Shown here piece after piece: positions 1-64,000 of a stretch of 64,000 bases of DNA. A program made the translations under genes and the position numbers. This stretch comes from Clostridia bacterium (GTDB lineage Bacteria; Bacillota; Clostridia; RGIG7378), in the NCBI GenBank assembly GCA_017559445.1, contig JAFYSJ010000006.1, forward strand, positions 380 through 64,379. Direction: 5' to 3'. How positions within the stretch are numbered: position 1 is the stretch's first letter; every line of letters starts with the position of its first letter. The notes under the pieces were generated by a model. That model was not told the origin of the DNA. It saw nothing but the letters and a program-made list of their open reading frames with translations, and did no database searches.

Positions 1-1
1 A

Positions 2-1807
2 GGTGGTTTCTCCACACTCAACGAGGAAGTTGAGAAGCTCATGATTGACGAGTTCAATGCTATGGTTAAGAGCAAGGAGTATCCCAACGACTATCTTAAG
101 AGAACATTGACACTTTACAAGGCAGCAAAGAATGTTGCAAAGAAGGATAAGGATGGCATTAAGCCAGCCCTTAAGCGTTTGGAGATGATCAAGAATCTTG
201 ACTCCATGTCCGCATTTAACAGAAAGCTTAAGACTCTTGTTATGGAGGGCATGCCTTTGCCTTTCGATATTGCAGTACAGGCTGACCTTAAGGACGCAGA
301 GCATAATTGCCTTTACATCCAGGGCCCTAGCGTAGTTTTGCCAGACGCATCTTACTATAAGCCTGAGATGGCACAGCAGAAGCAGGCACTTATCGGCATG
401 TGGACAAACATGGCACAGATGATCCTTGCTAAGACAGATCTTAGCGCTGAGGAGCAGACTAAGTACTTGGAAGATACACTTGCATTTGACGAAATGTTGG
501 GCGCATTGGTTAAGACTTCTGAGGAGTGGTCAGAGTATGTTAAGGCATACAACCCCATGAAGACATCCAGAGTATCTGGCCTCGTTAAGCCAATTAGATT
601 TAGAGCATTGCTTAAGGCACTCTTTGGCACAGCACCTGAGAAGGTTGTTGTTTTGGAGCCTAGATATTTCAAGGCCTTTAAGGAAGTTTTCAACGAGGAG
701 AACTTCGAGATGTACAAGCACTGGGCATATGTTAGAGCTTTGCTTGGCGCATGCCCTTACTTGTCCGAGGAACTTAGAGATATGGGCGGAATGTTCATGA
801 GAGCAATCACTGGTGTGCCAGTATGCACTCCTGTTGAAAAGTTTGCTTATCAGTTGGCATCTAGCATGTACTCCGAGCCAGTAGGTCTTTACTACGGCGA
901 AAAGTATTTCGGCGAAGAGGCTAAGAAGGATATTACAGAGATCGTTTATCAGATCATCGACACATATAAGGAGAGAATCAAGACTAACGATATTCTCGAA
1001 GAGGCTACTAAGGAGAAGGCTATCCTTAAGCTTTCTAAGATGGGCGTTAAGATGGGTTACCCTGACAAGGTGGATGAACTCTATGACCTTCTCGTATTTG
1101 GTGAGAGAAAGTCCTTGCTCGATATCGTTGCATCTCTTAAGAAGATTAGATTCCAGTATCAGTTGGACAGCATCAACAAGCCTGTTAATAAGGAAGAGTG
1201 GGCTATGCCAGGACATATGGTAAATGCTTGCTACAATCCTTCTGTTAACGACATTACATTCCCAGCTGCTATTTTGCAGGCTCCATTCTATTCTCTCAAG
1301 CAGACTAGAAGCGAGAACTTGGGTGGTATCGGCGCAGTTATCGGTCACGAGATTTCCCACGCATTTGACTCCAACGGTGCAAAGTGCGATGAGAATGGTA
1401 ACATCAATAACTGGTGGACAAAGGCAGACAACAAGAGATTCGACAAGAAGGTTAACCAGATGGTTAAGCAGTTCGATGGCATCGAGCTTCCTTGGGGTAA
1501 GGTAAATGGCAAGTTCATCGTTAGTGAGAACATGGCAGACAACGGTGGTATGGCTGTAACATTGGATATCATGTCCAGAACAGAGGGCGCATCCTTTGAG
1601 GAGTACTTCATGAACTGGGCACGCGTATGGTGCATCAAGGCTAAGCCAGAGTATCTTCAGTTGTTGCTTACTGTAGACGTTCACGGACCAACATGTTTGA
1701 GAGCTAACATTCCTCCAAGAAACTTCCCTGAGTGGTACGACACATTCAAGGTTAAGAAGAGTGACAAGATGTACATTGCTCCCAGCAAGAGAGTTGTTAT
1801 TTGGTAA
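2..1807 (+). CDS. pepO: M13-family zinc metallopeptidase (PepO-like endopeptidase), N-terminus truncated by window edge
   Basis: HEISHAFD (HExxH), ENMADNGG (ExxxD) and NACYNP motifs; reading frame stays open upstream of first ATG to position 2. Confidence 0.88.
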   Translation, partial: GGFSTLNEEVEKLMIDEFNAMVKSKEYPNDYLKRTLTLYKAAKNVAKKDKDGIKPALKRLEMIKNLDSMSAFNRKLKTLVMEGMPLPFDIAVQADLKDAEHNCLYIQGPSVVLPDASYYKPEMAQQKQALIGMWTNMAQMILAKTDLSAEEQTKYLEDTLAFDEMLGALVKTSEEWSEYVKAYNPMKTSRVSGLVKPIRFRALLKALFGTAPEKVVVLEPRYFKAFKEVFNEENFEMYKHWAYVRALLGACPYLSEELRDMGGMFMRAITGVPVCTPVEKFAYQLASSMYSEPVGLYYGEKYFGEEAKKDITEIVYQIIDTYKERIKTNDILEEATKEKAILKLSKMGVKMGYPDKVDELYDLLVFGERKSLLDIVASLKKIRFQYQLDSINKPVNKEEWAMPGHMVNACYNPSVNDITFPAAILQAPFYSLKQTRSENLGGIGAVIGHEISHAFDSNGAKCDENGNINNWWTKADNKRFDKKVNQMVKQFDGIELPWGKVNGKFIVSENMADNGGMAVTLDIMSRTEGASFEEYFMNWARVWCIKAKPEYLQLLLTVDVHGPTCLRANIPPRNFPEWYDTFKVKKSDKMYIAPSKRVVIW

Positions 1808-1873
1808 TATGTAGATGAAGTGAGGCTTTGAGAGCAATCTTGGGGCCTCGTTTTGGTATTTTGGAGATAGGAG

Positions 1874-2824
1874 GTGGTATCGTTGAAAAAGAAAAAGTTG
1901 TTACACGGTATCTTTGTGGGATTTTTTCTACTAGGCGTTTTTCTTTATGTATTAGGAGATATTATTTGTTTTAACCAAGTTGGTGATTACAAAGAAATAC
2001 ATAGTGAATATACGATGCCATCATCTATTAGTCGAGTTTTTATAGACAGGGAAAGACAGCAGATATTTGTATGTTATGACGATGTGTGTTGTATAAACGC
2101 ATATACCTTTGATGGAGAATTTTTGTGGCGCATACAAGCACCTTTATTAAAGGGTGCAGTTTTCGGTTTTGATGAATCTGAGATTCTTGTAGGAGACAGG
2201 ACAAACATATACATATACAGTGCAGATGATGGAAAGTACCTTACAGAGGGAAATATTCATGATATGGGATATGAACAGGAAAAGGTAGATGAAGAAGACG
2301 TCCGAGAAAGTTTAGATGAGTTTTCTTATAGCACGTATAATGTTTACAAAGTTAATGAGTATGGCGAAACCATAACTATTGTAGCTAGACCATGGTGGCA
2401 TTGGATATTTAATATCGACGTTATACTGCTTATAGCATTTGCTGGTGTCGTCGGTATCCTTTGTGTAGTTACAAGAAATAAAAGACGCATATACCTGAAG
2501 ATTATTGAGAAAAAGAAGGATCTAGATTGCGAGAGAGCAGAATATATAAGAGCATATTATGACAATACAGCTAAAGGACAAGTTATATATATTGTTTTGA
2601 ATATTGTTCTAGGTATTATTGGAATTGAATGGTTGGTAATTGGAATTATTCCCCTAACTATTCATTTGTTAGTGGCTACAGCTATATTGAGTGCTCGTAG
2701 AGATAAAATTCGTGTTACTAAAAGAGATCAAGCAATCTTGGAGTATTGCCAATGGAAGACGGTAGTAACGTATTTAGTGGCCTTTGCTTCTATGATTATT
2801 ATTTCGGCAATTTCGCAACTGTAA
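1874..2824 (+). CDS. hypothetical polytopic membrane protein (AT-rich gene)
   Basis: ORF with N-terminal TM, central soluble region, C-terminal TM cluster; start uncertain (possible TTG near 1883). Confidence 0.45.
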   Translation: MVSLKKKKLLHGIFVGFFLLGVFLYVLGDIICFNQVGDYKEIHSEYTMPSSISRVFIDRERQQIFVCYDDVCCINAYTFDGEFLWRIQAPLLKGAVFGFDESEILVGDRTNIYIYSADDGKYLTEGNIHDMGYEQEKVDEEDVRESLDEFSYSTYNVYKVNEYGETITIVARPWWHWIFNIDVILLIAFAGVVGILCVVTRNKRRIYLKIIEKKKDLDCERAEYIRAYYDNTAKGQVIYIVLNIVLGIIGIEWLVIGIIPLTIHLLVATAILSARRDKIRVTKRDQAILEYCQWKTVVTYLVAFASMIIISAISQL

Positions 2825-2839
2825 AAGAAAGGAAACCCA

Positions 2840-3102
2840 TGTTCCCACAAGAATTAGAAGGTGCAAAAATTTTATATTACACAGCAGACGGAGACTACGG
2901 CGATATCTTTAACTCTCGTGGTGAAGTAGTGGATTGCGTGCGCTACATGGCCATTGGCCAGTACCCTAGGGATAAAAAGTTCTATTTGTTCCGTTGTAAC
3001 AAGGACTACAACGTTGCTGTAAAGTGGGCAGATAAGACATTGGAAGAAAGCATGGCAAGAGGAGCGGGAGCTCGTCTAGATGTTCAATGGATAGAAGCAT
3101 GA
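2840..3102 (+). CDS. small hypothetical protein
   Basis: ATG at 2840 preceded by aaggaaa RBS; inner start of ORF 2746-3102. Confidence 0.4.
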
Positions 3103-3872
3103 TCATGGACAACGATAAAATCCGACATATAGCAATGTGCCAGTCTGCAGAGGATCTAGGTTGTAAGGCAGAGGACTTTTTAAGCAGCGAGAACAAAGTG
3201 GTTCCGTTTAAGTTAGGACCTGGCGCTCGCAAGTATCTCAAGGAGCCAATAATTTGCAACCTTGTGTCATACGGTGGCAATGTTGTGGCAGGTGCACAGC
3301 CAGAGGTAATGGATTTAGTAAAGGAGTACGTTAACAAGTATCCCTATTACCATTTGTTTGAGACCCCCAACATGCATTGGCTTAACGAAAGACTGGAGCA
3401 ACTAGATAGCAGAGTTTGCTTTATGGCAGAATACTACTTGCCAGATTTAGACAAGCTACAACGAAACCCATGTAAATACGAAACTAGACTTTTGGAGCCC
3501 AAGGATTTCCAGGATTTGTACAAGGAAGAATGGAGCAACGCCCTTTGCGAATACCGCAAGGAGTTAGATGTGTTGGCCATTGGCGCCTACGATCAAGGAA
3601 AGTTAATTGCTTTGGCAGGATGTTCCATGGATTGTGAAGACATGTGGCAGATTGGAATCGACGTTTTGCCAGAGTACAGGAGACAAGGTGTTGCTAAGGC
3701 TTTGACCAGCAATTTAGCCATGGAAATATTGGATAGAGGTAAGATTCCATTTTATTGTTCAGCATGGTCTAATTTGCCCTCCGTCAGAAATGCCATAGCC
3801 AGCGGATTTGTTCCTGCGTGGGTGGAGATGACGGCTAAGCCCAAATCGGTGGTAGAAAGCATGAATTGTTGA
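3087..3872 (+). CDS. GNAT-family N-acetyltransferase
   Basis: C-terminal RRQGVAKALTSNLAMEIL acetyl-CoA binding-like motif and GNAT fold pattern. Confidence 0.55.
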   Translation: MDRSMIMDNDKIRHIAMCQSAEDLGCKAEDFLSSENKVVPFKLGPGARKYLKEPIICNLVSYGGNVVAGAQPEVMDLVKEYVNKYPYYHLFETPNMHWLNERLEQLDSRVCFMAEYYLPDLDKLQRNPCKYETRLLEPKDFQDLYKEEWSNALCEYRKELDVLAIGAYDQGKLIALAGCSMDCEDMWQIGIDVLPEYRRQGVAKALTSNLAMEILDRGKIPFYCSAWSNLPSVRNAIASGFVPAWVEMTAKPKSVVESMNC

Positions 3873-3971
3873 TGCAATAAAAGGCGGTTTTGAGACAAGG
3901 ATTGTTGTACCAAACAGGAAGAATAGTAGTATTTTATGTAATTACAAAATCTATTTTATTGAGGAGAGAAA

Positions 3972-4160
3972 ATGTTTAATAACAAGAGATTTGTTAAAAT
4001 CCATAAGGAAAACGGATTAAAAATAGTATTGGATACAGAGACAGGCGTAAACTATTTGATTTACGAAGGCGGTTATGCTGGCGGCATTACACCGTTGTTG
4101 GATGAAAATGGCAAGCCTGTTGTTACTCCCAAGGACGAGATATACAAATACTTAAGATAG
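3972..4160 (+). CDS. small hypothetical protein (62 aa)
   Basis: ORF with GGAGAGA RBS 8 nt upstream. Confidence 0.4.
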   Translation: MFNNKRFVKIHKENGLKIVLDTETGVNYLIYEGGYAGGITPLLDENGKPVVTPKDEIYKYLR

Positions 4161-4236
4161 TAACCCCAATCTCTACTAATAGTTTGTGTATTTATTACAC
4201 GCCATTTAGCATAATGTAAAGGAAAGGAGGCGCCAA

Positions 4237-4848
4237 ATGGACCAGTTAAAAATTGGAAGATTTATTTCTAATTGCAGAAAAGCAAAGGGCTTAACTCAAA
4301 TGCAGCTAGCCGAAAGGTTAAACATCACAGACAGGGCTGTGTCCAAGTGGGAGACAGGCAGAGCCCTTCCGGATGCCTCAATTATGTTGGACCTTTGCAG
4401 TTTGCTTGAGATTAGCGTTAATGATCTGCTAAGTGGGGAGGTAGTAGCTATGGAAAATTACAACAAGGAATTAGAAAACAAGCTCATCGAAATGGTGAAA
4501 CAAAAGGAAGAAGCAGACAAGAGACTCCTTAGGATGGAGGTCGTAATTGGAGTATTGTCCGTAATTGTCTTGTTTGTTCCCTTGTTTATTGCAGCTTATG
4601 CACCATTGGAGGATTGGCAGAGAGTGATTCTTATATTCACGGGCTTTATTCCGGCGATAGTTGGTTTTGCCTATGCCATGAAGCTTGAACAGGTGGCCGG
4701 ATATTACAAGTGTAGGCATTGTGGCCACACTTACGTGCCGGAGTTAAAGGCTATGTATAAAGCTCCACATATGGGTAGAACAAGATACATGAAATGCCCC
4801 AATTGTGGTAAGAAGTCTTGGCAGAAAAAGGTTTTGAACAGGGAGTAA
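4237..4848 (+). CDS. XRE-family HTH transcriptional regulator with TM segment and C-terminal CxxC...CxxC zinc ribbon
   Basis: N-terminal LTQMQLAERLNITDRAVSKWETG helix-turn-helix; hydrophobic stretch VIGVLSVIVLFVPLFIAAYA; CRHCGH...CPNCGKK. Confidence 0.75.
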   Translation: MDQLKIGRFISNCRKAKGLTQMQLAERLNITDRAVSKWETGRALPDASIMLDLCSLLEISVNDLLSGEVVAMENYNKELENKLIEMVKQKEEADKRLLRMEVVIGVLSVIVLFVPLFIAAYAPLEDWQRVILIFTGFIPAIVGFAYAMKLEQVAGYYKCRHCGHTYVPELKAMYKAPHMGRTRYMKCPNCGKKSWQKKVLNRE

Positions 4849-4849
4849 A

Positions 4850-5323
4850 ATGAAATTATTATTCAAACAGCGTTTCTTTTCATGGTTCGACAGTTACGAT
4901 ATTTACGATGAAGCAGGCAACACAGTGTTTGTCGTAAAGGGTGAGCTTTCATGGGGTCACTTGCTTCGCATTTACGATGCCAATGGAAGAGAAGTTGGAT
5001 GCGTTAGGGAGAAGGTTTTCAGCTTTCTTCCAAGGTTTGAGATGTATATTAGAGGAGCCTATATAGGTTGCATTACTAAGGAACTTACATTCTTTAAGCC
5101 AAAGTTTAACATCGACTATAATGGTTGGAGTGTAAAGGGAGACTGGTTTGAGTGGGATTATTCCATCGTAAACTCATACGGATCTAACGTGGCAACTGTG
5201 TCTAAGCAATTGTGGAATTGGACAGATACATACGTAATCGACATTAATGACTCGGAAGATGCACTTTGTGCACTTATGCTGGTATTGGCTATTGACGCAG
5301 AAAAGTGTTCCAGACGAGACTAA
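4850..5323 (+). CDS. LURP-one-related (DUF567/tubby-like) family protein
   Basis: MKLLFKQRFFSWFDSYDIYDEAGN...WGHLLRIYDANGREVG pattern characteristic of the family. Confidence 0.7.
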   Translation: MKLLFKQRFFSWFDSYDIYDEAGNTVFVVKGELSWGHLLRIYDANGREVGCVREKVFSFLPRFEMYIRGAYIGCITKELTFFKPKFNIDYNGWSVKGDWFEWDYSIVNSYGSNVATVSKQLWNWTDTYVIDINDSEDALCALMLVLAIDAEKCSRRD

Positions 5324-5335
5324 GATAACATTTCA

Positions 5336-5362
5336 CACGCCTTCTTCGGAGGGCGTTTTTTG
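5336..5362 (+). terminator. rho-independent terminator
   Basis: cgccttcttcggagggcg hairpin followed by T6. Confidence 0.6.
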
Positions 5363-5439
5363 TTGCCTAAAATGGTGGTAAAAGATATAATTTTCCTATG
5401 ACTATGCACATAGATACACAGCAAATTTAGGAGGAAAAC

Positions 5440-6330
5440 ATGGGAATTGAGAGAATGGATTCAAACCAAATAACTAGGGATTATTTTGACAGTCTCCTTA
5501 TTGAACTGAGGCATATAGACAGTGAAATTCCAGACACAAGCCTTACTATTTTTGGCCAGCGTTTCGAGAATCCCATTGCCACAGCAGCTTTGTCCCACTT
5601 GTATAGGACAGCTCCAGATGGCATGACCAAAATGGCTGAAGGCGCCAAGTTGGCAGGTTCTCTCTGTTTCTCAGGCATGGGCGAGGAAGAAGAGATCCAG
5701 TCTATGTGTGCCACAGGTGCAAAGGTTATTAAGATCATTAAGCCACACCAGGACAACCAAGTTGTGTTCCGCAAGATTCGCGAGGCAGAGGCAGCAGGAG
5801 CCCTTGGTGTTGGTATGGACATAGACCATGCCTTTTCGTGGCAGCAGGGATACGACGTTTGCGAAGGTTTGCATATGAGGCCTAAGTCATTGGAGGAAAT
5901 GCGTTCATTTGTGGCAGCAACTAAGCTTCCCTTTGTTGTTAAGGGTGTCTTGAGCGTTACAGATGCACTTAAGTGCTTGGAAATTGGAGCCGCAGGTATT
6001 ATCGTATCTCATCACCACGGTATTGTTAGCCACGCAATTCCACCACTCATGATTTTACCTAAGATTGTGGAGGCAGTTGGTGGCAAAATGGCTATTTTTG
6101 TAGACTGTGGTATCGAAAGTGGCATGGATGCATTCAAGGCATTGGCCCTTGGTGCAGACGCAGTTTGCATTGGCCGTCCCATTATGCCCCCTCTTAAGGA
6201 AAATGGAGCAGAGGGTGTAAGGGATAAGATTTTGGAGTTCAATAACCAGCTCAAAATCGCCATGGAGCGCACAGCATTTACATCCTTGGACCAGATAGAT
6301 AGCAGCGTAATTTATCATCGCAATTTCTAG
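5440..6330 (+). CDS. FMN-dependent alpha-hydroxy-acid dehydrogenase/oxidase family protein (short form)
   Basis: SHHHGIVSHAIPPLMILPKIVEAVGGKMAIFVDCGIESGMDAFKALALGADAVCIGRP aligns to lactate-oxidase SNHGGRQ...GGVRRGTDVFKALALGA..IGRP region. Confidence 0.75.
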   Translation: MGIERMDSNQITRDYFDSLLIELRHIDSEIPDTSLTIFGQRFENPIATAALSHLYRTAPDGMTKMAEGAKLAGSLCFSGMGEEEEIQSMCATGAKVIKIIKPHQDNQVVFRKIREAEAAGALGVGMDIDHAFSWQQGYDVCEGLHMRPKSLEEMRSFVAATKLPFVVKGVLSVTDALKCLEIGAAGIIVSHHHGIVSHAIPPLMILPKIVEAVGGKMAIFVDCGIESGMDAFKALALGADAVCIGRPIMPPLKENGAEGVRDKILEFNNQLKIAMERTAFTSLDQIDSSVIYHRNF

Positions 6331-6338
6331 GAGGCAGT

Positions 6339-7181
6339 ATGAGAATAGGTGGAGGAATTGAGAGACCGTACAGCAATCCTGAGGAATGGGTAGCCTTTGC
6401 TAAGGAGCTCAGATATAGCGCAGTTTTGTGTCCAGTAGATAGCAATACCCCTGCGCATATTAGGAACGAGTACGTTCAGGCTGCAAAGGAGGCAGATTTG
6501 CAGATTGCGGAGGTAGGTGTATGGCGTAACTGTGTGGCTAAGGATTTGGACGAGCGCAAGAGGGCTTTGGATTTTGCCAAGGCACAGTTACAGTTGGCAG
6601 ACGAAATCGGTGCAAATTGCTGCGTAAACATTGTTGGTAGCCACAGTCCAACAGCATGGGATGGATTTGCAGCCGAAAATTATCTTCCCGAATTTTATGA
6701 CTTGGCAGTAGACAGCATTAGAGAGATTATCGATGCAGTTAATCCCAGGAACACTTTTTATACCATTGAACCTATGCCGTGGTGCGTGCCAGATTCGCCA
6801 GAGCAGTATTTGCAGCTGGTTAAGGACGTGGACAGACCAGGTTTTGGCGTTCACTTGGACTTTGTTAATATGATCAACTGCCCAGAGAAGTATTGTTTGT
6901 CTACGGCATTTGTCCAGAAGTGCTTTGACCTTTTGGGGCCATACATTAAGAGCATCCACGCAAAGGATGTGCTTATGGACTCGGCTTTTACAACACTCAT
7001 TCACGAGGTTATGCCTGGCAAGGGCACATTGGATTTTGCTAAAATCCTAAGAATGGCAGAGAATTTAGGGCCGGATATACCAGTTTTCGTTGAACATTTA
7101 GAGGGCTTTGATCAGTACAAATGTGCCGCACAGCATTTGCGCACCGTTGCAGAGCAGGCAGGCATACAGGTAAAGGGGTAA
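6339..7181 (+). CDS. sugar phosphate isomerase/epimerase (xylose-isomerase-like TIM barrel)
   Basis: Family-like pattern; adjacent to FMN oxidase in same direction, RBS GGAGG. Confidence 0.65.
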   Translation: MRIGGGIERPYSNPEEWVAFAKELRYSAVLCPVDSNTPAHIRNEYVQAAKEADLQIAEVGVWRNCVAKDLDERKRALDFAKAQLQLADEIGANCCVNIVGSHSPTAWDGFAAENYLPEFYDLAVDSIREIIDAVNPRNTFYTIEPMPWCVPDSPEQYLQLVKDVDRPGFGVHLDFVNMINCPEKYCLSTAFVQKCFDLLGPYIKSIHAKDVLMDSAFTTLIHEVMPGKGTLDFAKILRMAENLGPDIPVFVEHLEGFDQYKCAAQHLRTVAEQAGIQVKG

Positions 7182-7183
7182 TT

Positions 7184-7849
7184 ATGAAGTTAGCAGTTAG
7201 TGCTACTACCAAGGCCCTTATGGGCTTTGTGTTAATCGGAGCCATGTTGTTTTGGCCAGCAGGCACCTTTGACTATCCAGGAGCATGGATATTTATTGGG
7301 GCCTTGTTCATTCCCATGGTTGCAATGGGAGCGGTCATGTTGGCAAAGTCTCCCGATATGTTGGAACAGAGACTTAAGCATAAGGAAAAAGAGGTTACTC
7401 AAAAGGGCATCATCGCACTTTCAGGTCTTATGTTTCCAGCGGGATTTATTCTCTCTGCAGTGGACTTTAGGCTTGGATGGTCATGCGTTCCAATGTGGGT
7501 GGTATGGGTGGCCACAGGGCTGTTTTTGGCTGGCTACGCCATGTATGCAGAGATTGTGCGAGAAAATGCATATCTTTCGCGAATTATTGAGGTGCAAGAG
7601 GGATAAAAGGTTGTTTCCACAGGTCTCTATGGCATAGTGAGACACCCCATGTACTTGGCAACATTCCTTATGTTTTTGCCTATGCCCCTTATGCTACAGT
7701 CATTCTGGGGACTTGTTCCCTTGGCTATATATCCGATTTTGATCGTCTTCCGTATTTTTAATGAAGAAAAGGTTCTGGAAGAGGGCTTGGAAGGTTACAA
7801 AGAGTACAAGGAAAAGGTAAAATACAGATTAATCCCATTTGTTTGGTAA
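7184..7849 (+). pseudogene. isoprenylcysteine carboxyl methyltransferase (ICMT/PEMT) family gene interrupted by in-frame TAA at 7604-7606
   Basis: ORFs 7184-7606 and 7607/7637-7849 are in the same frame; joined translation ...VQEG*KVVSTGLYGIVRHPMYLATF...EE..LEGYKEYKEKVKYRLIPFVW reconstitutes the canonical ICMT motif. Confidence 0.7.
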
Positions 7850-7859
7850 GGAGAATACT

Positions 7860-8807
7860 ATGAAAGTTTTGAAGAAAATCGGTAAGGGTTTATGTATTGC
7901 ATTGGCAGCAGTTTTGGCGTTGGCATTGCTTGTGGTTGGCGGCCTTAATGTGGCAAAGTTCTTTATTTACTCAGATTATTACGAAATGCACGATAACCTC
8001 TGTGTAAATCCAGGCTTGTGGGATGGATTTATCTGTCAGGGTATTGCTGTAGCAGATGAGCAGGATGTGGTTCTCGTTTCCGGATATATGGATGGAGACG
8101 GAGCATCTCGTATTTACGTAACCACATTGGATAACGATAGCTACTATGTAGAGCTTTTGAGTGAGGGTCAGGAGTTCGATGGCCACGTCGGTGGCATTTC
8201 CGTAGCAGCAGGACAAGTTTTCGTTGCTACAGGCAGCAAGATTTATAGCTGCTCCTTGGACACAGTTTTGAACGCTGAGGATGGAGATGATGTTGAAATT
8301 GGTCCTGGCGTTGAGATTAATAACAGAGCATCTTACCTTTATTCAGATGGTGAGTACTTGTACGTAGGCGCATTTTATAAGGATGGATATTCCTTTAAGG
8401 ATGAGCATGTTTTCGAAACAGCAGAGGGTACACATTCCGCAATTTGCACTAAGTATGCAGTGGATGATTTGACAACACCTGTTGCTATTTATTCCGTGCG
8501 TGATAAGGTGCAGGGCATTTGCTTCACACCAGATGGAGACGTTGTTATGTCTACATCCTACGGTTTGGCAGACTCCTATTACTATGTGTATGAGCTTGAG
8601 GACGCTGTAGATTCTGGCAAGACATTGGACGGAGCTCCAGTTTACTACTTGGACAATGTGGATCAGGTTGTTAAGGGTCCCGCCATGGCAGAGGGCTTGG
8701 ATTATTATAAGGGCCAGGTTATTACCTTGACCGAGAGCGCCAGCAACAAGTACATCTATGGCAAGTTGTTCTTTGCTTATTACATCGTAAGCTTGGATAT
8801 CGATTAA
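7860..8807 (+). CDS. hypothetical membrane-anchored/secreted protein
   Basis: N-terminal TM/signal (LCIALAAVLALALLVVGG), no recognisable catalytic motifs. Confidence 0.5.
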   Translation: MKVLKKIGKGLCIALAAVLALALLVVGGLNVAKFFIYSDYYEMHDNLCVNPGLWDGFICQGIAVADEQDVVLVSGYMDGDGASRIYVTTLDNDSYYVELLSEGQEFDGHVGGISVAAGQVFVATGSKIYSCSLDTVLNAEDGDDVEIGPGVEINNRASYLYSDGEYLYVGAFYKDGYSFKDEHVFETAEGTHSAICTKYAVDDLTTPVAIYSVRDKVQGICFTPDGDVVMSTSYGLADSYYYVYELEDAVDSGKTLDGAPVYYLDNVDQVVKGPAMAEGLDYYKGQVITLTESASNKYIYGKLFFAYYIVSLDID

Positions 8808-8808
8808 T

Positions 8809-9306
8809 ATGCAAAAGATTTTGGTAATTGGTTGTCCTGGTAGTGGCAAAAGCACCTTTGCTAAGGAATTGGCTAAGGCCATGGGGCTCCCATTGGTTCA
8901 TTTGGATATGCTGTATTGGAATTCAGATGGAAACAGGGTGGAAAGAGAAGTCTTTTTGGAGCGTTTGGACCAGACTTTGGTAGGGGACAGTTGGATAATA
9001 GACGGGAACTACATTTCCACCATGGATATGCGAATGAACCTTTGCGACACAGTGTTCTTTTTGGACTATGATGTGGCTGTTTGCCTTGATGGAATTGCCA
9101 GCCGCGTTGGAACCAAGAGGTCCGACATCCCATGGGTAGAGACAACATTGGATGTCGAATTTGCCCAATATGTGAAGAATTTCCAGAATGAGACTAGACC
9201 TACGGTTTTGGAAATTTTGGAAAAACATAAAGATAAAAAGATATTTACATTTACAAACAGAGATCAGGCCCGAGAATTTTTAGTGAGATTGGTTAAGGGA
9301 GAATAA
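8809..9306 (+). CDS. P-loop NTPase, topology-modulation (FlaR)/adenylate-kinase-like
   Basis: Walker A GCPGSGKST at N-terminus, about 165 aa. Confidence 0.65.
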   Translation: MQKILVIGCPGSGKSTFAKELAKAMGLPLVHLDMLYWNSDGNRVEREVFLERLDQTLVGDSWIIDGNYISTMDMRMNLCDTVFFLDYDVAVCLDGIASRVGTKRSDIPWVETTLDVEFAQYVKNFQNETRPTVLEILEKHKDKKIFTFTNRDQAREFLVRLVKGE

Positions 9307-9308
9307 AA

Positions 9309-9746
9309 TTGGAGTTTAAGAGTAAGTTTTTTGATCAGCTAACGACTAGGGATTTGTACGAGATTGTTCGCTCTAGGACAGAGATCTTTTTGCTTGAGCA
9401 GAACATAATCTGTCAGGACTTCGACTGCGTAGATTACGATGCGCTTCATTGTTTCATTGAGGACAAGGACAGAGTTGTGGCATATTTGAGGGCATACCGC
9501 AATGAGGAAGGTCACATTAAGATTGGCCGAGTTCTTTCTTTGGTTCATGGACAGGGTTTGGGACTTAAGCTCATGAACATGGCAATGCCAGTTATTGCAG
9601 AAAAGTTTGGCAAGGAGACGGTGCACATTAACGCCCAGTCCCATGCCATTGGATTTTATGAAAAAGTAGGTTTTGTGGTTACATCTGAGGAGTTTTTGGA
9701 AGAAAATGTGCCTCACGTAGCCATGGAGTACAGGGAGGAAACATGA
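9309..9746 (+). CDS. GNAT-family acetyltransferase (ElaA-like), TTG start
   Basis: ElaA-like length and pattern (LYEIVRSRTEIFLLEQ...), AGGGAG RBS. Confidence 0.55.
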   Translation: MEFKSKFFDQLTTRDLYEIVRSRTEIFLLEQNIICQDFDCVDYDALHCFIEDKDRVVAYLRAYRNEEGHIKIGRVLSLVHGQGLGLKLMNMAMPVIAEKFGKETVHINAQSHAIGFYEKVGFVVTSEEFLEENVPHVAMEYREET

Positions 9747-10378
9747 TTAACAAGACAAAGGCATACGAAAATGCAGCAAACACAATTATCGCTAACTTGA
9801 AGAAGCGCCAGATGGAGGGCTACTACTGCGCTACTAAGGAAGAGGCAATGGACAAGATCCTTTCTCTCATGCCAGAGGGTTCTAGCATTGGATGGGGCGG
9901 CTCTATGACACTTGGTCAGCTTGGTTTTTACGATGCAGTAAAGGGCAAGGGATACGACGTAATCGACAGATACGCAGCTAAGACAGTAGAAGAGCAGAAG
10001 GATGTTAATGCAAGACTTGTTAATTCAGATTTCTTCTTTATGAGCACAAACGCTATTACAGTGGATGGCCAGCTCGTTAACATCGACGGTAGAGGTAGTC
10101 GTTTAGCATTCCTTTGCTACGGACCCGAAAATGTTATTGTTGTAACAGGTATGAATAAGGTTGTTGAGGACGTGGACAGCGGCATTAAGAGAATTCACAC
10201 AATCGCTGCACCTGCAAATACAGTTAGACTTAGCCGCAAGACACCTTGCGCTACAACAGGCCACTGTGGTAACTGCATGTCACCAGATTGTATTTGCTCT
10301 CAGACAGTTATTACTAGATTTTCCACCGTCCCAGGTAGAATCAAGGTTATCCTTGTAGGTGAGGAATTGGGCTACTAA
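9743..10378 (+). CDS. LUD-domain (LutC/YkgG-like lactate-utilization) protein
   Basis: Family pattern; 4-nt overlap with upstream gene. Confidence 0.55.
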   Translation: MINKTKAYENAANTIIANLKKRQMEGYYCATKEEAMDKILSLMPEGSSIGWGGSMTLGQLGFYDAVKGKGYDVIDRYAAKTVEEQKDVNARLVNSDFFFMSTNAITVDGQLVNIDGRGSRLAFLCYGPENVIVVTGMNKVVEDVDSGIKRIHTIAAPANTVRLSRKTPCATTGHCGNCMSPDCICSQTVITRFSTVPGRIKVILVGEELGY

Positions 10379-10379
10379 T

Positions 10380-11168
10380 ATGGGATTTTTGAAGAATATT
10401 CCATTGGAATTGCCACAGGATTGCCCCGAAAGCATTGCGAAGGTAATAGGAAATGCTCCCTTGTTCGATAGCAGTTGCTCTCATGAGGCAAAGGTTTGGT
10501 ACATAGACAAGGATGGTGGCCTTTTCTTAAAACGCAGTCATAAGGGCTGGCTTGCCAATGAAGCTAATTTGGGACAGTACTTCCATTCCAAGAATTTGGC
10601 CCCTGAGATTGTGGATTATATTTCTGGAGATGTGGATTGGATGCTTAGCCGAAAGGCTGTGGGCAAGGATTGCACAGCAGAGGAGTACCTGGCAAATCCG
10701 GAGAAGCTTTGTGACACGTATGGAGAGACGCTTCGCATGCTTCACGAGCTTTCTTTTGATGGCTGCCCTGTTCCAAACAGAACAGAAACTTACCTTGCCA
10801 CAGTGGAAAACAACTATAAGACAGGTCAATTTGGACCCATGGAGTACGCAGATGCTAAGGCTATGGCACCAGATGAGGCTTGGGCAGTGGTGGAGGCTAA
10901 TCGCCAGTACTTTAAGCAGGATGTTTTGCTTCACGGAGACTATTGTTTGCCAAATGTACTGCTTCAAAATGGCAAGTTTAGCTCCTTTATAGATTTAGGT
11001 AATGGTGGTGTAGGAGATAGGCACATCGACTTGTTCTGGGGCATTTGGACCTTGTGGTTTAATCTCCATACTGACAAGTATGCAGGTAGATTCTTGGACG
11101 CATACGGTCGAGATAAGATGGAAAAAGATATGTTGCAAGTTATATATGCAGCAGAGCATTTTGGATAA
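10380..11168 (+). CDS. aminoglycoside/choline-kinase-type phosphotransferase (APH(3')-like)
   Basis: HGDYCLPNVLLQNGKFSSFIDLGNGGVGDRHIDL matches APH catalytic loop and DFG-like region. Confidence 0.7.
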   Translation: MGFLKNIPLELPQDCPESIAKVIGNAPLFDSSCSHEAKVWYIDKDGGLFLKRSHKGWLANEANLGQYFHSKNLAPEIVDYISGDVDWMLSRKAVGKDCTAEEYLANPEKLCDTYGETLRMLHELSFDGCPVPNRTETYLATVENNYKTGQFGPMEYADAKAMAPDEAWAVVEANRQYFKQDVLLHGDYCLPNVLLQNGKFSSFIDLGNGGVGDRHIDLFWGIWTLWFNLHTDKYAGRFLDAYGRDKMEKDMLQVIYAAEHFG

Positions 11169-11224
11169 AAATAATGGGTCATGGATTAGCTCCATGGCCC
11201 ATTTTGATTTGATCAGTTTAGTTA

Positions 11225-12241
11225 TTACTCTACTTCTGTGAGAGCACCCTTGTTTGTCCAAACAGCACCATCGCAGTTAATGGTTTTGCCACTGCATTCA
11301 ACAGTTGCCTTACCCTCTGTAATGTAAATAGCAGATACAGCCTGAATACCGTCGTCAGTTGCCTTAACATTTACTGTACCACCAGTAATGAGGATGCAAC
11401 CCTTGGAGGATTCTAAGGTGTTGGAGGACTTAATGCCGTCGTTGCCAGCATAAACCTTAATAGTTCCACCGTTAATAAGGACGGAGTCGTTACCTCTAAT
11501 GCCGTGGTTAACAGCAGTTACATCGTAAGTACCATCCAAAATCTTAAGGTCATCCTTGGAAGTAATACCGTTGTTGTGGTTACCCTTTACAACCAATGTA
11601 CCCTTGCCGTTAATTGTAAGGTCCTCTTTGCTAAAGAGACATGCATTGGGAATAACAAGATTAGAGTAGCTAAATGTGTAATTTGCACTGTCTGTCAAAG
11701 TGTTAGTTGTGCCTTCGGCCAAAGTAATAGTTACCTTATCTCCAGCAATAACACAAATAGCAGCATAGTCCTTGGAGGTAATTGTAACGCCCTTGAGGAT
11801 CAAGTGAACCTTGTCCAATTCAGGAACATCCACGATGATGGAGCCACTGGTAAGTGTACCTGTAACCAAATAAGTACCAGCAGCGGAGATTACAACCTTG
11901 CCATCCTTGTAAATAGCACCATTGCCGTCGATGGATGTGCTTGCATCTGCCAATGAGATGCCGGTTGTGATGTCGTCATCCTCGCCCTTGCTATCGAATT
12001 TGGTAATAGTAGCAGACCAGCTGTCACACTTAATAATGATGGAATCGTCCTCGCCCTGATTAGTACTTGTGTTGCCAGAAGGAGTTGGCACAGGAGTCGG
12101 TGTGGCCTGTGGATTCTGTCCACCGGAAGTCTGTGTGTTATCGCATGCCGCAAAAGCAGTAATGCTTAAGCAAATAATCAAAATAAGAGATAAAATCTTT
12201 TTCATTTTAGTAAGCTGCCTTTCACTTGATGTACATAGCAT
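11225..12241 (-). CDS. secreted lipoprotein with parallel beta-helix-like repeats (carbohydrate-binding-like)
   Basis: Signal+lipobox MKKILSLILIICLSITAFAAC; repeated GNDGIKS/HGIRGND/NGITSKDD motifs; PT-rich linker. Confidence 0.55.
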   Translation of the reverse strand: MLCTSSERQLTKMKKILSLILIICLSITAFAACDNTQTSGGQNPQATPTPVPTPSGNTSTNQGEDDSIIIKCDSWSATITKFDSKGEDDDITTGISLADASTSIDGNGAIYKDGKVVISAAGTYLVTGTLTSGSIIVDVPELDKVHLILKGVTITSKDYAAICVIAGDKVTITLAEGTTNTLTDSANYTFSYSNLVIPNACLFSKEDLTINGKGTLVVKGNHNNGITSKDDLKILDGTYDVTAVNHGIRGNDSVLINGGTIKVYAGNDGIKSSNTLESSKGCILITGGTVNVKATDDGIQAVSAIYITEGKATVECSGKTINCDGAVWTNKGALTEVE

Positions 12242-12281
12242 ACATCTTGAACATTAAGTGAGTCTTAATAAAATTGCAAAT

Positions 12282-13340
12282 TTATTTTGACTCAAGCAAA
12301 CCAATTTCGTATCCGCTAGCCTGAAGGTAATCGATAAGATCACCCAAAACAGTAGCGTTAGTAGTAGATACACCGTGGATAAGGTAAATAGCACCACTGT
12401 GAGCCTGGTCCTTCATGAGCTTGAGAGCATAGGCAGGATCCTTCTGGTTATCTACAAAGTAATCGTCATAGCAGAATGTCCAGAATACGGATGTGTATCC
12501 AAGGGATTCAATAATAGCCTGAGATCTCTCAGAGTACTCACCACAGGGGAAACGGAACAATGTCATGTTGTATCCGTACTTTTCATAAATCAAATCGTGC
12601 AAGCCCTGAACTTCGGAAATCTGCTTTTCCACAGTAACAGTTGGCATGCTTGGATGCCACTTAGTGTGGTTGCCTACAATATGACCTTCGTCAATCATTC
12701 TCTGAACAAGTTCAGGGGATGTGTTTAAGTAATCCTGAGTAATAAAGAATGTACCCTTAACGCCCTTTTCTTTAAGTGTGTCGAGAATCTGTGTTGTAAC
12801 AGACTTCTTGTACTCGTAACCTAAGTCAAATGTCAAATAAACTGTGTTGTTATCTTCGCCTATGTAATAAACCTTTGTGCCCTTAGCATCTGCATCTGCC
12901 TGCATAGTTACAGCACGTGTAGGTCTAACCTTGTTGCTGGATGTTCCAGACCACCATCCCTTTAATGTATTGTTGTAGCTTGCGAACTCGCCATTGTATG
13001 GAGTGGGAGTTGCAGTAGGTACAGATGTAGGCTTAGGTGTGGGTGTTGGACTTGGAGTCGCAGTAGGTGTAGGAGTCGGAGTAGGGGTTGGTGTAGGTGT
13101 AGGAGTTGGCGTAGGAGTGGGTGTGGGTGTTGGACTTGGAGTCGCAGTAGGTGTAGCTGTTGGAGTAGCTGTGGGCGTAGCAGTAGGAGTGGCTGTTGGT
13201 GTTGGAGTTGCCACTTCAGTTGGTACTGGTGTAGGTGCGTCTGATGTTATTGCGTTACTGCCTATGTATGAGCCAATAACAAAGCAAACTACAGCCACGG
13301 CTATTATAGATACTGCAAGGAAAAATTGTTTTTTGTTCAT
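12282..13340 (-). CDS. polysaccharide deacetylase (NodB-homology) with N-terminal TM and long (PT)n linker
   Basis: TFDLGYEY...GTFFITQDY...[11 protein letters not shown]odB motifs; (TPTA)n/(TP)n linker. Confidence 0.8.
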
Positions 13341-13351
13341 GTGTTCCTCCG

Positions 13352-13705
13352 TTATCGGATAAGACCAAAGCTCACTGTTAAAGCACGATCAACCCTATAC
13401 ATAAGTAGGTTGTCCACGTGACCAACTTTATCTCGTAGCCTTGATTTATCCAATGTTCTAATTTGTTCTGTGAGGATTACAGAATCCTTCTGCAACCCAT
13501 ATTCCAAAGCTCCGATTTCTATATGAGTGGGGAGCTTGGCTTTGTTCATCTGGGATGTAATCGCTGCAGCAATAACCGTAGGGCTAAACTTATTACCTGT
13601 GTCGTTCTGGATAATGAGCACTGGACGGATGCCACCTTGCTCAGAACCCACTACAGGGCTAAGGTCTGCATAAAATATATCGCCTCTCTGAACATCTATT
13701 TGCAT
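13352..13705 (-). CDS. ndoA: type II toxin, MazF/PemK (EndoA-like) mRNA interferase
   Basis: Near-collinear similarity to B. subtilis EndoA ([29 protein letters not shown]...KLPTHIEI). Confidence 0.9.
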
Positions 13706-13762
13706 TTGCGGCTACCTCCGTGTATTTGTTACGGATAGTGTTGCCCCAAATTAGGTAGTTAA

Positions 13763-14014
13763 TCACTTGGTAAACTTGTGGTTAATAAAATCTACGCAAC
13801 TTTGGCAAATCCATTTATCGCCAATGTTATGAAGATTGTCCTCTTTGCCACAAATTGCACATCTGCTCGTAGCAGCTTGGATTGTGATCGTGTTGCCCTG
13901 AAGGTTAATAGATACTGGAGAGTCAGTCTCAAGGCTAAGGGCCTTCCTGAAATTGGCAGGAATAACCACGCGACCTAACTCGTCAATATGGCGAATGTGA
14001 TTGTTATTCTCCAT
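13763..14014 (-). CDS. AbrB/MazE-fold antitoxin with C-terminal C4 zinc ribbon
   Basis: IDELGRVVIPANFRKALSL swapped-hairpin motif; CAICGK...CQSC; 57 nt upstream of toxin. Confidence 0.65.
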   Translation of the reverse strand: MENNNHIRHIDELGRVVIPANFRKALSLETDSPVSINLQGNTITIQAATSRCAICGKEDNLHNIGDKWICQSCVDFINHKFTK

Positions 14015-14017
14015 GTG

Positions 14018-14050
14018 TCAAAACCTCCACAAATATGTATAAATTATAAT
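14018..14050 (-). promoter_or_regulatory. candidate autoregulated promoter/operator of the TA operon
   Basis: TATAAT box flanked by 7/8 inverted repeat ACAAATAC/ATATTTGT on minus strand. Confidence 0.4.
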
Positions 14051-14160
14051 GTATTTGTAAAAAAGGTAAAGTGATAAAGTCCCTTATTTGAGCCTAGTTG
14101 CAATTTTGTAGAGTGAATAGTAAAATAAAGGAACATTTTTGATTTTGAGAGGTGTGCAAA

Positions 14161-14271
14161 ATGTCTGAAAAGGGCAGAAAGAATTTAATTAAAGCAGTTT
14201 GTATCGTCCTGATTATTGGACTTCTTGGTTCATCTCTGCTGGCTGTTTTCTCTATGTTGGGATGGCTTTAA
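14161..14271 (+). CDS. small hydrophobic peptide (36 aa), below ORF-track threshold
   Basis: ATG with GAGAGG RBS; single TM; followed by terminator. Confidence 0.3.
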   Translation: MSEKGRKNLIKAVCIVLIIGLLGSSLLAVFSMLGWL

Positions 14272-14295
14272 TTTAATACTTATTGACATGGACAT

Positions 14296-14335
14296 AACCC
14301 TGAAAGCCTTGAGTTTTCAGGGTTATTTTTTGCCT
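14296..14335 (+). terminator. rho-independent terminator
   Basis: ccctgaaagccttgagttttcaggg hairpin then T-run. Confidence 0.5.
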
Positions 14336-14382
14336 TTTTGACTTATTAACAGCCAATGAGGAAAAGTGTCGTAAAGCATCGG

Positions 14383-14624
14383 AAAAGTTATTGACATAAT
14401 GTAGACAAAACGTCAGTAACTTTTGACGTAAAAGGCCGCAAAGCCTTGTATCTCAAGGGTTTCAGGTTTTTTGACATCTTCACAAATTATTGACACGAAC
14501 ATATTATCGGTTTCTAAAACTTGTCGGACCGAAAGGAGGGGAAAGGCCTGAAACCATGGTATTTCAAGGCTTTCAGCCCATATGGGTAAAAAACCAGTTA
14601 CTGACATTATGTCAATAACTTTTT
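14383..14624. repeat. 202-bp segment bounded by perfect 20-bp inverted repeats with internal hairpin repeats
   Basis: aaaagttattgacataatgt (14383-14402) is the exact reverse complement of 14605-14624; internal copies of the cctgaaa...gccttga motif in both orientations. Confidence 0.6.
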
Positions 14625-14730
14625 TGTCAAGAGGTTTGGGCAAAAAAATTTTTTACAAGGGGTTTTACCTTGCACCAAATTGCCCCTAATATTATAATTA
14701 TTAGTACCTATGGAAAGCTTTGGAGGACAA

Positions 14731-15374
14731 GCATGTTTATTACATTTGAAGGCCCAGATGGTTCGGGCAAATCCACACAGATTCGCAGACTTAAGGAGTA
14801 TCTTGAGCAGCAGGGATGCCAGGTTTTAGTCACAAATGAGCCAGGTGATACAGCCATAGGTGCACAGATTAGAGATTTGTTACTTAATCCAATTTACAAG
14901 GGCATAACACCAGAGACAGAGGCGCTCTTGTATGCCGCAGATAGAGCACAGCACGTGCGTCAGGTTGTTAAGCCAGCTCTTGCAGAGGGTAAGGTTGTTA
15001 TTTGCGACAGATATATCGATTCCACTATTGCCTACCAGTATTTTGGTCGTCAGCTTTCCGGCGAGTTCATGGGCACAATTACAAAGTATGCTATCGACGG
15101 TCTTATGCCAGAGGCAACAGTTATTTTGGAGCTTAGCCCAGAGGCAGCAGAGAAGAGATACACACAGAGAGCCCAGGCCAAGCAGGCAGATTACGATGTG
15201 CCAGATAGACTTGAGCAGGAGCGCGCTGAGTTTAAGGAGAGAGTTAACCAGGGATTTAAGTACATGGCAGAGAATTATTCCCATAGAATTATTACAATAG
15301 ATGCATCTGGAACTATCGACCAGGTTTGGGATGCTATTTTGGCAGGCCTTAAGGAGAGAGGAGTCCTATGCTAA
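14731..15374 (+). CDS. tmk: thymidylate kinase
   Basis: MFITFEGPDGSGKSTQ P-loop, DRY motif; own -35/-10 (TTGCAC-17-TATAAT at 14671-14698). Confidence 0.9.
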
Positions 15375-16363
15375 AGTTAAGCACATTACAGGGTAGGGAC
15401 AAGATTCGCAGCAGTTTGGCAGGTGCCATGGCTGGCGGCAGGATTCCTCATGCCTTGTTAATTGTGGGACCTAATGGTACGGGCAAAACAACCTTGGCCA
15501 AGGCCATTGCCAACGGAGCCATGTGTATGTCACCCGTCAATGGAGATCCCTGTGGACAATGTATGGCATGTAAGTTAATTGCAGGTGGTATGACCCCTGA
15601 GCTTACATACATTGAGCCAGACGAAAAGGGACTTATTCCAGTTAGTGCAGTTAGACAGGCCATAGACAACATGTACATTAAGCCTGCATATGCATCTCAC
15701 CGAGTTTGTGTCATAGACGATTGTGATGCTATGAACGCACAGGCGCAGAATGCATTGCTTAAGACTTTGGAGGAGCCACCGGCCACAGGCATGTTGATCC
15801 TTACAACGTCCCATCCTGATCTTTTGCTCCCCACTGTTATTTCACGTATTTCCAGATTTGATATAGATAGAGCAGATGAGGAAGAAACTGTGGAGTACAT
15901 TTCCGCAAATTACCCATCCAGCTACAATAGAGCTCACTTCATCCACATGTACACAGGTGGAGCCAGAGGACAGATAGACCAAATTTGCACAGACCCAGAG
16001 TTTATGGAGTTGCGTGAACAGACCATGGCACATTTCACAGCTATGACTTCTGATGCCCTCGATGCAGCATATGGCTTTGCTACTTGGTTCGAAAAGGAGT
16101 CAGACAATGAGGAGCACATTCTCAAAATGCTCATGACACTTTATTCCGACATGTTAATGCTGAGCACAGGACTTGTGAGTCGCATTATTAATAGAGATTA
16201 CCAGGCAAAGCTGACCACACTTATGGAGTTTTTGACGCCAGACCTTTGCATGAAGGCAACCAATGCCATTTCCGAGTATCGCAGGAGACGTAAGTCAGCC
16301 GTTAACCACAAAATGTGCTGCGAGGCACTGGGACTTGATTTGACCATTTCTAAGAGCAAGTAA
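15368..16363 (+). CDS. holB: DNA polymerase III delta' subunit
   Basis: GPNGTGKTT Walker A, zinc module CGQCMACK, SRC-like region; overlaps tmk by 7 nt. Confidence 0.85.
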   Translation: MLKLSTLQGRDKIRSSLAGAMAGGRIPHALLIVGPNGTGKTTLAKAIANGAMCMSPVNGDPCGQCMACKLIAGGMTPELTYIEPDEKGLIPVSAVRQAIDNMYIKPAYASHRVCVIDDCDAMNAQAQNALLKTLEEPPATGMLILTTSHPDLLLPTVISRISRFDIDRADEEETVEYISANYPSSYNRAHFIHMYTGGARGQIDQICTDPEFMELREQTMAHFTAMTSDALDAAYGFATWFEKESDNEEHILKMLMTLYSDMLMLSTGLVSRIINRDYQAKLTTLMEFLTPDLCMKATNAISEYRRRRKSAVNHKMCCEALGLDLTISKSK

Positions 16364-16383
16364 GCTCAACTTTTGGAGGACAT

Positions 16384-17076
16384 ATGATAGAGAAAATTTA
16401 TACCATACCCGTTAACGAAGTTTTTACAGCTAAGCCATGTTCATGTCCATTGTGTGCCATGAAGGAAAGATTTGAGCAGGATCGTATCGATTATGTACTT
16501 GGCCCTGCACTTATGGAACCAGATGTGCGTACAGCAACTAACGAAAAGGGTTTTTGCCCAAGACATTATGCCATGCTCTTTAACAGTCACAAGAACAGCG
16601 TTGGTTTGGGCCTCCTCACAAATACATATATTGAGACTGTGCAGAAAAAGTTGTCCGGAGGTATGCGTCACCGCTCCGATAAGGATTTGGCTGCAGCACT
16701 TGAGAAGATGAATAGCTCTTGCTTCATTTGTGACCAGCTTAACTTCACAATGGACAGATATATTGATGTTATTTACTGGCAGTATGCCAATGACAAGGAT
16801 TTCCGTCAGCTCTTTAGAGAGCAGGATGGATTCTGTTTAGAGCACTTCCGTCAGCTTTGCGCTAGAGCTAAAAAGGGTTTGCCTGGCAAAATGAAGGGTG
16901 AGTTCATGAACGACCTTTGTAATGTGCAGAGCCGCAAGTTGGCTGAGCTCCAGGCAGACGTGGATTGGTTTACCAAGAAGTTTGACTATAGATACAAAGA
17001 TGAGCCTTGGAATAATTCTAAGGATGCAGTTCAGAGATCTATTCAGTTCTTGAAGGGAAAAGTGGAACTTAATTAG
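16384..17076 (+). CDS. conserved cysteine-rich hypothetical protein (possibly DUF6062-like)
   Basis: CSCPLC, CPRH, CFIC, CLEH motifs; its TAG stop is the first TAG of the downstream repeat element. Confidence 0.5.
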   Translation: MIEKIYTIPVNEVFTAKPCSCPLCAMKERFEQDRIDYVLGPALMEPDVRTATNEKGFCPRHYAMLFNSHKNSVGLGLLTNTYIETVQKKLSGGMRHRSDKDLAAALEKMNSSCFICDQLNFTMDRYIDVIYWQYANDKDFRQLFREQDGFCLEHFRQLCARAKKGLPGKMKGEFMNDLCNVQSRKLAELQADVDWFTKKFDYRYKDEPWNNSKDAVQRSIQFLKGKVELN

Positions 17077-17489
17077 TGAACCACGAGCAAAGCTCGTTAG
17101 TGACCGCAAGCAAAGCTTGCTAGTATTCGCTCGTTGCACTCGCTAGTGAACCGCTGCGCCTAGTAGGCCACGAGCAGAGCTCGTTAGTGAACCGCCTTCG
17201 GCTAGTAGGCCACGAGCAGAGCTCGTTAGTGACCGCAAGCAAAGCTTGCTAGTATTCGCTCGTTGCACTCGCTAGTGAACCGCCTTCGGCTAGTGAATAT
17301 TCATTACTTTGGAACGACCCAAAGTAACCAAAAGTCGCCCGCTACTTCCGAAGCGCGGGAGGCACGGGTTTGCAAAGCTGTGCTTTGCAGTGGTTAGTGC
17401 TTAGTTATTAGTGTTTAGCGAATGAAACATGTTCCTATAATGACCATTGGAACATAGGTACCAACACTAAACACCAAAATGGGGGGATA
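17074..17489 (+). repeat. composite intergenic element copy A: hairpin/double-stop array, three-hairpin core, -10 box, CA-rich tail
   Basis: Units such as ccacgagcagagctcgtTAGTGAacc and gccttcggcTAGTAGg; core 17291-17400; TATAAT 17436-17441; cactaaacaccaaa tail. Confidence 0.75.
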
Positions 17490-17491
17490 AT

Positions 17492-19936
17492 ATGAAGAAA
17501 CTGTTGTCTGTAATGTTAGTTATTACCTTGATAGGAGTTCTTTGCGCTTGTGGAGCAGATAAAACCACGGGAGTTACTCCTACCGCCACACCCACAGTAG
17601 AGGCTACTGGTACTCCTGAACCAACAGCCAGTCCTATCACCACACCCACAGCTACTCCTACAGTAGCTCCTACAGAAGTGCCCACAGAGGCACCGACAGA
17701 GGCACCGACAGAGGCTCCTACAGCTGAGCCGACAAATGCTCCAACAACTGTTCCTGGTGCTACAGCAACGCCAGAACCAGCAGCAACAGCAACACCGGAA
17801 CCAGCACCTACGGTAACACCAAAGCCTACTGCTGTACCTGCACCTACACCGAAACCTACTGCAACTCCTAAGCCAACAGCGACACCGATTCCCACCCCCA
17901 CGCCAGTGAGAAGTGATTCCGTAGGACTTAGCTATAAGGTGAACGCAGATGGAACAACAATTACTATTACTGGCATTGGCACATGCAAAGATGAACATCT
18001 TGTTATTGGCTCCAAGATTGATGGATATACAGTAACAGCCATCGGCGATAGGGCTTTCTATGGATTGGACACCGTGTTTACTGTTACAATTGCAGACACT
18101 GTCACTAGGATAGGAAGCTACGCATTTGCAGAATGTTGGTTGATGACTGCGGCATATCTTCCAGATAGTATTACAAAAATTGATACAAATGCCTTTGCTA
18201 TGTGCGAATCCTTGGAGAGAGTAAATATTCCCAAGGGCCTTAAGGTCATAGAGCTGGGTACATTTAATGATACTATTATTAAGAGTATTGTTATTCCAGA
18301 GGGTGTAGTCGAAATTGAAGACGATGCATTCAACGATTGTCGTTTTGTTACGGAATTGGTTATCCCTAAATCAGTAATAACAATTGGTGAAAGGGCATTC
18401 CAGGGCCTCGGTGCCAAAACTTTACGCATTCCAGGAACTGTTGAGAATATCAGAGAAGGGGCTTTCTTTGGATCAGCTATTGAAACTTTGATTATTGAAG
18501 AGGGTAATCTTAAGAATGCAGAAGGTGCATTTTCTGGATGCGCAAACTTAACAACAGTATCACTTCCTAAGACACTGTCTAAAATTCATAAGAGTATGTT
18601 TGCGGAAAGTGGATTGGTTAGCTTTACTGTTCCGTCTACTATTGAATCTATAGAAGAAAATGCTTTTGAGGACTGCAATAAGTTAACAGAAGTGGTATTT
18701 TCTAATAATCTTAAGTCAATTGGAGCTGGTGTTTTTAGAGGGTGCAGTGTCCTTACGAGCATAACTATTCCAGGAAATATTGAGACTATTCCCGTAGCAG
18801 CTTTTGAAAATTGCAAGAAATTGGAGAAAGTAGTCCTTTCCGAAGGCGTAAAAAACATTCAAAAGCAAGCTTTTAAGAATTGCGAAAGGCTTGTTTCTAT
18901 AACATTCCCCAAATCTCTAGAGTTGATTTACCAGTACGCCTTTGAAAATTGTGATTCTCTTATCAAGGTTGAATTTTACAACGTAGATACTATTGGAGGT
19001 GGAGCCTTTAGAGAATGTAGGTCTTTGACTAAGGTTGTATTTGCTAATGGAGTTCGACAGATTGGAGATCAGGCGTTTTACAGATGCGAATCTCTTACAT
19101 CAATAAATTATTCCGAAGGTACAGAGTATATTGGTGAAGAAGCATTTGGAGGATGTGAATCTTTGCAGAAGATTACGATTCCAAGCACCATAAAGACTCT
19201 CGGAGAGGCTGCATTTGAAGGATGTAAATCCATAACAGAGATAGTTATCCCCAAAATTATAGTAGATATTCCCAATAAGCTTTTTAAGGAATGCTACAAG
19301 CTTAAGAATATAACTATTGAGGATGGCATTCGTAGCATTGGATTGGATGCATTTGCTTATTGTTATGCGCTTAAGGAAATTAATATCCCAAGCAGTGTAA
19401 CTACTATTGGATCTGCTGCCTTCTATAGTTCTGGATTGGAGAAAATGGTGCTTCCCAATGGTCTTACTTCTATAGAAATAAGGACATTTAGTGAATGCAG
19501 CTCTTTAAAGAGCATATACATTCCAGATAGTGTAACAACTATTGGCATGTCTGCTTTCTATAATTGCGTAGCTCTTGAAGAAATATACATTCCAGATAGT
19601 GTAACAACTTTGAGTGGTCATGCATTCTATTTGTGTAAGGCATTAACAAAGGTAAGACTTTCAGGAAACATTGAGTATGTAGATAGTAGGGCATTTGCGC
19701 ATTGCATATCACTTAAGGAATTTGTATTCCCAGAGGGTATAGAGATACTTGGTGCTTGGATATTCGAGGGATGTACGGCATTAGAAGAGGTATACATTCC
19801 AGATAGTGTAACAACAATTGATAGGGGCATATTTGCGGATTGTTCAAAACTTAAGAAGGTTCGTATTCCTGCAGGAATTGACAATCTAAGCGAGATTTTT
19901 GAATATTCAAATAACAAGGTTGAAATTGTGAACTAA
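17492..19936 (+). CDS. BspA-type leucine-rich-repeat cell-surface lipoprotein with PT-rich linker
   Basis: Signal peptide plus Cys (LIGVLCACG), about 110-aa P/T/A/E linker, more than 20 LRR_5-like repeats of about 23 aa (..L..V.IP..V..IG..AF..C..L..). Confidence 0.85.
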   Translation: MKKLLSVMLVITLIGVLCACGADKTTGVTPTATPTVEATGTPEPTASPITTPTATPTVAPTEVPTEAPTEAPTEAPTAEPTNAPTTVPGATATPEPAATATPEPAPTVTPKPTAVPAPTPKPTATPKPTATPIPTPTPVRSDSVGLSYKVNADGTTITITGIGTCKDEHLVIGSKIDGYTVTAIGDRAFYGLDTVFTVTIADTVTRIGSYAFAECWLMTAAYLPDSITKIDTNAFAMCESLERVNIPKGLKVIELGTFNDTIIKSIVIPEGVVEIEDDAFNDCRFVTELVIPKSVITIGERAFQGLGAKTLRIPGTVENIREGAFFGSAIETLIIEEGNLKNAEGAFSGCANLTTVSLPKTLSKIHKSMFAESGLVSFTVPSTIESIEENAFEDCNKLTEVVFSNNLKSIGAGVFRGCSVLTSITIPGNIETIPVAAFENCKKLEKVVLSEGVKNIQKQAFKNCERLVSITFPKSLELIYQYAFENCDSLIKVEFYNVDTIGGGAFRECRSLTKVVFANGVRQIGDQAFYRCESLTSINYSEGTEYIGEEAFGGCESLQKITIPSTIKTLGEAAFEGCKSITEIVIPKIIVDIPNKLFKECYKLKNITIEDGIRSIGLDAFAYCYALKEINIPSSVTTIGSAAFYSSGLEKMVLPNGLTSIEIRTFSECSSLKSIYIPDSVTTIGMSAFYNCVALEEIYIPDSVTTLSGHAFYLCKALTKVRLSGNIEYVDSRAFAHCISLKEFVFPEGIEILGAWIFEGCTALEEVYIPDSVTTIDRGIFADCSKLKKVRIPAGIDNLSEIFEYSNNKVEIVN

Positions 19937-20339
19937 AGCTCGTTAGTGAACCACTTCGTTAGTGAGCCGCTGCGCTAGTGGCCGCACCGTTGGTGCTAGT
20001 GAACCGGCTACGCCTAGTAGGCCACGAGCAGAGCTCGTTAGTGAGCCGCCTTTGGCTAGTGAATATTCATTACTTTGGAACGACCCAAAGTAACCAAAAG
20101 TCGCCCGCTACTTCCGAAGCGCGGGAGGCACGGTTCGCAAAGCTATGCTTTGCAGTTATTAGTTATTAGTTATTAGTGTTTAGCGAATGAAACATGTTCC
20201 TTTTAAAAATAGATCATAGGAACAAAGAAACCTGCACTAAACACCAAACACTCAACACGAAACACTAGATGCGTAGTATCTTGGAACATAGGTACCAGCA
20301 CTAACCACCAAACACTAAACACTAAAATGGGGGGATAAT
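19937..20339 (+). repeat. composite intergenic element copy B
   Basis: Same architecture as copy A, starting 1 nt after the TAA of the upstream LRR gene; has an about 110-bp insertion in the tail region. Confidence 0.75.
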
Positions 20340-23069
20340 ATGAAGAAACTGTTATCTTTAATGTTGATTATTACATTGGTAGGAGTTCTTTGCGCTTGTG
20401 AAGAGAATAGGACAACAGGAATTACTCCTACTGCCATACCTACAGCAGAGGTTACTGGTACTCCTGAACCTACAGGGACACCCACAGCCGCACCTACAGA
20501 GGAGCCTACAGTTACTCCCACGGTAGCTCCAACAGAGGAGCCAACAGAAGATCAAACAGAGACTCCTACATCTACTCCAGAGGCAAAACCTACAGTAACG
20601 CCCACACCTAAACCAACGGCAACACCCACGCCAAAACCAACGGTAACACCTACACCAAGGCCTACATCCACCCCAGCACCAACACCTACTCCCGTTAGAA
20701 GTGATTCCGTAGGCCTTGACTATACTGTGAATTCAGATGGTGTTACATGTACAGTTACAGGTATAGGTACATGTACAGATGAGCATCTTGTAATTGGCTC
20801 TAAGATTGATGGATATACAGTTACAGCTATAGGAGAAGGCGCATTCCGTGGAAACAACATTAAGACAGTAACAATTGCAAATACAGTTACCTTTATTGGC
20901 AAACATGCTTTCCGCGAATGCTCTAATTTGACAGCCGCATATCTTCCAGATAGCGTTACAACCATGGAATCAAATGTTTTTGCGTATTCCGAATCCTTAG
21001 AAAGGGTAAACATTCCTAAGGGGTTAAAGGTTATAGCACGTGGAGCATTTAGAGGTACTAAACTAAAAAGCCTTGTTCTTCCAGAGGGATTGGTCGAGAT
21101 TGAGGAAGATGCCTTTAGTGAATGCATGTATGTTACAGAGCTCGTTATACCCAAATCCTTAACCACAATTGGCGAGAGTGCATTCTTGGGGCTTGGAGCA
21201 ACAACACTGGTTATCCCAGCAACTGTAGAACATATTTCATCTGGAGCGTTTGCTGGTTCATATATCGAGAATTTGATTATTCAGGGAGATATAAAGGTTG
21301 CGGAAGGTGCCTTTGCAGAATGTGGATGCTTAAAGAATGTAGTATTCCCCAAGGATATGAGTAAGATTCAGAAGAGCATGTTCGCAGGAAGTGGTCTTGA
21401 AAGTATCACAATTCCCTCCAATATTTTAAGTATCGGTGAATATGCTTTTGCTAGTTGCGATAAATTGGTTAATGTAACAATTCCACAAAACGTTACGGTA
21501 ATTGGAATTGGAGCATTTAAGGCTTGCAGTGCCCTAAAAACAGTAACTATTCCAGGTAGTGTAGAGAATATTCCAGAATCAGCATTCTATGAATGCAAGA
21601 ATTTGGAGAAGGTTGTTATTTCCGAAGGCGTAAAAAACATATTGAAAAACGCTTTTAAGAATTGCCAAAAGCTCGTTTCTGTAACATTTCCCACAAGTCT
21701 TGATCTAATTTATCAGTATGCATTTGAGGGTTGCAATTCTCTAATTAAGGTCGAATTGCATAGCGTAACAACTATTGGCGGTGCAGCATTTAGAAATTGC
21801 AAGTCCTTAACACAGGTTAAGATTACCAAGAGTCTTAAGCAAGTTGGAGATGAGGCATTCTTGAATTGTCCTGCACTTACATACATAAATCTACCACAGG
21901 GATTAGAGTATATTGGAAGTTATTCCTTTAAGAATTGTAGTTCATTACAGAGCATAACAATTCCTAATACTGTAACAGAGATAAAGAAGAACGCTTTTGA
22001 GTTGTGTACATCTTTGAGAAAAGTTTCTATTCCAGCAAGTGTGGGAATAATTCCAGATTTCATGTTTAGGGACTGTGCTAATTTGTCCGAGGTTATTATT
22101 AGTGATGGAGTCACAGGCATTGGCCTAGGTGCTTTCTATGGGTGTTCATCACTTAAGGAGGTTGTAATACCAGAAAGTGCTACAAATCTTTCAGGTGACA
22201 TATTCTGGCTATGTACAAGTTTAGAAAAGGTCACTTTGCCTAATGGAATTGCAGCTATCCCAACATTTACATTTTTTGGATGCTCATCACTGAAGGAATT
22301 TAATTTCCCAACTTCTGCAACAACTATTGAATCAAGAGCATTTGAAGGATGCGATGCCCTTAAGGAAATAGTAATTCCAGAAAGAATAACAAAAATAGAG
22401 AGTGCTGTATTTAGAAATTGCGAGTCTTTAGAAAAAGTGGTTCTCCATAATGGAATTACTGTTATTAGCGAAAGCTTATTCTATGGTTGCAAATCCTTGA
22501 AAGTGGTTAATATACCAAACAGTGTAACTACGATTGAACATGGAGCCTTTGAAGAATGTAGTTCTTTGGAAGAAATCTATATTCCAGAAAGTGTAACATC
22601 CTTTGGAACTAGCGTATTTAGATTTTGCTATTCTCTAAAGAAAGTAAATATCCCTAATGGAATCACTACTATTCCTATGTCAATGTTTGGAAGTTGTAAA
22701 TCCCTTAAGGAAATAGAAATTCCAGAAAGTGTAACATTTATTGATATGGGCGCATTCGGAGGGTGTACGAAGCTGGAAAAGGTTGTTCTTCCTAGCGGAC
22801 TAACACGTCTGAGTACCAGTGTTTTTGATGGATGCAGTTCTCTGAAAAATATTAATATCCCTGAAGGCATTACAGGTATATGGTGGGAGGTATTCCGTGA
22901 TTGTGTTTCCTTGGAGGAAATCTACTTACCAGATAGTGTAAAGACAATAGAAAGATATGCATTTAAGGGATGCACAAAATTAAGGAAGATTCGAATTCCA
23001 GCTACAGCGCAATGGTCTGAGGAAGCATTTGAGGGATGTCCCGATGATTTGGAGATTATAGTGGAGTAA
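20340..23069 (+). CDS. BspA-type leucine-rich-repeat cell-surface lipoprotein (tandem paralog)
   Basis: N-terminus, RBS and linker nearly identical to the 17492 gene; longer LRR array. Confidence 0.85.
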   Translation: MKKLLSLMLIITLVGVLCACEENRTTGITPTAIPTAEVTGTPEPTGTPTAAPTEEPTVTPTVAPTEEPTEDQTETPTSTPEAKPTVTPTPKPTATPTPKPTVTPTPRPTSTPAPTPTPVRSDSVGLDYTVNSDGVTCTVTGIGTCTDEHLVIGSKIDGYTVTAIGEGAFRGNNIKTVTIANTVTFIGKHAFRECSNLTAAYLPDSVTTMESNVFAYSESLERVNIPKGLKVIARGAFRGTKLKSLVLPEGLVEIEEDAFSECMYVTELVIPKSLTTIGESAFLGLGATTLVIPATVEHISSGAFAGSYIENLIIQGDIKVAEGAFAECGCLKNVVFPKDMSKIQKSMFAGSGLESITIPSNILSIGEYAFASCDKLVNVTIPQNVTVIGIGAFKACSALKTVTIPGSVENIPESAFYECKNLEKVVISEGVKNILKNAFKNCQKLVSVTFPTSLDLIYQYAFEGCNSLIKVELHSVTTIGGAAFRNCKSLTQVKITKSLKQVGDEAFLNCPALTYINLPQGLEYIGSYSFKNCSSLQSITIPNTVTEIKKNAFELCTSLRKVSIPASVGIIPDFMFRDCANLSEVIISDGVTGIGLGAFYGCSSLKEVVIPESATNLSGDIFWLCTSLEKVTLPNGIAAIPTFTFFGCSSLKEFNFPTSATTIESRAFEGCDALKEIVIPERITKIESAVFRNCESLEKVVLHNGITVISESLFYGCKSLKVVNIPNSVTTIEHGAFEECSSLEEIYIPESVTSFGTSVFRFCYSLKKVNIPNGITTIPMSMFGSCKSLKEIEIPESVTFIDMGAFGGCTKLEKVVLPSGLTRLSTSVFDGCSSLKNINIPEGITGIWWEVFRDCVSLEEIYLPDSVKTIERYAFKGCTKLRKIRIPATAQWSEEAFEGCPDDLEIIVE

Positions 23070-23142
23070 TGCGCTACGTGTGTGAAAAGTGCTACACACG
23101 TGAAATGGCATAGCCATAATAAATCTAGTTCAAACAATCAAA

Positions 23143-23183
23143 AAGGAGAATTTGTGAATTCACAAATTCTCCTTTATTAATTT
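23143..23183. terminator. bidirectional rho-independent terminator
   Basis: Perfect palindrome aaaggagaatttgtgaattcacaaattctccttt flanked by A/T runs between convergent genes. Confidence 0.6.
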
Positions 23184-23227
23184 CATGTACCGATTAAACC
23201 GAGCCACCTGCGTTGATTTGCAGTGAA

Positions 23228-23320
23228 AGGTGAAGAATGTTGAAAATATGGTTTTATAATGACCATTGGACCATAGGGACCAGCACTAAACTCCAAACAC
23301 TAACCACTCAACACTTATAA
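23228..23320 (+). repeat. remnant of the element tail (-10 box plus CA-rich region) without downstream gene
   Basis: ttataatgaccattggaccatagggaccagcactaaactccaaacactaaccactcaacac matches the tails of copies A, B and C. Confidence 0.45.
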
Positions 23321-23331
23321 AATCTTCGATT

Positions 23332-24837
23332 TTACAAATGGAACAACTTATCGTTCTGGTATCTGCCCTCGCATGTTAAATGTACGCCCAACTTTTTGAA
23401 CATGGAGTTGTCGGCGTGGGAGAGGATAACAGTGGAGTGTGCCTCGCAATCTCTAAGCTTGTCCAACTGTTCCATTGCCTTGCGTGCATTCTCGTCAGTT
23501 GCAGCACAGATAGCCAATGCGTGGAGAACCTCGTCCATGTGGAGTCTAGGGTTCTTGCTGCCTAAGTACTTTGTCTTAAGCTCATGGATAGGACGAATAA
23601 CTGTCTCGGACAACAAGTATACCTCATCAGAAATGCCAGCCAAGCGCTTAAGTGCGTTGAGAAGCATGGATGAGCAGGAGCCAAGCAAGTCAGTTGTTTT
23701 GCCACTTACGATTGTACCATCGTGCAGCATAATTGCAGCTGCAGGACCATCGGACTCAGTCTCCTTGTTGAGAGCTGCTGCCACAACAGGTCTGTCATCG
23801 GAAGAAAGGCCAGCCTTCTTCATAATAAGCTCCTGGTTGTAAACCTGCTCTGGGCTAATCTTACCCTTAGCTGCAGAAACAAGAGCTGTATAGTATCTGC
23901 GAATAATTTCCTGTCTAGCGGCTTCTGTTACAGCATCGTTGTCGATAATGCAGTTGCCTGCCATGCTAACGCCCATGTCTGTGGGAGACTTGTATGGGCA
24001 GTAGCCATAAATCTTCTTGAAAATAGCCTGCAAAACAGGATAAATCTCAACGTCTCTGTTGTAGTTAACTGTTGTAACACCATATGCATCAAGGTGATAT
24101 GGGTCGATCATGTTAACGTCGTCCAAATCAGCTGTTGCAGCCTCGTATGCCAAGTTAACTGCGTGTGTCAAAGGAAGGTTCCAAACAGGGAAAGTCTCGA
24201 ACTTAGCATATCCAGCCTGAATACCCATTCTGTGATCATGATAAAGCTGGGACATGCATGTTGCCATCTTGCCGCTACCAGGTCCTGGAGCAGTTACGAT
24301 AACAAGCTCGCGAGATGTCTTGATATATTCGTTCTTGCCGTAGCCCTCTTCGCTAACAATCTTCTCAACGTTGGAGGGGTAACCAGCAATTGTGTAGTGG
24401 AGGTATACGGGAATGCCGCAGCTCTCCAAATATTTCTTAAAGTTCTGTGCACCTTCGTGGGCTTGGTCAAACATAGTCATAACTACGCTACCAACGTAAA
24501 GACCAACGCTACGGAAGGAGTCGATAAGTCTCATAACGTCCTGGTCGTATGTGATACCCAGGTCGCTACGAACCTTGTTACGGTCGATGTCAGATGCAGC
24601 GATTACAATAACAACTTCAGCCTTATCAGCCAACTGTAAAAGCATCTGCAACTTGGAGTCTGGACGGAATCCAGGGAGTACTCTGCTAGCGTGATAGTCG
24701 TCGAAAAGCTTGCCGCCAAGCTCAAGATAAAGCTTGCCGCCAAAGTCGTCAATTCTGCGACGAATATGCTCGCTCTGCATGCTCAGATACTTGTTATTGT
24801 CAAAGCCGATTTTCACGAAAGTACCTCCAAGGTTCAA
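23332..24837 (-). CDS. DUF1846/UPF0371 family protein
   Basis: N-terminal GFDNNKYL..QSEHI..RI..FGGKLYLELGGKLFDDYHASRVLPGF signature. Confidence 0.65.
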   Translation of the reverse strand: MNLGGTFVKIGFDNNKYLSMQSEHIRRRIDDFGGKLYLELGGKLFDDYHASRVLPGFRPDSKLQMLLQLADKAEVVIVIAASDIDRNKVRSDLGITYDQDVMRLIDSFRSVGLYVGSVVMTMFDQAHEGAQNFKKYLESCGIPVYLHYTIAGYPSNVEKIVSEEGYGKNEYIKTSRELVIVTAPGPGSGKMATCMSQLYHDHRMGIQAGYAKFETFPVWNLPLTHAVNLAYEAATADLDDVNMIDPYHLDAYGVTTVNYNRDVEIYPVLQAIFKKIYGYCPYKSPTDMGVSMAGNCIIDNDAVTEAARQEIIRRYYTALVSAAKGKISPEQVYNQELIMKKAGLSSDDRPVVAAALNKETESDGPAAAIMLHDGTIVSGKTTDLLGSCSSMLLNALKRLAGISDEVYLLSETVIRPIHELKTKYLGSKNPRLHMDEVLHALAICAATDENARKAMEQLDKLRDCEAHSTVILSHADNSMFKKLGVHLTCEGRYQNDKLFHL

Positions 24838-25133
24838 AAAATAACAAAGTTAATTTTATCACAATTAGAAGATTAATAAAATGAAAAAATATAATAAATT
24901 TAGACAGAAAGTCTTATGAAAAAGTATGTGTTTTGGTAGGAGAAATTAGAAAGTGGATATCAAGATTAGATGATTTAAAACGGTGTATTTATTGACACAT
25001 ATTATACTTTATTATATATTAACTGTGTAATATTACTATATTATATGGATTTATAAGATAAAAATATGGTAATGTTTACTAGGTTGTTGATTGTTTGATC
25101 GCAGGATATTGAATAAAAAGGAGGACATGTATT

Positions 25134-25742
25134 ATGAAAAAGAAATTAATCAGTTTGTTTTTAGTTGTGGTGCTTTTATGTGCTTGCGCATGCCCTACAT
25201 ATGCAGCAGGACCAACACTGGGTGGTGAAACTGCTAGGTTAGCTGTTGGGCAAACGAATATTTATTCTGAAGGTGTTTTTGCGGAAGTAGTTGCAAACGG
25301 TTATTCGCATTACTATGCTCCAATTACGTCAACACAGACGCAGCACATTAAAGGAGTGGAGACATCTATTAGTCTAACAAGATCAGAGACAAAATCATTG
25401 ACTGCATCAGGAAGTTTAGGATGTGATGTTTCATTGGGATTAGGTGTAGGAATTGAGGAGTTAATAAATGTATCGTTAGAGGGCACATTATCTGCGCAGA
25501 TATCAGTGGCGTATACACAATCATACACTAATCAGACTACAATTACGTATACAATTCCAAGTACCTATGAGACATGTTTAGTAAGGATGGTATTTGTATT
25601 TCCACGTAAGACCGTTATAAAGAAAGTAATTGGAGTTAATCATCAAGGAGAAGAAACTCTAATCTGGTCAGAAAAAGTTACATATGCACCTAAGACATCA
25701 GATCAATACGTGTCGTGGCAGACGTATAATTTAGGTGAATAA
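25134..25742 (+). CDS. secreted beta-strand-rich protein of unknown function (AT-rich island)
   Basis: Signal peptide MKKKLISLFLVVVLLCACACPTYA; alternating S/T-hydrophobic stretches. Confidence 0.5.
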   Translation: MKKKLISLFLVVVLLCACACPTYAAGPTLGGETARLAVGQTNIYSEGVFAEVVANGYSHYYAPITSTQTQHIKGVETSISLTRSETKSLTASGSLGCDVSLGLGVGIEELINVSLEGTLSAQISVAYTQSYTNQTTITYTIPSTYETCLVRMVFVFPRKTVIKKVIGVNHQGEETLIWSEKVTYAPKTSDQYVSWQTYNLGE

Positions 25743-25792
25743 TTTTGATAGCGTGCTGAATTTTTAGCGGGCTATGTAGAAGGAGATAAAGC

Positions 25793-26974
25793 ATGAGAAA
25801 AGGAAAGGAAATAATATTCTTTGTAGGATTACTTGTCATGCTTGCTTTTGTAGGTTGCACTACTAGTGGAACACAGGATTTGAGTGGAGAAATGGGTAGT
25901 TCAACACCCATACCAACACAACCCTCTGGAAATGTGTCGACGCCAAATGTTAATAATCCTACACCAACACCAAACACAGAAGAAATTCTTAAGAATATAG
26001 TGATGCCCTCTTCAGAGGAAATATTCTTTGAATTGTTGTGTGACAACATTGATATTACAGTTTATAAGGGTAATGGAGGATGGAATTTTATCTTTTTTAA
26101 GCTGCTATCAACAAGAGATTTAAGTGGAGAGGAAATCTTAGTTTCGACAGATATTCAGACAACTCCAGTTTCTGTTGGAAATATAATAAATTCTGGAGAC
26201 AGTAGAGTGTTTGATTTGGAAACTTTTTATACTTATCAGGGAATTTCTTGGGAAAAAGTGTTAGCGAAACAAAACATAGAAGAGCAAACTCGCATAAAGC
26301 AGGCATATGAGTTAGTAAAGGAATCCCTTCCAACAGTATATATGTATCAAATTCAAATACCGTACAGTGCATTGGGTATAGATGATGTTCAAGGAAATGC
26401 TAAGAAGGTAAACGAGATAACTATATCTATAGGTGGTGTTCAAAAATCATATGAAATAGATAATATTTCTCGAGAGCCTGAAATGGTAGGTGGATTTGGA
26501 AGCGCGTTAATGCAGATTCAAGGATATGCTTGGGGATATAGGGTAAGGCCTACGCTAACGGGAGAGGTTGTATTTCCGGAAGTGTCTTTTATAGCAAAGT
26601 CTGACTTGACGTTAGAATCTATTAAAATTGAAAATAGGGAAGTAGCAGTTGTTCAATGTAATCTTGTATTAAGATTAAAAAATGGCTTTGTGATTACAAC
26701 GGTCTGGGATGGAAAGTCATCATTCGATGTGGATGAAGGAACAGAGATTGCTATGATTCTTACGGTAGAAGATTCCTATTTAGCAAATAAGTTGCAGGGT
26801 ATTACAAGCATGTATATTTCGGTAGAATACGAGTGTAATGGACAGATGTATTTTACAACAGATGCTGCGTTAGTGTTGTTGACTGCAGAGAGTAGCGATA
26901 TATATGCACACATAGTTGATGATATAGATCCATTGCCATATTATATGGAGTATCTAAATTGTCTTAAAGATTAA
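25793..26974 (+). CDS. lipoprotein of unknown function (AT-rich island)
   Basis: Lipobox LAFVGC, low-complexity S/T/P/N linker, then two beta-rich regions. Confidence 0.5.
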   Translation: MRKGKEIIFFVGLLVMLAFVGCTTSGTQDLSGEMGSSTPIPTQPSGNVSTPNVNNPTPTPNTEEILKNIVMPSSEEIFFELLCDNIDITVYKGNGGWNFIFFKLLSTRDLSGEEILVSTDIQTTPVSVGNIINSGDSRVFDLETFYTYQGISWEKVLAKQNIEEQTRIKQAYELVKESLPTVYMYQIQIPYSALGIDDVQGNAKKVNEITISIGGVQKSYEIDNISREPEMVGGFGSALMQIQGYAWGYRVRPTLTGEVVFPEVSFIAKSDLTLESIKIENREVAVVQCNLVLRLKNGFVITTVWDGKSSFDVDEGTEIAMILTVEDSYLANKLQGITSMYISVEYECNGQMYFTTDAALVLLTAESSDIYAHIVDDIDPLPYYMEYLNCLKD

Positions 26975-26992
26975 AGTTTTGTAGTTAGTTGT

Positions 26993-27850
26993 ATGAAGAA
27001 TAAAATTATTCAAAAAATAATAAAAATAGTTGGAGTTGCTATATTGCTGGCATTGTTTACAATGCCAGTTTATGTTCTTTACTATGTTTCATTGATGGAA
27101 CAGGCACAATATGATATGCCTCGTAATGATGTTCAACTTAAGGAAATGTCATATGGTGTTCCTTCACAAGTAATCTATAAGGATTTTTATGAGAAGATAA
27201 CTTTGGCTGGTACTGTGATTAGCACAGATGTTGTTTATGAGGAACTCGAGATACCTCAAGGGGCGGATTTTAGATTGAGGGTTTCTGTTTCACAGGTTGT
27301 TGTAGCGGGAGACATTATTGGTTATTGCAATGGAGAGCCTGTAATTGCGTCCTCTAATGGCGTTGTTAAATCAATTAACTTGGGAACATACCCCTATATA
27401 GAGTTGTACGATATCGATAAGTTAGTTATTGAGTGTTATGTGGATGATGATACCTTAAAGGTGCTTAATAGAAAGGTTTTGGACCTTATAGATGAGAATG
27501 GTAATAATTACGATGTTATTAGGGTTGATGATATAAAGATAAATGGGAATAAAACTAGAGTTCTAATATCTTGTGAAAATAACGGTTTGTCCTATGGTCA
27601 AGTTATAAACAACATGGAGCTTAATACAGGTAGAGTCTACACCAATAGTACAATGGTACTAAGTAAGTGTATTTATTCCTTAGATGGCGGTAATACACAC
27701 TATGTTAGACTTGTGGATTCCGAAGGTAACTTCATTAAAGAGCAATCTGTAGAGATTGGATTTAGTACTGGAATGTATACTATTGTAAGTGGTGTAGAGG
27801 TAGGACAGTACTGTGATTCAGCTTATAAGGCTGTTGTAGAGGGACGATAG
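26993..27850 (+). CDS. membrane-fusion/periplasmic adaptor subunit (HlyD/MacA/YknX-like)
   Basis: N-terminal TM anchor plus beta-barrel adaptor-like region; immediately upstream of MacB-type ABC pair. Confidence 0.55.
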   Translation: MKNKIIQKIIKIVGVAILLALFTMPVYVLYYVSLMEQAQYDMPRNDVQLKEMSYGVPSQVIYKDFYEKITLAGTVISTDVVYEELEIPQGADFRLRVSVSQVVVAGDIIGYCNGEPVIASSNGVVKSINLGTYPYIELYDIDKLVIECYVDDDTLKVLNRKVLDLIDENGNNYDVIRVDDIKINGNKTRVLISCENNGLSYGQVINNMELNTGRVYTNSTMVLSKCIYSLDGGNTHYVRLVDSEGNFIKEQSVEIGFSTGMYTIVSGVEVGQYCDSAYKAVVEGR

Positions 27851-27851
27851 C

Positions 27852-28499
27852 ATGTGCAATATTGAACTGAAATTAGAGCATATACAAAAGTCTTATACAA
27901 GACCTGTATTGACTGACGTAAATCTATCAGTTTTTAACGAAAGTTATATTGCTATTCTTGGAAAATCAGGTTCTGGTAAATCAACGTTGCTCAACATCCT
28001 AGGTTTAGTGGAGTCCTTTGATAGTGGCGAATATTGTTTTAATGGCGTAAAAATTAGGCAGGCAAAAGATTATGCTAAATTGCGATTAGAGAATATAGGG
28101 TTTATTTTTCAAGCATATAATCTTATACCAACATTGTCATGCGCTGAAAATATCTTGTTACCAACATTATATTCATCAAAAAAACAAAGAGATTTTGATG
28201 AATTGGTTGAATTGCTAGACATAAAGCCCTTATTAGAGCAAAAAGTAACTACATTATCTGGTGGTGAAAAACAGAGGGTAGCAATTGCACGGTCATTAAT
28301 TCTTGATCCAGGAATTATTTTAGCGGATGAACCAACGGGAAATCTTGACCCATATAATAAGGAAATAGTTTTTGACTTGCTGCAAAAAGAAAATAAGAGA
28401 GGGTGTGCAGTTGTTTTGATTACCCATGATTGGGACTTGGGTAACAAGGCAAAAACAACATTTGTTTTGGAAGGAGGGCGCCTCATTGAAAAGAAATAG
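27852..28499 (+). CDS. ABC transporter ATP-binding protein (MacB/LolD-type)
   Basis: GKSGSGKST Walker A, LSGGEKQRVAIARSL signature, ILADEPTGNLD Walker B. Confidence 0.9.
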   Translation: MCNIELKLEHIQKSYTRPVLTDVNLSVFNESYIAILGKSGSGKSTLLNILGLVESFDSGEYCFNGVKIRQAKDYAKLRLENIGFIFQAYNLIPTLSCAENILLPTLYSSKKQRDFDELVELLDIKPLLEQKVTTLSGGEKQRVAIARSLILDPGIILADEPTGNLDPYNKEIVFDLLQKENKRGCAVVLITHDWDLGNKAKTTFVLEGGRLIEKK

Positions 28500-38126: not shown

Positions 38127-39929
38127 ATGAAGAAAATATTAGCTTTGTTGCTGGCTTTGACACTTATGCTCTGCGCAGCAAGTTGTGGCAAGGATAATGT
38201 TAAGGACGTAGATATAAACAAGTTGCTTAACGACGTGGCTGATGCCTACACAGATATGGAGTGGGACACATTTAGCTTCTACTATAGCAACGAGACAGAC
38301 GAAGACAAAAAGCTTGAGGGATGGTATGCATCCTATCTTTTCACTAAGGATTATGAGCAAGAGGACGTATTGGATGGATACGACTATGCCATGATCGTTT
38401 CCGGTGGTAAGCAGGTATTTGAGATTGTAATTCTCAAGGGTACAGACAAGGCTGCTACTAAGGCTTTGCTTGAGCAGAGACTTGAGATGAAGCAGGACCC
38501 CACATTGGAAATTTATATGCCAGCAGAGGCTCAGAAACTTAAGAAGTCTGAGATTCTTTTCTATGGCAATTATGGTATTTTGATCACTTCCGGTGACAAC
38601 TCCATTGCAAAGGGTGTTATCGACGCAGCTTTCGGCACAACAAGTGCAGATCCAACAGCTACTCCAGAGGCAAATAACCAGGGAAATGACGGTATTCCTA
38701 CACCAGAACCAAATGGAGGCAACACTTCTCAGGAAATTCAGGTTCTTGTAAATAGACTTATTGCATATGATCAGTATTTTATTAGTGGTCATTGTGCATA
38801 CGGTGCAACAGTTACTATCACAGGTGGCGAAGGCGAAGTTACAGTTAAGTCTGACAACGGTTGCTTTATGGCAGTTGTTCCTATGAAGCAGAACACTCAG
38901 TACACACTTAATGTTGTGGCTACAACAGCGGATAACAAGGTTTCTTCTAAGGAAATTACTGCAAGAGGCGGTTCTAAGGGTGTTCCTTACATCGGCGACT
39001 ACGGTGATATGACAGTTATTGTCGGAGACAGATACCAGTGTTTCTTCCAGGCATGTATTAATGACTACATTGGTAGAAATGTTATTTCTACTTCCACAGC
39101 TAATAAGTTAACATCTGCAGTTCAAACTAAGCTTGCAGACATTAAGGCAGAAGTTATTATTTTGGTAGTTCCAGATCCAACTACAGTTTATACAGAGGAT
39201 GTTCCATCTGAGTACACAGCAGCAACAGAGACATACAGAACTCAGTTTGATGCAGCAGTTGCAGCAGGTGGCATGACAGTAATTGACCTTACAGATGTTC
39301 TCACAGAGCACAAGAACGATGCTCTTAAGATTTACCAGAAGACAGACTCTCACTGGACACAGTATGGTGCTTATTTGGGATATTATGAGCTTATGACTCA
39401 CATTTCTAAGAAGTTCCCAGATGCTGCTCCAAGAAATCTTACAGAGATTTCCTTTGAGAACAGATGGGTAATTGGCGGTGACATGGCATATTACCTCGAC
39501 ATCATGAACAGTGACTTTGAGTATTGGGATGTTGGTGGAAACAAGACATACGACCAGATTGCAGAGTACAACTTGCTCCCTGAGTATACAAACTTTGCTA
39601 AGTACAATATTCAGATGCCAACAAACTCCACACTTTACTGGGACAACTCTTGCCGCAGCTACTTTGAGGAAGTAGGCGACAAGCATACAGTTAAGAACAA
39701 TGTTTCTGGTGGCAATCTTCCAACAGCATATATTTTGAGAGATTCCTTCTCCAACCAGATGTATGACATGATCAACGAGAGATTCTCCAAGGTAACTTGG
39801 GCTAATCTCTGGTCCTACGGTATTAATACCAAGACAATTAATGAGGTAAATCCTGATTATGTAATCATCATCTGTAATGAGCGAGTATTGAGCGATGTAG
39901 TTTCTCAGTTCAGCTCCAACAGAAAGTAA
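38127..39929 (+). CDS. lipoprotein with N-terminal DUF4358-like domain and C-terminal AlgJ/DHHW-like (SGNH-like) domain
   Basis: Lipobox LCAASC; KTDSHWTQYGAY resembles the DHHW/AlgJ motif. Confidence 0.45.
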   Translation: MKKILALLLALTLMLCAASCGKDNVKDVDINKLLNDVADAYTDMEWDTFSFYYSNETDEDKKLEGWYASYLFTKDYEQEDVLDGYDYAMIVSGGKQVFEIVILKGTDKAATKALLEQRLEMKQDPTLEIYMPAEAQKLKKSEILFYGNYGILITSGDNSIAKGVIDAAFGTTSADPTATPEANNQGNDGIPTPEPNGGNTSQEIQVLVNRLIAYDQYFISGHCAYGATVTITGGEGEVTVKSDNGCFMAVVPMKQNTQYTLNVVATTADNKVSSKEITARGGSKGVPYIGDYGDMTVIVGDRYQCFFQACINDYIGRNVISTSTANKLTSAVQTKLADIKAEVIILVVPDPTTVYTEDVPSEYTAATETYRTQFDAAVAAGGMTVIDLTDVLTEHKNDALKIYQKTDSHWTQYGAYLGYYELMTHISKKFPDAAPRNLTEISFENRWVIGGDMAYYLDIMNSDFEYWDVGGNKTYDQIAEYNLLPEYTNFAKYNIQMPTNSTLYWDNSCRSYFEEVGDKHTVKNNVSGGNLPTAYILRDSFSNQMYDMINERFSKVTWANLWSYGINTKTINEVNPDYVIIICNERVLSDVVSQFSSNRK

Positions 39930-40079
39930 ATGGTAAAAGCGCTTTGCAAATTGGCAGGGCGCTTTTTTATGTTTATTCTAAGGTAATAAAAGATAAAGAA
40001 AATTCCTTGACCTAATAAGTAAAAAATAATAGAATCTACCCTAATTGGATTTGTTTACAACTACTAGGAGGATTTTACG

Positions 40080-40634
40080 ATGATTATCGCAGCAGTTGGC
40101 AAGAATGCCACAGGCAAGGATTATTTTTTGGAGTACATTGCTAAGAAGCACGACCTTCCAATGTTCTCTGTAGGAGACATTGTTAGAGAGCTTGCAACTA
40201 AGGATGGCCTTGAGTTGACAAGAGATAACTTGCATGCAACATCTGCAAAGTACATGGCAGCTCACGGACAGGATTTCTTCCCCAAGCAGCTCATTCAGAA
40301 GATTAAGGATGCAAACATGGAGACAGTACTTGTTTCTGGTATTCGTCCATACTCTGACGTACTTGCTTTCAAGGAGGCATTTGGCGACGAGTTCGTTTTG
40401 ATCGACGTTAAGATTTCTTCCGATGAGGAGAGATATAGAAGAATGCAGGTTCGTGCATCTGCACGTGACCCTCAGACATATGAGCAGTTCTTGGCTCAGG
40501 ACAGAGGTGAGGAGGAGCAGTTCCACACATCTCAGACAGAGGCTATGGCTGACTATGTTATTTACAACGATGGTACACAGGAAGAGTACCTTGCTCAGGC
40601 AGATAAGTTCTACGAGGAGCACATTAAGAAGTAA
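40080..40634 (+). CDS. P-loop nucleotide-kinase-like protein
   Basis: GKNATGKD Walker A-like; kinase-sized (184 aa). Confidence 0.45.
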   Translation: MIIAAVGKNATGKDYFLEYIAKKHDLPMFSVGDIVRELATKDGLELTRDNLHATSAKYMAAHGQDFFPKQLIQKIKDANMETVLVSGIRPYSDVLAFKEAFGDEFVLIDVKISSDEERYRRMQVRASARDPQTYEQFLAQDRGEEEQFHTSQTEAMADYVIYNDGTQEEYLAQADKFYEEHIKK

Positions 40635-40656
40635 TTCTTACATAAAGGTTAAAGTA

Positions 40657-40695
40657 AGTCCCTTTTACCGATTTGGTAGAAGGGACTTTTTTGTG
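40657..40695 (+). terminator. rho-independent terminator
   Basis: gtcccttttaccgatttggtagaagggac then T6. Confidence 0.6.
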
Positions 40696-40826
40696 CAAAG
40701 ATTGATCTTATCTGCGATGTTGCGCATCTGTTAGATTTATTACATAATGAGTATAAATAGTCCCCATGGAAATCAGTTGCAAAACAAAGCTCGAAAATTT
40801 AAGGTAGAGTTATTTGTGATTACCCT

Positions 40827-41756
40827 ATGTGTAGGAGGATTTTAATGCGCATATCAAATAAGAAGTTAGTGTTCGCTGCATTTATAAGCGTTTTTTTAGT
40901 GTTCTTAATTCTTGGATGTGTGATTGGTGTGAGCTATTGTATAAAAGGCTCTGTGTATTTTCTTCTTCAAAATATTATTTCTATTGCCTATATTCTTTTG
41001 TGTGTTATGGCAATCGTTATACTAAATGAAAAACCTAGAGTATTTAGTGTTGCCCTGATAATTGCAAATAGTGTTTTAGCTATAGGTAGGCTGTACCTTT
41101 TAACATATAGAATATATCATCGACTGCTGTTTCTTACCTTTGTTTTGAGTGTTCTTTACTTTGGTTTTTGCTTATTGCTTTCTTCTATCTCTCGAAAACA
41201 ACAGGATAAAAATAAGCTGAAACTAAATGGTGTCATGCCGCTTCTTACTGTAGGCATATCCTTGGTGGTGGAAGGCCTGGAGGTGAGTGAATTAATTGAA
41301 ACAGAGATTCCTTTACCACGTGATTGGATTTGGATTACGCTTGTGCTTTCCTTGATTGCCGTTGTTGTAGGGGCGATAGTTATTAAGGATCGAGAAAATA
41401 AAAAAGAGTATGTTGGAAAATTATGTGGAGTCTTCTTTACAGTAATATTTGTCGTTTTTGTACTCCCACTAATGTCTATTGGGTATGTGAATTACGTCTT
41501 TGATACATCTACACCAGAACCTATAAAAAGTGTAGTTGTAGATACGTATACGAAGTCTAGTCCTAGAAGTCCTTCACGAAGTTATCACTTGGTATTGAAT
41601 GTAGATGGAGAGGAAGTAAACTTTGATACAAATGGAGTACTGTACTCCCAATATCAAGAAGGAGATACGGTCTGTTTGTTCAAGTATGAAGGCGCATTTG
41701 GCTGGACTTACTATGAATATCAATTCGATGACATTTATCATTACAATGAGAAATAA
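40827..41756 (+). CDS. hypothetical polytopic membrane protein
   Basis: 6-7 predicted TM helices; flanked by near-identical terminator hairpins. Confidence 0.5.
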   Translation: MCRRILMRISNKKLVFAAFISVFLVFLILGCVIGVSYCIKGSVYFLLQNIISIAYILLCVMAIVILNEKPRVFSVALIIANSVLAIGRLYLLTYRIYHRLLFLTFVLSVLYFGFCLLLSSISRKQQDKNKLKLNGVMPLLTVGISLVVEGLEVSELIETEIPLPRDWIWITLVLSLIAVVVGAIVIKDRENKKEYVGKLCGVFFTVIFVVFVLPLMSIGYVNYVFDTSTPEPIKSVVVDTYTKSSPRSPSRSYHLVLNVDGEEVNFDTNGVLYSQYQEGDTVCLFKYEGAFGWTYYEYQFDDIYHYNEK

Positions 41757-41760
41757 GTGC

Positions 41761-41798
41761 AAAAGTCCCTTTTACCAAATCGGTAGAAGGGATTTTTT
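41761..41798 (+). terminator. rho-independent terminator (paralog of the 40657 hairpin with 5-nt loop inverted)
   Basis: gtcccttttaccaaatcggtagaagggat then T6. Confidence 0.55.
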
Positions 41799-41808
41799 GT
41801 AAGAAAAA

Positions 41809-41903
41809 GTGTAAAACACATTTTTCCAAGGTTTTTAGGGTATAAAACACACATTTTTCCAAGGTTTTTAGGGTATAAAACACACATTTTTCCAAATAAG
41901 GGC
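41809..41903. repeat. tandem direct repeat, about 33-bp unit, about 2.9 copies
   Basis: gt(g/a)taaaacaca(ca)tttttccaaggtttttaggg repeated head-to-tail. Confidence 0.7.
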
Positions 41904-41937
41904 AAAAAACAACTCCAACCCGTATGGATTGGAGTGT
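41903..41937 (-). terminator. terminator of cysE
   Basis: Minus-strand hairpin aacactccaatccatacgggttggagttgtt followed by T-run. Confidence 0.55.
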
Positions 41938-41941
41938 TATT

Positions 41942-42472
41942 TTAATGCGCAGGAGTGCCAGCAGGCATACGGATTGTGGCAGGAATACCAATTGCTGTTG
42001 CTCCAGCAGGAACGTCTCTTACAACTACAGCACCGGCTGCAATTTTGGCACCATCACCGATAGTAACAGAGCCTAAAATTTTGGATCCAGCGCCTACCAT
42101 AATGTTGTTGCCTAATGTGGGATGACGCTTGCCTTTTTCTTTGCCAGTACCACCCAAGGTTACGCCCTGATAAATAATGCAATTGTTGCCGATTATGGTG
42201 GTTTCGCCAATAACTACTCCCATGCCATGGTCAATAAACAGGCAGTCGCCAATCTGAGCACCAGGGTGAATCTCAACACCAGTTAATTTCTTTGTGCGCT
42301 CGGACAAGTATCTTGCCAAAAATCTATGATTATGTTTGAACAGCCAATGGGACAATCTATGTCTACGCACTGCTCTGTAGCCTGGATACAGCATGAGTAT
42401 CTCGGGCAAGCTGCCAGCGGCAGGGTCATTGGCTCTAATAAATGCTACTTCTCTCTTTAATCTGTCGAACAT
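41942..42472 (-). CDS. cysE: serine O-acetyltransferase
   Basis: Left-handed beta-helix hexapeptide repeats; DHGMGVVIGETTIIGNNCIIYQGVTLGG. Confidence 0.88.
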   Translation of the reverse strand: MFDRLKREVAFIRANDPAAGSLPEILMLYPGYRAVRRHRLSHWLFKHNHRFLARYLSERTKKLTGVEIHPGAQIGDCLFIDHGMGVVIGETTIIGNNCIIYQGVTLGGTGKEKGKRHPTLGNNIMVGAGSKILGSVTIGDGAKIAAGAVVVRDVPAGATAIGIPATIRMPAGTPAH

Positions 42473-42537
42473 TGTCGTCTCCCAGTCTTTATCCTAAGAT
42501 ATGTGATATTTTTGTGATTGTTAACCTATTCTACGTA

Positions 42538-43458
42538 TTAGCCCAAAGGGCAACAAGAAAGATATCTGTCTCCCGAGTCGGGGAGGACAACCACAACAGT
42601 AGCATTCTGCAAAGATGGGTCACCGTTTAGTGAAAGGGCCGCCGCAAGGGCTGCACCAGATGAAATGCCTGCAAAAATTCCTTCCAAGTGGCAGAGTTCC
42701 TGAGCGTATTTGAAAGCATCCTGCTCAGTGGCAGTAACCACCTTGTCTATTAGGCTAAGGTCTAGTACATCTGGGACGAAGTTGGCTCCAATTCCCTGTA
42801 TGCCGTGGGGGCCAGCCCATCCCTCTGTCAGCAGAGGAGAGTTGGCAGGCTCGACGCCTACGACCTTAATGCTTGGCTTTTGAGATTTAAGATATTTGCT
42901 AGAGCCTGTAATGGTTCCACCTGTGCCGATTGTGGCAACTAAGCAGTCTACAGCTCCATTTGTCTGTGTAAAAATTTCTGGTCCAGTGGTTGCCTCGTGA
43001 GCAGCTGGGTTGGCAGGGTTAGAGAACTGTCCGGCCATGATGCAATTGTCATGGGTTGCAACGTATTCCTCTGCCATTTGGATAGCGCCAGTCATACCCA
43101 ATGCTCCTGGAGTTAAGACAAGCTCCGCTCCGTATTTGCTGAGCAATGTGCGGCGCTCTTCTGACATGGTGTCTGGCATATAGATGCGGGCTTTGTAGCC
43201 CCTAGATGCGGCAACTGCAGCAAGTCCAATGCCTGTGTTGCCAGAAGTGGGTTCCACAATGGTGCCGCCCGGCTTTAATCTGCCAGATTGCTCTGCGTCC
43301 TCAACGATGGACTTGGCAACTCTGTCCTTGGCACTGCCTGTGGGATTGTACATTTCTAACTTGGCAAAAAGCTTGAAATTTAGGCCATACTTAGCTTCCA
43401 CATTGCTAAGCTGCAACATGGGAGTATTGCCCATTAAATCCAAAATGTTCTTTGCCAT
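42538..43458 (-). CDS. cysK: cysteine synthase A (O-acetylserine sulfhydrylase)
   Basis: PLP-lysine region NPTGSAKDR and GNTGIGLA; start chosen at MAKNIL. Confidence 0.9.
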   Translation of the reverse strand: MAKNILDLMGNTPMLQLSNVEAKYGLNFKLFAKLEMYNPTGSAKDRVAKSIVEDAEQSGRLKPGGTIVEPTSGNTGIGLAAVAASRGYKARIYMPDTMSEERRTLLSKYGAELVLTPGALGMTGAIQMAEEYVATHDNCIMAGQFSNPANPAAHEATTGPEIFTQTNGAVDCLVATIGTGGTITGSSKYLKSQKPSIKVVGVEPANSPLLTEGWAGPHGIQGIGANFVPDVLDLSLIDKVVTATEQDAFKYAQELCHLEGIFAGISSGAALAAALSLNGDPSLQNATVVVVLPDSGDRYLSCCPLG

Positions 43459-43509
43459 GGAAGGTCCCACCATTTCGATTGTTAGTTGGGACAATTATAT
43501 TCTTCGATA

Positions 43510-44271
43510 TTAGCAGATGCAACGGGAACGACAGCAACACATGCTAATTAGATTAAGTAGGGCATTAAAGAGTATAAGTCTCACACAGAAATTATTCAAA
43601 ATACCTGGGCGAGAGTATGTTCTGCCTGTGTTTGTGTATCTAGCACTGCTTCTGTACAGGGACTCAGAAAAGTCTGCGTATGTGTTGTTGGATGGCTCTG
43701 CATCTACTGCGGCCTTAGCCATTTCGCGGGCCTTGGACATGTTGCCAATGCCTGTGTATGCCAAAGCGCAGAGGTAATTCCATCTAGCAGATCTGTTGGA
43801 GCTCTGTTGCAAAGAGTAAAGAGCCTCCTGGAACATGCGCTGGTTAATGTAATTAACAGCATTCTTCATAAAAATGTCGTCAGAGTTATCTGGCTCCGCA
43901 TGCAAGTTATAGCTATTATAACTGCCACCAGAGAAACCAAAGGGGCTATATGTGTAAGTGTATGTGTATCCGTTGTTCTGGTATGTGCCACTCTGGCCAT
44001 AAGGGTTGCCGTAGGAACCCTGTCCATAGGAGCCCTGACCGTATGAATTGCTCTGGCCATATGGGTTGTAGGAAGCCTTGCCCTGTCTAATGTCCATGAT
44101 CAGGTTATATGCCTGCTGGACCTCTACAAATTTAGCCTGAATTTCCTCAATGTTGGGCGCACCAATATTCATATCTGGGTGATATTTCTTAGCCAAAGTC
44201 TTATATGCTTTTTTGATCTCTTCCTCAGAGGCGTTGGGTGAAACTCCCAAAATCTTGTAGGGATCGTTCAT
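43510..44271 (-). CDS. J-domain protein with Q/G/S/Y-rich low-complexity segment
   Basis: [30 protein letters not shown] domain (HPD); [20 protein letters not shown] repeat. Confidence 0.7.
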
Positions 44272-45126
44272 TTACTTTTTCTCCTTGGCAGCACGTCTCT
44301 CTGCCTCATATTGTCTCCTGGCCTTAATCTGGTCAAATCGAATCCAGACGCCAGAATATATAATGTTTCGCAGAATATCTGAATATTCCACAAGCGGTAA
44401 TCTTTCGTAGGCGCTAGCACACTCTGCCAAATCGTATGTTAGCATATTTGCCACTGTTTCTTCAAAGGTGGCTGGGTCATAGGTCTTGGCGAAGGGGTTG
44501 TAGTTGCCCTTGCGAATATCCTTGTCCACATCGTCAAAGGCATCCATAAGGTACACGTACTTGCCTAAGAAATTGCCAAGGGCTCTCAGCGTGGGAGACC
44601 ACTCGTCCTCCTTATATACTAACAGCTCTGCCATCATGGAACCAGTTAGGGCGGCCACAGTTTCTGGGTCGCAGTCCTGATGCTTTTCTATTTCGACCAA
44701 GTCGTTAATGTACTTTTCAATAGCTTGAGCTTGTCTTGGCCACTTTTCGAAAAGGGATTTAGCCTTGCTAGAAAGCAAATCTCCCTCTAGTTTGTACATA
44801 ATGTTGCCATCGTCATGCCAATGGTCCATGCATTGGTAGTATGCCAGTAAAATGGTCATGTCTGCGGCATAGTCTACATATTTGTTAAGCATGCGCTGGG
44901 TGGACTTAATTGGATGGACAAAACACCTTTTGTGCACAGGCTTGGTATCGTCATCGTACAAATCCGACAGGAGCATGGCCACGAAAACCATGTCGTATGA
45001 CAGGGTAACTCGACCAGTTAGTCCATATCTGCTCAAAGAAGAACAGATACCACAATAGAAACTGCGGTATGTGTCGTAGTCCTTAAGCTTCAATTCAGAT
45101 TCATTGATAACAACGTAGCCAAACAT
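44272..45126 (-). CDS. hypothetical protein (co-operonic with the J-domain protein)
   Basis: ORF abutting neighbours; no motif recognised. Confidence 0.45.
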   Translation of the reverse strand: MFGYVVINESELKLKDYDTYRSFYCGICSSLSRYGLTGRVTLSYDMVFVAMLLSDLYDDDTKPVHKRCFVHPIKSTQRMLNKYVDYAADMTILLAYYQCMDHWHDDGNIMYKLEGDLLSSKAKSLFEKWPRQAQAIEKYINDLVEIEKHQDCDPETVAALTGSMMAELLVYKEDEWSPTLRALGNFLGKYVYLMDAFDDVDKDIRKGNYNPFAKTYDPATFEETVANMLTYDLAECASAYERLPLVEYSDILRNIIYSGVWIRFDQIKARRQYEAERRAAKEKK

Positions 45127-45129
45127 AGT

Positions 45130-45543
45130 TTATGTCCTTGCATCAAAAGAGTGGCCGCACTGACGGCAGTGGACCTTGATCTTGCCCTTTCCCTTAGGCA
45201 CGCGAAGGATGTTTTTGCAACCAGGACAGCGGAAAAACTTGTGAGTCTTGCGCTGATTGAACATGTCCTGATAGCCCTTTGCCATGCGCTTAGTCTTTTG
45301 GACGAAGTTGTGGAACTTATAGTTCTCCATGGAACGCTTGTAAGTGTTCTTAGAAAGCATTCTAAATGTGTAGAAAATAATAAGTGCCCAGCAAATTGTA
45401 CTAAGTACTAAGGATGCGATTGTGTTGTTAGGCACAAAGATCTGGGCGATTAGCAAAATAAATGTAACAACTAATAATGTTTTGTTAAGTAAATCGTTTC
45501 CGCCGTATCTGCCGGCCATAAAACGAACAAAGCGTTCTCTCAT
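45130..45543 (-). CDS. membrane protein with C-terminal zinc ribbon
   Basis: Two TM helices; CPGC...CRQCGH. Confidence 0.5.
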   Translation of the reverse strand: MRERFVRFMAGRYGGNDLLNKTLLVVTFILLIAQIFVPNNTIASLVLSTICWALIIFYTFRMLSKNTYKRSMENYKFHNFVQKTKRMAKGYQDMFNQRKTHKFFRCPGCKNILRVPKGKGKIKVHCRQCGHSFDART

Positions 45544-45739
45544 GCGTCTATTCCTCTGTAATAAAAATCACAACAACTAATATATGCTTGTCATGTAAAC
45601 TAAATACAAACTGATTAAGACTATTATAATGCATAAAGGTTATAATCTCATATATAGATTGTAAATCTTTTTAGTTCACATAAATTTACAGGTGGTATAT
45701 AATTAGGGGTAGTACTTATTTTAAGAGGTTATACAGGTA

Positions 45740-48070
45740 ATGAAGAGAGAAACAGTAGACCAGGTTGTATATATTGCCAGTCTTCCTTTCAAGGGTATCA
45801 TCCACGTTTTGTGGATTGGCTTTAAGGCACTGTTTTTGACACTTGTTTTCTGCGGAGTAGTGGGAGCGGGTCTTATTTTGGGTGCCGTTTCAGCATATGT
45901 AAACAACGCTACACCTTTGACTTCTGAAGACTTCATTATCGAGAGCATGGTTTCGTACATCTACGATGACCAGGGCGAAATCATCCAGACCATGAATGGT
46001 GCCTCTAACCGTATCGTTATTAATTATCAGGACGCACCTCAGGATTTGGTTAACGCCTTTATCGCCATTGAGGACCAGAGATTCTGGGAGCACAGCGGCG
46101 TAGATGTTAAGAGAACTGTTGCTGCAGGTCTTAGCTATGTAGTTACTTTGGGTAACTCTTCCTTTGGTGGTTCCACCATTACACAGCAGCTTATTAAGAA
46201 TGTTTCTGGCAATTGGCAGAACTCTATTCAGCGTAAGATTCAGGAGCAGTACATGGCTCTGGAACTTGAGAAGCAGATGACCAAGGAGCAGATTATTACT
46301 TCATACATGAATGTAATTTATATGGGCTCCAACATTTATGGCGTTGAGTCTGCTGCTCAGTACTATTTTGGCAAGTCCGTTGGGGAACTTAGCTTGGCAG
46401 AGTGCGCAGCTTTGGCTGGCATTACTAACTCTCCAGGTAAGTATGCTCCAGTTGGCCCCATTACTCGTGGTTACAACAAGGAGAGACAGGAGATTGTTTT
46501 GGCCGAGATGCTTCGTCAGGGCTTGATTTCCAAGCATCAGTACGATGAGGCCATGGCTGAGGAGCTTGCATATATCCATATTGAAGATTTGGAAACAGAA
46601 GAGACAGATACAGTACAGAGCTGGTTTGTAGATTCTGTTATTTACGAGTCCATTTACGCTCTCATGGAGCTTAAGGGCTGGACATATAACAGAGCCGCTT
46701 TGGCTGTATACAACGGTGGTCTTCATATTTATTCTACACAGAGCACTGAAGTTCAGAATGCCATGACAGAGGTGTTCAACGACCCTACAATTTTCCCCAT
46801 GAACCAGGGCCTTGTTAACAGAGACCTTATGGGACAGGCTGCTATGGTAGTTACAGATCCATACACAGGTTATGTTAAGGGAATTTACGGTGGATATGGT
46901 CAAAAGGACGAAAACATGGGACTTAATTTGGCTAGCCAGATGTACAGACAGCCTGGTTCCACATGGAAGCCTATTGCCGTATATGCACCTTTGATCGACG
47001 CGGGTATTATTAACGCAGGCACAATTGTTGACGACGCACCTGCTTATTTAAACAACGAGGACCCAGAGTCTATTTACCCCAGCAACTACGATTCTGGAGA
47101 TTACCATGGTTTGACTACAATCCACGATGCAGTTATGTACTCCATTAACGTTATTGCTGCTAAGTCCTACATGATGAGCCCCAAGACTGTTTATCCATAC
47201 ATCGACAAGATGGGACTTAACAGAGACGATGAGGTTTATGTATCCTTTGCTTTGGGTGGTCTTAACTTAGGTACTAACCCATTAGAAATGGCTGGCGCTT
47301 ACGCAACATTTGCAAACGATGGTGTTTGGATTGAGCCCACATTCATTGTTAAAATTGAGGATGGCGCAGGCAATACATTGATCGCTGAGACACATCAGGA
47401 TAGAAATGTTGTCTTCTCTGAGCAGACTGCATACATCATGACAGATATCATGAGCGATGTAAGCAGCCCACAGGGTACAGCTTCCGACTACGGTAAGATT
47501 TACAACAAGAATGGACAGCTCATTCCAACAGCTGGTAAGACAGGTACTTCCAGTGGATGGAAGGATAAGTGGTTCCTTTGCTATACACCTTACTACGTAG
47601 GTTCCGTATGGTACGGATACACACAGAATACAACTATTCCAAACACAGAGTACAACATGGCTAAACTTGTTTGGAACAAGGTTATGACTAAGATTCACGC
47701 AGACCTTGCACCAGTAGACTTTGGTTCACAGCCCTCTGGTATTGTTGAGGTAGAAATCTGCAAGTGCTCTGGCAAGCTGGCAACAGAACTTTGTAAACAG
47801 GACCCAAGAGGATCCGATATTTTCACAAAGGAGTACTACATCACAGGTACAGAGCCCACAGATTATTGTCAGACTCACGTTGAGTGTATGGTTTGCTCCA
47901 CAACAGGTCTTCTCCCAACAGACGCATGTACTAACGTTGTATTCAAGGTTCTCATCGTAAGAGATGAGGTTAAGGAAGATGATCCTAAGCCAATCGACTA
48001 CAAGTACATGGTTCCACTTAAGGAGTGTAACAAGCACGTCCCCAAGGCAACACCAACGCCCAAGAACTAA
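45740..48070 (+). CDS. class A penicillin-binding protein (transglycosylase plus transpeptidase)
   Basis: GT51 motifs (EDQRFWEHSGVD, GGSTITQQ), transpeptidase STWKP (SxxK) and KTGTS. Confidence 0.9.
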   Translation: MKRETVDQVVYIASLPFKGIIHVLWIGFKALFLTLVFCGVVGAGLILGAVSAYVNNATPLTSEDFIIESMVSYIYDDQGEIIQTMNGASNRIVINYQDAPQDLVNAFIAIEDQRFWEHSGVDVKRTVAAGLSYVVTLGNSSFGGSTITQQLIKNVSGNWQNSIQRKIQEQYMALELEKQMTKEQIITSYMNVIYMGSNIYGVESAAQYYFGKSVGELSLAECAALAGITNSPGKYAPVGPITRGYNKERQEIVLAEMLRQGLISKHQYDEAMAEELAYIHIEDLETEETDTVQSWFVDSVIYESIYALMELKGWTYNRAALAVYNGGLHIYSTQSTEVQNAMTEVFNDPTIFPMNQGLVNRDLMGQAAMVVTDPYTGYVKGIYGGYGQKDENMGLNLASQMYRQPGSTWKPIAVYAPLIDAGIINAGTIVDDAPAYLNNEDPESIYPSNYDSGDYHGLTTIHDAVMYSINVIAAKSYMMSPKTVYPYIDKMGLNRDDEVYVSFALGGLNLGTNPLEMAGAYATFANDGVWIEPTFIVKIEDGAGNTLIAETHQDRNVVFSEQTAYIMTDIMSDVSSPQGTASDYGKIYNKNGQLIPTAGKTGTSSGWKDKWFLCYTPYYVGSVWYGYTQNTTIPNTEYNMAKLVWNKVMTKIHADLAPVDFGSQPSGIVEVEICKCSGKLATELCKQDPRGSDIFTKEYYITGTEPTDYCQTHVECMVCSTTGLLPTDACTNVVFKVLIVRDEVKEDDPKPIDYKYMVPLKECNKHVPKATPTPKN

Positions 48071-48084
48071 CAGAGGAGACACAT

Positions 48085-50037
48085 ATGGTGTATTTGATTT
48101 TGTTCCTGTTTTCGGGAATAGCCATTGCAAATAGTATATTAGATAAAGAACAGAGCCTGGTCACTAGGCTCTGGTTTGGTTTAACCCTAGGTTGCTTGGA
48201 GCTCCTTTGGCTCCCATCTGCCTTTGGACTTATTACAGGCAGATTCACACAGCTTGAGCAGATTTTGGCTCTTGTTGTGGCAGTTTTGGCAGCAGTTGGT
48301 TGCATTGTTTGGCAGTACCTTTCCTACAAGAAAAATCCTCAGGAAGCCATGAGAAAACCAGGCACTAAGCTTGTTTCCAAGGCAGAGGTCGTAGGACTTG
48401 TAATGGCAGTTTTGGTAACAGCGCTTTGCGGATACCTTTTGCATACACACGTTATCCTTCCCTTTGAAGATGGTTCCGTCCACGTTGGTCAGAGTACATA
48501 TGGCGACCTTAACATGCATCTTGGTATGATCGAGAACCTGTACGTACAGGGTCAGTTCCCACCAGAGTACAACATTATGCCAGGACAGGCCATTAACTAC
48601 CCCTTCTTGGTAAATGCAGCTTCCGCAACCATGAGATTCGGCGGTTTGTCCCTCCGCATGTCAGTGATCGTGCCATCTGTGGTTATGATTTTCTGCATTG
48701 CATTGGGATTCTTTATGTTTGTCAAAAAGCTTGTTGGCAAGATTAGTTCCACAGCATTGGCCATGGTACTCTTCTTTGTTAACGGCGGCTTTGGATTCAT
48801 TTATTTCTTGGACAAGCTCCGCACAGATCCAGAGAATTTCAACAGAATCTTTAAGGCATTCTACGAAACACCTACTAACTACACAGCTCAGGCCAACGTA
48901 AAGTGGGTTAACGTTATTTGTGACATGATCATCCCACAGCGTACAACAATGGCTGGTTGGTGTGTGCTCATGGTGGCACTTTGGCTTATGGTGGAAGTTA
49001 TCCAAACATTGGCCAAGGGCGATAAGGGTGTTAAGGATTACAGATATTTCGTAATGCTTGGTGTGATTGGTGGCCTTATGCCAATGATTCACACTCACTC
49101 ATTCTTTGCATTGGGTCTTGTGACTATTGGCGTTATTTTTACTTGCTTGCCAGCAGTTATTAAGAAGGGCAACCTTAAGAAATGGCTCATTGGATTCTGT
49201 ATTTTCGGTGGTATCACAGCCCTGCTTGCAGGACCACAGCTTTTGACTTGGACATTCCAAAGTACTGGTGAAGAGGGCTTCCTCAAGTGGCACTTTGACT
49301 GGGCAAACCAGGATGACAATTGGCTTTGGTTCTGGGTTAAGAATGCAGGTGTCGTATTCTTGTTCACATTGCCAGCGCTCCTTTCCCTCAATAAGGAAGA
49401 AAAGAGAGATAGACTTGCAATGGCAGTTGGCTCCTTGATTATCTTCACAGTTGCAACAGTTGCTGTTTTCCAGCCCAACTACTACGATAATAATAAGCTC
49501 CTTTACGTTTGGTATATGATCACATGCGCCATCGTGGCAGATTACATGGTGGAGCTTTATGGAAAGCTTAAGGGAATCGGCGGACGTCAGGTTATTGCGG
49601 CGATTGTTTTGGTGGCAGCCACATTGTCAGGGGGACTTTCTATTGGTAGAGAAATCGTTTCTGATTACCAGCTTTTGGGTGCTGAGGAAGTACAGGCAGC
49701 AGAATTCATTACAGAAAATGTGGAACCAGATGCTGTGTTTATGGCATATCCTAACCACAACAACACAGTTGCTGTTTTGACAGGACGCAGAATTGCAGTT
49801 GGCGCAGGTACATTCCTTTATTTCCACGGCGTAAACTACATGGAGCGTCAGGCTCTAGTTGAGCAGATGTTCGAAGACGGACAGTGCTTCTTAGAAAATC
49901 ATGATTCATATGATATTAATTATATTTATGTTGGTCCTTATGAGCGCAGCAATTACGACATAGACTACGACTGGTTCGAGGCAAATTGTCAAAAGATTTA
50001 CGACCAAAGAGGCGTTGTGATTTACAAATTTAATTAA
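48085..50037 (+). CDS. large polytopic membrane protein (possibly GT-C-like glycosyltransferase, unverified)
   Basis: At least 12 predicted TM helices plus C-terminal soluble domain. Confidence 0.5.
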   Translation: MVYLILFLFSGIAIANSILDKEQSLVTRLWFGLTLGCLELLWLPSAFGLITGRFTQLEQILALVVAVLAAVGCIVWQYLSYKKNPQEAMRKPGTKLVSKAEVVGLVMAVLVTALCGYLLHTHVILPFEDGSVHVGQSTYGDLNMHLGMIENLYVQGQFPPEYNIMPGQAINYPFLVNAASATMRFGGLSLRMSVIVPSVVMIFCIALGFFMFVKKLVGKISSTALAMVLFFVNGGFGFIYFLDKLRTDPENFNRIFKAFYETPTNYTAQANVKWVNVICDMIIPQRTTMAGWCVLMVALWLMVEVIQTLAKGDKGVKDYRYFVMLGVIGGLMPMIHTHSFFALGLVTIGVIFTCLPAVIKKGNLKKWLIGFCIFGGITALLAGPQLLTWTFQSTGEEGFLKWHFDWANQDDNWLWFWVKNAGVVFLFTLPALLSLNKEEKRDRLAMAVGSLIIFTVATVAVFQPNYYDNNKLLYVWYMITCAIVADYMVELYGKLKGIGGRQVIAAIVLVAATLSGGLSIGREIVSDYQLLGAEEVQAAEFITENVEPDAVFMAYPNHNNTVAVLTGRRIAVGAGTFLYFHGVNYMERQALVEQMFEDGQCFLENHDSYDINYIYVGPYERSNYDIDYDWFEANCQKIYDQRGVVIYKFN

Positions 50038-50043
50038 CATTTT

Positions 50044-50073
50044 AAGGTGAGATTTTATGTCTCACCTTTTTAC
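50044..50073 (+). terminator. rho-independent terminator
   Basis: aggtgagattttatgtctcacct then T5. Confidence 0.6.
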
Positions 50074-50228
50074 TTTTGGAGGAAAAGAGCATGAACTGAA
50101 TTGTGCACAAAATACGACATTGTTTTTTGTCAAAAATGCACGGTGGAAATCGATTTCAAAGGGACCTAGTAAGTGATAAAATTTTAATATATAAATAATA
50201 CCTTGTTTAAAACGAAGGAGGAACTTTT

Positions 50229-51023
50229 ATGAAGAAACTTTTAGCAGTTCTTGTTGTTGTCGCTTTGGCAGTATCAATGTCTGTAACAGCTTTTGGTTAC
50301 ACATTGTACGGCTTTGAGAAGAAGGCAAACGCAGACATGTGGCAGGAGCACTGGTACACAGATTGTACTCTCCGTCACGTAACAACAGAGCTTTCCACAG
50401 AGCAGAAGAAGTCTGGCGACTATTCCATGAAGGTTATTGCACCTGCAGGTGAGGAAGAGTTCACAGAATTCGGTATTTGGTGTGAGGCAACACCTTACTT
50501 GACATTCATTACAGCAGACATGGTATTTGACTGTGATATCTATGTTCCAGAAGATGGTAACGTAACTAAGATTTGTTTCTACATTTGTGATGATAACTGG
50601 GATTACTTCTCCTTCGGTTCTTTGACAATCGATGAGTATGACACATGGATTTCCCTTAGCGAGGTTTTGGACTTCGGTTATTTCCAGGATTACGTAGATA
50701 ATGACGGTGTTCTTCCTTGTCACTTCATCACAGAGTGCTACGCAGAGGATAACACAATGGATTCTTACTTCTACTTCGATAACTTCTACTTCGGTACACA
50801 GGAAGAGCGCGATGCAGCTATGTCTGCTGGCGAGAAGGTAGATGTTCAGTATCAGGATCCTAACGCAACAGCTACTCCAGAGCCAACAGCAGCTCCAGAG
50901 ACTCCAGCAGGCGATAAGGAAGCAGACACAAACAATAACACAGTTTGGTTCATCGTTGGTGGCGTAGTTGCAGTTGCAGTAGTAGCAGCAGTTGTAGTTG
51001 TAGTTGCTAAGAAAAAGAAGTAA
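50229..51023 (+). CDS. cell-surface protein with signal peptide and C-terminal TM anchor
   Basis: MKKLLAVLVVVALAVSMSVTA signal; PT-rich region; VWFIVGGVVAVAVVAAVVVVVAKKKK anchor. Confidence 0.5.
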   Translation: MKKLLAVLVVVALAVSMSVTAFGYTLYGFEKKANADMWQEHWYTDCTLRHVTTELSTEQKKSGDYSMKVIAPAGEEEFTEFGIWCEATPYLTFITADMVFDCDIYVPEDGNVTKICFYICDDNWDYFSFGSLTIDEYDTWISLSEVLDFGYFQDYVDNDGVLPCHFITECYAEDNTMDSYFYFDNFYFGTQEERDAAMSAGEKVDVQYQDPNATATPEPTAAPETPAGDKEADTNNNTVWFIVGGVVAVAVVAAVVVVVAKKKK

Positions 51024-51046
51024 TACATACTAAAATGAGTAATTAA

Positions 51047-51074
51047 ACAAGGTCCTTCGGGGCCTTGTTTTTTG
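51047..51074 (+). terminator. rho-independent terminator
   Basis: acaaggtccttcggggccttgt then T6. Confidence 0.65.
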
Positions 51075-51142
51075 TTGACTTATTCTAACTCCAGGCCTAT
51101 AATAACAATTGATATATAACATGTGTTATTTAAGGAGTTTCC

Positions 51143-51703
51143 ATGGCACCTAAGGTAAAAATCACAAGAGAAGATATAGTATCAACAGCTTTGGACATTG
51201 TACGCAAGGATGGCGCCCAAGCAGTAAATGCGCGCAGTATAGCAGCTAAGCTTAACTGCTCAACTCAGCCTTTGTTCACCAATTTTAGCTCCATGGAGGA
51301 GTTGGATTTGGCTGTGATTAAGGAGGGAATTGCCCTTATTGAAGAATACATAAAACGCGAAATCCAAAGTGGCCAGTATCCAGAATATAAGGCCAGTGGT
51401 ATGGCATATATTCGTTTTGCCAAGGAAGAGAGGGAACTTTTTAAATACCTGTATATGCGCGACAGCGATGGCAACCACACTAGCGAAGAAAAGGGCAACT
51501 TTAGCAACATGGAGAGCCTTGTTCATAACAACACTGGTTTGGCTGGAGATGGAGCAACAATATTCCACCTTGAAATGTGGGCAGTAGTTCACGGCATAGC
51601 AACCATGTTCGCTACAAATTACTTGGCACTTGATTGGAATCTGGTGGACAAGATGCTTACAGACGTTTATCTGGGCCTTAGAAAGCAGTACGGAATGGAG
51701 TAA
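51143..51703 (+). CDS. TetR/AcrR-family transcriptional regulator
   Basis: N-terminal HTH (AVNARSIAAKLNCSTQPLFTNF). Confidence 0.8.
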   Translation: MAPKVKITREDIVSTALDIVRKDGAQAVNARSIAAKLNCSTQPLFTNFSSMEELDLAVIKEGIALIEEYIKREIQSGQYPEYKASGMAYIRFAKEERELFKYLYMRDSDGNHTSEEKGNFSNMESLVHNNTGLAGDGATIFHLEMWAVVHGIATMFATNYLALDWNLVDKMLTDVYLGLRKQYGME

Positions 51704-51706
51704 GAC

Positions 51707-52435
51707 ATGGAAGGAATTAGAATTCAGGGCCTCACTAAGATTTACAAGGACGTGGTGGCCGTTAACAATTTGAATTTAGAGATTCACAAGGGCGAGCTTT
51801 TTTCGTTGCTTGGCGTAAATGGAGCGGGAAAAACAACAAACATTAAGATGCTGTCCTGCTTGGCAGAGCCCACAGAAGGAGATGCCTTTATTAACGGAAA
51901 GAGCATTCGAAAAGAGCCTATGGCAGTAAAGTCCATTATTGCAGTTTCTCCTCAGGAGACAGCAGTTGCCCCTGGCCTTTCAGCCAAGGAAAACCTGGAG
52001 CTTATCTGTGGGGTGAATGGCTTTGATAAGGACAAGACAAAGATAAAAATCGCAGAAATGGTGGAGCTTTTGGGCTTAAACCCTATGCTTAACAAAAGGG
52101 CAGGCAAACTTTCTGGAGGCTGGCAGCGTAGACTCAGTATTGCCATGGCTTTAATATCTGAACCTGAGGTGCTTTTCTTAGATGAGCCTACTTTGGGTCT
52201 GGACGTATTGGCACGTAGCGATCTTTGGGATGTGATCCGCGCCCTTAAGGGAAAGGTTACGGTCATTCTCACAACTCACTACATGGAGGAGGCTGAGGCG
52301 CTTTCGGACCGCGTTGCCATTATGAAGGATGGAAATCTAGTAATCTGCGATACAGTGGAAAAGATAAAAGAAGTAGCAGGCACAGAGGACTTCCAACAGG
52401 CCTTTATTAAGGTAGTTAAGGGGGTGGCAAAATGA
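51707..52435 (+). CDS. ABC transporter ATP-binding protein
   Basis: GVNGAGKTT, LSGGWQRRLSIAMAL, LFLDEPTLGLD. Confidence 0.9.
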   Translation: MEGIRIQGLTKIYKDVVAVNNLNLEIHKGELFSLLGVNGAGKTTNIKMLSCLAEPTEGDAFINGKSIRKEPMAVKSIIAVSPQETAVAPGLSAKENLELICGVNGFDKDKTKIKIAEMVELLGLNPMLNKRAGKLSGGWQRRLSIAMALISEPEVLFLDEPTLGLDVLARSDLWDVIRALKGKVTVILTTHYMEEAEALSDRVAIMKDGNLVICDTVEKIKEVAGTEDFQQAFIKVVKGVAK

Positions 52436-53160
52436 GAATGCTCACATTTGCTAAGAGAATTGCAAAGGAAATCTTGAGAGACCCATTAAATCTTGCATTT
52501 GGACTTGGATTCCCCTTGGTGCTTATCCTTTTGCTCAGTGCAATTCAGGCAAACATTCCAGTGGATATTTTTGAAATACAGAGCTTAACCCCAGGAATTA
52601 CTGTGTTTGGACTGTCCTTTATGACACTTTTCTCTGCGGTTCTTATTTCAAAGGATAGGGGCAGCTCTTTGCTTCAGAGACTTTACACAACACCCCTTAC
52701 AGCAATGGATTTTATCCTTGGTTACACGTTGCCAATTATTCCAATTGCATTGGCTCAGTCTGCTATTTGCTACGTGGTTGCTATGTTCCTTAGACTGCAG
52801 CCAAGCATAAACATCTTGTATGCAGTGTTGTTCGTGGTTCCAATTAGCATGTTGTATGTTGGCATGGGACTTCTCTTTGGCAGCGTACTTAACGACAAGC
52901 AAGTTGGTGGCGTTTGCGGAGGATTGCTCACAAACCTTTCTGCATGGCTGTCAGGAGCTTGGTTTGATTTGAATTTAGTTGGCGGTGCATTCAAAAAGGT
53001 TGCATATATGTTGCCCTTTGTCCACGCAGTTGAATTGGAAAAGGCAGTGTTAGATGGAAGATTTGGTAGTATTTGGCCACACCTTTGGTGGGTACTAGGT
53101 TATGGAGTGTCCGTGATGGTCCTGGCAGTGGTGATGTTCTTGAGACAGATGAAAAAGTAA
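52432..53160 (+). CDS. ABC-2 family transporter permease
   Basis: Six TM helices; overlaps ATPase gene by 4 nt. Confidence 0.75.
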   Translation: MRMLTFAKRIAKEILRDPLNLAFGLGFPLVLILLLSAIQANIPVDIFEIQSLTPGITVFGLSFMTLFSAVLISKDRGSSLLQRLYTTPLTAMDFILGYTLPIIPIALAQSAICYVVAMFLRLQPSINILYAVLFVVPISMLYVGMGLLFGSVLNDKQVGGVCGGLLTNLSAWLSGAWFDLNLVGGAFKKVAYMLPFVHAVELEKAVLDGRFGSIWPHLWWVLGYGVSVMVLAVVMFLRQMKK

Positions 53161-53165
53161 AAAAC

Positions 53166-53191
53166 GACCCCGATAGAATTTCTATCGGGGT
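53166..53191. terminator. bidirectional terminator
   Basis: accccgatagaaatttctatcggggt palindrome flanked by A- and T-runs. Confidence 0.6.
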
Positions 53192-53200
53192 TGCTGTGTC

Positions 53201-53911
53201 TTATTCTTCTTCACCCAAGATGAGCTTTAACTCATCACGCATTAAGTATCTCCACTTGCCTTCTGGGAGCTTGCCAAGTTCAAGTCCGCCAACTGCAATA
53301 CGCTTGAGCCATTTAACAGGGCAGTTTACGTACTCCATTATGCGCTTTACTTCGTGGTACTTACCTTCTGTTACCTTAATAACTACCAAGCAAGGCTCCA
53401 AAACTGTAACGTCTGCGGGAGCAAACTTTGTGCCGTCTGGAAGTGTTACGCCAGAAGCCAAAGTCTCAAGATCCTGCTGGTCAGGGGAGTAGGAAGTTCT
53501 AGCAATATATGTTTTAACAATCTGGTGGGATGGGTGAGTAACCTTCTTAGTGAACTCACCATCGTTTGTCAAAATAAGGAGACCAGATGTGTCATAATCA
53601 AGTCTGCCTACAGGATAAACTCTCTGCTTAACGCCCTTCATAAGGTCCATTACGCAGTTGCGGTCAAACTGATCCTTGGATGTAGTAACGTATCCACGTG
53701 GCTTGTTGAGCATTATGTAAACCTTCTCGTTCTCAGGACGGATTCTGTGTCCGTTTACATAAACTCGATCCTTATCTGTAACCTTGGTGCCAAGTTCTGT
53801 AATAACTTTGCCATTTACCTGTACCTTGCCGTCCAAAATGAGGGCTTCGCATGCTCTGCGAGACGCAACTCCGCAGGATGCCATATATTTTTGCAATCTA
53901 ATCTCTTCCAT
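53201..53911 (-). CDS. rRNA pseudouridine synthase (RluB/RsuA family)
   Basis: S4 domain RLQKYMASCGVASRR; catalytic GRLD motif; start at MEEIRL with AAAGGA RBS. Confidence 0.85.
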   Translation of the reverse strand: MEEIRLQKYMASCGVASRRACEALILDGKVQVNGKVITELGTKVTDKDRVYVNGHRIRPENEKVYIMLNKPRGYVTTSKDQFDRNCVMDLMKGVKQRVYPVGRLDYDTSGLLILTNDGEFTKKVTHPSHQIVKTYIARTSYSPDQQDLETLASGVTLPDGTKFAPADVTVLEPCLVVIKVTEGKYHEVKRIMEYVNCPVKWLKRIAVGGLELGKLPEGKWRYLMRDELKLILGEEE

Positions 53912-53931
53912 GTTGTCCTTTCTATGGCGAA

Positions 53932-54060
53932 GCTCTTTACTAGCAACGCAGTTGCGGCTCACTAGCACAAATAGTGCGTTTTACTAGCGAGCTTGCTCGC
54001 GGCTCATTAGCAAGCTGTGCTTGCGTTTAACTGGCATCGTGCGAAGCTTTGCTTCAGCAC
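53932..54060 (-). repeat. element copy E (hairpin/double-stop array, minus orientation) between rnhA stop and rluB-like start
   Basis: cactagc/tactagc units; the rnhA TGA stop lies in the first hairpin gtgctgaagcaaagcttcgcac. Confidence 0.65.
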
Positions 54061-54686
54061 ATGCCCAGTGCTTTCTTCGCCAGCTTGTCAGCCTCTTCGT
54101 TATATTTGTCTCCAGAGTGTCCCTTTACCTTGACGAAAGTTACCTTAACCTGAGTAGCTATCTTCCTGTAAAAGTCCACATATCCAATAGTGCCATCCTT
54201 GTTTGCCTTCCAAGCACCTGTGCACCACTTAGCAATGCCCTCGTAGTCGTGGTAGATGGTAAGCTTAGGGATTTTGTTCACATAGGCATATCTCATTGCC
54301 ACAGCAGCTCCCTTAATCTCACCAGCCACATTGCGCATGGCTGCCATTTCCTTGTTGTTAAACTTTTCACAATGACGATGTACGCCATTTGGTTCAAATA
54401 AAATAATGCCGTAGGAAAATTCCTCTGTGGCCACGTTGAAACTGCCATCTACGTATGCAATAGCACAGTTCTCCTTAGCACACTGAGCGATCAAAGCATC
54501 GTCGCTTGTGGTAGACAAGTCCTCACAGGATACAGGCATACCCAAATACATCTGAGCCTCAGCCTTAGTCTTAAAACTCTTGTACTCAGCTCCAGGGAAG
54601 CCATCTACCATAGCCTTGGCAGAATCCCAGTCTGTGTATATGCCGGGGGTCACGCCTACCTTTACTGCATAAAACTTAGTCGCCAT
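54054..54686 (-). CDS. rnhA: ribonuclease HI with N-terminal hybrid-binding domain
   Basis: N-terminal YAVKVGVTPGIYTDWDSAKAMVDGFPGAEYKSFKT; RNase H D-E-D-D residues (VDGS, ...). Confidence 0.85.
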   Translation of the reverse strand: MATKFYAVKVGVTPGIYTDWDSAKAMVDGFPGAEYKSFKTKAEAQMYLGMPVSCEDLSTTSDDALIAQCAKENCAIAYVDGSFNVATEEFSYGIILFEPNGVHRHCEKFNNKEMAAMRNVAGEIKGAAVAMRYAYVNKIPKLTIYHDYEGIAKWCTGAWKANKDGTIGYVDFYRKIATQVKVTFVKVKGHSGDKYNEEADKLAKKALGMC

Positions 54687-55499
54687 TTACTTACCCTGCT
54701 TAGCCAAAATCTTGAGAGTTCTCTGCTGTGCCTTGTAGTTCTCGATCCACTTATTCTGCTGAGCCTTAGTCAAGCCCTCTGGCATCTTGGACTCCTCGGC
54801 AATAGCTCTGCGATGAATCTTGAAGTACTGTCTTGCGTACATAATGAGTGTCCAGATACCAAGCAAAGCAACCAAGAACATAAGGATGCTAATTGTGTAC
54901 TCTCTAATAGCGCCACCGGTTGTGAGAACGCCAGTTGTGAAAGCAATCTTTGCATCCTCGTAGAAAACAAGGTTCATAGTCATGGTGATGTAAATAGCTG
55001 CAAAGAAGAAAACAGTGTAAACCTTGCCGTACCAGGATGCACCCTTAACCATCTTGAGCTTAGTCCACAATGTAAGAGTACCTACACCGGACAAAATCTC
55101 CTTGATGAAGATAATGGGAAGTACAATAAATGGAACAACTCCATAGATATAAAGGCTCACCAATACAGCATACTGCATGAGTTTGTCTGCAATGGGGTCC
55201 ATGATCTTACCAAAGTTAGAAACTACCTTGTACTTGCGTGCAATCTTGCCATCTAAGTAGTCGGAAAGACCAGCCAAAAGCAATACAACAAAGGCAAGAA
55301 CCCAGTTAGTAACGCTCTCGTTGCCCATGATGATAAAGTACACCACGGCAGGAATACATGCCACGCGGAAAATGGTCAAAATATTAGGTATTTTCTTAAT
55401 AAAATCGTTCACTGTTCTGTCTCCATCTAAATAAGTAATATATATAGACCTAAAAATTCTATACTTTGCGGCACCCTTTGTCAACGCGACATTGTGCAC
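54687..55499 (-). CDS. pgsA: CDP-alcohol phosphatidyltransferase (PgsA-like) with C-terminal extension
   Basis: DYLDGKIARK...G...DPIADK signature motif. Confidence 0.8.
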   Translation of the reverse strand: MHNVALTKGAAKYRIFRSIYITYLDGDRTVNDFIKKIPNILTIFRVACIPAVVYFIIMGNESVTNWVLAFVVLLLAGLSDYLDGKIARKYKVVSNFGKIMDPIADKLMQYAVLVSLYIYGVVPFIVLPIIFIKEILSGVGTLTLWTKLKMVKGASWYGKVYTVFFFAAIYITMTMNLVFYEDAKIAFTTGVLTTGGAIREYTISILMFLVALLGIWTLIMYARQYFKIHRRAIAEESKMPEGLTKAQQNKWIENYKAQQRTLKILAKQGK

Positions 55500-55659
55500 G
55501 AGCCACAGATTATTCCAATGCTGTAAACAACATATTAAGCTTGTTTTAACATGCAGAAATATGGGTAAATTATAGCCATTTTTATGTGTCTTAACACTGG
55601 ATTTTTGTCACAAAAAGTTTTCGTTCACATATTTTTTGACACAAATCCCAAAACGCATT

Positions 55660-55989
55660 GACCTACCCCCCATAGGGTGTTATATTTCTAAGTACTATTG
55701 CAAAATATGTTAGCACTTGCAATAGAGCACGATTTTGCATCTGTGCCAACTATTCCGGCGAAAGCAAAGGTTCTCCGGGATAAAACATCAACTGAATATG
55801 ATGTACACACCTTGCAGTTCTTAACAGGAACCGAGTAGCCAGCAATGGCGCATGGAAACTATAGGATAAGTCAAGAAGCGATGATTCTCTGACTCTTTAA
55901 ACTCTTTGCGGGGACTATGGTTAGCCGGGTGTGGGGTTCGCGCAGAGCTTTTAAGCTGTACGCGGTCTCAAGCCGCAAAGGGGGATGCA
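55660..55989 (+). promoter_or_regulatory. promoter plus about 300-nt structured 5' leader of the pot operon
   Basis: TTGACC-16-TATATT; stems ctattgcaa/ttgcaatag and ctttgcgg/ccgcaaag, the latter pairing with the 5' half of the aaaggggg RBS. Confidence 0.3.
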
Positions 55990-57120
55990 AAAATGGACCA
56001 TAAGGTTATTGTCGAGCTACGCGACGTTTCTGTAGCATTTGACGGGGAGAAAATTTTAGACAACTTGAGTCTGGCCATCAGGGACAAGGAATTCGTTACA
56101 TTCCTTGGTGCTTCCGGCTGTGGTAAGACTACTACTCTTCGCCTCATAGCAGGATTTTTAAAGCCCGATACCGGTAGGGTTTTCTTTAATGGTAAGGACG
56201 TTACTGACGTGCCACCATATCAGAGGCCGGTTAACACCATTTTCCAAAGATATGCATTGTTTCCACACCTCAATGTTTTTGACAACATTGCTTTTGGTTT
56301 GCGTGTCTCTAAAGTGCCTGAACCAGAGATTAAGGAGAGGGTTACAGAGATGCTCAAGCTTGTTAACTTGAGTGGATTCGAGAAGAGAAATATTACTAAG
56401 CTTTCTGGCGGTCAGCAGCAGAGAGTTGCTATTGCACGTGCTGTTATTAACAAGCCTAAGGTTCTCCTTTTGGATGAGCCTCTTGCAGCTTTGGACGCTA
56501 AGCTTCGTAAGGATATGCAGAACGAGCTTAAGAACATTCAGCGCCAGCTTGGTATTACCTTCGTATTCGTAACACACGATCAGGAGGAGGCACTCTCCAT
56601 GTCTGACACAGTTGTTGTTATGAACAAGGGTAAGATTCAGCAGATCGGTACACCAATTGACATTTACAACGAGCCAGAGAACGCTTTTGTTGCAGACTTT
56701 ATCGGCGAGTCCAATATTATTGACGGCGTAATGCGCAAGGATAAGCTTGTTAGATTTGAGAACCACGATTTCGTATGTCTCGATAGCGGTTTCGGAGCAA
56801 ATGAGCCTGTTGACGTAGTTATCCGTCCCGAGGACGTGGACATCGTTCCTTTGGATAAGGGTATGATCAGCGGCACTATTACCTCCGTTACATTCAAGGG
56901 CGTTCACTTTGAGATCATTATCGACGTTAATGGCTTCATGTGGATGATTCAGACCACAGATTATCACGCAGAGGGCGAGACAGTAGGTCTTTATATTGAG
57001 CCTGATGCAATTCATATCATGCGTAAATCCGAATACTCCAACATGTTCGGCGATTATTCAACTTTCAGTGATGAGATGGACACCATGAGTGACGTGGATG
57101 CCATCGAGGAGGATGAATAA
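55990..57120 (+). CDS. potA: spermidine/putrescine ABC transporter ATP-binding protein
   Basis: GASGCGKTT, LSGGQQQRVAIARA, TOBE C-terminal domain. Confidence 0.9.
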   Translation, partial: KMDHKVIVELRDVSVAFDGEKILDNLSLAIRDKEFVTFLGASGCGKTTTLRLIAGFLKPDTGRVFFNGKDVTDVPPYQRPVNTIFQRYALFPHLNVFDNIAFGLRVSKVPEPEIKERVTEMLKLVNLSGFEKRNITKLSGGQQQRVAIARAVINKPKVLLLDEPLAALDAKLRKDMQNELKNIQRQLGITFVFVTHDQEEALSMSDTVVVMNKGKIQQIGTPIDIYNEPENAFVADFIGESNIIDGVMRKDKLVRFENHDFVCLDSGFGANEPVDVVIRPEDVDIVPLDKGMISGTITSVTFKGVHFEIIIDVNGFMWMIQTTDYHAEGETVGLYIEPDAIHIMRKSEYSNMFGDYSTFSDEMDTMSDVDAIEEDE

Positions 57121-57941
57121 TGACCAGGCGCTCCACTAGACAGGGCCTGATCAATGCTCCCTACATGTTGTGGGCATGCATTTTCATCATCGTCCCCCTT
57201 TTCATCGTAATGTATTACGCATTTACAGACAGCAATGGAGCCTTTTCCTTTGCTAACATTTTGGCGTTGGCAGATTATGCTGACGTCTTTAAGGTGTCCA
57301 TTATTTTCTCTGTAATTGCAACAATTATCACATTGCTTGTGGGATATCCCTTTGCATACTGCCTCACTAAGCTTAAGGCAAGTGCTCAGCGTATGCAGAT
57401 GATGCTGGTTATGCTTCCCATGTGGATGAACTTGCTTATCCGCACATATTCTTGGATGAATATTTTGGAGAAAAATGGTCTGATTAACACCATTTTGAGC
57501 ACAATTGGTTTGCCCACACTTAACATGATCGGTACTCCAGCAGCAGTTATTTTGGGTATGGTTTACAACTACTTGCCCTACATGATTTTGCCAATTTACA
57601 CAACAATGGCTAAGATCGACAACTCTCTCTATGAGGCATCTGAGGATTTGGGTTGCAACCCATGGCAGAAGATGAGACGTCTTATTATCCCCATGAGTAT
57701 TCCAGGCGTTATTTCCGGTATTACCATGGTATTCGTTCCATCTATCAGTACATTCTACATTTCTCAGAAGCTTGGTGGCGGTAAGATTTTGCTTATTGGC
57801 GACATAATTGAGAGACAGATTCAGATGTCTTACAACTATAATTTGGGAGCGGCCCTTTCCTTTGTTCTGATGGTTATGATTTTGATTAGTATGGCCATTA
57901 TGAACCGCTTCTCAAATGGAGAGGGGGAGATGGTAGTATGA
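57120..57941 (+). CDS. potB: spermidine/putrescine ABC transporter permease
   Basis: ABC permease EAA-like motif; operon order. Confidence 0.85.
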   Translation: MTRRSTRQGLINAPYMLWACIFIIVPLFIVMYYAFTDSNGAFSFANILALADYADVFKVSIIFSVIATIITLLVGYPFAYCLTKLKASAQRMQMMLVMLPMWMNLLIRTYSWMNILEKNGLINTILSTIGLPTLNMIGTPAAVILGMVYNYLPYMILPIYTTMAKIDNSLYEASEDLGCNPWQKMRRLIIPMSIPGVISGITMVFVPSISTFYISQKLGGGKILLIGDIIERQIQMSYNYNLGAALSFVLMVMILISMAIMNRFSNGEGEMVV

Positions 57942-58747
57942 AGGCCCTCAGAAACATTTTTATGGGACTTGTGTACTTGTTCATGTACGCCCCTATTTTG
58001 ATTTTGGTGTTCTTCTCCTTTAACAAAGGTAAGAGTACATCTGTGTTCTCAGGTTTTTCACTTAAGTGGTACGGTGAGCTTTTCTCAAACGGCCAGGCCA
58101 TGAATGCCTTGGGTAACACTTTGATTTTGGCTGTTATTTCAGCCATTATCGCCACTGTGATTGGTACAGTTGCTGCAGTTGGCATTTACAACATGCGTAG
58201 CAAGTTCCTTTCCTCCACAGTTATGTCTGTTACAAATATCCCTATGATGAACCCGGATATCGTAACAGGTGTTAGCCTTATGCTTTTGTTCGTTTTCGTA
58301 GGTAGACTTGTTGGAGCAGCCACATCCTTGAACTTCTTCACATTGCTCATTGCCCACGTAACATTCAGTATCCCATACGTTATCTTGAATGTTTTGCCTA
58401 AGCTTAGGTCTACGGATAAGCACCTTGCAGAGGCAGCGCAGGATTTGGGATGTACACCAATGCAGTCCTTCTTTAAGGTAGTTTTGCCAAGCATTATGCC
58501 AGGCGTTTTCGCAGCTATGCTCATGGCTTTCACATTGTCACTTGATGACTTTGTTATTTCTTACTACACCAATGGATCAGATTTCCAGACACTTCCTCTG
58601 ATGATCTACTCCATGACCAAAAAGACTGTGCGCCCAGATATGTACGCATTGTCCACACTTATTTTTGTTACGATTCTTATTCTGCTGATTGTTTCTAACA
58701 TCGTTCAGGAAAAGTCAGAAAAGAAGAACCAGAAAGGAATGAACTAA
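57938..58747 (+). CDS. potC: spermidine/putrescine ABC transporter permease
   Basis: ABC permease motif; operon order. Confidence 0.85.
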   Translation: MKALRNIFMGLVYLFMYAPILILVFFSFNKGKSTSVFSGFSLKWYGELFSNGQAMNALGNTLILAVISAIIATVIGTVAAVGIYNMRSKFLSSTVMSVTNIPMMNPDIVTGVSLMLLFVFVGRLVGAATSLNFFTLLIAHVTFSIPYVILNVLPKLRSTDKHLAEAAQDLGCTPMQSFFKVVLPSIMPGVFAAMLMAFTLSLDDFVISYYTNGSDFQTLPLMIYSMTKKTVRPDMYALSTLIFVTILILLIVSNIVQEKSEKKNQKGMN

Positions 58748-59853
58748 TGAAAAAAGTAATTTCAATTGTTTTGTCCGTTGCAATAATCATCACAGCATGT
58801 GTTTCCATGACAGGCTGTGGCACAAATGACACTGTAGAGAATCTTGAAGGTACATACACACAGGAGTACGCAGGTACAACACTTAACGTATTCAACTGGG
58901 GACAGTATATTTCTGACGGCGCTGAGGGTTCCCTGGATGTAAATGCAGCTTTCGAAAAGCTCACAGGCATCAAGGTTAATTACAGCACATACGAGAGCAA
59001 CGAGGCCATGTACGGCAAGATGAAGAGCGGTGCTGTTGCATATGACATCATCATCCCTTCTGATTACATGATTCAGAGAATGGCTAACGAGGGAATGCTT
59101 AGGGAGATTGATACATCTAAGCTCTCCAACTACCACTATATTGCAGATAAGTACAAGGGACTTTACTTTGACCCAGATAACAAGTACTCCGTTGCATATA
59201 GCGTTGGTATGGTTGGCCTTATTTACAACACAACTTTGGTAGATGAGAAGCCCACAAGCTGGAAGATTATGTGGGATGAGAAGTACACAGGTAACGTACT
59301 TACATTCAACAACCCAAGAGATGCATTTGCTATTTCTCAGTTTGCTTTGGGCATTGACCTTAACACAACAAACACAGCCGATTGGGACAGAGCAGCAGAT
59401 TACCTTAAGCAGCAGAACAAGGTTTTGCAGGGCAGAGTAATGGACGAAGTTTTCAACAAGATGGAGTCCGCAAATGCAGCAATTGCTCCTTACTATGCAG
59501 GCGACTACCTCACAATGGCTGAGGAGAACGAGGATCTTGCATTTGTATATCCAGAAGAGGGAACAAACATCTTCGTAGATTCAATTTGTATTCCATCTAA
59601 CTGCCAGAACTACGAGGCAGCTCTCATGTACATCAACTTCCTTTTGGAGGTAGAGGTTGCATTGGCTAACGCAGAGTACATCTGCTACGCAACACCTAAC
59701 ACTGGCGTTTTGGCTTCCAAGGACTACAGTCTCAAGGACAGCGAGGTTCTTTACCCAGCAGTTGAGCCCAAGACTCAGTATTTCCATGACCTTCCTGCAG
59801 ATGTTCGTTCTTACTTCGAGAATCTGTGGAATCAGGTTATCCTTGCCGACTAA
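58747..59853 (+). CDS. potD: spermidine/putrescine-binding lipoprotein
   Basis: Lipobox SMTGC; PotD/PotF family size and order. Confidence 0.85.
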   Translation: MKKVISIVLSVAIIITACVSMTGCGTNDTVENLEGTYTQEYAGTTLNVFNWGQYISDGAEGSLDVNAAFEKLTGIKVNYSTYESNEAMYGKMKSGAVAYDIIIPSDYMIQRMANEGMLREIDTSKLSNYHYIADKYKGLYFDPDNKYSVAYSVGMVGLIYNTTLVDEKPTSWKIMWDEKYTGNVLTFNNPRDAFAISQFALGIDLNTTNTADWDRAADYLKQQNKVLQGRVMDEVFNKMESANAAIAPYYAGDYLTMAEENEDLAFVYPEEGTNIFVDSICIPSNCQNYEAALMYINFLLEVEVALANAEYICYATPNTGVLASKDYSLKDSEVLYPAVEPKTQYFHDLPADVRSYFENLWNQVILAD

Positions 59854-59855
59854 GT

Positions 59856-60755
59856 ATGGCAGAGTTTAATTACAAAGGCATAAATGTAAAGGAATACCCC
59901 GGTGGCATATTGCTGTCCGGGGTTTCAGACTTTATTCCCACACACGTGTTCCAGTGCGGACAGTGTTTTAGATGGCAACAGGTGGAGGAAGAGAGCTTCC
60001 ATGGTATTGCAGGTGGCAAACAGGCTCGCATTTCCATGCTTTCTAATGGAGATTTGGAGCTGTCAGGTGTGACCCCGGAGGATTTAGATAGTTTCTGGCA
60101 TAACTACTTAGACCTTGGCACCGATTATGGCAAGATCAAGGAACTTGTCACAGACGATGACATAATGAGAGAGGCCATTGAGGTGGGAAAGGGCATCCGT
60201 CTCCTTAAGCAGGACCTGTGGGAGATGATGGTTTCCTTTATTATTTCTGCAAATAACAATATTCCTAGGATCTCTGGCTCTGTGGAAAAGATATGTAACC
60301 AGTGGGGAGACCCCATTTCTGGTACTGACAGAAAATCTTTCCCAACAGCAAAGGCCCTATCTCGGGCTACGGTAGACGAAATCCGTTCCATGGGCGTCGG
60401 ATTTAGGGATAAGTACATTAAGGCGGCCAGCCTAGAAATGCAGGCAGAGGGCAGTTTAGAGACTTTGAGAAAGGAACTTATCCAGGGAGATTGTCAGCAG
60501 GCACTAGACAGAATGCTCAAGTTTATAGGAGTGGGTCCCAAGGTTGCCCATTGCATCCTGCTTTTCACAGGTATTAGGTACGACATGTTCCCCAAGGATG
60601 TTTGGGTACTGAGAGTCATGAAGGAGCTATACCCAGAGGAGTCCAACACACCTGCAGACATAGATAGAGCAGTTGCCCGAAGGTTTGGCGACTTGGCAGG
60701 ATATGCACAACAATATTTGTTTTACTATATTAGAAAAACTACAATCGGCAAATGA
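59856..60755 (+). CDS. ogg: 8-oxoguanine DNA glycosylase / N-glycosylase-DNA lyase (HhH-GPD, Ogg-like)
   Basis: HhH motif FIGVGPKVAHCILLF plus catalytic Lys/Asp region. Confidence 0.7.
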   Translation: MAEFNYKGINVKEYPGGILLSGVSDFIPTHVFQCGQCFRWQQVEEESFHGIAGGKQARISMLSNGDLELSGVTPEDLDSFWHNYLDLGTDYGKIKELVTDDDIMREAIEVGKGIRLLKQDLWEMMVSFIISANNNIPRISGSVEKICNQWGDPISGTDRKSFPTAKALSRATVDEIRSMGVGFRDKYIKAASLEMQAEGSLETLRKELIQGDCQQALDRMLKFIGVGPKVAHCILLFTGIRYDMFPKDVWVLRVMKELYPEESNTPADIDRAVARRFGDLAGYAQQYLFYYIRKTTIGK

Positions 60756-60778
60756 TTGTAGTTTTTGTCTTCTGGGCC

Positions 60779-61015
60779 TTAGGCTTCTATGTATTTGCCT
60801 TTGTCGATCCTGTACATTTGCTGCACAGGACAGTGATTGTCCCTGGATAGTTTGATCACAATGTCCCTGTTGCTGGGACTGAACTCCAAAGCAGTGTTGC
60901 AATTGCCCTTGGCGATGTGGCCTGGGATCGAAACCACGGTGGCAGTTATGCCTCTTCGCGCCAAAACTTCATACATGTAGTAGGTGTGGTTAGCTGATGT
61001 ATATAGCGCAACCAT
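60779..61015 (-). CDS. DUF3343-family small protein
   Basis: VVSIPGHIAKGNCNTAL resembles the DUF3343 iP.P..is..CG.A signature. Confidence 0.5.
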   Translation of the reverse strand: MVALYTSANHTYYMYEVLARRGITATVVSIPGHIAKGNCNTALEFSPSNRDIVIKLSRDNHCPVQQMYRIDKGKYIEA

Positions 61016-61112
61016 ATGGCCTCCTTATAGATAGATTTTCCTGTTGTATGATATGGGGGAAAAGGTCGTTTTGTGACGGAAATGTTAATTTGCAAATGAA
61101 CACTTTTTGGTG

Positions 61113-61376
61113 TTGAAGGTCAAAAATTAGGGGAGTATAATGAAGGTGCCTGGGATGTTCGGTTAACCTAATATTTTGAACCTACACCGAGTAAAAGGGG
61201 ACTTAGGTTTGTGAGGGATGTCGGGCTTCATCATTCGGCCTTATGGTCGGCAGTAGAGGACAGTAACGATGCAACAGAGACCCCACCTAGCATATGCTGG
61301 GTGTCAAAATACGGGACTCGGCATATCCGGGTTTTAAGGATTATGAGGCGGATGGCGGTGGCTGTCCGCTTTTTTG
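61113..61376 (+). ncRNA. candidate small RNA / structured leader (about 230 nt) delimited by promoter and terminator
   Basis: TTGAAG-17-TATAAT (61113-61141); terminator gcggatggcggtggctgtccgc plus T7 (61347-61376); 5' tattttga pairs with 3' tcaaaata; no T-box consensus seen. Confidence 0.3.
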
Positions 61377-61529
61377 TATATAAGGGTGAAAAGGGCTCCT
61401 AGGTTGCAATTTATTAAAAAATGGTAACAATTCGCCACTTTTTGCACCATTGCTTTCATCTTTTTTGCTTACACATGCAGTAAAATGTGTTACAATAAGC
61501 GGTAATCGTTTTAACATATGAGGTGACAT

Positions 61530-63974
61530 ATGAGTTTTAATGAATATAACCCTTCTAGTATTGAAAAGAAGTGGCAAGGCATTTGGGAGGCAGACAAGGC
61601 ATTTGAGGCTTCTGCTGATCATTCTAAGCTTAAGTTTTTTGGTTTGATTGAATTCCCCTACCCATCCGGCAACGGATTGCACGTAGGACATCCTAGATCC
61701 AACACAGCTCTCGACATTATTTGCCGTAAGCGTCGTATGGAAGGCTACAACGTTCTCTTCCCAATGGGATGGGACGCTTTTGGTTTGCCCACAGAGAATT
61801 TTGCTATTAAGAATCAGATACATCCTGCTATCGTAACTAAGCAGAACGTGGATCATTTCCGCGATCAGCTTAAGATGCTCGGCTTCTCCTTTGACTGGAG
61901 CCGTGAGGTTAACACAACAGATCCTAACTACTACAGATGGACACAGTGGATTTTCCTTCAGTTGTTCAAGGCTGGTCTCGCATACAAGAGCTCCATGCCA
62001 ATTAACTGGTGCACAAGCTGTAAGGTTGGTTTGGCTAACGAAGAGGTAGTTAACGGTAAGTGTGAGCGTTGCGGTGGCGAGGTTGTTCGTCAGGTTAAGT
62101 CTCAGTGGATGCTCAAGATCACAGACTACGCAGATAAGCTTATCGAGGGTCTTGATTCCGTTAACTTTATCGAAAAGGTTAAGATTCAGCAGCGCAACTG
62201 GATTGGTAAGTCCACAGGTGCAGAGGTAGATTTCACAATCTGCGCTCCAGCAAATGGCGAGAATCCTGCAGTTGAGTCCAAGGTTACAATTTACACAACA
62301 CGTCCTGACACATTGTTTGGCGCAACATACATGGTACTTTCTCCCGAGCACAAGCTTGTTGAGCAGTTGGCACTATACATTACAAATAACGACCAGGTAC
62401 TTGCATACAAGGCAGAGGCAGCACGTAAGTCTGACTTTGAGCGTACAGAGATGGCTAAGGACAAGACTGGCGTTGAGCTCAAGGGCATTTACGCAGTTAA
62501 CCCTGTAGACGGCAGACAGATTCCAGTATGGATTTCTGACTATGTATTGGCTAGCTACGGTACAGGCGCTATTATGGCTGTTCCTGCACACGATACACGT
62601 GACTACGAGTTCGCTAAGACATTTGGCATCGACATTATCGAGGTTGTTGCTGGTGGCGATATTTCTAAGGAAGCTTTCACAGATATCCAGGAAGGAACTA
62701 TGATTAACTCTGGTTTCCTTAACGGAAAGACTGTTGCAGAGGCTAAGGAAAGCATTATCGCATGGCTTGAAGAAAAGGGTATCGGTCACGCTAAGGTTAA
62801 CTTTAAGCTTCGTGACTGGGTATTCTCCCGTCAGCGTTACTGGGGTGAGCCAATCCCGCTTGTATACTGCGAGCACTGTGGTTGGGTTCCAGTTCCAGAG
62901 GATCAGCTTCCATTGGAGCTCCCTGCTATTGAGCAGTTCGTACAGACAGACGACGGTGAGTCCCCACTTACTCGTTGCACAGATTGGGTAAACACAACAT
63001 GTCCTCATTGCGGCCAGCCTGCAAAGAGAGAGACAGATACAATGCCACAGTGGGCAGGTTCCTCTTGGTACTATATTAGATACGCAGATCCTCACAACAA
63101 TACTGCTTTGGCAGATTGGGATGAGATGAACTACTGGTTGCCTGTAGACTGGTACAACGGCGGTATGGAGCATACAACACTCCACTTGCTTTACTCCCGT
63201 TTCTGGCATAAGTTCTTGTACGATCAGGGTGTTGTACCAACAGCTGAGCCTTATGCAAAGAGAACAGCTCATGGTATGATCCTTGGCGAAAACGGCGAGA
63301 AGATGTCTAAGTCCCGTGGTAACGTAGTTAACCCAGACGATACAGTAGCAGAGATTGGTGCAGACGCATTTAGAACATACGAAATGTTCATGGGCGCATT
63401 TGACCAGCCAATTCCATGGTCCACACAGGGTGCAAGAGGATGCCGCAAGTTCCTTGACCGTGTATGGAAGCTTCAGGAGAAGATGACAGCTGAGGAAGAG
63501 GTTTCTGCAGCACTTAAGTCTAAGGTTCATGGCTTGATCAAGAAGGTTAGCGATGATTACGAAAAGATGAAGTTCAACACAGCTATTGCAGCTATGATGG
63601 CATTTATCAACGAGGCATATACTCTTGGTTCTGTTTCCAGAGGCGATATGAGAGCATTGCTCCAGCTTTTGAACCCAGTTGCACCTCACATGACAGAGGA
63701 AATCTGGGAGGCAAACAACCTTGGTGCACAGCCAATCTACAAGACAGCATGGCCAACATACGACGAGGCTGCTATTGCTGAGGCAGAGGTTGAGATTGCT
63801 GTTCAGATCCTTGGTAAGATCAAGGCTAGAATCATGGTTCCATCCGGATTGGATGCAGCAGGCACAGAGGAGTTTGCTAAGAACCACGATGCGGTTAAAG
63901 AATTGTTAGATGGTAAGACTATTGTTAAGGTAATTGCCGTTCCAGGCAGACTGATTAACTTTATCGTTAGATAA
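61530..63974 (+). CDS. leuS: leucine--tRNA ligase
   Basis: HVGHPRS (HIGH), KMSKS, CP1 editing domain; separate promoter TTACAC-16-TGtTACAAT at 61469-61496. Confidence 0.95.
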   Translation: MSFNEYNPSSIEKKWQGIWEADKAFEASADHSKLKFFGLIEFPYPSGNGLHVGHPRSNTALDIICRKRRMEGYNVLFPMGWDAFGLPTENFAIKNQIHPAIVTKQNVDHFRDQLKMLGFSFDWSREVNTTDPNYYRWTQWIFLQLFKAGLAYKSSMPINWCTSCKVGLANEEVVNGKCERCGGEVVRQVKSQWMLKITDYADKLIEGLDSVNFIEKVKIQQRNWIGKSTGAEVDFTICAPANGENPAVESKVTIYTTRPDTLFGATYMVLSPEHKLVEQLALYITNNDQVLAYKAEAARKSDFERTEMAKDKTGVELKGIYAVNPVDGRQIPVWISDYVLASYGTGAIMAVPAHDTRDYEFAKTFGIDIIEVVAGGDISKEAFTDIQEGTMINSGFLNGKTVAEAKESIIAWLEEKGIGHAKVNFKLRDWVFSRQRYWGEPIPLVYCEHCGWVPVPEDQLPLELPAIEQFVQTDDGESPLTRCTDWVNTTCPHCGQPAKRETDTMPQWAGSSWYYIRYADPHNNTALADWDEMNYWLPVDWYNGGMEHTTLHLLYSRFWHKFLYDQGVVPTAEPYAKRTAHGMILGENGEKMSKSRGNVVNPDDTVAEIGADAFRTYEMFMGAFDQPIPWSTQGARGCRKFLDRVWKLQEKMTAEEEVSAALKSKVHGLIKKVSDDYEKMKFNTAIAAMMAFINEAYTLGSVSRGDMRALLQLLNPVAPHMTEEIWEANNLGAQPIYKTAWPTYDEAAIAEAEVEIAVQILGKIKARIMVPSGLDAAGTEEFAKNHDAVKELLDGKTIVKVIAVPGRLINFIVR

Positions 63975-64000
63975 TTAGGAGGTTAACATGGCAGAGAATT

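What the first reader, a model, noticed from the sequence alone, without database searches (positions are those of the whole stretch)
14161..14700. 202-bp segment bounded by perfect 20-bp inverted repeats upstream of tmk-holB, next to a 36-aa membrane peptide gene
The sequence aaaagttattgacataatgt at 14383-14402 has its exact reverse complement at 14605-14624. The enclosed segment contains TTGACA-like boxes and two further copies (one inverted) of the hairpin motif cctgaaa..gccttga..tttcagg. A third copy of that motif forms the terminator of the small ORF just outside the left repeat. Possibilities are a MITE with terminal inverted repeats, a recombinase-invertible promoter switch, or a long structured leader of tmk. 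No recombinase gene is nearby.
Basis: seen in the sequence. Interest (0 to 1): 0.55.

Follow-up and report, generated by a model that had tools for sequence, protein, structure and literature searches.

The report
Conserved seven-box control region upstream of tmk
The 20-base inverted repeat is real, but it is only the most visible part of a 343-base array of seven copies of one 12-base motif held at exactly fixed distances in every related species, which looks like a docking platform for a DNA-binding regulator and not like a jumping element or a flip-switch.

Summary
The inverted repeat exists: 14383-14402 pairs with 14604-14623, 20/20, with 201 nt between. The right arm is one base off the finding's coordinates. 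It is far beyond chance.

The arms are two of seven copies of a 12-nt box, AGTTAYTGACAT, lying between the 36-aa peptide gene and tmk. Five related species of an uncultured Clostridia lineage (Tmk identity down to 62%) carry the same peptide gene, the same boxes and exactly the same box spacings (108, 99 and 124 nt). The spacers between boxes have diverged, one to 36% identity.

It is not a MITE. It is orthologous, occurs once per genome, and has no plasmid or phage relatives.

No inversion was seen. All 19 contigs that span both arms have the same orientation. In the other four species only the 16-nt box core is identical between the arms; one strain has two mismatches even there.

My best reading, at about 0.42, is a fixed-geometry multi-operator region for a dimeric helix-turn-helix protein. 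The invariant 25-bp palindrome has the same sequence type as palindromes that sit next to TetR genes in six unrelated genomes. A promoter-like site carries a box in its spacer.

The main rival is a structured RNA closed by two nested long-range helices, which show concerted changes. The binding protein and any transcripts are unknown.

The parts
14098..14126 (+). Promoter-like site of the small ORF (TTGCAA-17-TAAAAT)
   Evidence: Consensus scan. The TTGCAA block is conserved at the start of alignment A1.
14161..14271 (+). 36-aa membrane peptide gene: charged N-terminus followed by one hydrophobic helix
   Evidence: Called in assemblies. Conserved in 5 species, with 12 invariant residues. Only a sub-threshold hit to Prli42.
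14278..14289 (+). Box a (ACTTATTGACAT), between the stop codon and the terminator
   Evidence: Conserved in win, L018, L021 and L023. The distance a-to-c is 108 nt in all four.
14294..14332 (+). T1: intrinsic terminator of the peptide gene (first copy of the hairpin motif plus T-run)
   Evidence: Terminator scan: 14-bp stem, 5 GC pairs. Compensatory stem changes in L018, L021 and L023.
14341..14352 (+). Box b, degenerate here (ACTTATTAACAG); AGTTACTGACAG in L021 and L030
   Evidence: The distance b-to-c is 45 nt in all sequences that have it.
14383..14402 (+). Left arm of the 20-nt inverted repeat; contains box c (14386-14397) preceded by a conserved A-run
   Evidence: AAAAAGTTATTGACAT is identical in 6 of 7 sequences.
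14410..14421 (-). Box d, in inverse orientation (ACGTCAGTAACT on the + strand)
   Evidence: It changes in concert with box f in L018 and L021.
14434..14472 (+). Hairpin H2 (second copy of the hairpin motif) plus T-run; the most variable part among strains
   Evidence: The T-run is not conserved in L021 or L023.
14479..14507 (+). Promoter-like site P2 (TTCACA-17-TATTAT); box e (14485-14496) fills its spacer
   Evidence: Best promoter match in the region, 10 of 12. The block RTTATTGACAMRAACRTATTNTC is conserved in 9 sequences. A usable -35 is present in 5 of 7 species, judged by eye.
14545..14578 (+). Hairpin H3 (third copy of the hairpin motif); a paralogue of H2, 111 nt downstream of it
   Evidence: D1, 80% identity. 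Some covariation, but not kept as a consensus helix when 9 sequences are used.
14596..14620 (.). 25-bp palindrome made of box f, one central base and box g; the best-conserved block of the element
   Evidence: The core TGTCAATAACTTTTT is invariant in all 10 sequences that carry the element. It is the only TGACA-N3-TGTCA in the window. The same palindrome type lies next to TetR genes in 6 unrelated genomes.
14604..14626 (-). Right arm of the 20-nt inverted repeat (14604-14623) plus the conserved T-run
14670..14698 (+). tmk promoter-like site (TTGCAC-17-TATAAT), outside the element
   Evidence: Read from the sequence. CCTTGC...ATATAAT is conserved in all relatives. The distance from box g to the ATG varies from 108 to 180 nt.
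14733..17076 (+). tmk (14733-15374), holB (15368-16363) and a DUF6062 gene (16384-17076), the downstream operon

Best explanation
The inverted repeat is part of a lineage-specific cis-regulatory platform of fixed geometry. Seven copies of the box AGTTAYTGACAT (five forward, two reverse) are spread over 343 bp between the terminator region of a small membrane-peptide gene and the tmk-holB promoter.

I propose that the boxes are binding sites in double-stranded DNA for one sequence-specific protein, most likely a dimeric helix-turn-helix repressor of the TetR type.

- The invariant 25-bp palindrome f/g (14596-14620) would be the main operator.
- The c/d pair, 210 bp upstream (20 helical turns), and boxes a, b and e would be auxiliary sites.
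- Box e fills the spacer of an internal promoter-like site, P2, which points towards tmk.

Cooperative binding, probably with looping between the c/d and f/g sites, would shut P2 and block readthrough into tmk-holB. tmk would keep its own promoter downstream.

What is shown: the boxes, their conservation, the fixed spacing, and the operator-like nature of the palindrome. What is inferred: that a protein binds at all, which protein, the looping, and the effect on P2.
For: 1. Box columns are 91% identical between species, against 58% for the rest of the element. One 32-nt linker is only 36% identical.

2. Boxes a, b and e have no complementary partner yet are conserved. That fits recognition of the box itself.

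3. The spacings a-c 108, c-e 99 and e-g 124 nt are identical in every sequence available, and a 1-nt deletion in L023 is offset by a 1-nt insertion. In contrast, the segment from box g to the tmk ATG varies from 108 to 180 nt. Spacers that are free in sequence but fixed in length are what helical phasing of bound proteins predicts. The constraint also covers a-to-c, which lies outside any proposed RNA domain.

4. The pattern TTAYTGACATNATGTCARTAA found 12 loci in 185,579 species genomes. Of the 9 outside this lineage, 6 lie within about 130 bp of the start of a TetR-family gene. Two of those six carry a second, near-identical palindrome next to the first (L035 has a shorter, weaker one).

5. 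Strain L009 changed box c at two positions, to AGTTACTGACATT, which is exactly the box-f variant. This breaks the c:g complementarity but keeps the box consensus.

6. Box e sits between the -35 and -10 of the best promoter match in the region.

7. There is no coding signal: no 3-base periodicity, and the minus-strand ORF has stop codons in L023, L040 and L030.
Against: - No candidate regulator gene is linked to the element. The only TetR-like gene in the window (51143-51703) has a different palindrome of its own. The conserved neighbours are only the peptide gene, tmk, holB and DUF6062.
- Only f/g has the geometry of a classical dimer operator. In c/d the half-sites are 12 nt apart, and a, b and e are lone half-sites.
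- Boxes d and f changed together in two independent lineages, at three paired positions. Plain protein binding does not predict this. It needs base pairing, or conversion between the arms.
- The palindrome was found once per genome, so no regulon is visible.
- Binding, looping and P2 activity are all untested.
Confidence: 0.42

Rival explanations
1. A structured RNA of about 250 nt, either an sRNA or part of a long peptide-tmk intercistronic leader. The 5' and 3' parts close a domain through two nested long-range helices: c:g (about 18 bp) and d:f (13 bp), separated by an 11-nt one-sided bulge. The U-run after box g would mark the 3' end. Boxes a, b and e would be competing strands for alternative pairings (attenuation).
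For: - RNAalifold recovers c:g plus d:f in the alignment, and single-sequence folds recover them in 6 of 7 sequences.
- d:f shows G-C to A-U changes in L018 and in L021, and a U-A to C-G change in L018. L021 differs from its G-C sister L030 by only 6% in Tmk, so these are two independent events.
- The flank of c:g shows a C-G to G-C change in L023.
- The local alternative hairpins, c:d and f:g, show no covariation and have a C.A mismatch in 5 of 7 sequences.
- MFE is -84.8 kcal/mol, z = -7.4.
- 92.4% of cells are paired; 7 pairs show double changes, a count reached by 11 of 500 shuffles.
Against: - The helices are almost invariant in sequence, which is unusual for RNA stems.
- Linkers that are free in sequence show no length variation, and the a-to-c distance, outside the RNA domain, is equally fixed.
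- No conserved sigma-A promoter lies upstream of box c, and a strong terminator (T1) precedes it.
- P2 lies inside the domain.
- The interior folds differ between species, and H3 is not retained when 9 sequences are used.
- Strain L009 tolerates two mismatches in c:g.
- There is no Rfam match.
- Concerted changes could instead arise from template switching between the repeat arms. L009's double change perfects the local c:d hairpin, which is the signature of that mutational mechanism.
Confidence: 0.2
2. A recombinase-invertible switch. A site-specific recombinase encoded elsewhere flips 14403-14603, which reverses P2 and exchanges the tight f:g hairpin plus T-run upstream of tmk for a looser one, as in the C. 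difficile cwpV and flgB switches.
For: - A perfect 20-bp inverted repeat flanks 201 bp in a leader-like region, close to cwpV (21-bp repeats, 195 bp; PMC2784873).
- Recombinases for such switches are often encoded elsewhere in the genome (PMC5903667).
- Concerted evolution of the two arms is expected if they recombine.
- Contig ends from independent assemblies cluster inside the element.
Against: - All 19 contigs that span both arms, from 5 species and about 18 samples, have the same orientation.
- In the other four species the arms are identical only over the 16-nt box. The bases next to the box, where a crossover region would lie, differ between the arms in L018, L021, L030, L023 and L009.
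- The two arms have different internal geometry: a 12-nt gap against a 1-nt gap between their boxes.
- The contig breaks lie at 14435-14465, not at the repeat boundaries where an inversion bubble would break an assembly.
- The downstream genes are essential housekeeping genes with their own promoter, not the usual surface or signalling targets.
- Boxes a and b lie outside the repeats.
Confidence: 0.08
3. Another DNA-level machine uses the box array. It could be an assembly site for a recombination, replication, segregation or nucleoid-organising protein next to the replication genes, or an ancient MITE-like insertion that has been put to use, with its terminal repeats now maintained by selection.
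For: Seven sites in both orientations at rigid spacing over 343 bp resemble initiator, transposase or integrase arm-site arrays more than a simple operator. The size (about 250 bp between the outer repeats) and the terminal plus subterminal repeats are MITE-like.
Against: - There is no GC-skew turn in the window.
- The box is not a DnaA box. No recombinase, transposase or initiator gene appeared among the 21 window ORFs scanned or the genes called in the related loci.
- The element occurs once per genome, and no target-site duplication is visible at the arms.
- Boxes a and b lie outside the putative element.
Confidence: 0.15

Closest known systems
Multi-operator looping regions (lac O1/O2/O3, gal OE/OI, ara O2/I1); from general knowledge
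   Same: One strong palindromic operator plus auxiliary sites 100-210 bp away. The spacer length is constrained while the spacer sequence is free. One site overlaps a promoter. The c-to-f distance is 210 bp, or 20 helical turns.
   Different: There are seven sites, most of them lone half-sites in either orientation. No regulator has been identified. The two repeat arms evolve in concert. Nothing has been tested experimentally.
TetR-family operators (palindromes next to tetR-like genes)
   Same: The f/g palindrome matches TTAYTGACAT-N-ATGTCARTAA, which lies next to TetR_N-domain genes in six unrelated genomes. Two of those six carry a second, near-identical palindrome next to the first; L035 has a shorter, weaker one.
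   Different: No TetR gene lies next to the element in any of the five species. The array is much larger than a typical TetR operator.
Clostridioides difficile cwpV and flgB invertible switches (PMC2784873, PMC5386303, PMC5903667)
   Same: Inverted repeats of about 20 bp flank about 150-200 bp in an upstream untranslated region of a Clostridia genome. Terminator-like hairpins sit at the junctions. No recombinase gene is adjacent.
   Different: No second orientation was seen. Arm identity is limited to the box in the other four species. The downstream genes are housekeeping genes with their own promoter. Further copies of the repeat motif lie outside the segment.
MITEs (miniature inverted-repeat transposable elements)
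   Same: Terminal inverted repeats and a size of about 250 bp.
   Different: Single copy, orthologous in five species, under purifying selection, with no target-site duplication.
Structured RNAs whose 5' and 3' ends pair to close a domain (for example 6S RNA); from general knowledge
   Same: Long-range closing helices with some compensatory changes; strongly negative folding z-score.
   Different: No Rfam match. A real 6S RNA lies elsewhere in the window (61144-61337). The interior is not a conserved rod. The helices are invariant in sequence.

Membership tests
MITE | Terminal inverted repeats | tested here: met
   A 20/20 inverted repeat at 14383-14402 and 14604-14623.
MITE | Multiple dispersed copies in the genome | tested here: not met
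   There is no other copy of the arm (up to 3 mismatches) or of the box (up to 1 mismatch) in 64 kb. The palindrome occurs once per genome in the lineage's representative genomes. In the fetched loci the box is found only at this locus. Complete genomes of the lineage could not be scanned for degenerate copies.
MITE | Presence/absence polymorphism: the orthologous site is empty in relatives | tested here: not met
   Present at the same site, with identical architecture, in all five species.
MITE | Target-site duplication flanking the repeats | tested here: not met
   The flanks...GCATCGG and TTGTCAAG..., share no direct repeat.
Invertible promoter switch (inverton) | Short inverted repeats flanking about 100-750 bp of intergenic DNA that contains a promoter or terminator | tested here: met
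   20-bp repeats 201 nt apart, with the P2 promoter-like site inside.
Invertible promoter switch (inverton) | Both orientations present in populations | tested here: not met
   19 of 19 spanning contigs, from about 18 samples, have one orientation. Assemblies report only the majority form, and raw reads could not be examined.
Invertible promoter switch (inverton) | Identical crossover region in both arms | tested here: inconclusive
   Identity runs for 20-21 nt in this species, only 16 nt (the box) in four other species, and 8 nt in strain L009.
Invertible promoter switch (inverton) | A cognate site-specific recombinase | not tested
   None appeared among the 21 window ORFs scanned or the genes called in the related loci. 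Most of the window's ORFs and the rest of the genome were not examined.
TetR-type operator | Palindrome of about 15-30 bp with two inverted half-sites | tested here: met
   A 12+1+12 palindrome at 14596-14620, invariant across species.
TetR-type operator | Located at the promoter of a tetR-like gene or its divergent target | tested here: not met
   There is no TetR gene within 3 kb in any species. The window's TetR-like gene at 51143 has a different palindrome. The same palindrome type does lie next to TetR genes in six other genomes.
TetR-type operator | Bound by the regulator | not testable with these tools
   Needs EMSA, DAP-seq or ChIP.
Known structured RNA family or riboswitch leader | Match to a curated covariance model | tested here: not met
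   Nothing reaches the gathering score. The best permissive hits have E of 0.8 or more.
Known structured RNA family or riboswitch leader | Helices supported by compensatory changes | tested here: inconclusive
   7 of 58 pairs show double changes, mainly in d:f and H3. There are few species, the helices are otherwise invariant, and conversion between the repeat arms is an alternative explanation.
Intrinsic terminator (T1, 14294-14332) | GC-rich stem-loop followed by a U-run directly after a gene, with the stem kept by covariation | tested here: met
   The stem differs in sequence but stays paired in L018, L021 and L023.
Type I toxin-antitoxin (small hydrophobic peptide plus complementary sRNA) | Hydrophobic peptide under 60 aa, and an adjacent RNA complementary to its mRNA | tested here: inconclusive
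   The peptide fits. Boxes d and g are complementary to box a in the 3' untranslated region over 10-12 nt. There is no evidence for an antitoxin transcript or for toxicity.

The most novel reading that the evidence does not exclude
The seven-box array is not an ordinary operator. It would be a new kind of fixed-geometry element in which two nested long-range complementary pairs (c:g and d:f) are functionally coupled. That could be a previously undescribed structured RNA of about 250 nt, built from one reused 12-nt word, controlling the replication genes tmk-holB. Or it could be a DNA site whose two arms are synapsed by an unknown protein machine, linked to the conserved 36-aa membrane peptide.
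Probability: 0.2. Interest if true: 0.65.

Novelty: new variant of a known kind. Interest (0 to 1): 0.45.

Why it matters
The case shows how a textbook-looking 'inverted repeats around 200 bp' signal can be neither a transposon nor a flip-switch.

The element is strongly constrained. It spans 343 bp, has seven boxes, and shows no net length change across species whose thymidylate kinases are only 62% identical. It sits directly upstream of essential DNA-replication genes in an uncultured gut-associated Clostridia lineage.

Identifying the binder, or the RNA, would reveal how this lineage controls tmk-holB and what the conserved 36-aa membrane peptide does.

The d/f co-variation, together with L009's double change that perfects a hairpin, is also a clean natural example for separating selection on base pairing from template-switch conversion.

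Tried and rejected
- **Coding explanations.** A 76-aa minus-strand ORF (14413-14643) looks conserved between the window and L018. It has stop codons in L023, L040 and L030, similarity is confined to the boxes, and there is no 3-base periodicity. No plus-strand ORF is conserved either.
- **Known RNA families.** Rfam finds nothing at the gathering or the permissive threshold.
- **Replication origin or terminus.** GC skew is positive across the whole window, and the box is not a DnaA box.
- **Plasmid or phage relatives.** There are no blastn hits. Eleven IMG/VR hits to the palindrome all lie inside one phage coding sequence, a coincidence of translation.
- **Metagenome scan for the palindrome.** It gave one unrelated hit.
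- **DUF6062 as the linked binder.** The family is widespread in Clostridia (835 hits) and is not linked to tmk elsewhere.
- **The window's TetR-like gene (51143).** It has a different palindrome of its own.
- **More distant Tmk relatives (about 50% identity).** They lack both the peptide gene and the long spacer, so the set of species could not be widened.
- **One giant 250-nt palindrome.** Cross-pairing of H2 with H3 is predicted only in this species.
- **A conserved sRNA from P2.** Only the f:g hairpin survives as a consensus helix with 9 sequences.
- **Boxes as sigma-A -35 elements of several promoters.** No -10 element lies at the right distance from any of them, judged by eye.

Full report
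**1. The observation**

The sequence AAAAGTTATTGACATAATGT at 14383-14402 has its exact reverse complement at 14604-14623. The finding placed the right arm one base too far, so the enclosed segment is 201 nt. With up to three mismatches allowed, the two arms are the only matches in the 64-kb window, against 0.01 expected from shuffles. Only one other perfect inverted repeat of at least 16 nt within 600 nt exists in the window.

The other parts of the observation also hold:
- The three hairpin-motif copies are real (14297-14323, 14436-14466, 14545-14578).
- The first copy, with its T-run, is a true terminator. Its stem differs in relatives but stays paired.
- The 36-aa ORF (14161-14271) is a real gene. 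It was called in assemblies and is conserved in five species.
- tmk starts at the ATG at 14733 (213 aa).

**2. What the repeat is part of**

The arms are copies of a 12-nt box, AGTTAYTGACAT. With one mismatch allowed, the box occurs five times in the window, all between 14278 and 14620, against 0.95 expected. With the degenerate copies there are seven:

| Box | Coordinates | Strand |
|---|---|---|
| a | 14278-14289 | + |
| b | 14341-14352 | + |
| c | 14386-14397 | + |
| d | 14410-14421 | - |
| e | 14485-14496 | + |
| f | 14596-14607 | + |
| g | 14609-14620 | - |

Boxes f and g form a 25-bp palindrome followed by a T-run. The right arm is box g plus flanking bases.

**3. Relatives**

The organism belongs to an uncultured 'Clostridia bacterium' lineage with few relatives. 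I collected three groups of loci:
- contigs that encode the identical Tmk or the identical peptide (L001-L015; 13 samples);
- loci from relatives with 95, 81, 80, 74-75 and 62% Tmk identity (L016, L040, L018-20/L026, L021/L022/L030, L023-25);
- two relatives at about 50% identity, which lack the arrangement.

Every locus of the lineage that reaches far enough has the small peptide gene, a spacer of 457-470 nt, and tmk-holB-DUF6062. The genes upstream of the peptide differ in L023.

In the alignments (A1, A2) the boxes are the conserved islands. Pairwise identity is 91% in box columns and 58% elsewhere, and it falls to 36% in the linker between box e and hairpin H3.

The spacing is rigid. The distances a-c 108, c-e 99 and e-g 124 nt are the same in every sequence. 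A 1-nt loss between c and d in L023 is offset by a 1-nt gain between d and e. By contrast, the stretch from box g to the tmk start varies from 108 to 180 nt.

**4. Readings that fail**

*MITE.* The element is orthologous, under selection, and single-copy. A scan of one genome for each of 185,579 species with the palindrome pattern hit each lineage genome once. The box occurs nowhere else in the window or in the fetched loci. There are no plasmid or phage relatives.

*Coding sequence.* A 76-aa minus-strand ORF is open in some species only because the boxes lack stop codons. It is interrupted in L023, L040 and L030, and there is no codon periodicity.

*Known RNA.* There is no Rfam match.

*Replication origin.* GC skew does not turn anywhere in the window.

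**5. Invertible switch**

The anatomy resembles the C. difficile cwpV switch: 21-bp inverted repeats 195 bp apart, with a terminator forming at a junction (PMC2784873). Recombinases for such switches need not be adjacent (PMC5903667). Four observations count against it here:
- All 19 contigs that span both arms, from five species, have the same orientation.
- The perfect 20-21-nt repeat is peculiar to this species. In four other species the arms are identical only over AAAAAGTTATTGACAT, and strain L009 has two mismatches inside it.
- The arms have different internal geometry, with box gaps of 12 nt and 1 nt.
- Assembly breaks cluster at 14435-14465, not at the repeat boundaries.

Raw reads could not be examined, so a rare inverted form is not excluded.

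**6. DNA-binding sites or RNA**

*For an RNA.* RNAalifold gives two nested long-range helices, c:g and d:f, with an 11-nt one-sided bulge, closing about 174 nt. Boxes d and f changed together: G-C to A-U in L018 and again in L021, and U-A to C-G in L018. L021's sister L030, with 94% Tmk identity, keeps G-C, so these are two independent events. The local hairpins c:d and f:g show no covariation and carry a C.A mismatch in five of seven sequences. The fold is far more stable than shuffled sequence (z = -7.4).

*Against an RNA, and for protein recognition of DNA:*
- The helices are otherwise invariant in sequence.
- Unpaired boxes a, b and e are conserved.
- Sequence-free linkers never change length, and this includes the a-c interval, which lies outside the putative RNA domain.
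- No conserved promoter precedes box c, and a strong terminator does.
- The interior folds differ between species.
- Strain L009 altered box c at two positions at once. This breaks c:g but yields exactly the box-f variant and perfects the local c:d hairpin. That is the signature of template-switch conversion between repeat copies, which could also account for the d/f co-variation without any selection on pairing.

*The palindrome itself.* Its sequence type is informative. Of the nine matches outside the lineage, six lie within about 130 bp of the start of a TetR-family gene. Two of those six carry a second, near-identical palindrome next to the first (L035 has a shorter, weaker one).

**7. Proposed mechanism (inferred)**

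A dimeric helix-turn-helix protein of TetR type binds the f/g palindrome as its main operator and the other boxes as auxiliary sites. Boxes c and f are 210 bp apart, which is 20 helical turns. Box e fills the spacer of the best promoter-like site in the region (TTCACA-17-TATTAT, 14479-14507), whose -10 region and box are conserved in nine sequences.

Cooperative binding, probably with looping, would silence this promoter and block readthrough towards tmk-holB. tmk keeps its own conserved promoter at 14670-14698.

Weak points of this model:
- No regulator gene is linked to the element. The window's TetR-like gene at 51143 has a different palindrome, and DUF6062 is widespread and not linked to tmk elsewhere.
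- Only f/g has classical operator geometry.
- Nothing is known about transcripts.

**8. Verdict**

The element is a conserved, lineage-specific array of seven boxes at fixed geometry. I rate the readings as follows:

| Reading | Confidence |
|---|---|
| Multi-operator regulatory region | about 0.42 |
| Structured RNA | about 0.2 |
| Another DNA-level machine | about 0.15 |
| Invertible switch | about 0.08 |

It is a new variant of a known kind and of moderate interest.

Noticed in passing
window 23142-23175: A 34-nt perfect palindrome with no loop (AAAGGAGAATTTGTGAA|TTCACAAATTCTCCTTT) lies between the ORFs 20340-23069 (+) and 23332-24837 (-). Its centre, TTGTGAA/TTCACAA, resembles Rex-type half-sites. 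It is the only other perfect inverted repeat of at least 16 nt in the window.
   Followed up: no
window 14161-14271: The conserved 36-aa peptide (consensus MS[DE]K.RK..[IV]K..C..L, then one hydrophobic helix) gives a sub-threshold hit to NCBIfam Prli42, the stressosome-associated membrane miniprotein (E = 0.0025; 17.5 bits against a cutoff of 27.5). There is no Pfam family.
   Followed up: partly
window 14279-14629 (loci L005-L009, L015, L016, L022, L040): Contig ends from independent assemblies cluster inside the element. Two contigs start at box a (14279, 14285). Five start in hairpin H2 (about 14435-14465). One ends just after box g (14629). L005 carries unrelated GC-rich DNA to the left of about 14313, inside the T1 hairpin, and is probably a chimera. 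The cause is unknown; strain variation in H2 or hairpin-related loss of coverage are possibilities.
   Followed up: partly
window 16384-17076: holB is followed by a DUF6062 gene with two CxxC...CxxH modules, not by the ricT/yabA-type genes seen in other Firmicutes (L042, for example, has PSP1 after holB). DUF6062 is widespread in Clostridia (835 hits) and is not linked to tmk in a C. thermosuccinogenes-like contig.
   Followed up: partly
window 13352-14014 (minus strand): A mazEF-type toxin-antitoxin pair (an AbrB/MazE-like protein of 83 aa and a PemK/MazF protein of 117 aa) lies immediately upstream and divergent from the peptide gene. It is present in the window species, L018, L021 and L030 but absent at this position in L023, so it is not part of the conserved element.
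   Followed up: partly
window 51117-51703: A TetR-like gene (186 aa, TetR_C_33) has its own palindrome, ATAACATGTGTTAT, just upstream of its ribosome-binding site. This palindrome is unrelated to the box studied here.
   Followed up: yes
window 61144-61337: A 6S RNA gene (Rfam RF00013, 52.3 bits), with a tRNA at 34161-34234 on the minus strand.
   Followed up: no
L032 973-1040, L034 1195-1245, L035 5225-5275: In two Alphaproteobacteria and one Pseudomonadales genome the same palindrome type lies directly upstream of a TetR-family gene. L032 and L034 each carry a second, near-identical palindrome beside it; L035 has a shorter, weaker one. This suggests a widespread TetR operator class with the half-site TTAYTGACA.
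   Followed up: partly

Follow-up and report, generated by a model that had tools for sequence, protein, structure and literature searches.

Strain-variable arrays of short REP-like hairpins, mostly at gene 3′ ends, in a Clostridia bacterium

Directly at the stop codon of a DUF6062 gene of a Clostridia bacterium begins a 416-nt stretch packed with short hairpins, which raises the question of what these hairpins are and what they might do between two genes. We examined the stretch in a window of 64,000 nt (the whole DNA analysed; contig JAFYSJ010000006.1, positions 380 to 64,379). The first-pass annotation had treated it as a single element, roughly 400 nt long and present at least five times. 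We found instead a mosaic of three separable modules: an array of hairpin/TAGT units, a three-hairpin core of about 87 nt and a long hairpin built of heptamer repeats. The array and the core each occur alone. Arrays E and G and some strain alleles of array A have no core, and the core is found without arrays in L001, in L050 and in phages. Copies A, B and C resemble one another mainly because the core is conserved.

Modules in the window

All five arrays annotated in the window were recovered where they had been placed, and a sixth (G) lies beyond its right end, which gives at least six arrays and about 50 units in ~66 kb. The features are listed below by position and strand.

16384-17076, plus: DUF6062 gene; its stop TAG (17074-17076) is the first TAG of array A
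17074..17297, plus: array A, 10 head-to-tail mini-hairpin units
17304..17390, plus: core copy A, with P1 at 17304-17327, P2 at 17338-17359, AGGCACGG, and P3 at 17369-17390
17391..17478, plus: long heptamer hairpin A, left arm TTAGTGY.., right arm CACTAAA/CACCAAA
19937..20063, plus: array B, about 7 units, the first truncated, directly after the LRR-1 TAA (19934-19936)
20070..20155, plus: core copy B
20156..20326, plus: heptamer hairpin region B, (AGTTATT)n ... (CACTAAA)n, upstream of LRR-2 (ATG 20340)
23213..23316, plus: remnant F, 3′ half of P3 and heptamer hairpin
31990..32047, minus: degenerate heptamer-hairpin remnant beside array D, TAGCGAATGAAA.., CACTAAAATATACC..
32048..32202, minus: array D, 8 units, including a 61-nt (3-unit) duplication
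34158-34234, minus: tRNA-Arg(ACG)
34322..34429, minus: heptamer hairpin region C, upstream of the tRNA-Arg(ACG) promoter
34430..34513, minus: core copy C
34520..34685, minus: array C, 8 units, overlapping the dapF 3′ end
34658-35494, minus: dapF, which passes through unit 1 of array C and ends at the TAG of unit 2
53926..54056, minus: array E, degenerate, about 5 units, flanked by the direct repeat AGCTTCGC
1.3 kb past the right end of the window: array G, starting at the TAA of a ParA-like gene

Heptamer hairpin A ends just 5′ of the ribosome-binding site of LRR-1, whose ATG is at 17492. A homologue search with LRR-1 returned only distant LRR proteins (~30% identity). The sequence at 23228-23320, annotated earlier as a remnant array copy, proved to be the heptamer-hairpin part only; hairpin/TAGT units are absent from remnant F, which lies between the LRR-2 terminator and a DUF1846 gene. 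At the site of the degenerate remnant beside array D, a complete (GAAGTAA)n/(CTTCTTA)n hairpin is present in the relative L051. Selection of the heptamers for stops in all frames was considered and found not significant, as a purine/AT-rich heptamer has a stop with a probability of ~0.63. A promoter within the heptamer hairpin (TATAAT in A) was also rejected, being not conserved in B or C and giving no match in a promoter scan.

The core consists of the hairpins P1-P2-P3, with copies in A, B and C. Covariation between bacterial 3′ UTRs (including L001) and phage copies is seen in P1 and P3, and P2 shows one compensatory pair, in the sister MAG. The core lies behind major capsid genes in 23 IMG/VR viral contigs, where a first, over-strict pattern had given no match. 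One GenBank phage record also carries it, but not behind the major capsid gene. A search of GTDB genomes for an exact 23-nt match to the core gave a single locus, in the sister MAG. An Rfam scan of the whole window at gathering thresholds returned only tRNA-Arg and 6S RNA, with no match to array, core or heptamer hairpin. Permissive Rfam searches (E up to 5-10) with A/B, L001 and a phage copy gave nothing credible, only chance miRNA-like matches. Copies differ by indels whose lengths are not divisible by three, which argues against a coding sequence. L079 was a chance match in GC-rich coding DNA. The core is a candidate for a new structured RNA, absent from Rfam, and its covariation across bacterial 3′ UTRs and the phage capsid region suggests that it may be a portable device for mRNA 3′-end control.

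Units, placement and strain variation of the arrays

Array units are 15-24 nt long and consist of GT(G/A)(A/G)-(N)CC, a GC stem of 4-6 bp with a loop of 3-4 nt, and (C/T)TA. The units quoted in the first-pass annotation are present, most with perfect short hairpins, and perfect 4-6 bp stems with 3-4 nt loops are found in most array units. One recurrent and common unit type, GCTCGTTGCACTCGC, has no hairpin. The linker (C/T)TAGT is invariant across array units, and every head-to-tail junction reads (C/T)TAGTRR; the TAGTGA noticed earlier arises because units join head to tail. Linker sites, counted by the pattern [CT]TAGT[AG][AGT], are spaced 16-24 nt apart. They number 11 in array A (17073-17290, plus), seven in B (19943-20056, plus), eight in C (34521-34677, minus), seven in D (32056-32179, minus) and three in E (53937-53981, minus).

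These junctions had been described as double stop codons. The first triplet is indeed constant, but the triplet following the linker TAG is a stop in only 53 of 64 units (TGA 40, TAG 10, TAA 3) and is TAT or TGG in the other 11. The corresponding tags are GTGA (40), GTAG (10), GTAT (7), GTGG (4) and GTAA (3). A double stop is doubtful as a designed feature; the invariant part is the fixed (C/T)TAGT and not a generic stop. Every array contains at least one stop in all six frames. CTAG, described at first as usually rare in bacterial genomes yet dense here, is indeed dense (34 per kb within arrays versus 1.4 per kb outside); across the genome its under-representation is only mild (116 observed versus 146 expected under a Markov model).

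Different arrays draw on a common pool of about a dozen hairpin types, whose stems stay palindromic. For example, the unit body GCCACGAGCAGAGCTCG is found in arrays A, B and C, and CCGCACCGTTGGTG in B, G and one allele of A. When units are compared, each linker stays associated with the hairpin 3′ of it. The head-to-tail order is without exception, and no array has an inverted unit. Among unit stems we saw no G-U pairs that would mark selection on RNA rather than DNA. Folding z-scores of whole arrays are modest (-1.2 to -3.6), because shuffled GC-rich sequence folds too.

All six arrays are co-oriented with local transcription, regardless of the leading strand (p ~0.03 for six arrays). GC skew is positive over the whole window, yet A and B are on the plus strand and C, D and E on the minus strand. 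The earlier statement that arrays sit exactly at gene 3′ ends holds for most of them: five of six lie at the 3′ ends of co-oriented genes. The exception, array D, is located between divergent genes, an HD-domain gene (start 32219, plus) and a type III glnA (start 31866, minus), upstream of the glnA promoter TTGACA-17-TAAAAT. Array E separates rnhA (TGA 54054-54056) from a rluB-like gene of the same operon. An intrinsic terminator follows array G by ~50 nt, which places G inside a 3′ UTR.

Arrays usually begin at or within the last codons of the upstream ORF. Four to five of them overlap or abut the upstream stop codon, and one lies between stop and terminator. A start at the stop codon or 1 nt after it, as first annotated, describes these contacts in part: array A shares its TAG with the gene, and truncated units of arrays E and B adjoin the TGA of rnhA and the TAA of LRR-1, respectively, but dapF stops at the TAG of unit 2 of array C. 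Consequently, the DapF tail ..SEPHRRC* is encoded by unit 1 and is 4-6 residues longer than in orthologues. On their left side, arrays A, C and D and the L001 core each adjoin a TAG. An insertion preference for stop codons is possible, with the reservation that array D is not at a stop. A pyrrolysine or leaky-TAG explanation was rejected, stop usage being ordinary (TAA 42, TGA 8, TAG 7). Overall, the claim of a dispersed family of short palindromic repeats, located mostly just 3′ of ORFs and oriented like the gene, is supported within the ~66 kb covered.

Whole units are gained or lost between near-identical strains, so that both unit number and content differ. At site A, strains with an identical DUF6062 protein and flanks 98.6-99.6% identical have five alleles, three of which were each assembled independently in at least two samples. 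Identical site A alleles came from different samples and assemblers (window, L005 and L007; L006 and L011; L012 and L013). At site C, strain L080 lacks two units through a deletion between two identical CTAGTAGGCC linkers, and at site D strain L002 lacks one 61-nt block. In the comparison of occupied with empty sites that had been proposed as a check, orthologous sites proved empty in three related lineages (rnhA-rluB, dapF-tRNA, HD-glnA and the DUF6062 3′ end); for array E (rnhA-rluB), the empty site is that of the sister MAG (L041). Relatives carry plain terminators at array-free orthologous sites. Like the empty sites, metagenome contigs that end inside arrays support the reading as a dispersed family. 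In JGI metagenomes, a three-linker pattern gave 22 matches, all to unrelated simple tandem repeats, so the array family is absent from that collection. The array pattern had no match in IMG/VR, and blastn against plasmids gave none.

Explanations for the arrays

We favour, at a probability of roughly 45%, a reading in which the stretch is a three-module noncoding mosaic that has built up just 3′ of ORFs in this rumen lineage and whose arrays serve as REP-like hairpins in mRNA 3′ UTRs and change by recombination at their linkers. We take the arrays for a new, species-specific REP-like variant and most likely for transcribed hairpins of 3′ UTRs, with a function that we infer only from position and orientation. 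The likeness to REPs put forward at first agrees with the unit anatomy, namely a tag separated by 2-3 unpaired nt from a short GC stem-loop, which is followed by a tail of 3 nt, with a TAG lent to the ORF. The arrays would be transcribed as part of the upstream mRNA, where stacked stable hairpins would act like REPs as barriers to 3′-to-5′ exonucleases and would uncouple the upstream cistron from what comes after. The linker palindrome CTAG, together with unit lengths indivisible by three, would close all six frames, so that an array landing on a stop or deleting it would cost the protein only a few residues. Units would turn over, and be exchanged between sites, through recombination or slippage at the invariant linkers. 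The position of array D in a divergent promoter region weighs against a 3′-UTR role, and the common unit type without a hairpin weighs against a role as RNA hairpins.

The extreme turnover and the restriction to one species would be just as expected of a selfish or neutral repeat. The arrays could be functionless and minisatellite-like, spreading by gene conversion or ectopic recombination and slippage, and surviving only where they do little harm, that is, just after ORFs, in a damage-limiting orientation and with stop codons. We regard this as a serious but rather unlikely alternative. It would account for the allele turnover at ~1% flank divergence, the block duplications within arrays, the degenerate array E, the presence of array D in a promoter region and the relatives in which these sites carry plain terminators instead. 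It has more difficulty with the perfect palindromy of about a dozen stems, which needs selection on hairpins or a copying mechanism that restores them, and with the sense orientation of all six arrays, which needs at least purifying selection.

The units could also be true REPs, non-autonomous elements that a Y1 (HUH) transposase of RAYT or IS200 type, encoded elsewhere in the genome, would cut and paste in single-stranded form. Such an enzyme would recognise a hairpin and its adjacent tetranucleotide, and the end of each unit would form the next target, which would produce head-to-tail arrays with TAG stops as the entry point. The tag, spacer, short stem-loop and 3-nt tail are as in GTAG-1/-2 REPs, a TAG immediately precedes A, C, D and the L001 core, the linker moves with the following hairpin, and the family has expanded in one species while orthologous sites are empty. 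IS200-class Y1 transposases are also reported to be well represented in Clostridia (PMC6006769). However, Y1 transposition is coupled to the lagging-strand template (PMC6006769), and array orientation tracks transcription rather than the replication strand (two on plus, three on minus, under uniformly positive skew). The dominant tag is GTGA (40/64) and not GTAG, known families have few or no REP pairs in head-to-tail order (PMC3733652), and the unit indels seen are bounded by identical linkers, which is what simple recombination would produce. Among the genes of the window and neighbouring loci (~66 kb, in which a gene present once per genome is easily missed) there is no Y1 transposase. We consider this origin improbable. 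The other mobile elements named in the first-pass annotation fit less well. BIMEs alternate REP orientation (PMC2817692), whereas the arrays are strictly head-to-tail. Neither the terminal inverted repeats nor the consistent target duplications of a MITE were seen on reading the array and composite ends, where the sole flanking direct repeat is AGCTTCGC around E.

A related and still less probable idea is a stop-codon-homing mini-element, in which an enzyme not yet seen, or a process templated by RNA, would insert hairpin units beside TAG in the transcribed orientation. Every insertion would restore its target and so extend a head-to-tail array in a strain-dependent way; with the phage-shared core, the modules would then form a mobile 3′-UTR toolkit exchanged between gut phages and their hosts.

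There is only a slim chance that the arrays are clustered protein sites at the DNA level, spaced about every two helical turns, with (C/T)TAGT or extruded hairpins bound for supercoiling domains or insulation. An invariant pentamer every 16-24 nt and the position of D between divergent promoters would suit this role, and REPs/BIMEs are reported to bind several proteins (PMC2817692); the role would be comparable to the binding of gyrase, IHF or Pol I by REPs/BIMEs. Yet the spacing is irregular (15 to 24 nt), a candidate protein was not identified, and a strand-symmetric role would not predict strict orientation with transcription.

An artefact or an ordinary feature can be practically dismissed: the source is a short-read metagenome assembly, in which repeats are error-prone, but the same alleles come from independent samples and assemblers, and identical stretches between arrays (at most 68 nt) are far below the assembler k of 141. 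A CRISPR array would have constant repeats of 24-48 nt and unique spacers of about that size, whereas here the constant part is only 9-13 nt and the variable parts are 5-15 nt palindromes from a shared pool; cas genes are absent from the annotated neighbourhoods. Stacked intrinsic terminators are contradicted by unit hairpins without U-tracts and by the real terminator that comes after array G, and coding sequence by the closure of all six frames.

Significance and relation to known repeats

To our knowledge, REP-type repeats have been described almost exclusively in Proteobacteria, apart from a few other phyla, and their spread is poorly understood. A recently expanded, strictly directional and strain-variable family in Clostridia would therefore be a natural system for studying how repeats originate, move and turn over. 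Cases in which a repeat provides the final codons and the stop of a gene (dapF, and a gene ending in the core in a relative) indicate that repeats reshape protein C-termini. Unit-level alleles at ~1% genome divergence would also allow strains of this rumen organism to be told apart very finely, and they explain the fragmentation of its metagenome assemblies.

The closest known kind is the GTAG-tagged REPs, especially GTAG-1/-2 of Pseudomonas and Thauera. REPs, considered to be transcribed, are found for the most part 3′ of ORFs, where the stop codon is often formed by their TAG (Di Nocera et al. 2013, PMC3733652). Like the units described here, GTAG REPs have a GC-rich stem-loop (GTAG loops of 2-4 nt) with a 3-nt motif on one side and, on the other, an unpaired tetranucleotide tag that starts with GT and is separated from the stem by a few unpaired nt (PMC3733652). 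They also show many stem variants with complementarity kept, strain differences in copy number and type, and clusters in some species, Thauera having 5-bp stems and clustered elements (PMC3733652). In contrast, the tag here is GTGA in 62% and GTAG in 16% of units, while theirs is GTAG in >90% of members, with the variants GYAG, GYRG, GTRG, GTMG and GTGG. Units here, of 15-24 nt with stems of 4-6 bp, fall at the lower size limit of the GTAG super-family or below it (20-40 bp, stems of 6-13 and exceptionally 5 bp); stems of GTAG REPs are mostly 6-9 bp. Arrays here are exclusively head-to-tail, an arrangement absent or under-represented in known families, their orientation is tied to transcription, and the host belongs to Clostridia, whereas GTAG REPs have not been reported from Firmicutes. 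The cognate RAYT (Y1 transposase) gene of GTAG REPs is typically REP-flanked.

Enterobacterial BIMEs are similar in combining palindromic units with other conserved intergenic motifs in 3′ UTRs or between operon genes. They differ in their alternating REPs and regular spacing (PMC2817692), while the arrays have one orientation and an unrelated core and heptamer hairpin.

MIRUs differ from the arrays in being 40-100 bp long and not palindromic, and in encoding a small, translationally coupled ORF where the arrays have stop codons. Like the arrays, they run in the direction of the genes, and strain differences in their number of copies underlie MIRU-VNTR typing. It is chiefly this number that changes at MIRU loci, whereas the arrays vary in unit content as well. 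MIRUs also resemble the arrays in being direct tandem repeats, intergenic in operons and apparently mobile, with a damage-minimising placement at ORF boundaries (PMC12548453).

Finally, the heptamer hairpins recall the tandem heptanucleotide repeats of Calothrix PCC 7601 and other bacteria, which are intergenic 7-nt repeats varying between close relatives; heptameric SSRs are over-represented in cyanobacteria and other bacteria (PMC4692102). Here, however, two complementary heptamer blocks form a long hairpin around a central stem-loop, directly after stops.

Unit grammar and placement of the arrays

Dense arrays of short units had been claimed at five dispersed intervals in the first-pass annotation, and all five were present on reading the sequence. 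A motif scan found a (C/T)TAGT site every 16-24 nt within the arrays and no further comparable cluster in the rest of the 64 kb.

Arrays and their (C/T)TAGT sites (motif scan, window positions)
17073-17290, + strand: array A, 11 sites
19943-20056, + strand: array B, 7 sites
34521-34677, - strand: array C, 8 sites
32056-32179, - strand: array D, 7 sites
53937-53981, - strand: array E, 3 sites

The density of CTAG, also noticed previously, was 34 per kb inside the arrays versus 1.4 per kb outside. We parsed 64 units from the window, its strain alleles and array G (1.3 kb past the right end of the window), with unit boundaries set behind the A of each TAG. The unit grammar was 5'-GT(G/A)(A/G) - (N)CC - stem-loop-stem - (C/T)TA-3'. 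Units were 15-24 nt long, with tags GTGA (40), GTAG (10), GTAT (7), GTGG (4) and GTAA (3) and tails CTA (49) and TTA (15). The stems were perfect, GC-rich and 4-6 bp long, with loops of 3-4 nt, some of the UUCG type. About a dozen stem types recurred, and identical unit bodies turned up in separate arrays; one recurrent unit type, GCTCGTTGCACTCGC, lacked a hairpin. The earlier description of a hairpin followed by TAGTGA was right in sequence, although TAGTGA is the junction of a unit tail with the tag of the next unit. Because CTAG is self-reverse-complementary and the units are not whole numbers of codons in length, stops occur in all six frames of every array.

The proposed location at gene 3' ends held for arrays A, B, C and E, which overlap or abut a stop codon, but not for D, which occupies the space between two genes transcribed divergently, on the upstream side of a good glnA promoter. 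The stop of the DUF6062 gene is the first linker TAG of array A. In array C, the dapF reading frame continues across unit 1 and terminates at the TAG of unit 2; orthologous DapF proteins are 4-6 residues shorter at this end, so the C-terminal tail ..SEPHRRC in the window is array-encoded. Truncated units adjoin the TAA of LRR-1, a leucine-rich-repeat lipoprotein gene (array B), and the TGA of rnhA (array E). Array E sits between two genes of a single operon. The 9 units of array G, read from a contig running beyond the right edge of the window, start where a ParA-like gene ends, at its TAA, and the sequence there, TAATGGACGCAAGC, is closely like a linker, TAGTGGCCGCAAGC; a genuine intrinsic terminator ~50 nt 3' of it places it inside a 3' UTR. 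GC skew was positive across the entire window, so the + strand is leading throughout, and A and B lie on + and C, D and E on -. Therefore, the orientation of all six arrays tracks the flanking gene in the sense direction, not replication.

Exact protein match look-ups gave access to the same loci in other rumen metagenomes. At site A, the array started at the same nucleotide in all strains, with five alleles of 4, 6, 6, 8 and 10 units and differing unit content. Three of the five were each recovered independently from at least two samples, so these are not assembly errors. Flanks were 98.6-99.6% identical between alleles and at least 99.95% identical among strains sharing one. In three strains, unrelated DNA carrying a terminator stood behind the site A array in place of the core motif (see below) and the LRR genes. 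One strain lacked two units at site C, exactly between two identical CTAGTAGGCC linkers, and another lacked a 61-nt, three-unit block at site D. Several contigs terminated within arrays.

A folded core motif in bacteria and phages

The 416-nt stretch at site A had been taken as a single element. Alignment of A, B and C placed strong similarity outside the arrays, indicating a mosaic. A core of ~87 nt forms three hairpins: P1 (TTACTTTGG-AACGAC-CCAAAGTAA), P2 (CCCGC...GCGGG, followed by AGGCACGG) and the variable P3. Directly 3' of it comes a long imperfect hairpin with arms made of tandem heptamers, which are TTAGTGT-like in the left arm and CACTAAA-like in the right. Array D retains only a degenerate remnant of the heptamer hairpin, and E has neither core nor heptamers. 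Segment F (23213..23316, + strand), previously listed as an array remnant, contains P3 and heptamers but no hairpin/TAGT units. The core had no Rfam match.

Copies of the core
17304-17390, window
20070-20155, window
34430-34513, - strand, window
471-563, - strand, sister MAG GCA_045588325 (L001)
6190-6290, phage contig L056
23 further IMG/VR loci within L055-L078

In the sister MAG, the core comes after a small gene, 3' of its stop codon; its P3 differs, and its P2 shows a compensatory change (CCCGC/GCGGG to CCGGC/GCCGG). In the sister species, two strains with identical DapF differ behind the ALGX gene: L050 (1-80, -) has the core 3 nt after the TAA, whereas L049 (5100-5430, -) has heptamers right after the TAA and lacks the core. 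Presence of the core is thus polymorphic.

A weak blastn match to a GenBank phage record from human faeces (MT836752) prompted a pattern scan of IMG/VR, which found the core in 24 viral contigs. In 23, which form two groups of related contigs, it lies behind a recognisable upstream gene end. Among these, L056 is the sole annotated phage contig: its upstream gene matches Pfam Phage_capsid_4/3 (E about 1e-11), and the motif begins ~10-20 nt past the stop codon. The other 22 have the end of this upstream gene in common, in two sequence groups. The upstream flank of the 24th contig, L070, differs from the 23 and is rearranged as in MT836752, where the listed ORFs flanking the motif are on the opposite strand. 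Phage P2 and the following AGGCACG are nearly identical to those of the window. Phage P1 is another helix, of 11 bp, in which three pairs are doubly compensated relative to the window; P3 covaries fully, and a long fourth hairpin comes next. Indels between copies are not multiples of three; the motif is therefore non-coding. The core is a real, conserved folded element 3' of ORFs in phages and bacteria, common to 3' UTRs of this Clostridia clade and gut phage contigs, and plausibly a new RNA motif. We infer a role in controlling mRNA 3' ends downstream of a highly expressed gene, through stabilisation, processing or partial termination. It merits follow-up separate from the arrays.

Related lineages and history of the sites

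The cross-species comparison of occupied and empty sites proposed earlier did reveal orthologous sites without arrays.

Orthologous sites in relatives (identity to the window)
GCA_045588325 (RnhA 79%, DapF 84%): rnhA-rluB spacer short; neither array nor core in the dapF-tRNA spacer
L042-L047 lineage (RnhA 80%): heptamer hairpin and one hairpin in the rnhA-rluB spacer
L052 (DapF 84%): partly deleted core encoding the last DapF codons, YVTLE*
GCA_054295925, L051 (DapF 73%): dapF followed by a plain terminator; large (GAAGTAA)n/(CTTCTTA)n hairpin in the HD gene-glnA spacer; DUF6062 and DUF1846 genes directly convergent

The convergent genes in L051 identify window 17.1-23.3 kb (A, LRR-1, B, LRR-2, likewise a lipoprotein gene, and F) as an insertion, of ~6.2 kb (17077-23320) relative to that genome. 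Unrelated DNA stands after array A in some strains of the window species, and arrays therefore mark a structural-variation breakpoint. The core at dapF in L052 shows that it was there before array C joined between ORF and core. No arrays occurred across ~59 kb of relatives' sequence; the family is confined to this species in the material compared and looks like a recent expansion specific to the species. Within the clade, the core and the heptamer hairpins are the older components.

In L052, a third lineage, DapF takes its final four codons and its stop (GTT ACT TTG GAA TAA) from the P1 arm of the internally deleted core (860-960); a noncoding element has here donated a protein C-terminus. Array E (53926-54056, -) is bracketed by an 8-nt direct repeat, AGCTTCGC. 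At the equivalent site, L042 has a single hairpin, GCGAAGC..GCTTCGC, a hint that arrays may arise from, or expand into, a hairpin that was already there.

In relatives, long heptamer hairpins of complementary blocks lie either right behind stop codons or within the HD-glnA spacer. Their sequence varies by locus and includes (GAAGTAA)n/(CTTCTTA)n and (GTGAAGA)n. Each heptamer contains a stop triplet, which is not significant given composition.

Heptamer hairpins in relatives
13651-14060, L051
5118-5386, - strand, L049
2122-2264, L042
280-470, - strand, L001

The window has other features. A perfect 33-nt tandem repeat (ACACATTTTTCCAAGGTTTTTAGGGTATAAAAC, 2.4 copies; 41816-41895) lies just 3' of a 309-aa ORF (40827-41756) with no Pfam match. 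The flanking AAA_17 and Hexapep genes are ~125 nt apart in the sister MAG, where ORF and repeat therefore appear missing. Degenerate 6/24/84-nt tandem repeats (12995-13202) occur within a minus-strand 352-aa ORF (12282-13340), also with no Pfam match, which probably encodes a low-complexity repeat protein and adjoins a PemK/MazE toxin-antitoxin pair (13352-14014). A 6S RNA (Rfam RF00013, 52 bits) lies at 61144-61337 (+), upstream of leuS.

Origin of the arrays and comparison with known repeats

Our preferred reading, at a probability of roughly 45%, is that these are transcribed REP-like mRNA hairpin arrays with linker turnover by recombination or slippage. Arrays would be transcribed together with the upstream gene and lie REP-like within the mRNA, where the hairpin stack may block 3' exonucleases and separate adjoining cistrons. 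With the CTAG linkers, an insertion that lands on a stop codon would do almost no harm, and recombination or slippage at linkers would turn units over. A purely selfish or neutral repeat explains turnover and array D equally well but requires extra assumptions for the kept palindromy and orientation, and we regard it as rather unlikely. Mobilisation by a Y1 transposase, which would fit the unit architecture and TAG-adjacent borders, is improbable; the missing replication-strand bias weighs against it. A protein-binding array acting at the DNA level is very improbable, and an artefact is scarcely credible.

The REP-like character proposed in the first-pass annotation was borne out by anatomy, position and stop-codon overlap. 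GTAG-tagged REPs (Di Nocera et al. 2013, PMC3733652) are the closest known kind. Like the arrays, they have short stem-loops (loops of 2-3 nt in REPs), an unpaired tag beginning GT and many complementary stem variants, and in GTAG-1/-2 the tag and the stem are separated by a few unpaired nt, with a 3-nt motif opposite (PMC3733652). They also lie mainly just downstream of ORFs, and the tag TAG is explicitly stated to be often the stop codon of the flanking ORF (PMC3733652). However, the array tag is GTGA in 62% and GTAG in 16% of units, stem length differs, the arrays are solely head-to-tail, an order reported absent or under-represented in known families, and Firmicutes are not among the host phyla listed (PMC3733652). 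A link to a RAYT gene (Y1 transposase) is a defining GTAG REP trait, and the comparison made here covers ~66 kb. Tandem heptamers occur in cyanobacteria, and among simple repeats of bacteria they are over-represented (PMC4692102). As for the other affinities suggested earlier, BIME-like fails on orientation, and a MITE on the lack, on reading the array and composite ends, of both inverted ends and consistent target duplications. The mycobacterial MIRUs occur in operon spacers as direct repeats, in a copy number that varies among strains. Apparently mobile and inserting at ORF boundaries with limited damage to expression (PMC12548453), they are a behavioural analogue of the arrays.

Follow-up and report, generated by a model that had tools for sequence, protein, structure and literature searches.

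A repeated three-hairpin core in a Clostridia genome: a probable member of a double-pseudoknot RNA family shared by gut and rumen Clostridia and their phages

Is the core of about 110 nt that recurs between genes of a Clostridia bacterium a structured RNA, or are its hairpins by-products of a dispersed repeat? We addressed this question for a stretch of 64,000 nt of contig JAFYSJ010000006.1, which is referred to here as the window. The preliminary description had placed three hairpins at 17291-17400 (+) and had reported two further copies, and the letters at this position are those it quoted. The 23-mer of hairpin 1 occurs exactly at 17307 (+), 20073 (+) and 34488 (-) and nowhere else in the window, with no occurrence expected from 100 shuffles, so that the three-copy core is well founded. 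Besides copy A at 17291-17400, the copies are B at ~20057-20172 (+) and C at ~34414-34525 (-). Alignment of the three regions shows cores that are near-identical over ~100 nt, the variation being confined to a few unpaired positions and to hairpin 3, and flanks that consist of related modules in rearranged order.

Hairpin 3 reads GCAAAGC-TGT-GCTTTGC in A, GCAAAGC-TAT-GCTTTGC in B and GCAAAC-TTC-GTTTGC in C, as described before. The compensatory exchange that had been read from these stems stands in part. Pairing is kept in all copies, but the stem has 6 bp in C and 7 bp in A and B, and a G:C to C:G swap with loss of the innermost pair is only one of two equivalent readings, the other being a coordinated deletion of one pair. 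A lone compensatory change among three paralogous copies is weak evidence and insufficient by itself, and single-sequence folding is mildly better than for shuffled sequences (z = -2.6 on the plus strand, -2.85 on the minus strand). The strong evidence is provided by relatives elsewhere.

Twelve of these relatives, gut and phage sequences without any from the window, were used to build the covariance model R1. Run on the window with filters off, R1 finds exactly the three cores, at 17302..17393 for A (30.0 bits, E 5e-6), 20068..20172 for B (33.6 bits, E 6.5e-7) and 34414..34515 for C (32.6 bits, E 1.2e-6), the next match reaching 10.8 bits (E 0.4). In the retrieved metagenome and viral loci it matches ~150 sites. 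The 18-mer CTACTTCCGAAGCGCGGG from the middle of the core occurs in 7 viral loci, all of them true relatives, and in 74 metagenome loci, ~63 of which are true relatives. The metagenome relatives lie on G+C-rich contigs, mostly labelled human gut. The 30-nt middle CCCGCTACTTCCGAAGCGCGGGAGGCACGG is identical in the window and in the G+C-rich copies, while hairpins 1 and 3 are entirely different in sequence and still form hairpins. Scanning for the pattern of the 3' strand of hairpin 1 and the following linker, together with blastn, added copies with a diverged middle, including 50 viral contigs. As the window itself is a contig of a rumen metagenome, the family spans rumen and human-gut Clostridia plus their phages.

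The family is uncatalogued in Rfam 15. At the gathering threshold the whole window yields a tRNA and 6S RNA only, with nothing at the cores, and eight related loci have no match at the element; at E up to 10, positions 16900-17600 of the window and 10050-10350 of the related locus L046 give chance-level eukaryotic matches only. The 6S/SsrS RNA gene lies at 61144-61337 (+) (RF00013, 52.3 bits), and one element-bearing contig, L074, carries a drum RNA at 5078-5190 (-) (RF02958, 55.6 bits). The plasmid database holds no match to the element, and a scan of genome contigs with the hairpin-1 stems left free, in a collection without the window's species, gave a chance match in Thalassotalea only. Two further viral scans were discarded: the hairpin-1 17-mer has six matches, and both inspected ones fall inside apparent coding sequence, while GAAGCGCGGGAGGCACGG has two extra matches, one inside an HU-like gene and the other coding by eye. 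No description of the motif was found in the literature searched (full text and supplementary files); the bulk catalogues of candidate structured RNAs in PMC8040213 and PMC10690425 may list it unnamed.

From 5' to 3' the fold consists of hairpin P1, ACCA with an A-rich strand, a first pseudoknot (PK1), hairpin P2, a second pseudoknot (PK2) and hairpin P3. P1 is a long hairpin of 9-13 bp whose 5' strand is rich in pyrimidines and whose 3' strand is rich in purines. In copy A it pairs 17304-17312 with 17319-17327 around the loop 17313-17318, in copy B 20070-20078 with 20085-20093, and in copy C, on the minus strand, 34513-34505 with 34498-34490. The CCA/A-rich linker J12 follows at 17328-17333 in copy A. 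P2 is a short G+C helix, CCCGC/GCGGG, with the invariant UU-CGA-GC in its loop (A, 17338-17342 with 17355-17359; B, 20104-20108 with 20121-20125; C, 34479-34475 with 34462-34458). P3 is a hairpin of variable sequence, formed by 17372-17378 with 17382-17388 in A, 20137-20143 with 20147-20153 in B and, with 6 bp, 34446-34441 with 34437-34432 in C. Some human-gut copies (L055 ~2800-2860 and matching stretches of L075 and L085) have P3 replaced by a recurrent module, GGCTTCCCCCTCTGGGGGAAGCTGTCACCGCAGGTGACTGATGAGGGGGAAA, which contains the string CUGAUGAG; L055 has no Rfam match at the gathering threshold.

All three hairpins of the preliminary description are confirmed by covariation across 70 distinct family sequences aligned to the model. 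Standard pairs are found in 94.9% of cells compared to 78.7% in shuffles, and compensatory changes are numerous in P1 and P3. Changes on both sides affect 23 of 31 pairs (14.6 in shuffles), and the covariation score is 0.346 against 0.099 in shuffles, none of 500 reaching it, and 0.03-0.08 with the partners slid, for sequences that are related and for P1, P2 and P3 columns that were fitted to the model. The third pair of P2 varies: 43 sequences have C-G and 10 have A-U, and U.G and G.U are each found once. An alternative pairing of the middle proposed by RNAalifold (CCG/CGG plus UUCCG/CGGGR) has a C.U mismatch in variant V3; we prefer CCCGC/GCGGG because a G-to-U change in this variant is compensated only there. 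G.U pairs in the stems are not clearly commoner than A.C mismatches. Since these counts are indecisive, the strand was assigned from gene orientation and downstream U-tracts and not from the pairs.

Both pseudoknots were revealed by a mutual-information scan. Since neither is part of the model, the alignment is not biased towards them. In PK1, an H-type pseudoknot, the loop of P1 is paired with the 3-4 nt that immediately precede P2. The complementary sequences are found in at least 10 different combinations, among them CGUGC/GCAC, CGCGC/GCGC, GCAC/GUGC, CAG/CUG, GAC/GUC and CCC/GGG, and none of 20000 permutations reaches the observed complementarity. The length of the linker tracks that of P1, with 6 nt for 9 bp, 7 nt for 11 bp and 8-9 nt for 13 bp, as expected if the linker spans the P1 helix in an H-type pseudoknot. 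In PK2 the YCG of the P2 loop pairs with CGR of the conserved CACGR 3' of P2; at the variable pair 34 sequences have C-G, 21 have U-A and 5 are unpaired, and the independent events are few. The window copies conform to both, with CGAC pairing with GUCG in PK1 (A, 17315-17318 with 17334-17337; B, 20081-20084 with 20100-20103; C, 34502-34499 with 34483-34480) and CCG with the CGG of CACGG in PK2 (A, 17348-17350 with 17365-17367; B, 20114-20116 with 20131-20133; C, 34469-34467 with 34452-34450). The helices of copy A were assigned from family covariation. Invariant nucleotides follow P1 (ACCA) and P2 (CAC-G) and also occur within the linker (AAA) and the loop of P2 (UU-CGA-GC). In some phage copies an extra domain of ~100 nt is placed between the linker and P2 or inside P2. 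A sigma-54 promoter reading of GGCACG-N-TTGC was rejected, as the spacing is wrong and variable.

Among 64 distinct genomic contexts, 47 have a same-strand ORF of at least 80 aa (median 290) that terminates no more than 45 nt upstream of the element, compared to 13% at random positions. The distance from stop codon to element is mostly 3-20 nt, with a range of 1-22 nt. Phage contigs carry 2-4 copies each, all on one strand, behind genes for the large terminase, a P22-like portal, the major head protein, an internal virion protein and others, and chromosomal copies follow genes for an FMN-dependent dehydrogenase (FMN_dh), an AraC regulator, NIF3, a GT87 glycosyltransferase and an EF-G-like protein. 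The idea that all upstream genes are capsid-like proved wrong, one of them being FMN_dh and one a true capsid gene. A recoding signal at the upstream stop codon would call for a slippery heptamer or a leaky stop codon at a constant spacing of 5-9 nt and for a conserved extension of the frame; the spacing of 1-22 nt, unrelated upstream sequences and a reading frame that is not conserved gave no indication of one.

Downstream, a strong hairpin with a U-tract is present in 19 of 50 contexts and, judged by eye and uncounted, a weaker one in most others. The element itself does not look like an intrinsic terminator, as P1, P2 and P3 lack a U-tract and only P3 of copy B is weakly flagged; in the G+C-rich relatives the terminator is separate and lies 3' of the element. 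In most G+C-rich copies P3 is followed by a tail, CCCCAAAG(G/A)AG, which is an imperfect inverted copy of the 5' strand of P1. In phage copies the hairpin with its U-tract is followed by a further hairpin, an RBS and the start of the next gene. A recurrent structured module, GACGGGTTGCGGTGCCCAGCGACCACTTCGTGCCTTGAGTGGCACTCG..., occupies the terminator loop after some phage copies (L023 ~9350-9480, L027 ~2030-2160), and in L038 it is joined directly to a truncated core.

This phage arrangement raises the possibility of a conditional attenuator, in which the folded core, as a sensor of a ligand or of some phage or host factor, would gate transcription past the hairpin and U-tract into the next gene, a head gene in phages and an LRR lipoprotein gene in the window. 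The order of stop codon, element, hairpin with U6, second hairpin, RBS and next gene would suit such a device, as would the aptamer-like complexity of the fold, whose junctions and loops contain invariant nucleotides. In phage copies, alternative pairings are open to the tail and to the stretch 3' of the U-tract, and since the second hairpin shares the strand CUCGUUUC, mutually exclusive pairings are allowed; in the window, copies A and B precede paralogous genes for LRR lipoproteins. However, the competing strand lies 3' of the U-tract, too late to influence termination, the window copies have no terminator, the genes downstream are diverse and of no consistent class, and the well-conserved chromosomal copies at convergent gene ends have nothing downstream to regulate. 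We therefore regard an attenuator as unlikely.

Strains compared at the orthologous FMN_dh locus share 96-100% identity in the element and 95-100% in the terminator, against 86-89% over the last 300 nt of FMN_dh, where third positions are at ~66-72%. This pattern indicates purifying selection, or possibly gene conversion; high conservation could in part also reflect recent transfer or gene conversion. The joint conservation of element and terminator at 95-100% would also be expected of a small RNA that is released from the 3' UTR, extends from P1 through the terminator (~170-190 nt) and acts in trans or sequesters a protein, with the conserved single-stranded CCAGAAAAG and CCCCAAAG(G/A)AG as potential seeds or binding sites. 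Yet the element has no promoter of its own, the sequence upstream is unrelated between contexts, the window copies lack both tail and terminator, and several copies per phage operon would be odd for a small-RNA gene. Such an RNA is, in our view, very unlikely.

Taken together, covariation, two pseudoknots, the sense-strand position after stop codons and conservation above that of synonymous sites support the proposal of the preliminary description that a structured RNA module under selection is carried within a larger repeat. We consider it very probable that the core belongs to a structured RNA family under selection.

In each window copy the core is embedded in a composite repeat of ~400 nt, in which a hairpin-linker array is followed by the core and by downstream modules. 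The array unit of ~21 nt combines a short variable hairpin with a (C/G)TAGTRRRCC linker, which has 23 matches in the window against 0.65 expected. The array of core A extends over 17074..17290 (+) from the stop codon of the DUF6062 gene, that of core B over 19937..20056 (+) after the stop codon of the first LRR lipoprotein gene, and that of core C over 34524..34660 (-), with the dapF stop codon TAG within the first linker. Arrays occur at five places in the window, two of them without a core (32051-32186 (-) and 53954-54011 (-), or up to 54040). The array hairpins vary in sequence yet remain paired, the linker carries tandem stop codons, three arrays start exactly at the stop codon of a gene, and the arrays appear as a REP-like repeat family of this genome.

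The modules downstream of core A (17394..17491, +) reach to the RBS and ATG of the LRR gene at 17492 and include a hairpin, ATGTTCC/GGAACAT, which encloses TATAAT (17429-17455, +) and is followed by the CACTAAACACC repeat. Those of core B (20154..20339, +) extend up to the second LRR gene at 20340 in the order four UAG triplets, hairpin 4, CACTAAACAC repeats and hairpin AGATGCgtaGTATCT, and those of core C (34235..34413, -) up to tRNA-Arg(ACG). The three downstream stretches are homologous, with repeats of the CACTAAACACC type after the hairpin, which reads ACGTTCC/GGAACAC in C. Directly after cores A (17395-17418) and B (20160-20183) stand four UAG triplets with a period of 7 nt, that is, with 4-nt gaps, which are absent in C. 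UAG-N4 repeats are the targets of HutP-type antiterminator proteins, and the triplet pattern of A and B resembles them. The tRNA-Arg(ACG) gene at 34158-34234 (-) has its own promoter, read from the sequence as TTGCAT-N17-TATAAT, and a terminator at 34131-34158, and composite C is inserted between dapF and this promoter. Two tandem genes for BspA-like LRR lipoproteins of 814 and 909 aa with Pro/Thr-rich linkers occupy 17492-23069. Each is preceded by a composite repeat, and the pair is an insertion relative to a related MAG (L150), in which DUF6062 adjoins DUF1846. A few kb upstream of copy A, at ~13763-14014 (-), lies a MazE/PemK-type toxin-antitoxin pair, with homologous genes on L006 (Pfam).

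The window cores are located 215-260 nt 3' of stop codons, behind the hairpin arrays. Since neither a sigma-70 promoter nor a terminator consensus was found between the upstream stop codons and the cores, they are likely to be co-transcribed with the upstream gene. Two of the three lie upstream of genes, and no terminator follows any of them. At the same loci in related MAGs, with DapF proteins 73% and 84% identical, R1 has no matches: in the 73% relative a plain terminator separates dapF from tRNA-Arg and the DUF6062-DUF1846 interval contains no LRR genes, and the 84% relative has a short unrelated spacer at the dapF locus. We conclude that the three window copies are lineage-specific insertions and that the element is dispensable at these loci in the related species. 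Homologues of the LRR lipoproteins were unusable as a way to orthologous leaders, being repeat proteins of only ~30% identity.

Lineage-specific insertion is also what a selfish, non-autonomous mobile repeat of the MITE, BOX or REP type would produce, in which case the element would act at the DNA level and its hairpins would serve its own spread or arise as by-products. The mosaic architecture, in which 100-nt inserts are optional and downstream modules are exchanged, the dispersal over phages and hosts, and the imperfect inverted repeat of 9-11 nt formed by the 5' strand of P1 and the tail in the G+C-rich copies point in this direction. A test for MITE features revealed no target-site duplication in the G+C-rich copies or on comparison of filled with empty sites, however; the window copies show neither such a duplication nor a terminal inverted repeat, and there is no transposase nearby. 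The placement is strictly on the sense strand after stop codons, and conservation at the orthologous FMN_dh locus is far above that of synonymous sites. Since covariation of the pseudoknots has no rationale at the DNA level, the selected unit is most probably the RNA, and we judge a purely selfish repeat to be very improbable. In the window the core has become part of a mosaic repeat restricted to this lineage, and no terminator follows it; its local role may therefore differ from that of the family, or it may be vestigial.

What could the RNA do? Among the mechanisms considered we favour, tentatively and at somewhat less than even likelihood, an action in cis on the end of the transcript, as a module of 3' UTRs and intercistronic regions that affects stability, processing or termination, because this is in keeping with the location of the element, with the terminator that accompanies it and with its recurrence at gene boundaries of phage operons. 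The core would be transcribed as the 3' end of the mRNA of the upstream gene, or as intercistronic spacer in phage head operons, and would fold into a compact module that acts jointly with the hairpin and U-tract usually following it. It might thereby set the fate of the transcript end, either by blocking 3'-to-5' decay or by marking a point of processing or termination, and the expression of the preceding gene would be tuned. Two observations do not fit well. The 30 invariant nucleotides and two pseudoknots exceed the needs of a simple exonuclease barrier and thus suggest a specific partner, protein or ligand, or catalysis; and in the window the cores are far from stop codons, lack a following terminator and mostly stand upstream of genes.

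The surplus of conserved structure leads to the question of whether the core itself could be a processing site that cuts polycistronic mRNA at gene boundaries, either as a minihelix of P1 and ACCA recognized by RNase P or as a new self-cleaving ribozyme. P1 with 9-13 bp followed by the invariant ACCA resembles an acceptor/T-arm minihelix with RCCA, for which a coaxial helix of about 12 bp and a T-loop would be expected, and the 5' boundary of the element at the base of P1 is sharp, 1-22 nt after the stop codon. Many small ribozymes sit between phage genes, where this double pseudoknot with its invariant nucleotides recurs as well. On the other hand, even at E = 10 no ribozyme or tRNA-like family of Rfam matches the stretches searched in the window and L046, the three hairpins are serial and not arranged around a multi-helix junction, and the P1 loop is engaged in PK1 and does not form a T-loop, which makes a processing site of this kind quite improbable. 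In a broader sense, the fold might represent a new catalytic or sensing RNA, be it a ribozyme, an RNase P-directed signal or a riboswitch-like sensor of a ligand or protein, which we hold to be decidedly doubtful. At almost all boundaries between head genes, phages of gut Clostridia would then use the fold to process or gate the late transcript, and their hosts would have co-opted the fold in their own 3' UTRs.

If functional, the family would represent an RNA element that is both new and widespread in the microbiomes of gut and rumen, with an unusual combination of a double pseudoknot and an invariant 30-nt centre, a position behind stop codons, several copies per phage head operon and single copies that are conserved in the 3' UTRs of hosts. 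Little is known of the biology of bacterial 3' UTRs or of how late phage mRNA is processed in Clostridia, and the family offers a testable handle with its defined fold, ~150 natural variants and natural compensatory mutants. It also illustrates how an apparent repeat in a single genome can turn out to be the local footprint of an RNA family that extends across species.

Several known systems invite comparison. Like E. coli REP/BIME, pneumococcal BOX A-B-C and the Neisseria Correia elements, the composite repeats consist of short modular hairpin units dispersed between genes. Repeats of this type are co-transcribed with genes, and some stabilise the upstream mRNA or are processed. The hallmark of REP/BIME is an imperfect palindrome of 20-40 nt with GTAG/CTAC, present in many copies and accompanied by a RAYT gene. 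The flanking hairpins with CTAGTRRRCC modules are REP-like in this respect, but the core is not a simple palindrome, and no RAYT gene was seen within the 64 kb of the window. In contrast to all three repeat types, to which it has no sequence relationship, the core possesses two covarying pseudoknots, a 30-nt invariant centre and a fixed place after stop codons, and it is common to distant hosts and phages. With the RNase III sites of T7 and the malE-malF REP stabiliser it shares the repeated occurrence of sense-strand structures at the 3' end of the upstream cistron. Those are simple irregular hairpins defined by a nuclease, whereas the core is a pseudoknotted three-helix fold with invariant loop nucleotides, for which we know of no nuclease.

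Antitermination RNAs such as HK022 put and Bacillus EAR are likewise folded nascent RNAs of ~70-120 nt in long operons, upstream of terminators, and EAR also contains a pseudoknot. The element differs from them in that it has no Rfam match, each copy is paired with its own terminator, and some copies end convergent transcription units, where read-through would be of no obvious use. The compact double pseudoknot and the neighbourhood of gut Clostridia and phages recall the HDV-like ribozymes of Faecalibacterium prausnitzii and the small ribozymes of gut phages. In HDV-like ribozymes, however, the pseudoknots are nested and not serial as in the core, and neither RF02682 nor RF00094 nor any other ribozyme model matches the element in window positions 16900-17600 or in the relatives tested. 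A formal likeness exists to recoding pseudoknots, which stimulate frameshifting or read-through of stop codons (IBV, MuLV, and the capsid and tail genes of phage PSA): P1 and PK1 form a classical H-type pseudoknot whose stem 1 has 11 bp and whose third loop is A-rich, often 5-11 nt after a stop codon at the ends of phage structural genes. Unlike these, the element has no conserved slippery site and also follows ordinary chromosomal genes, and since its frame varies, read-through or frameshifting would not yield a conserved extension. Judged by analogy, the core would work most like the RNA elements of intercistronic regions and 3' UTRs and like mosaic intergenic repeats, while P1/PK1 formally resembles a recoding pseudoknot.

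Follow-up and report, generated by a model that had tools for sequence, protein, structure and literature searches.

As a regulator, 6S RNA acts as an open-promoter mimic and sequesters RNA polymerase. Bacillus has two paralogous 6S RNAs, and in E. coli the 6S RNA gene forms part of a dicistron, ssrS-ygfA, which provides a precedent for the coupling of a 6S RNA to the gene downstream of it. Both B. subtilis 6S-1 (bsrA) and E. coli SsrS have a body of about 185-190 nt that comprises a closing stem, an internal helix, a bubble, and an apical arm. In E. coli 6S RNA and B. subtilis 6S-1, the synthesis of a product RNA (pRNA) unzips the neighboring helix, leading to refolding and to the release of RNA polymerase (PMC8876501, PMC9670815). 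The ends of 6S RNAs are trimmed post-transcriptionally, as has been documented for those of B. subtilis (PMC10578484). 6S genes of Firmicutes are typically monocistronic, with a TATAAT promoter in front and a Rho-independent terminator behind, and the same features are typical of lactic acid bacteria, in which 6S synteny is observed at the family level (PMC8414754).

The RNA considered here is unlike known 6S RNAs in that its host belongs to an uncultured Clostridia lineage. A scan of the whole 64-kb stretch of DNA under analysis (the window) with Rfam 15 at curated thresholds returned two matches, one tRNA and one 6S RNA, and no T-box or other riboswitch at its Rfam gathering score anywhere in the window. 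At 52.3 bits (E 1.5e-7), the match to RF00013 (6S/SsrS) exceeds the gathering score of 46.4 by a modest margin of approximately 6 bits, and it spans model positions 1-187 of 187. When the scanned stretch is restricted to the 801 nt between 60900 and 61700, the E value becomes 1.8e-9, and a permissive scan of this region (E<=10) yielded RF00013 as the sole family match apart from noise at E >2; the matches to JPX_1, CRISPR-DR24, and the L20 leader in this region (E 2.5-4.7) were dismissed as chance. The alignment contains the family motifs GUUCG, UGA.CC, GGG, CCCACCU, GG.UCAA, and CGGC. Among these, GUUCG is situated in the closing stem, UGAACC and GG(U)UCAA form a helix, the GGG/CCC motif constitutes the base of the apical arm, CCCACCU belongs to the 3′ bubble strand, and CGGC lies near the 3′ end. 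The tRNA, a tRNA-Arg with anticodon ACG (34158-34234, minus strand), is the only further RNA gene detected in the window.

An initial annotation, made without database searches, had offered two readings of this region, either a highly diverged T-box or a stand-alone sRNA about as large as 6S RNA, and had proposed an Rfam scan (RF00230, RF00013, and other families) to choose between them. The second reading is the one that stands, with a 6S match above threshold at 61144-61337, and the first falls, with no RF00230 match at E<=10 in 60900-61700. In silico, the RNA is a discrete noncoding unit that has its own promoter and 3′ end and a body of roughly 185-190 nt (Table 1). We are therefore highly confident that the interval 61113-61375 constitutes a monocistronic 6S RNA (ssrS) gene and that leuS is a separate unit without a T-box. 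The sRNA beside leuS is a conventional 6S RNA and represents already-known biology; the correct label for this intergenic RNA is ssrS (6S RNA), neither a novel sRNA nor a degenerate riboswitch, and the significance of the assignment is small outside of correct annotation.

Table 1. Features of the ssrS-leuS locus (window positions unless a locus is named), with the nucleotide identity of the corresponding segments in two related loci.
Feature	Position	Strand	Basis or detail	Identity to window, L081	Identity to window, L001
DUF3343 / Se_S_carrier gene, 78 aa, divergently oriented	60779-61015	-	PF11823, E 1.1e-10	75% (coding sequence)	65% (coding sequence)
Upstream intergenic region				68%	68%
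6S sigma-A type promoter	61113-61141	+	-35 TTGAAG 61113-61118, 17-bp spacer, -10 TATAAT 61136-61141		
6S RNA (ssrS) gene, Rfam match	61144-61337	+	RF00013, homologous loci, identity		
6S RNA, conserved body	~61148-61332	+		98.4%	96.8%
Closing stem, 5′ strand	61148-61168	+	pairs with 61313-61332; MFE fold, Rfam-constrained fold, Rfam consensus structure		
Internal helix bordering central bubble, 5′ strand UAUUUUGAACC	61172-61182	+	Rfam alignment, constrained fold		
Central bubble, 5′ strand UACACCGAGUAAAA, 14 nt	61183-61196	+	unpaired in Rfam consensus; invariant in 3 variants		
Apical arm	61197-61284	+	GGGG 61197-61200 pairs with CCCC 61281-61284; apical loop near 61241-61244		
Central bubble, 3′ strand, 15 nt	61285-61299	+	Rfam alignment; CCCACCU at 61282-61288		
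Internal helix, 3′ strand GGU-g-UCAAAAUA	61300-61311	+	partner of UAUUUUGAACC; bulged G61303		
Linker	61333-61344			58%	75%
Rho-independent terminator of 6S gene	61345-61375	+	12-bp GC-rich stem 61345-61372, 4-nt loop, T-run to 61375	87%	90%
Spacer	61376-61457			57%	26%
leuS promoter and leader	61458-61529			92%	88%
leuS promoter-like site CTTACA-17-TACAAT, extended -10 TG	61468-61496	+	scan; conserved		
leuS (leucyl-tRNA synthetase, 814 aa)	61530-63974	+	ORF, Pfam domains	91% (coding sequence)	90% (coding sequence)
Divergent T-box directly upstream of leuS, L002	2755-2959 of L002				
Divergent T-box directly upstream of leuS, L005	2737-2944 of L005				
Divergent T-box directly upstream of leuS, L006	2737-2945 of L006				
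Divergent T-box directly upstream of leuS, L043	2751-2948 of L043				

The promoter of the 6S gene, TTGAAG-17-TATAAT, scores 10/12 in a consensus scan and is the best promoter-like site in the region from 60700 to 61700. Two related loci, designated L081 and L001, retain a TTGnnn hexamer (TTGTCA and TTGCGA, respectively), the 17-bp spacing, and the TATAAT box, and the sequence of the spacer has diverged. If the start lies 7 nt past the -10 box, as is usual, transcription would begin near G61148, and the predicted primary transcript, running from about 61148 to about 61375, would be approximately 230 nt long. The terminator hairpin has a computed free energy of -18.5 kcal/mol; its stem is kept in both relatives and its loop varies. 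When the window is compared with strain variants, identity stops exactly after the T-run, at 61375. Much of this architecture had been read correctly in the initial annotation, which described the near-consensus sigma-A promoter, a strong intrinsic terminator at about 61347-61376, an sRNA of about 230 nt (the right size for the predicted primary transcript), the pairing of tattttga with tcaaaata, and, for leuS, both the lack of a recognizable T-box and an extended -10 promoter at about 61469-61496 followed by a short leader. All of these elements are recovered here, with coordinates that differ by at most 1-2 nt, and over 61458-61529, which contains the leuS promoter-like site, the relatives share 88-92% identity with the window.

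In its overall arrangement, the gene resembles those of Lactobacillales, which are monocistronic, carry a TATAAT -10 box, have a Rho-independent terminator a short distance beyond the rod's 3′ end, and conserve their synteny only at the family or genus level (PMC8414754). It differs from them in its neighbors, in the 12-nt non-conserved linker that precedes the terminator, and in the strain-variable islet that lies right after it. By analogy with the end trimming of other 6S RNAs, it is probable that the linker and terminator hairpin either are removed by trimming or have no functional effect. Much less probably, the mature RNA retains the terminator hairpin, which would make it an unusually long 6S RNA of about 230 nt. 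The RNA is also overlapped by a 63-aa open reading frame (61211-61402), but a frameshift disrupts this frame in L081 and a stop codon truncates it in L001, and it was accordingly not accepted as a gene.

The rod layout of 6S RNA, with its closing stem, large central bubble, and apical stem, is present both in the Rfam alignment and in a constrained fold, and corresponds to the anatomy of 6S-1 and SsrS. When the Rfam pairs are imposed, the segment 61148-61335 folds into a rod with an open bubble at -48.6 kcal/mol. The unconstrained minimum free energy (MFE) fold, at -58.5 kcal/mol, keeps the rod and places the 3′ bubble strand in an 8-bp hairpin at 61284-61303, and the hairpin still forms in silico if bases 61175-61188, the presumed template strand, are withheld from pairing. 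That the MFE fold of the free RNA closes this strand counts against the 6S reading. Both the open-bubble and the 3′-hairpin conformations are accessible in silico. In the MFE fold, tattttga (61172-61179) pairs with tcaaaata (61304-61311), and the Rfam 6S model contains the same pairing as a consensus helix, except that U61176 and A61307 are left as a 1x1 internal loop. The UGAACC/GG(U)UCAA helix and the placement of CCCACCU on the 3′ bubble strand are shared with the 6S family. Unlike in the 6S consensus, G61303 is bulged from the internal helix, and the apical arm exceeds that of the RF00013 consensus by 15 nt (the apical insert that the alignment does not display measures 42 versus 27 nt). 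Neither the RNA body (-0.83) nor the RNA with its terminator (-1.54) has a significant MFE z-score; the z-scores lend no independent support, a result that is expected because the RNA has large loops.

The family mechanism suggests how such an RNA might function. Transcription would be started near 61148 by the sigma-A promoter and ended near 61375 by the intrinsic terminator. By analogy with E. coli 6S RNA and B. subtilis 6S-1, the open-bubble form would mimic an open promoter and occupy the active site of the sigma-A RNA polymerase holoenzyme, and this occupancy would be expected to damp housekeeping transcription in stationary phase. Upon a nutrient upshift, RNA polymerase would use the 5′ bubble strand as the template for a short product RNA, the synthesis of which would unzip the internal helix and allow the 3′ strand to refold as the 61284-61303 hairpin; formation of this hairpin would then release the polymerase. 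The capacity of the 3′ bubble strand to refold into a hairpin is a likeness to 6S-1 and SsrS, for which pRNA-induced release has been described, and under the same family mechanism the 5′ bubble strand is the expected template region for pRNA (PMC8876501, PMC9670815). The predicted pRNA would lie around 5′-GGUGUAGGUUCAAA, complementary to approximately 61175-61188, with a start site that is uncertain. The two alternative folds found here are the kind of states that the 6S mechanism uses, and from family membership we infer that this RNA would work in the same way.

To compare the locus among relatives, a scan anchored on leuS was carried out with one genome per GTDB species; 80 loci were fetched, and 39 related loci were scanned with Rfam. 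One of these, L001, derives from a Clostridia MAG with 96% LeuS identity and carries a 6S RNA at the corresponding position (52.8 bits). The DUF3343 protein, used as a query, returned three clusters, one of which led to a third variant, L081, with a 6S RNA at 56.9 bits; the same search also brought up many contigs from the species of the window, in which the 6S RNA is identical. The segment identities (Table 1) establish the RNA body as the most conserved stretch of the locus, above even the essential leuS gene. The island of conservation coincides with this body, which is 97-98% identical, whereas the unconstrained sequences (intergenic, linker, and spacer) reach 26-75% and the leuS coding sequence about 90%.

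Both strands of the bubble and the helices that flank it are invariant among the three variants. Seven of the nine substituted positions within the body fall in the apical arm (61230-61260), together with a 1-nt insertion, and the other two are the unpaired positions 61169 and 61325. Four changes affect paired sites in these three variants, which are 96-98% identical: wobble pairing accommodates three of them, and the fourth disrupts its pair. Because no double compensatory changes occur among three such near-identical sequences, the comparison speaks neither for nor against covariation. JGI metagenomes, scanned with two DNA patterns, returned zero and five matches, respectively, and no further 6S homologues; the five matches are attributed to chance because none of them contained a 6S RNA.

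Gene context sets this locus apart from other 6S genes, which adjoin rarA in Bacilli and ygfA in E. coli, whereas here the neighbors are the DUF3343 gene and leuS. The upstream context is common to all of the strain contigs and contains, at 57938-60755 on the plus strand, genes for a spermidine/putrescine-type ABC transporter (a BPD_transp_1 permease and an SBP_bac solute-binding protein) followed by an 8-oxoguanine DNA glycosylase gene. The glycosylase (OGG_N/HhH-GPD) is 299 aa long in public contigs, versus the 309-aa open reading frame with a GTG start that is listed for the window.

Downstream, the promoter-like site of leuS ends about 33 nt before the ATG at 61530, and the leader of approximately 30 nt includes a GAGGTGA ribosome-binding site. 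Five contigs of the same species (L086, L087, L091, L100, and L102) carry a 1584-bp islet between the 6S terminator and leuS. This islet, which occupies positions 8056-9639 of L100, replaces 53 bp of spacer (61376-61428 of the window) and has a GC content of 33%, versus 43% for the window. It consists of three genes on the opposite strand, encoding a DUF2975-like membrane protein, a 66-aa XRE/HTH regulator, and a second DUF2975 protein. In L100, homology resumes at 61429 and the leuS promoter is retained downstream of the islet. The 8-bp direct repeat AGATAAAA is found near both islet junctions, and the spacer of L081 resembles an empty site. The position directly 3′ of the 6S terminator is thus a strain-variable insertion point. 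The presence of opposite-strand genes between the two indicates that the 6S RNA is not a leader of leuS and belongs to a separate transcription unit; since the islet separates them in several strains, the terminator-bearing 6S gene and the promoter-bearing leuS behave as two separate modules.

The two genes nevertheless lie on the same strand, about 150 nt apart, and their adjacency is kept in three variants of the genus, an arrangement that would suit a functional link between them. Partial readthrough of the 6S terminator could add growth-phase-dependent transcription to leuS and so replace the T-box that some relatives keep. If this were true, leaky termination at 61375 would tie leuS to the growth-phase-regulated 6S promoter and create an ssrS-leuS operon comparable to ssrS-ygfA of E. 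coli. We regard such coupling as unlikely, because the terminator is strong and ends in a T-run, leuS has a conserved promoter of its own, and conspecific strains tolerate a 1.6-kb islet of opposite-strand genes between the 6S gene and leuS. Moreover, the 6S gene adjoins leuS in none of the other 38 related leuS loci (the scans covered all 38 at the gathering threshold and 20 also at E<=0.1), and the adjacency is therefore best viewed as a genus-level accident of synteny, which fits the family-level synteny of 6S genes in lactic acid bacteria (PMC8414754).

With ssrS and leuS taken as separate units, a further question is whether the family assignment itself might be a false positive, the RNA belonging instead to some other, undescribed class of structured sRNA with a function other than RNA polymerase sequestration. 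The narrow score margin, the nonsignificant z-scores, and the lack of covariation among the homologues would all be compatible with such a class. Weighed against them are the match to the full length of the model, conserved family motifs included, the E values obtained both for the 64-kb window and for the 801-nt region, and a size, promoter type, terminator, and rod-with-bubble architecture that all fit 6S RNA; in addition, two relatives pass the RF00013 threshold independently (56.9 and 52.8 bits). We judge a misassignment of this kind to be very unlikely. The last reading, in which the RNA is a highly divergent T-box leader that senses uncharged tRNA-Leu and controls readthrough of the 61345-61375 terminator into leuS, was rejected as having practically no chance of being correct: it accounts for an RNA upstream of leuS on the same strand with a terminator at its end, and weak leuS T-boxes do exist in the clade, but the sequence matches 6S RNA end to end, the 801-nt region yields no RF00230 match at E<=10 and lacks the T-box core motif (GGGUGGNACCGCG-like, with up to 3 mismatches, in 60900-61700), a non-conserved linker separates the structured body from the terminator and no alternative antiterminator was found, a conserved leuS promoter lies 90-120 nt downstream of the terminator, and in several strains the islet splits the terminator from leuS.

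What the 6S gene shares with a leuS T-box leader (RF00230) is thus position only, upstream of a synthetase gene on the same strand and with an intrinsic terminator; neither the model nor the core motif is matched, and a promoter intervenes between the terminator and leuS. Across the window, the core motif at up to 3 mismatches occurs 11 times against 16.7 expected, which is below chance. Upstream of the leuS ATG, only about 100 nt are conserved, and these are mostly promoter. The absence of a T-box at leuS is accordingly real but ordinary. Of the related leuS loci with adequate upstream sequence, 7/39 carry a canonical T-box at the Rfam gathering threshold. When 19 gathering-negative loci were rescanned permissively (E<=0.1), four proved to contain divergent full-length T-boxes and 15 contained none, so that a permissive scan of the kind that was negative for the window's leuS does pick up divergent leuS T-boxes in relatives. 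Because 15 of 19 rescanned relatives have no T-box, leuS genes without one are common in this part of Clostridia, and the surprise that the initial annotation implied at a T-box-free leuS is not warranted: the missing element is no anomaly in this clade. This picture agrees with the strongly lineage-dependent use of T-box control among tRNA ligases (PMC2494555).

The four divergent T-boxes score 60-67 bits (L002, L005, and L006) and 47 bits (L043) and reside in Christensenellaceae- and Eubacteriales-like MAGs. Such scores are far below the Rfam T-box gathering score of 93 bits, and these elements would therefore be missed by standard annotation. Counts made at the gathering threshold alone consequently understate the true number, and scans of this kind undercount genuine divergent leuS T-boxes in Christensenellaceae-like relatives. 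Taken together, the real leuS T-boxes of the relatives span 47-152 bits, and they lie 40-110 nt before the leuS match.

Two further structured elements were encountered among the related loci. In L021, a hairpin at 1374-1457 matches microRNA-precursor families on both strands at sub-threshold scores (mir-3151 at 51 bits and mir-Ro6-3 at 38 bits), and it is almost certainly a long palindromic hairpin rather than a real member of any such family. In L003, an uncultured Clostridia MAG with 75% LeuS identity, a drum RNA (RF02958, 81.5 bits) is located just upstream of leuS on the opposite strand, at 174-284 (minus strand).
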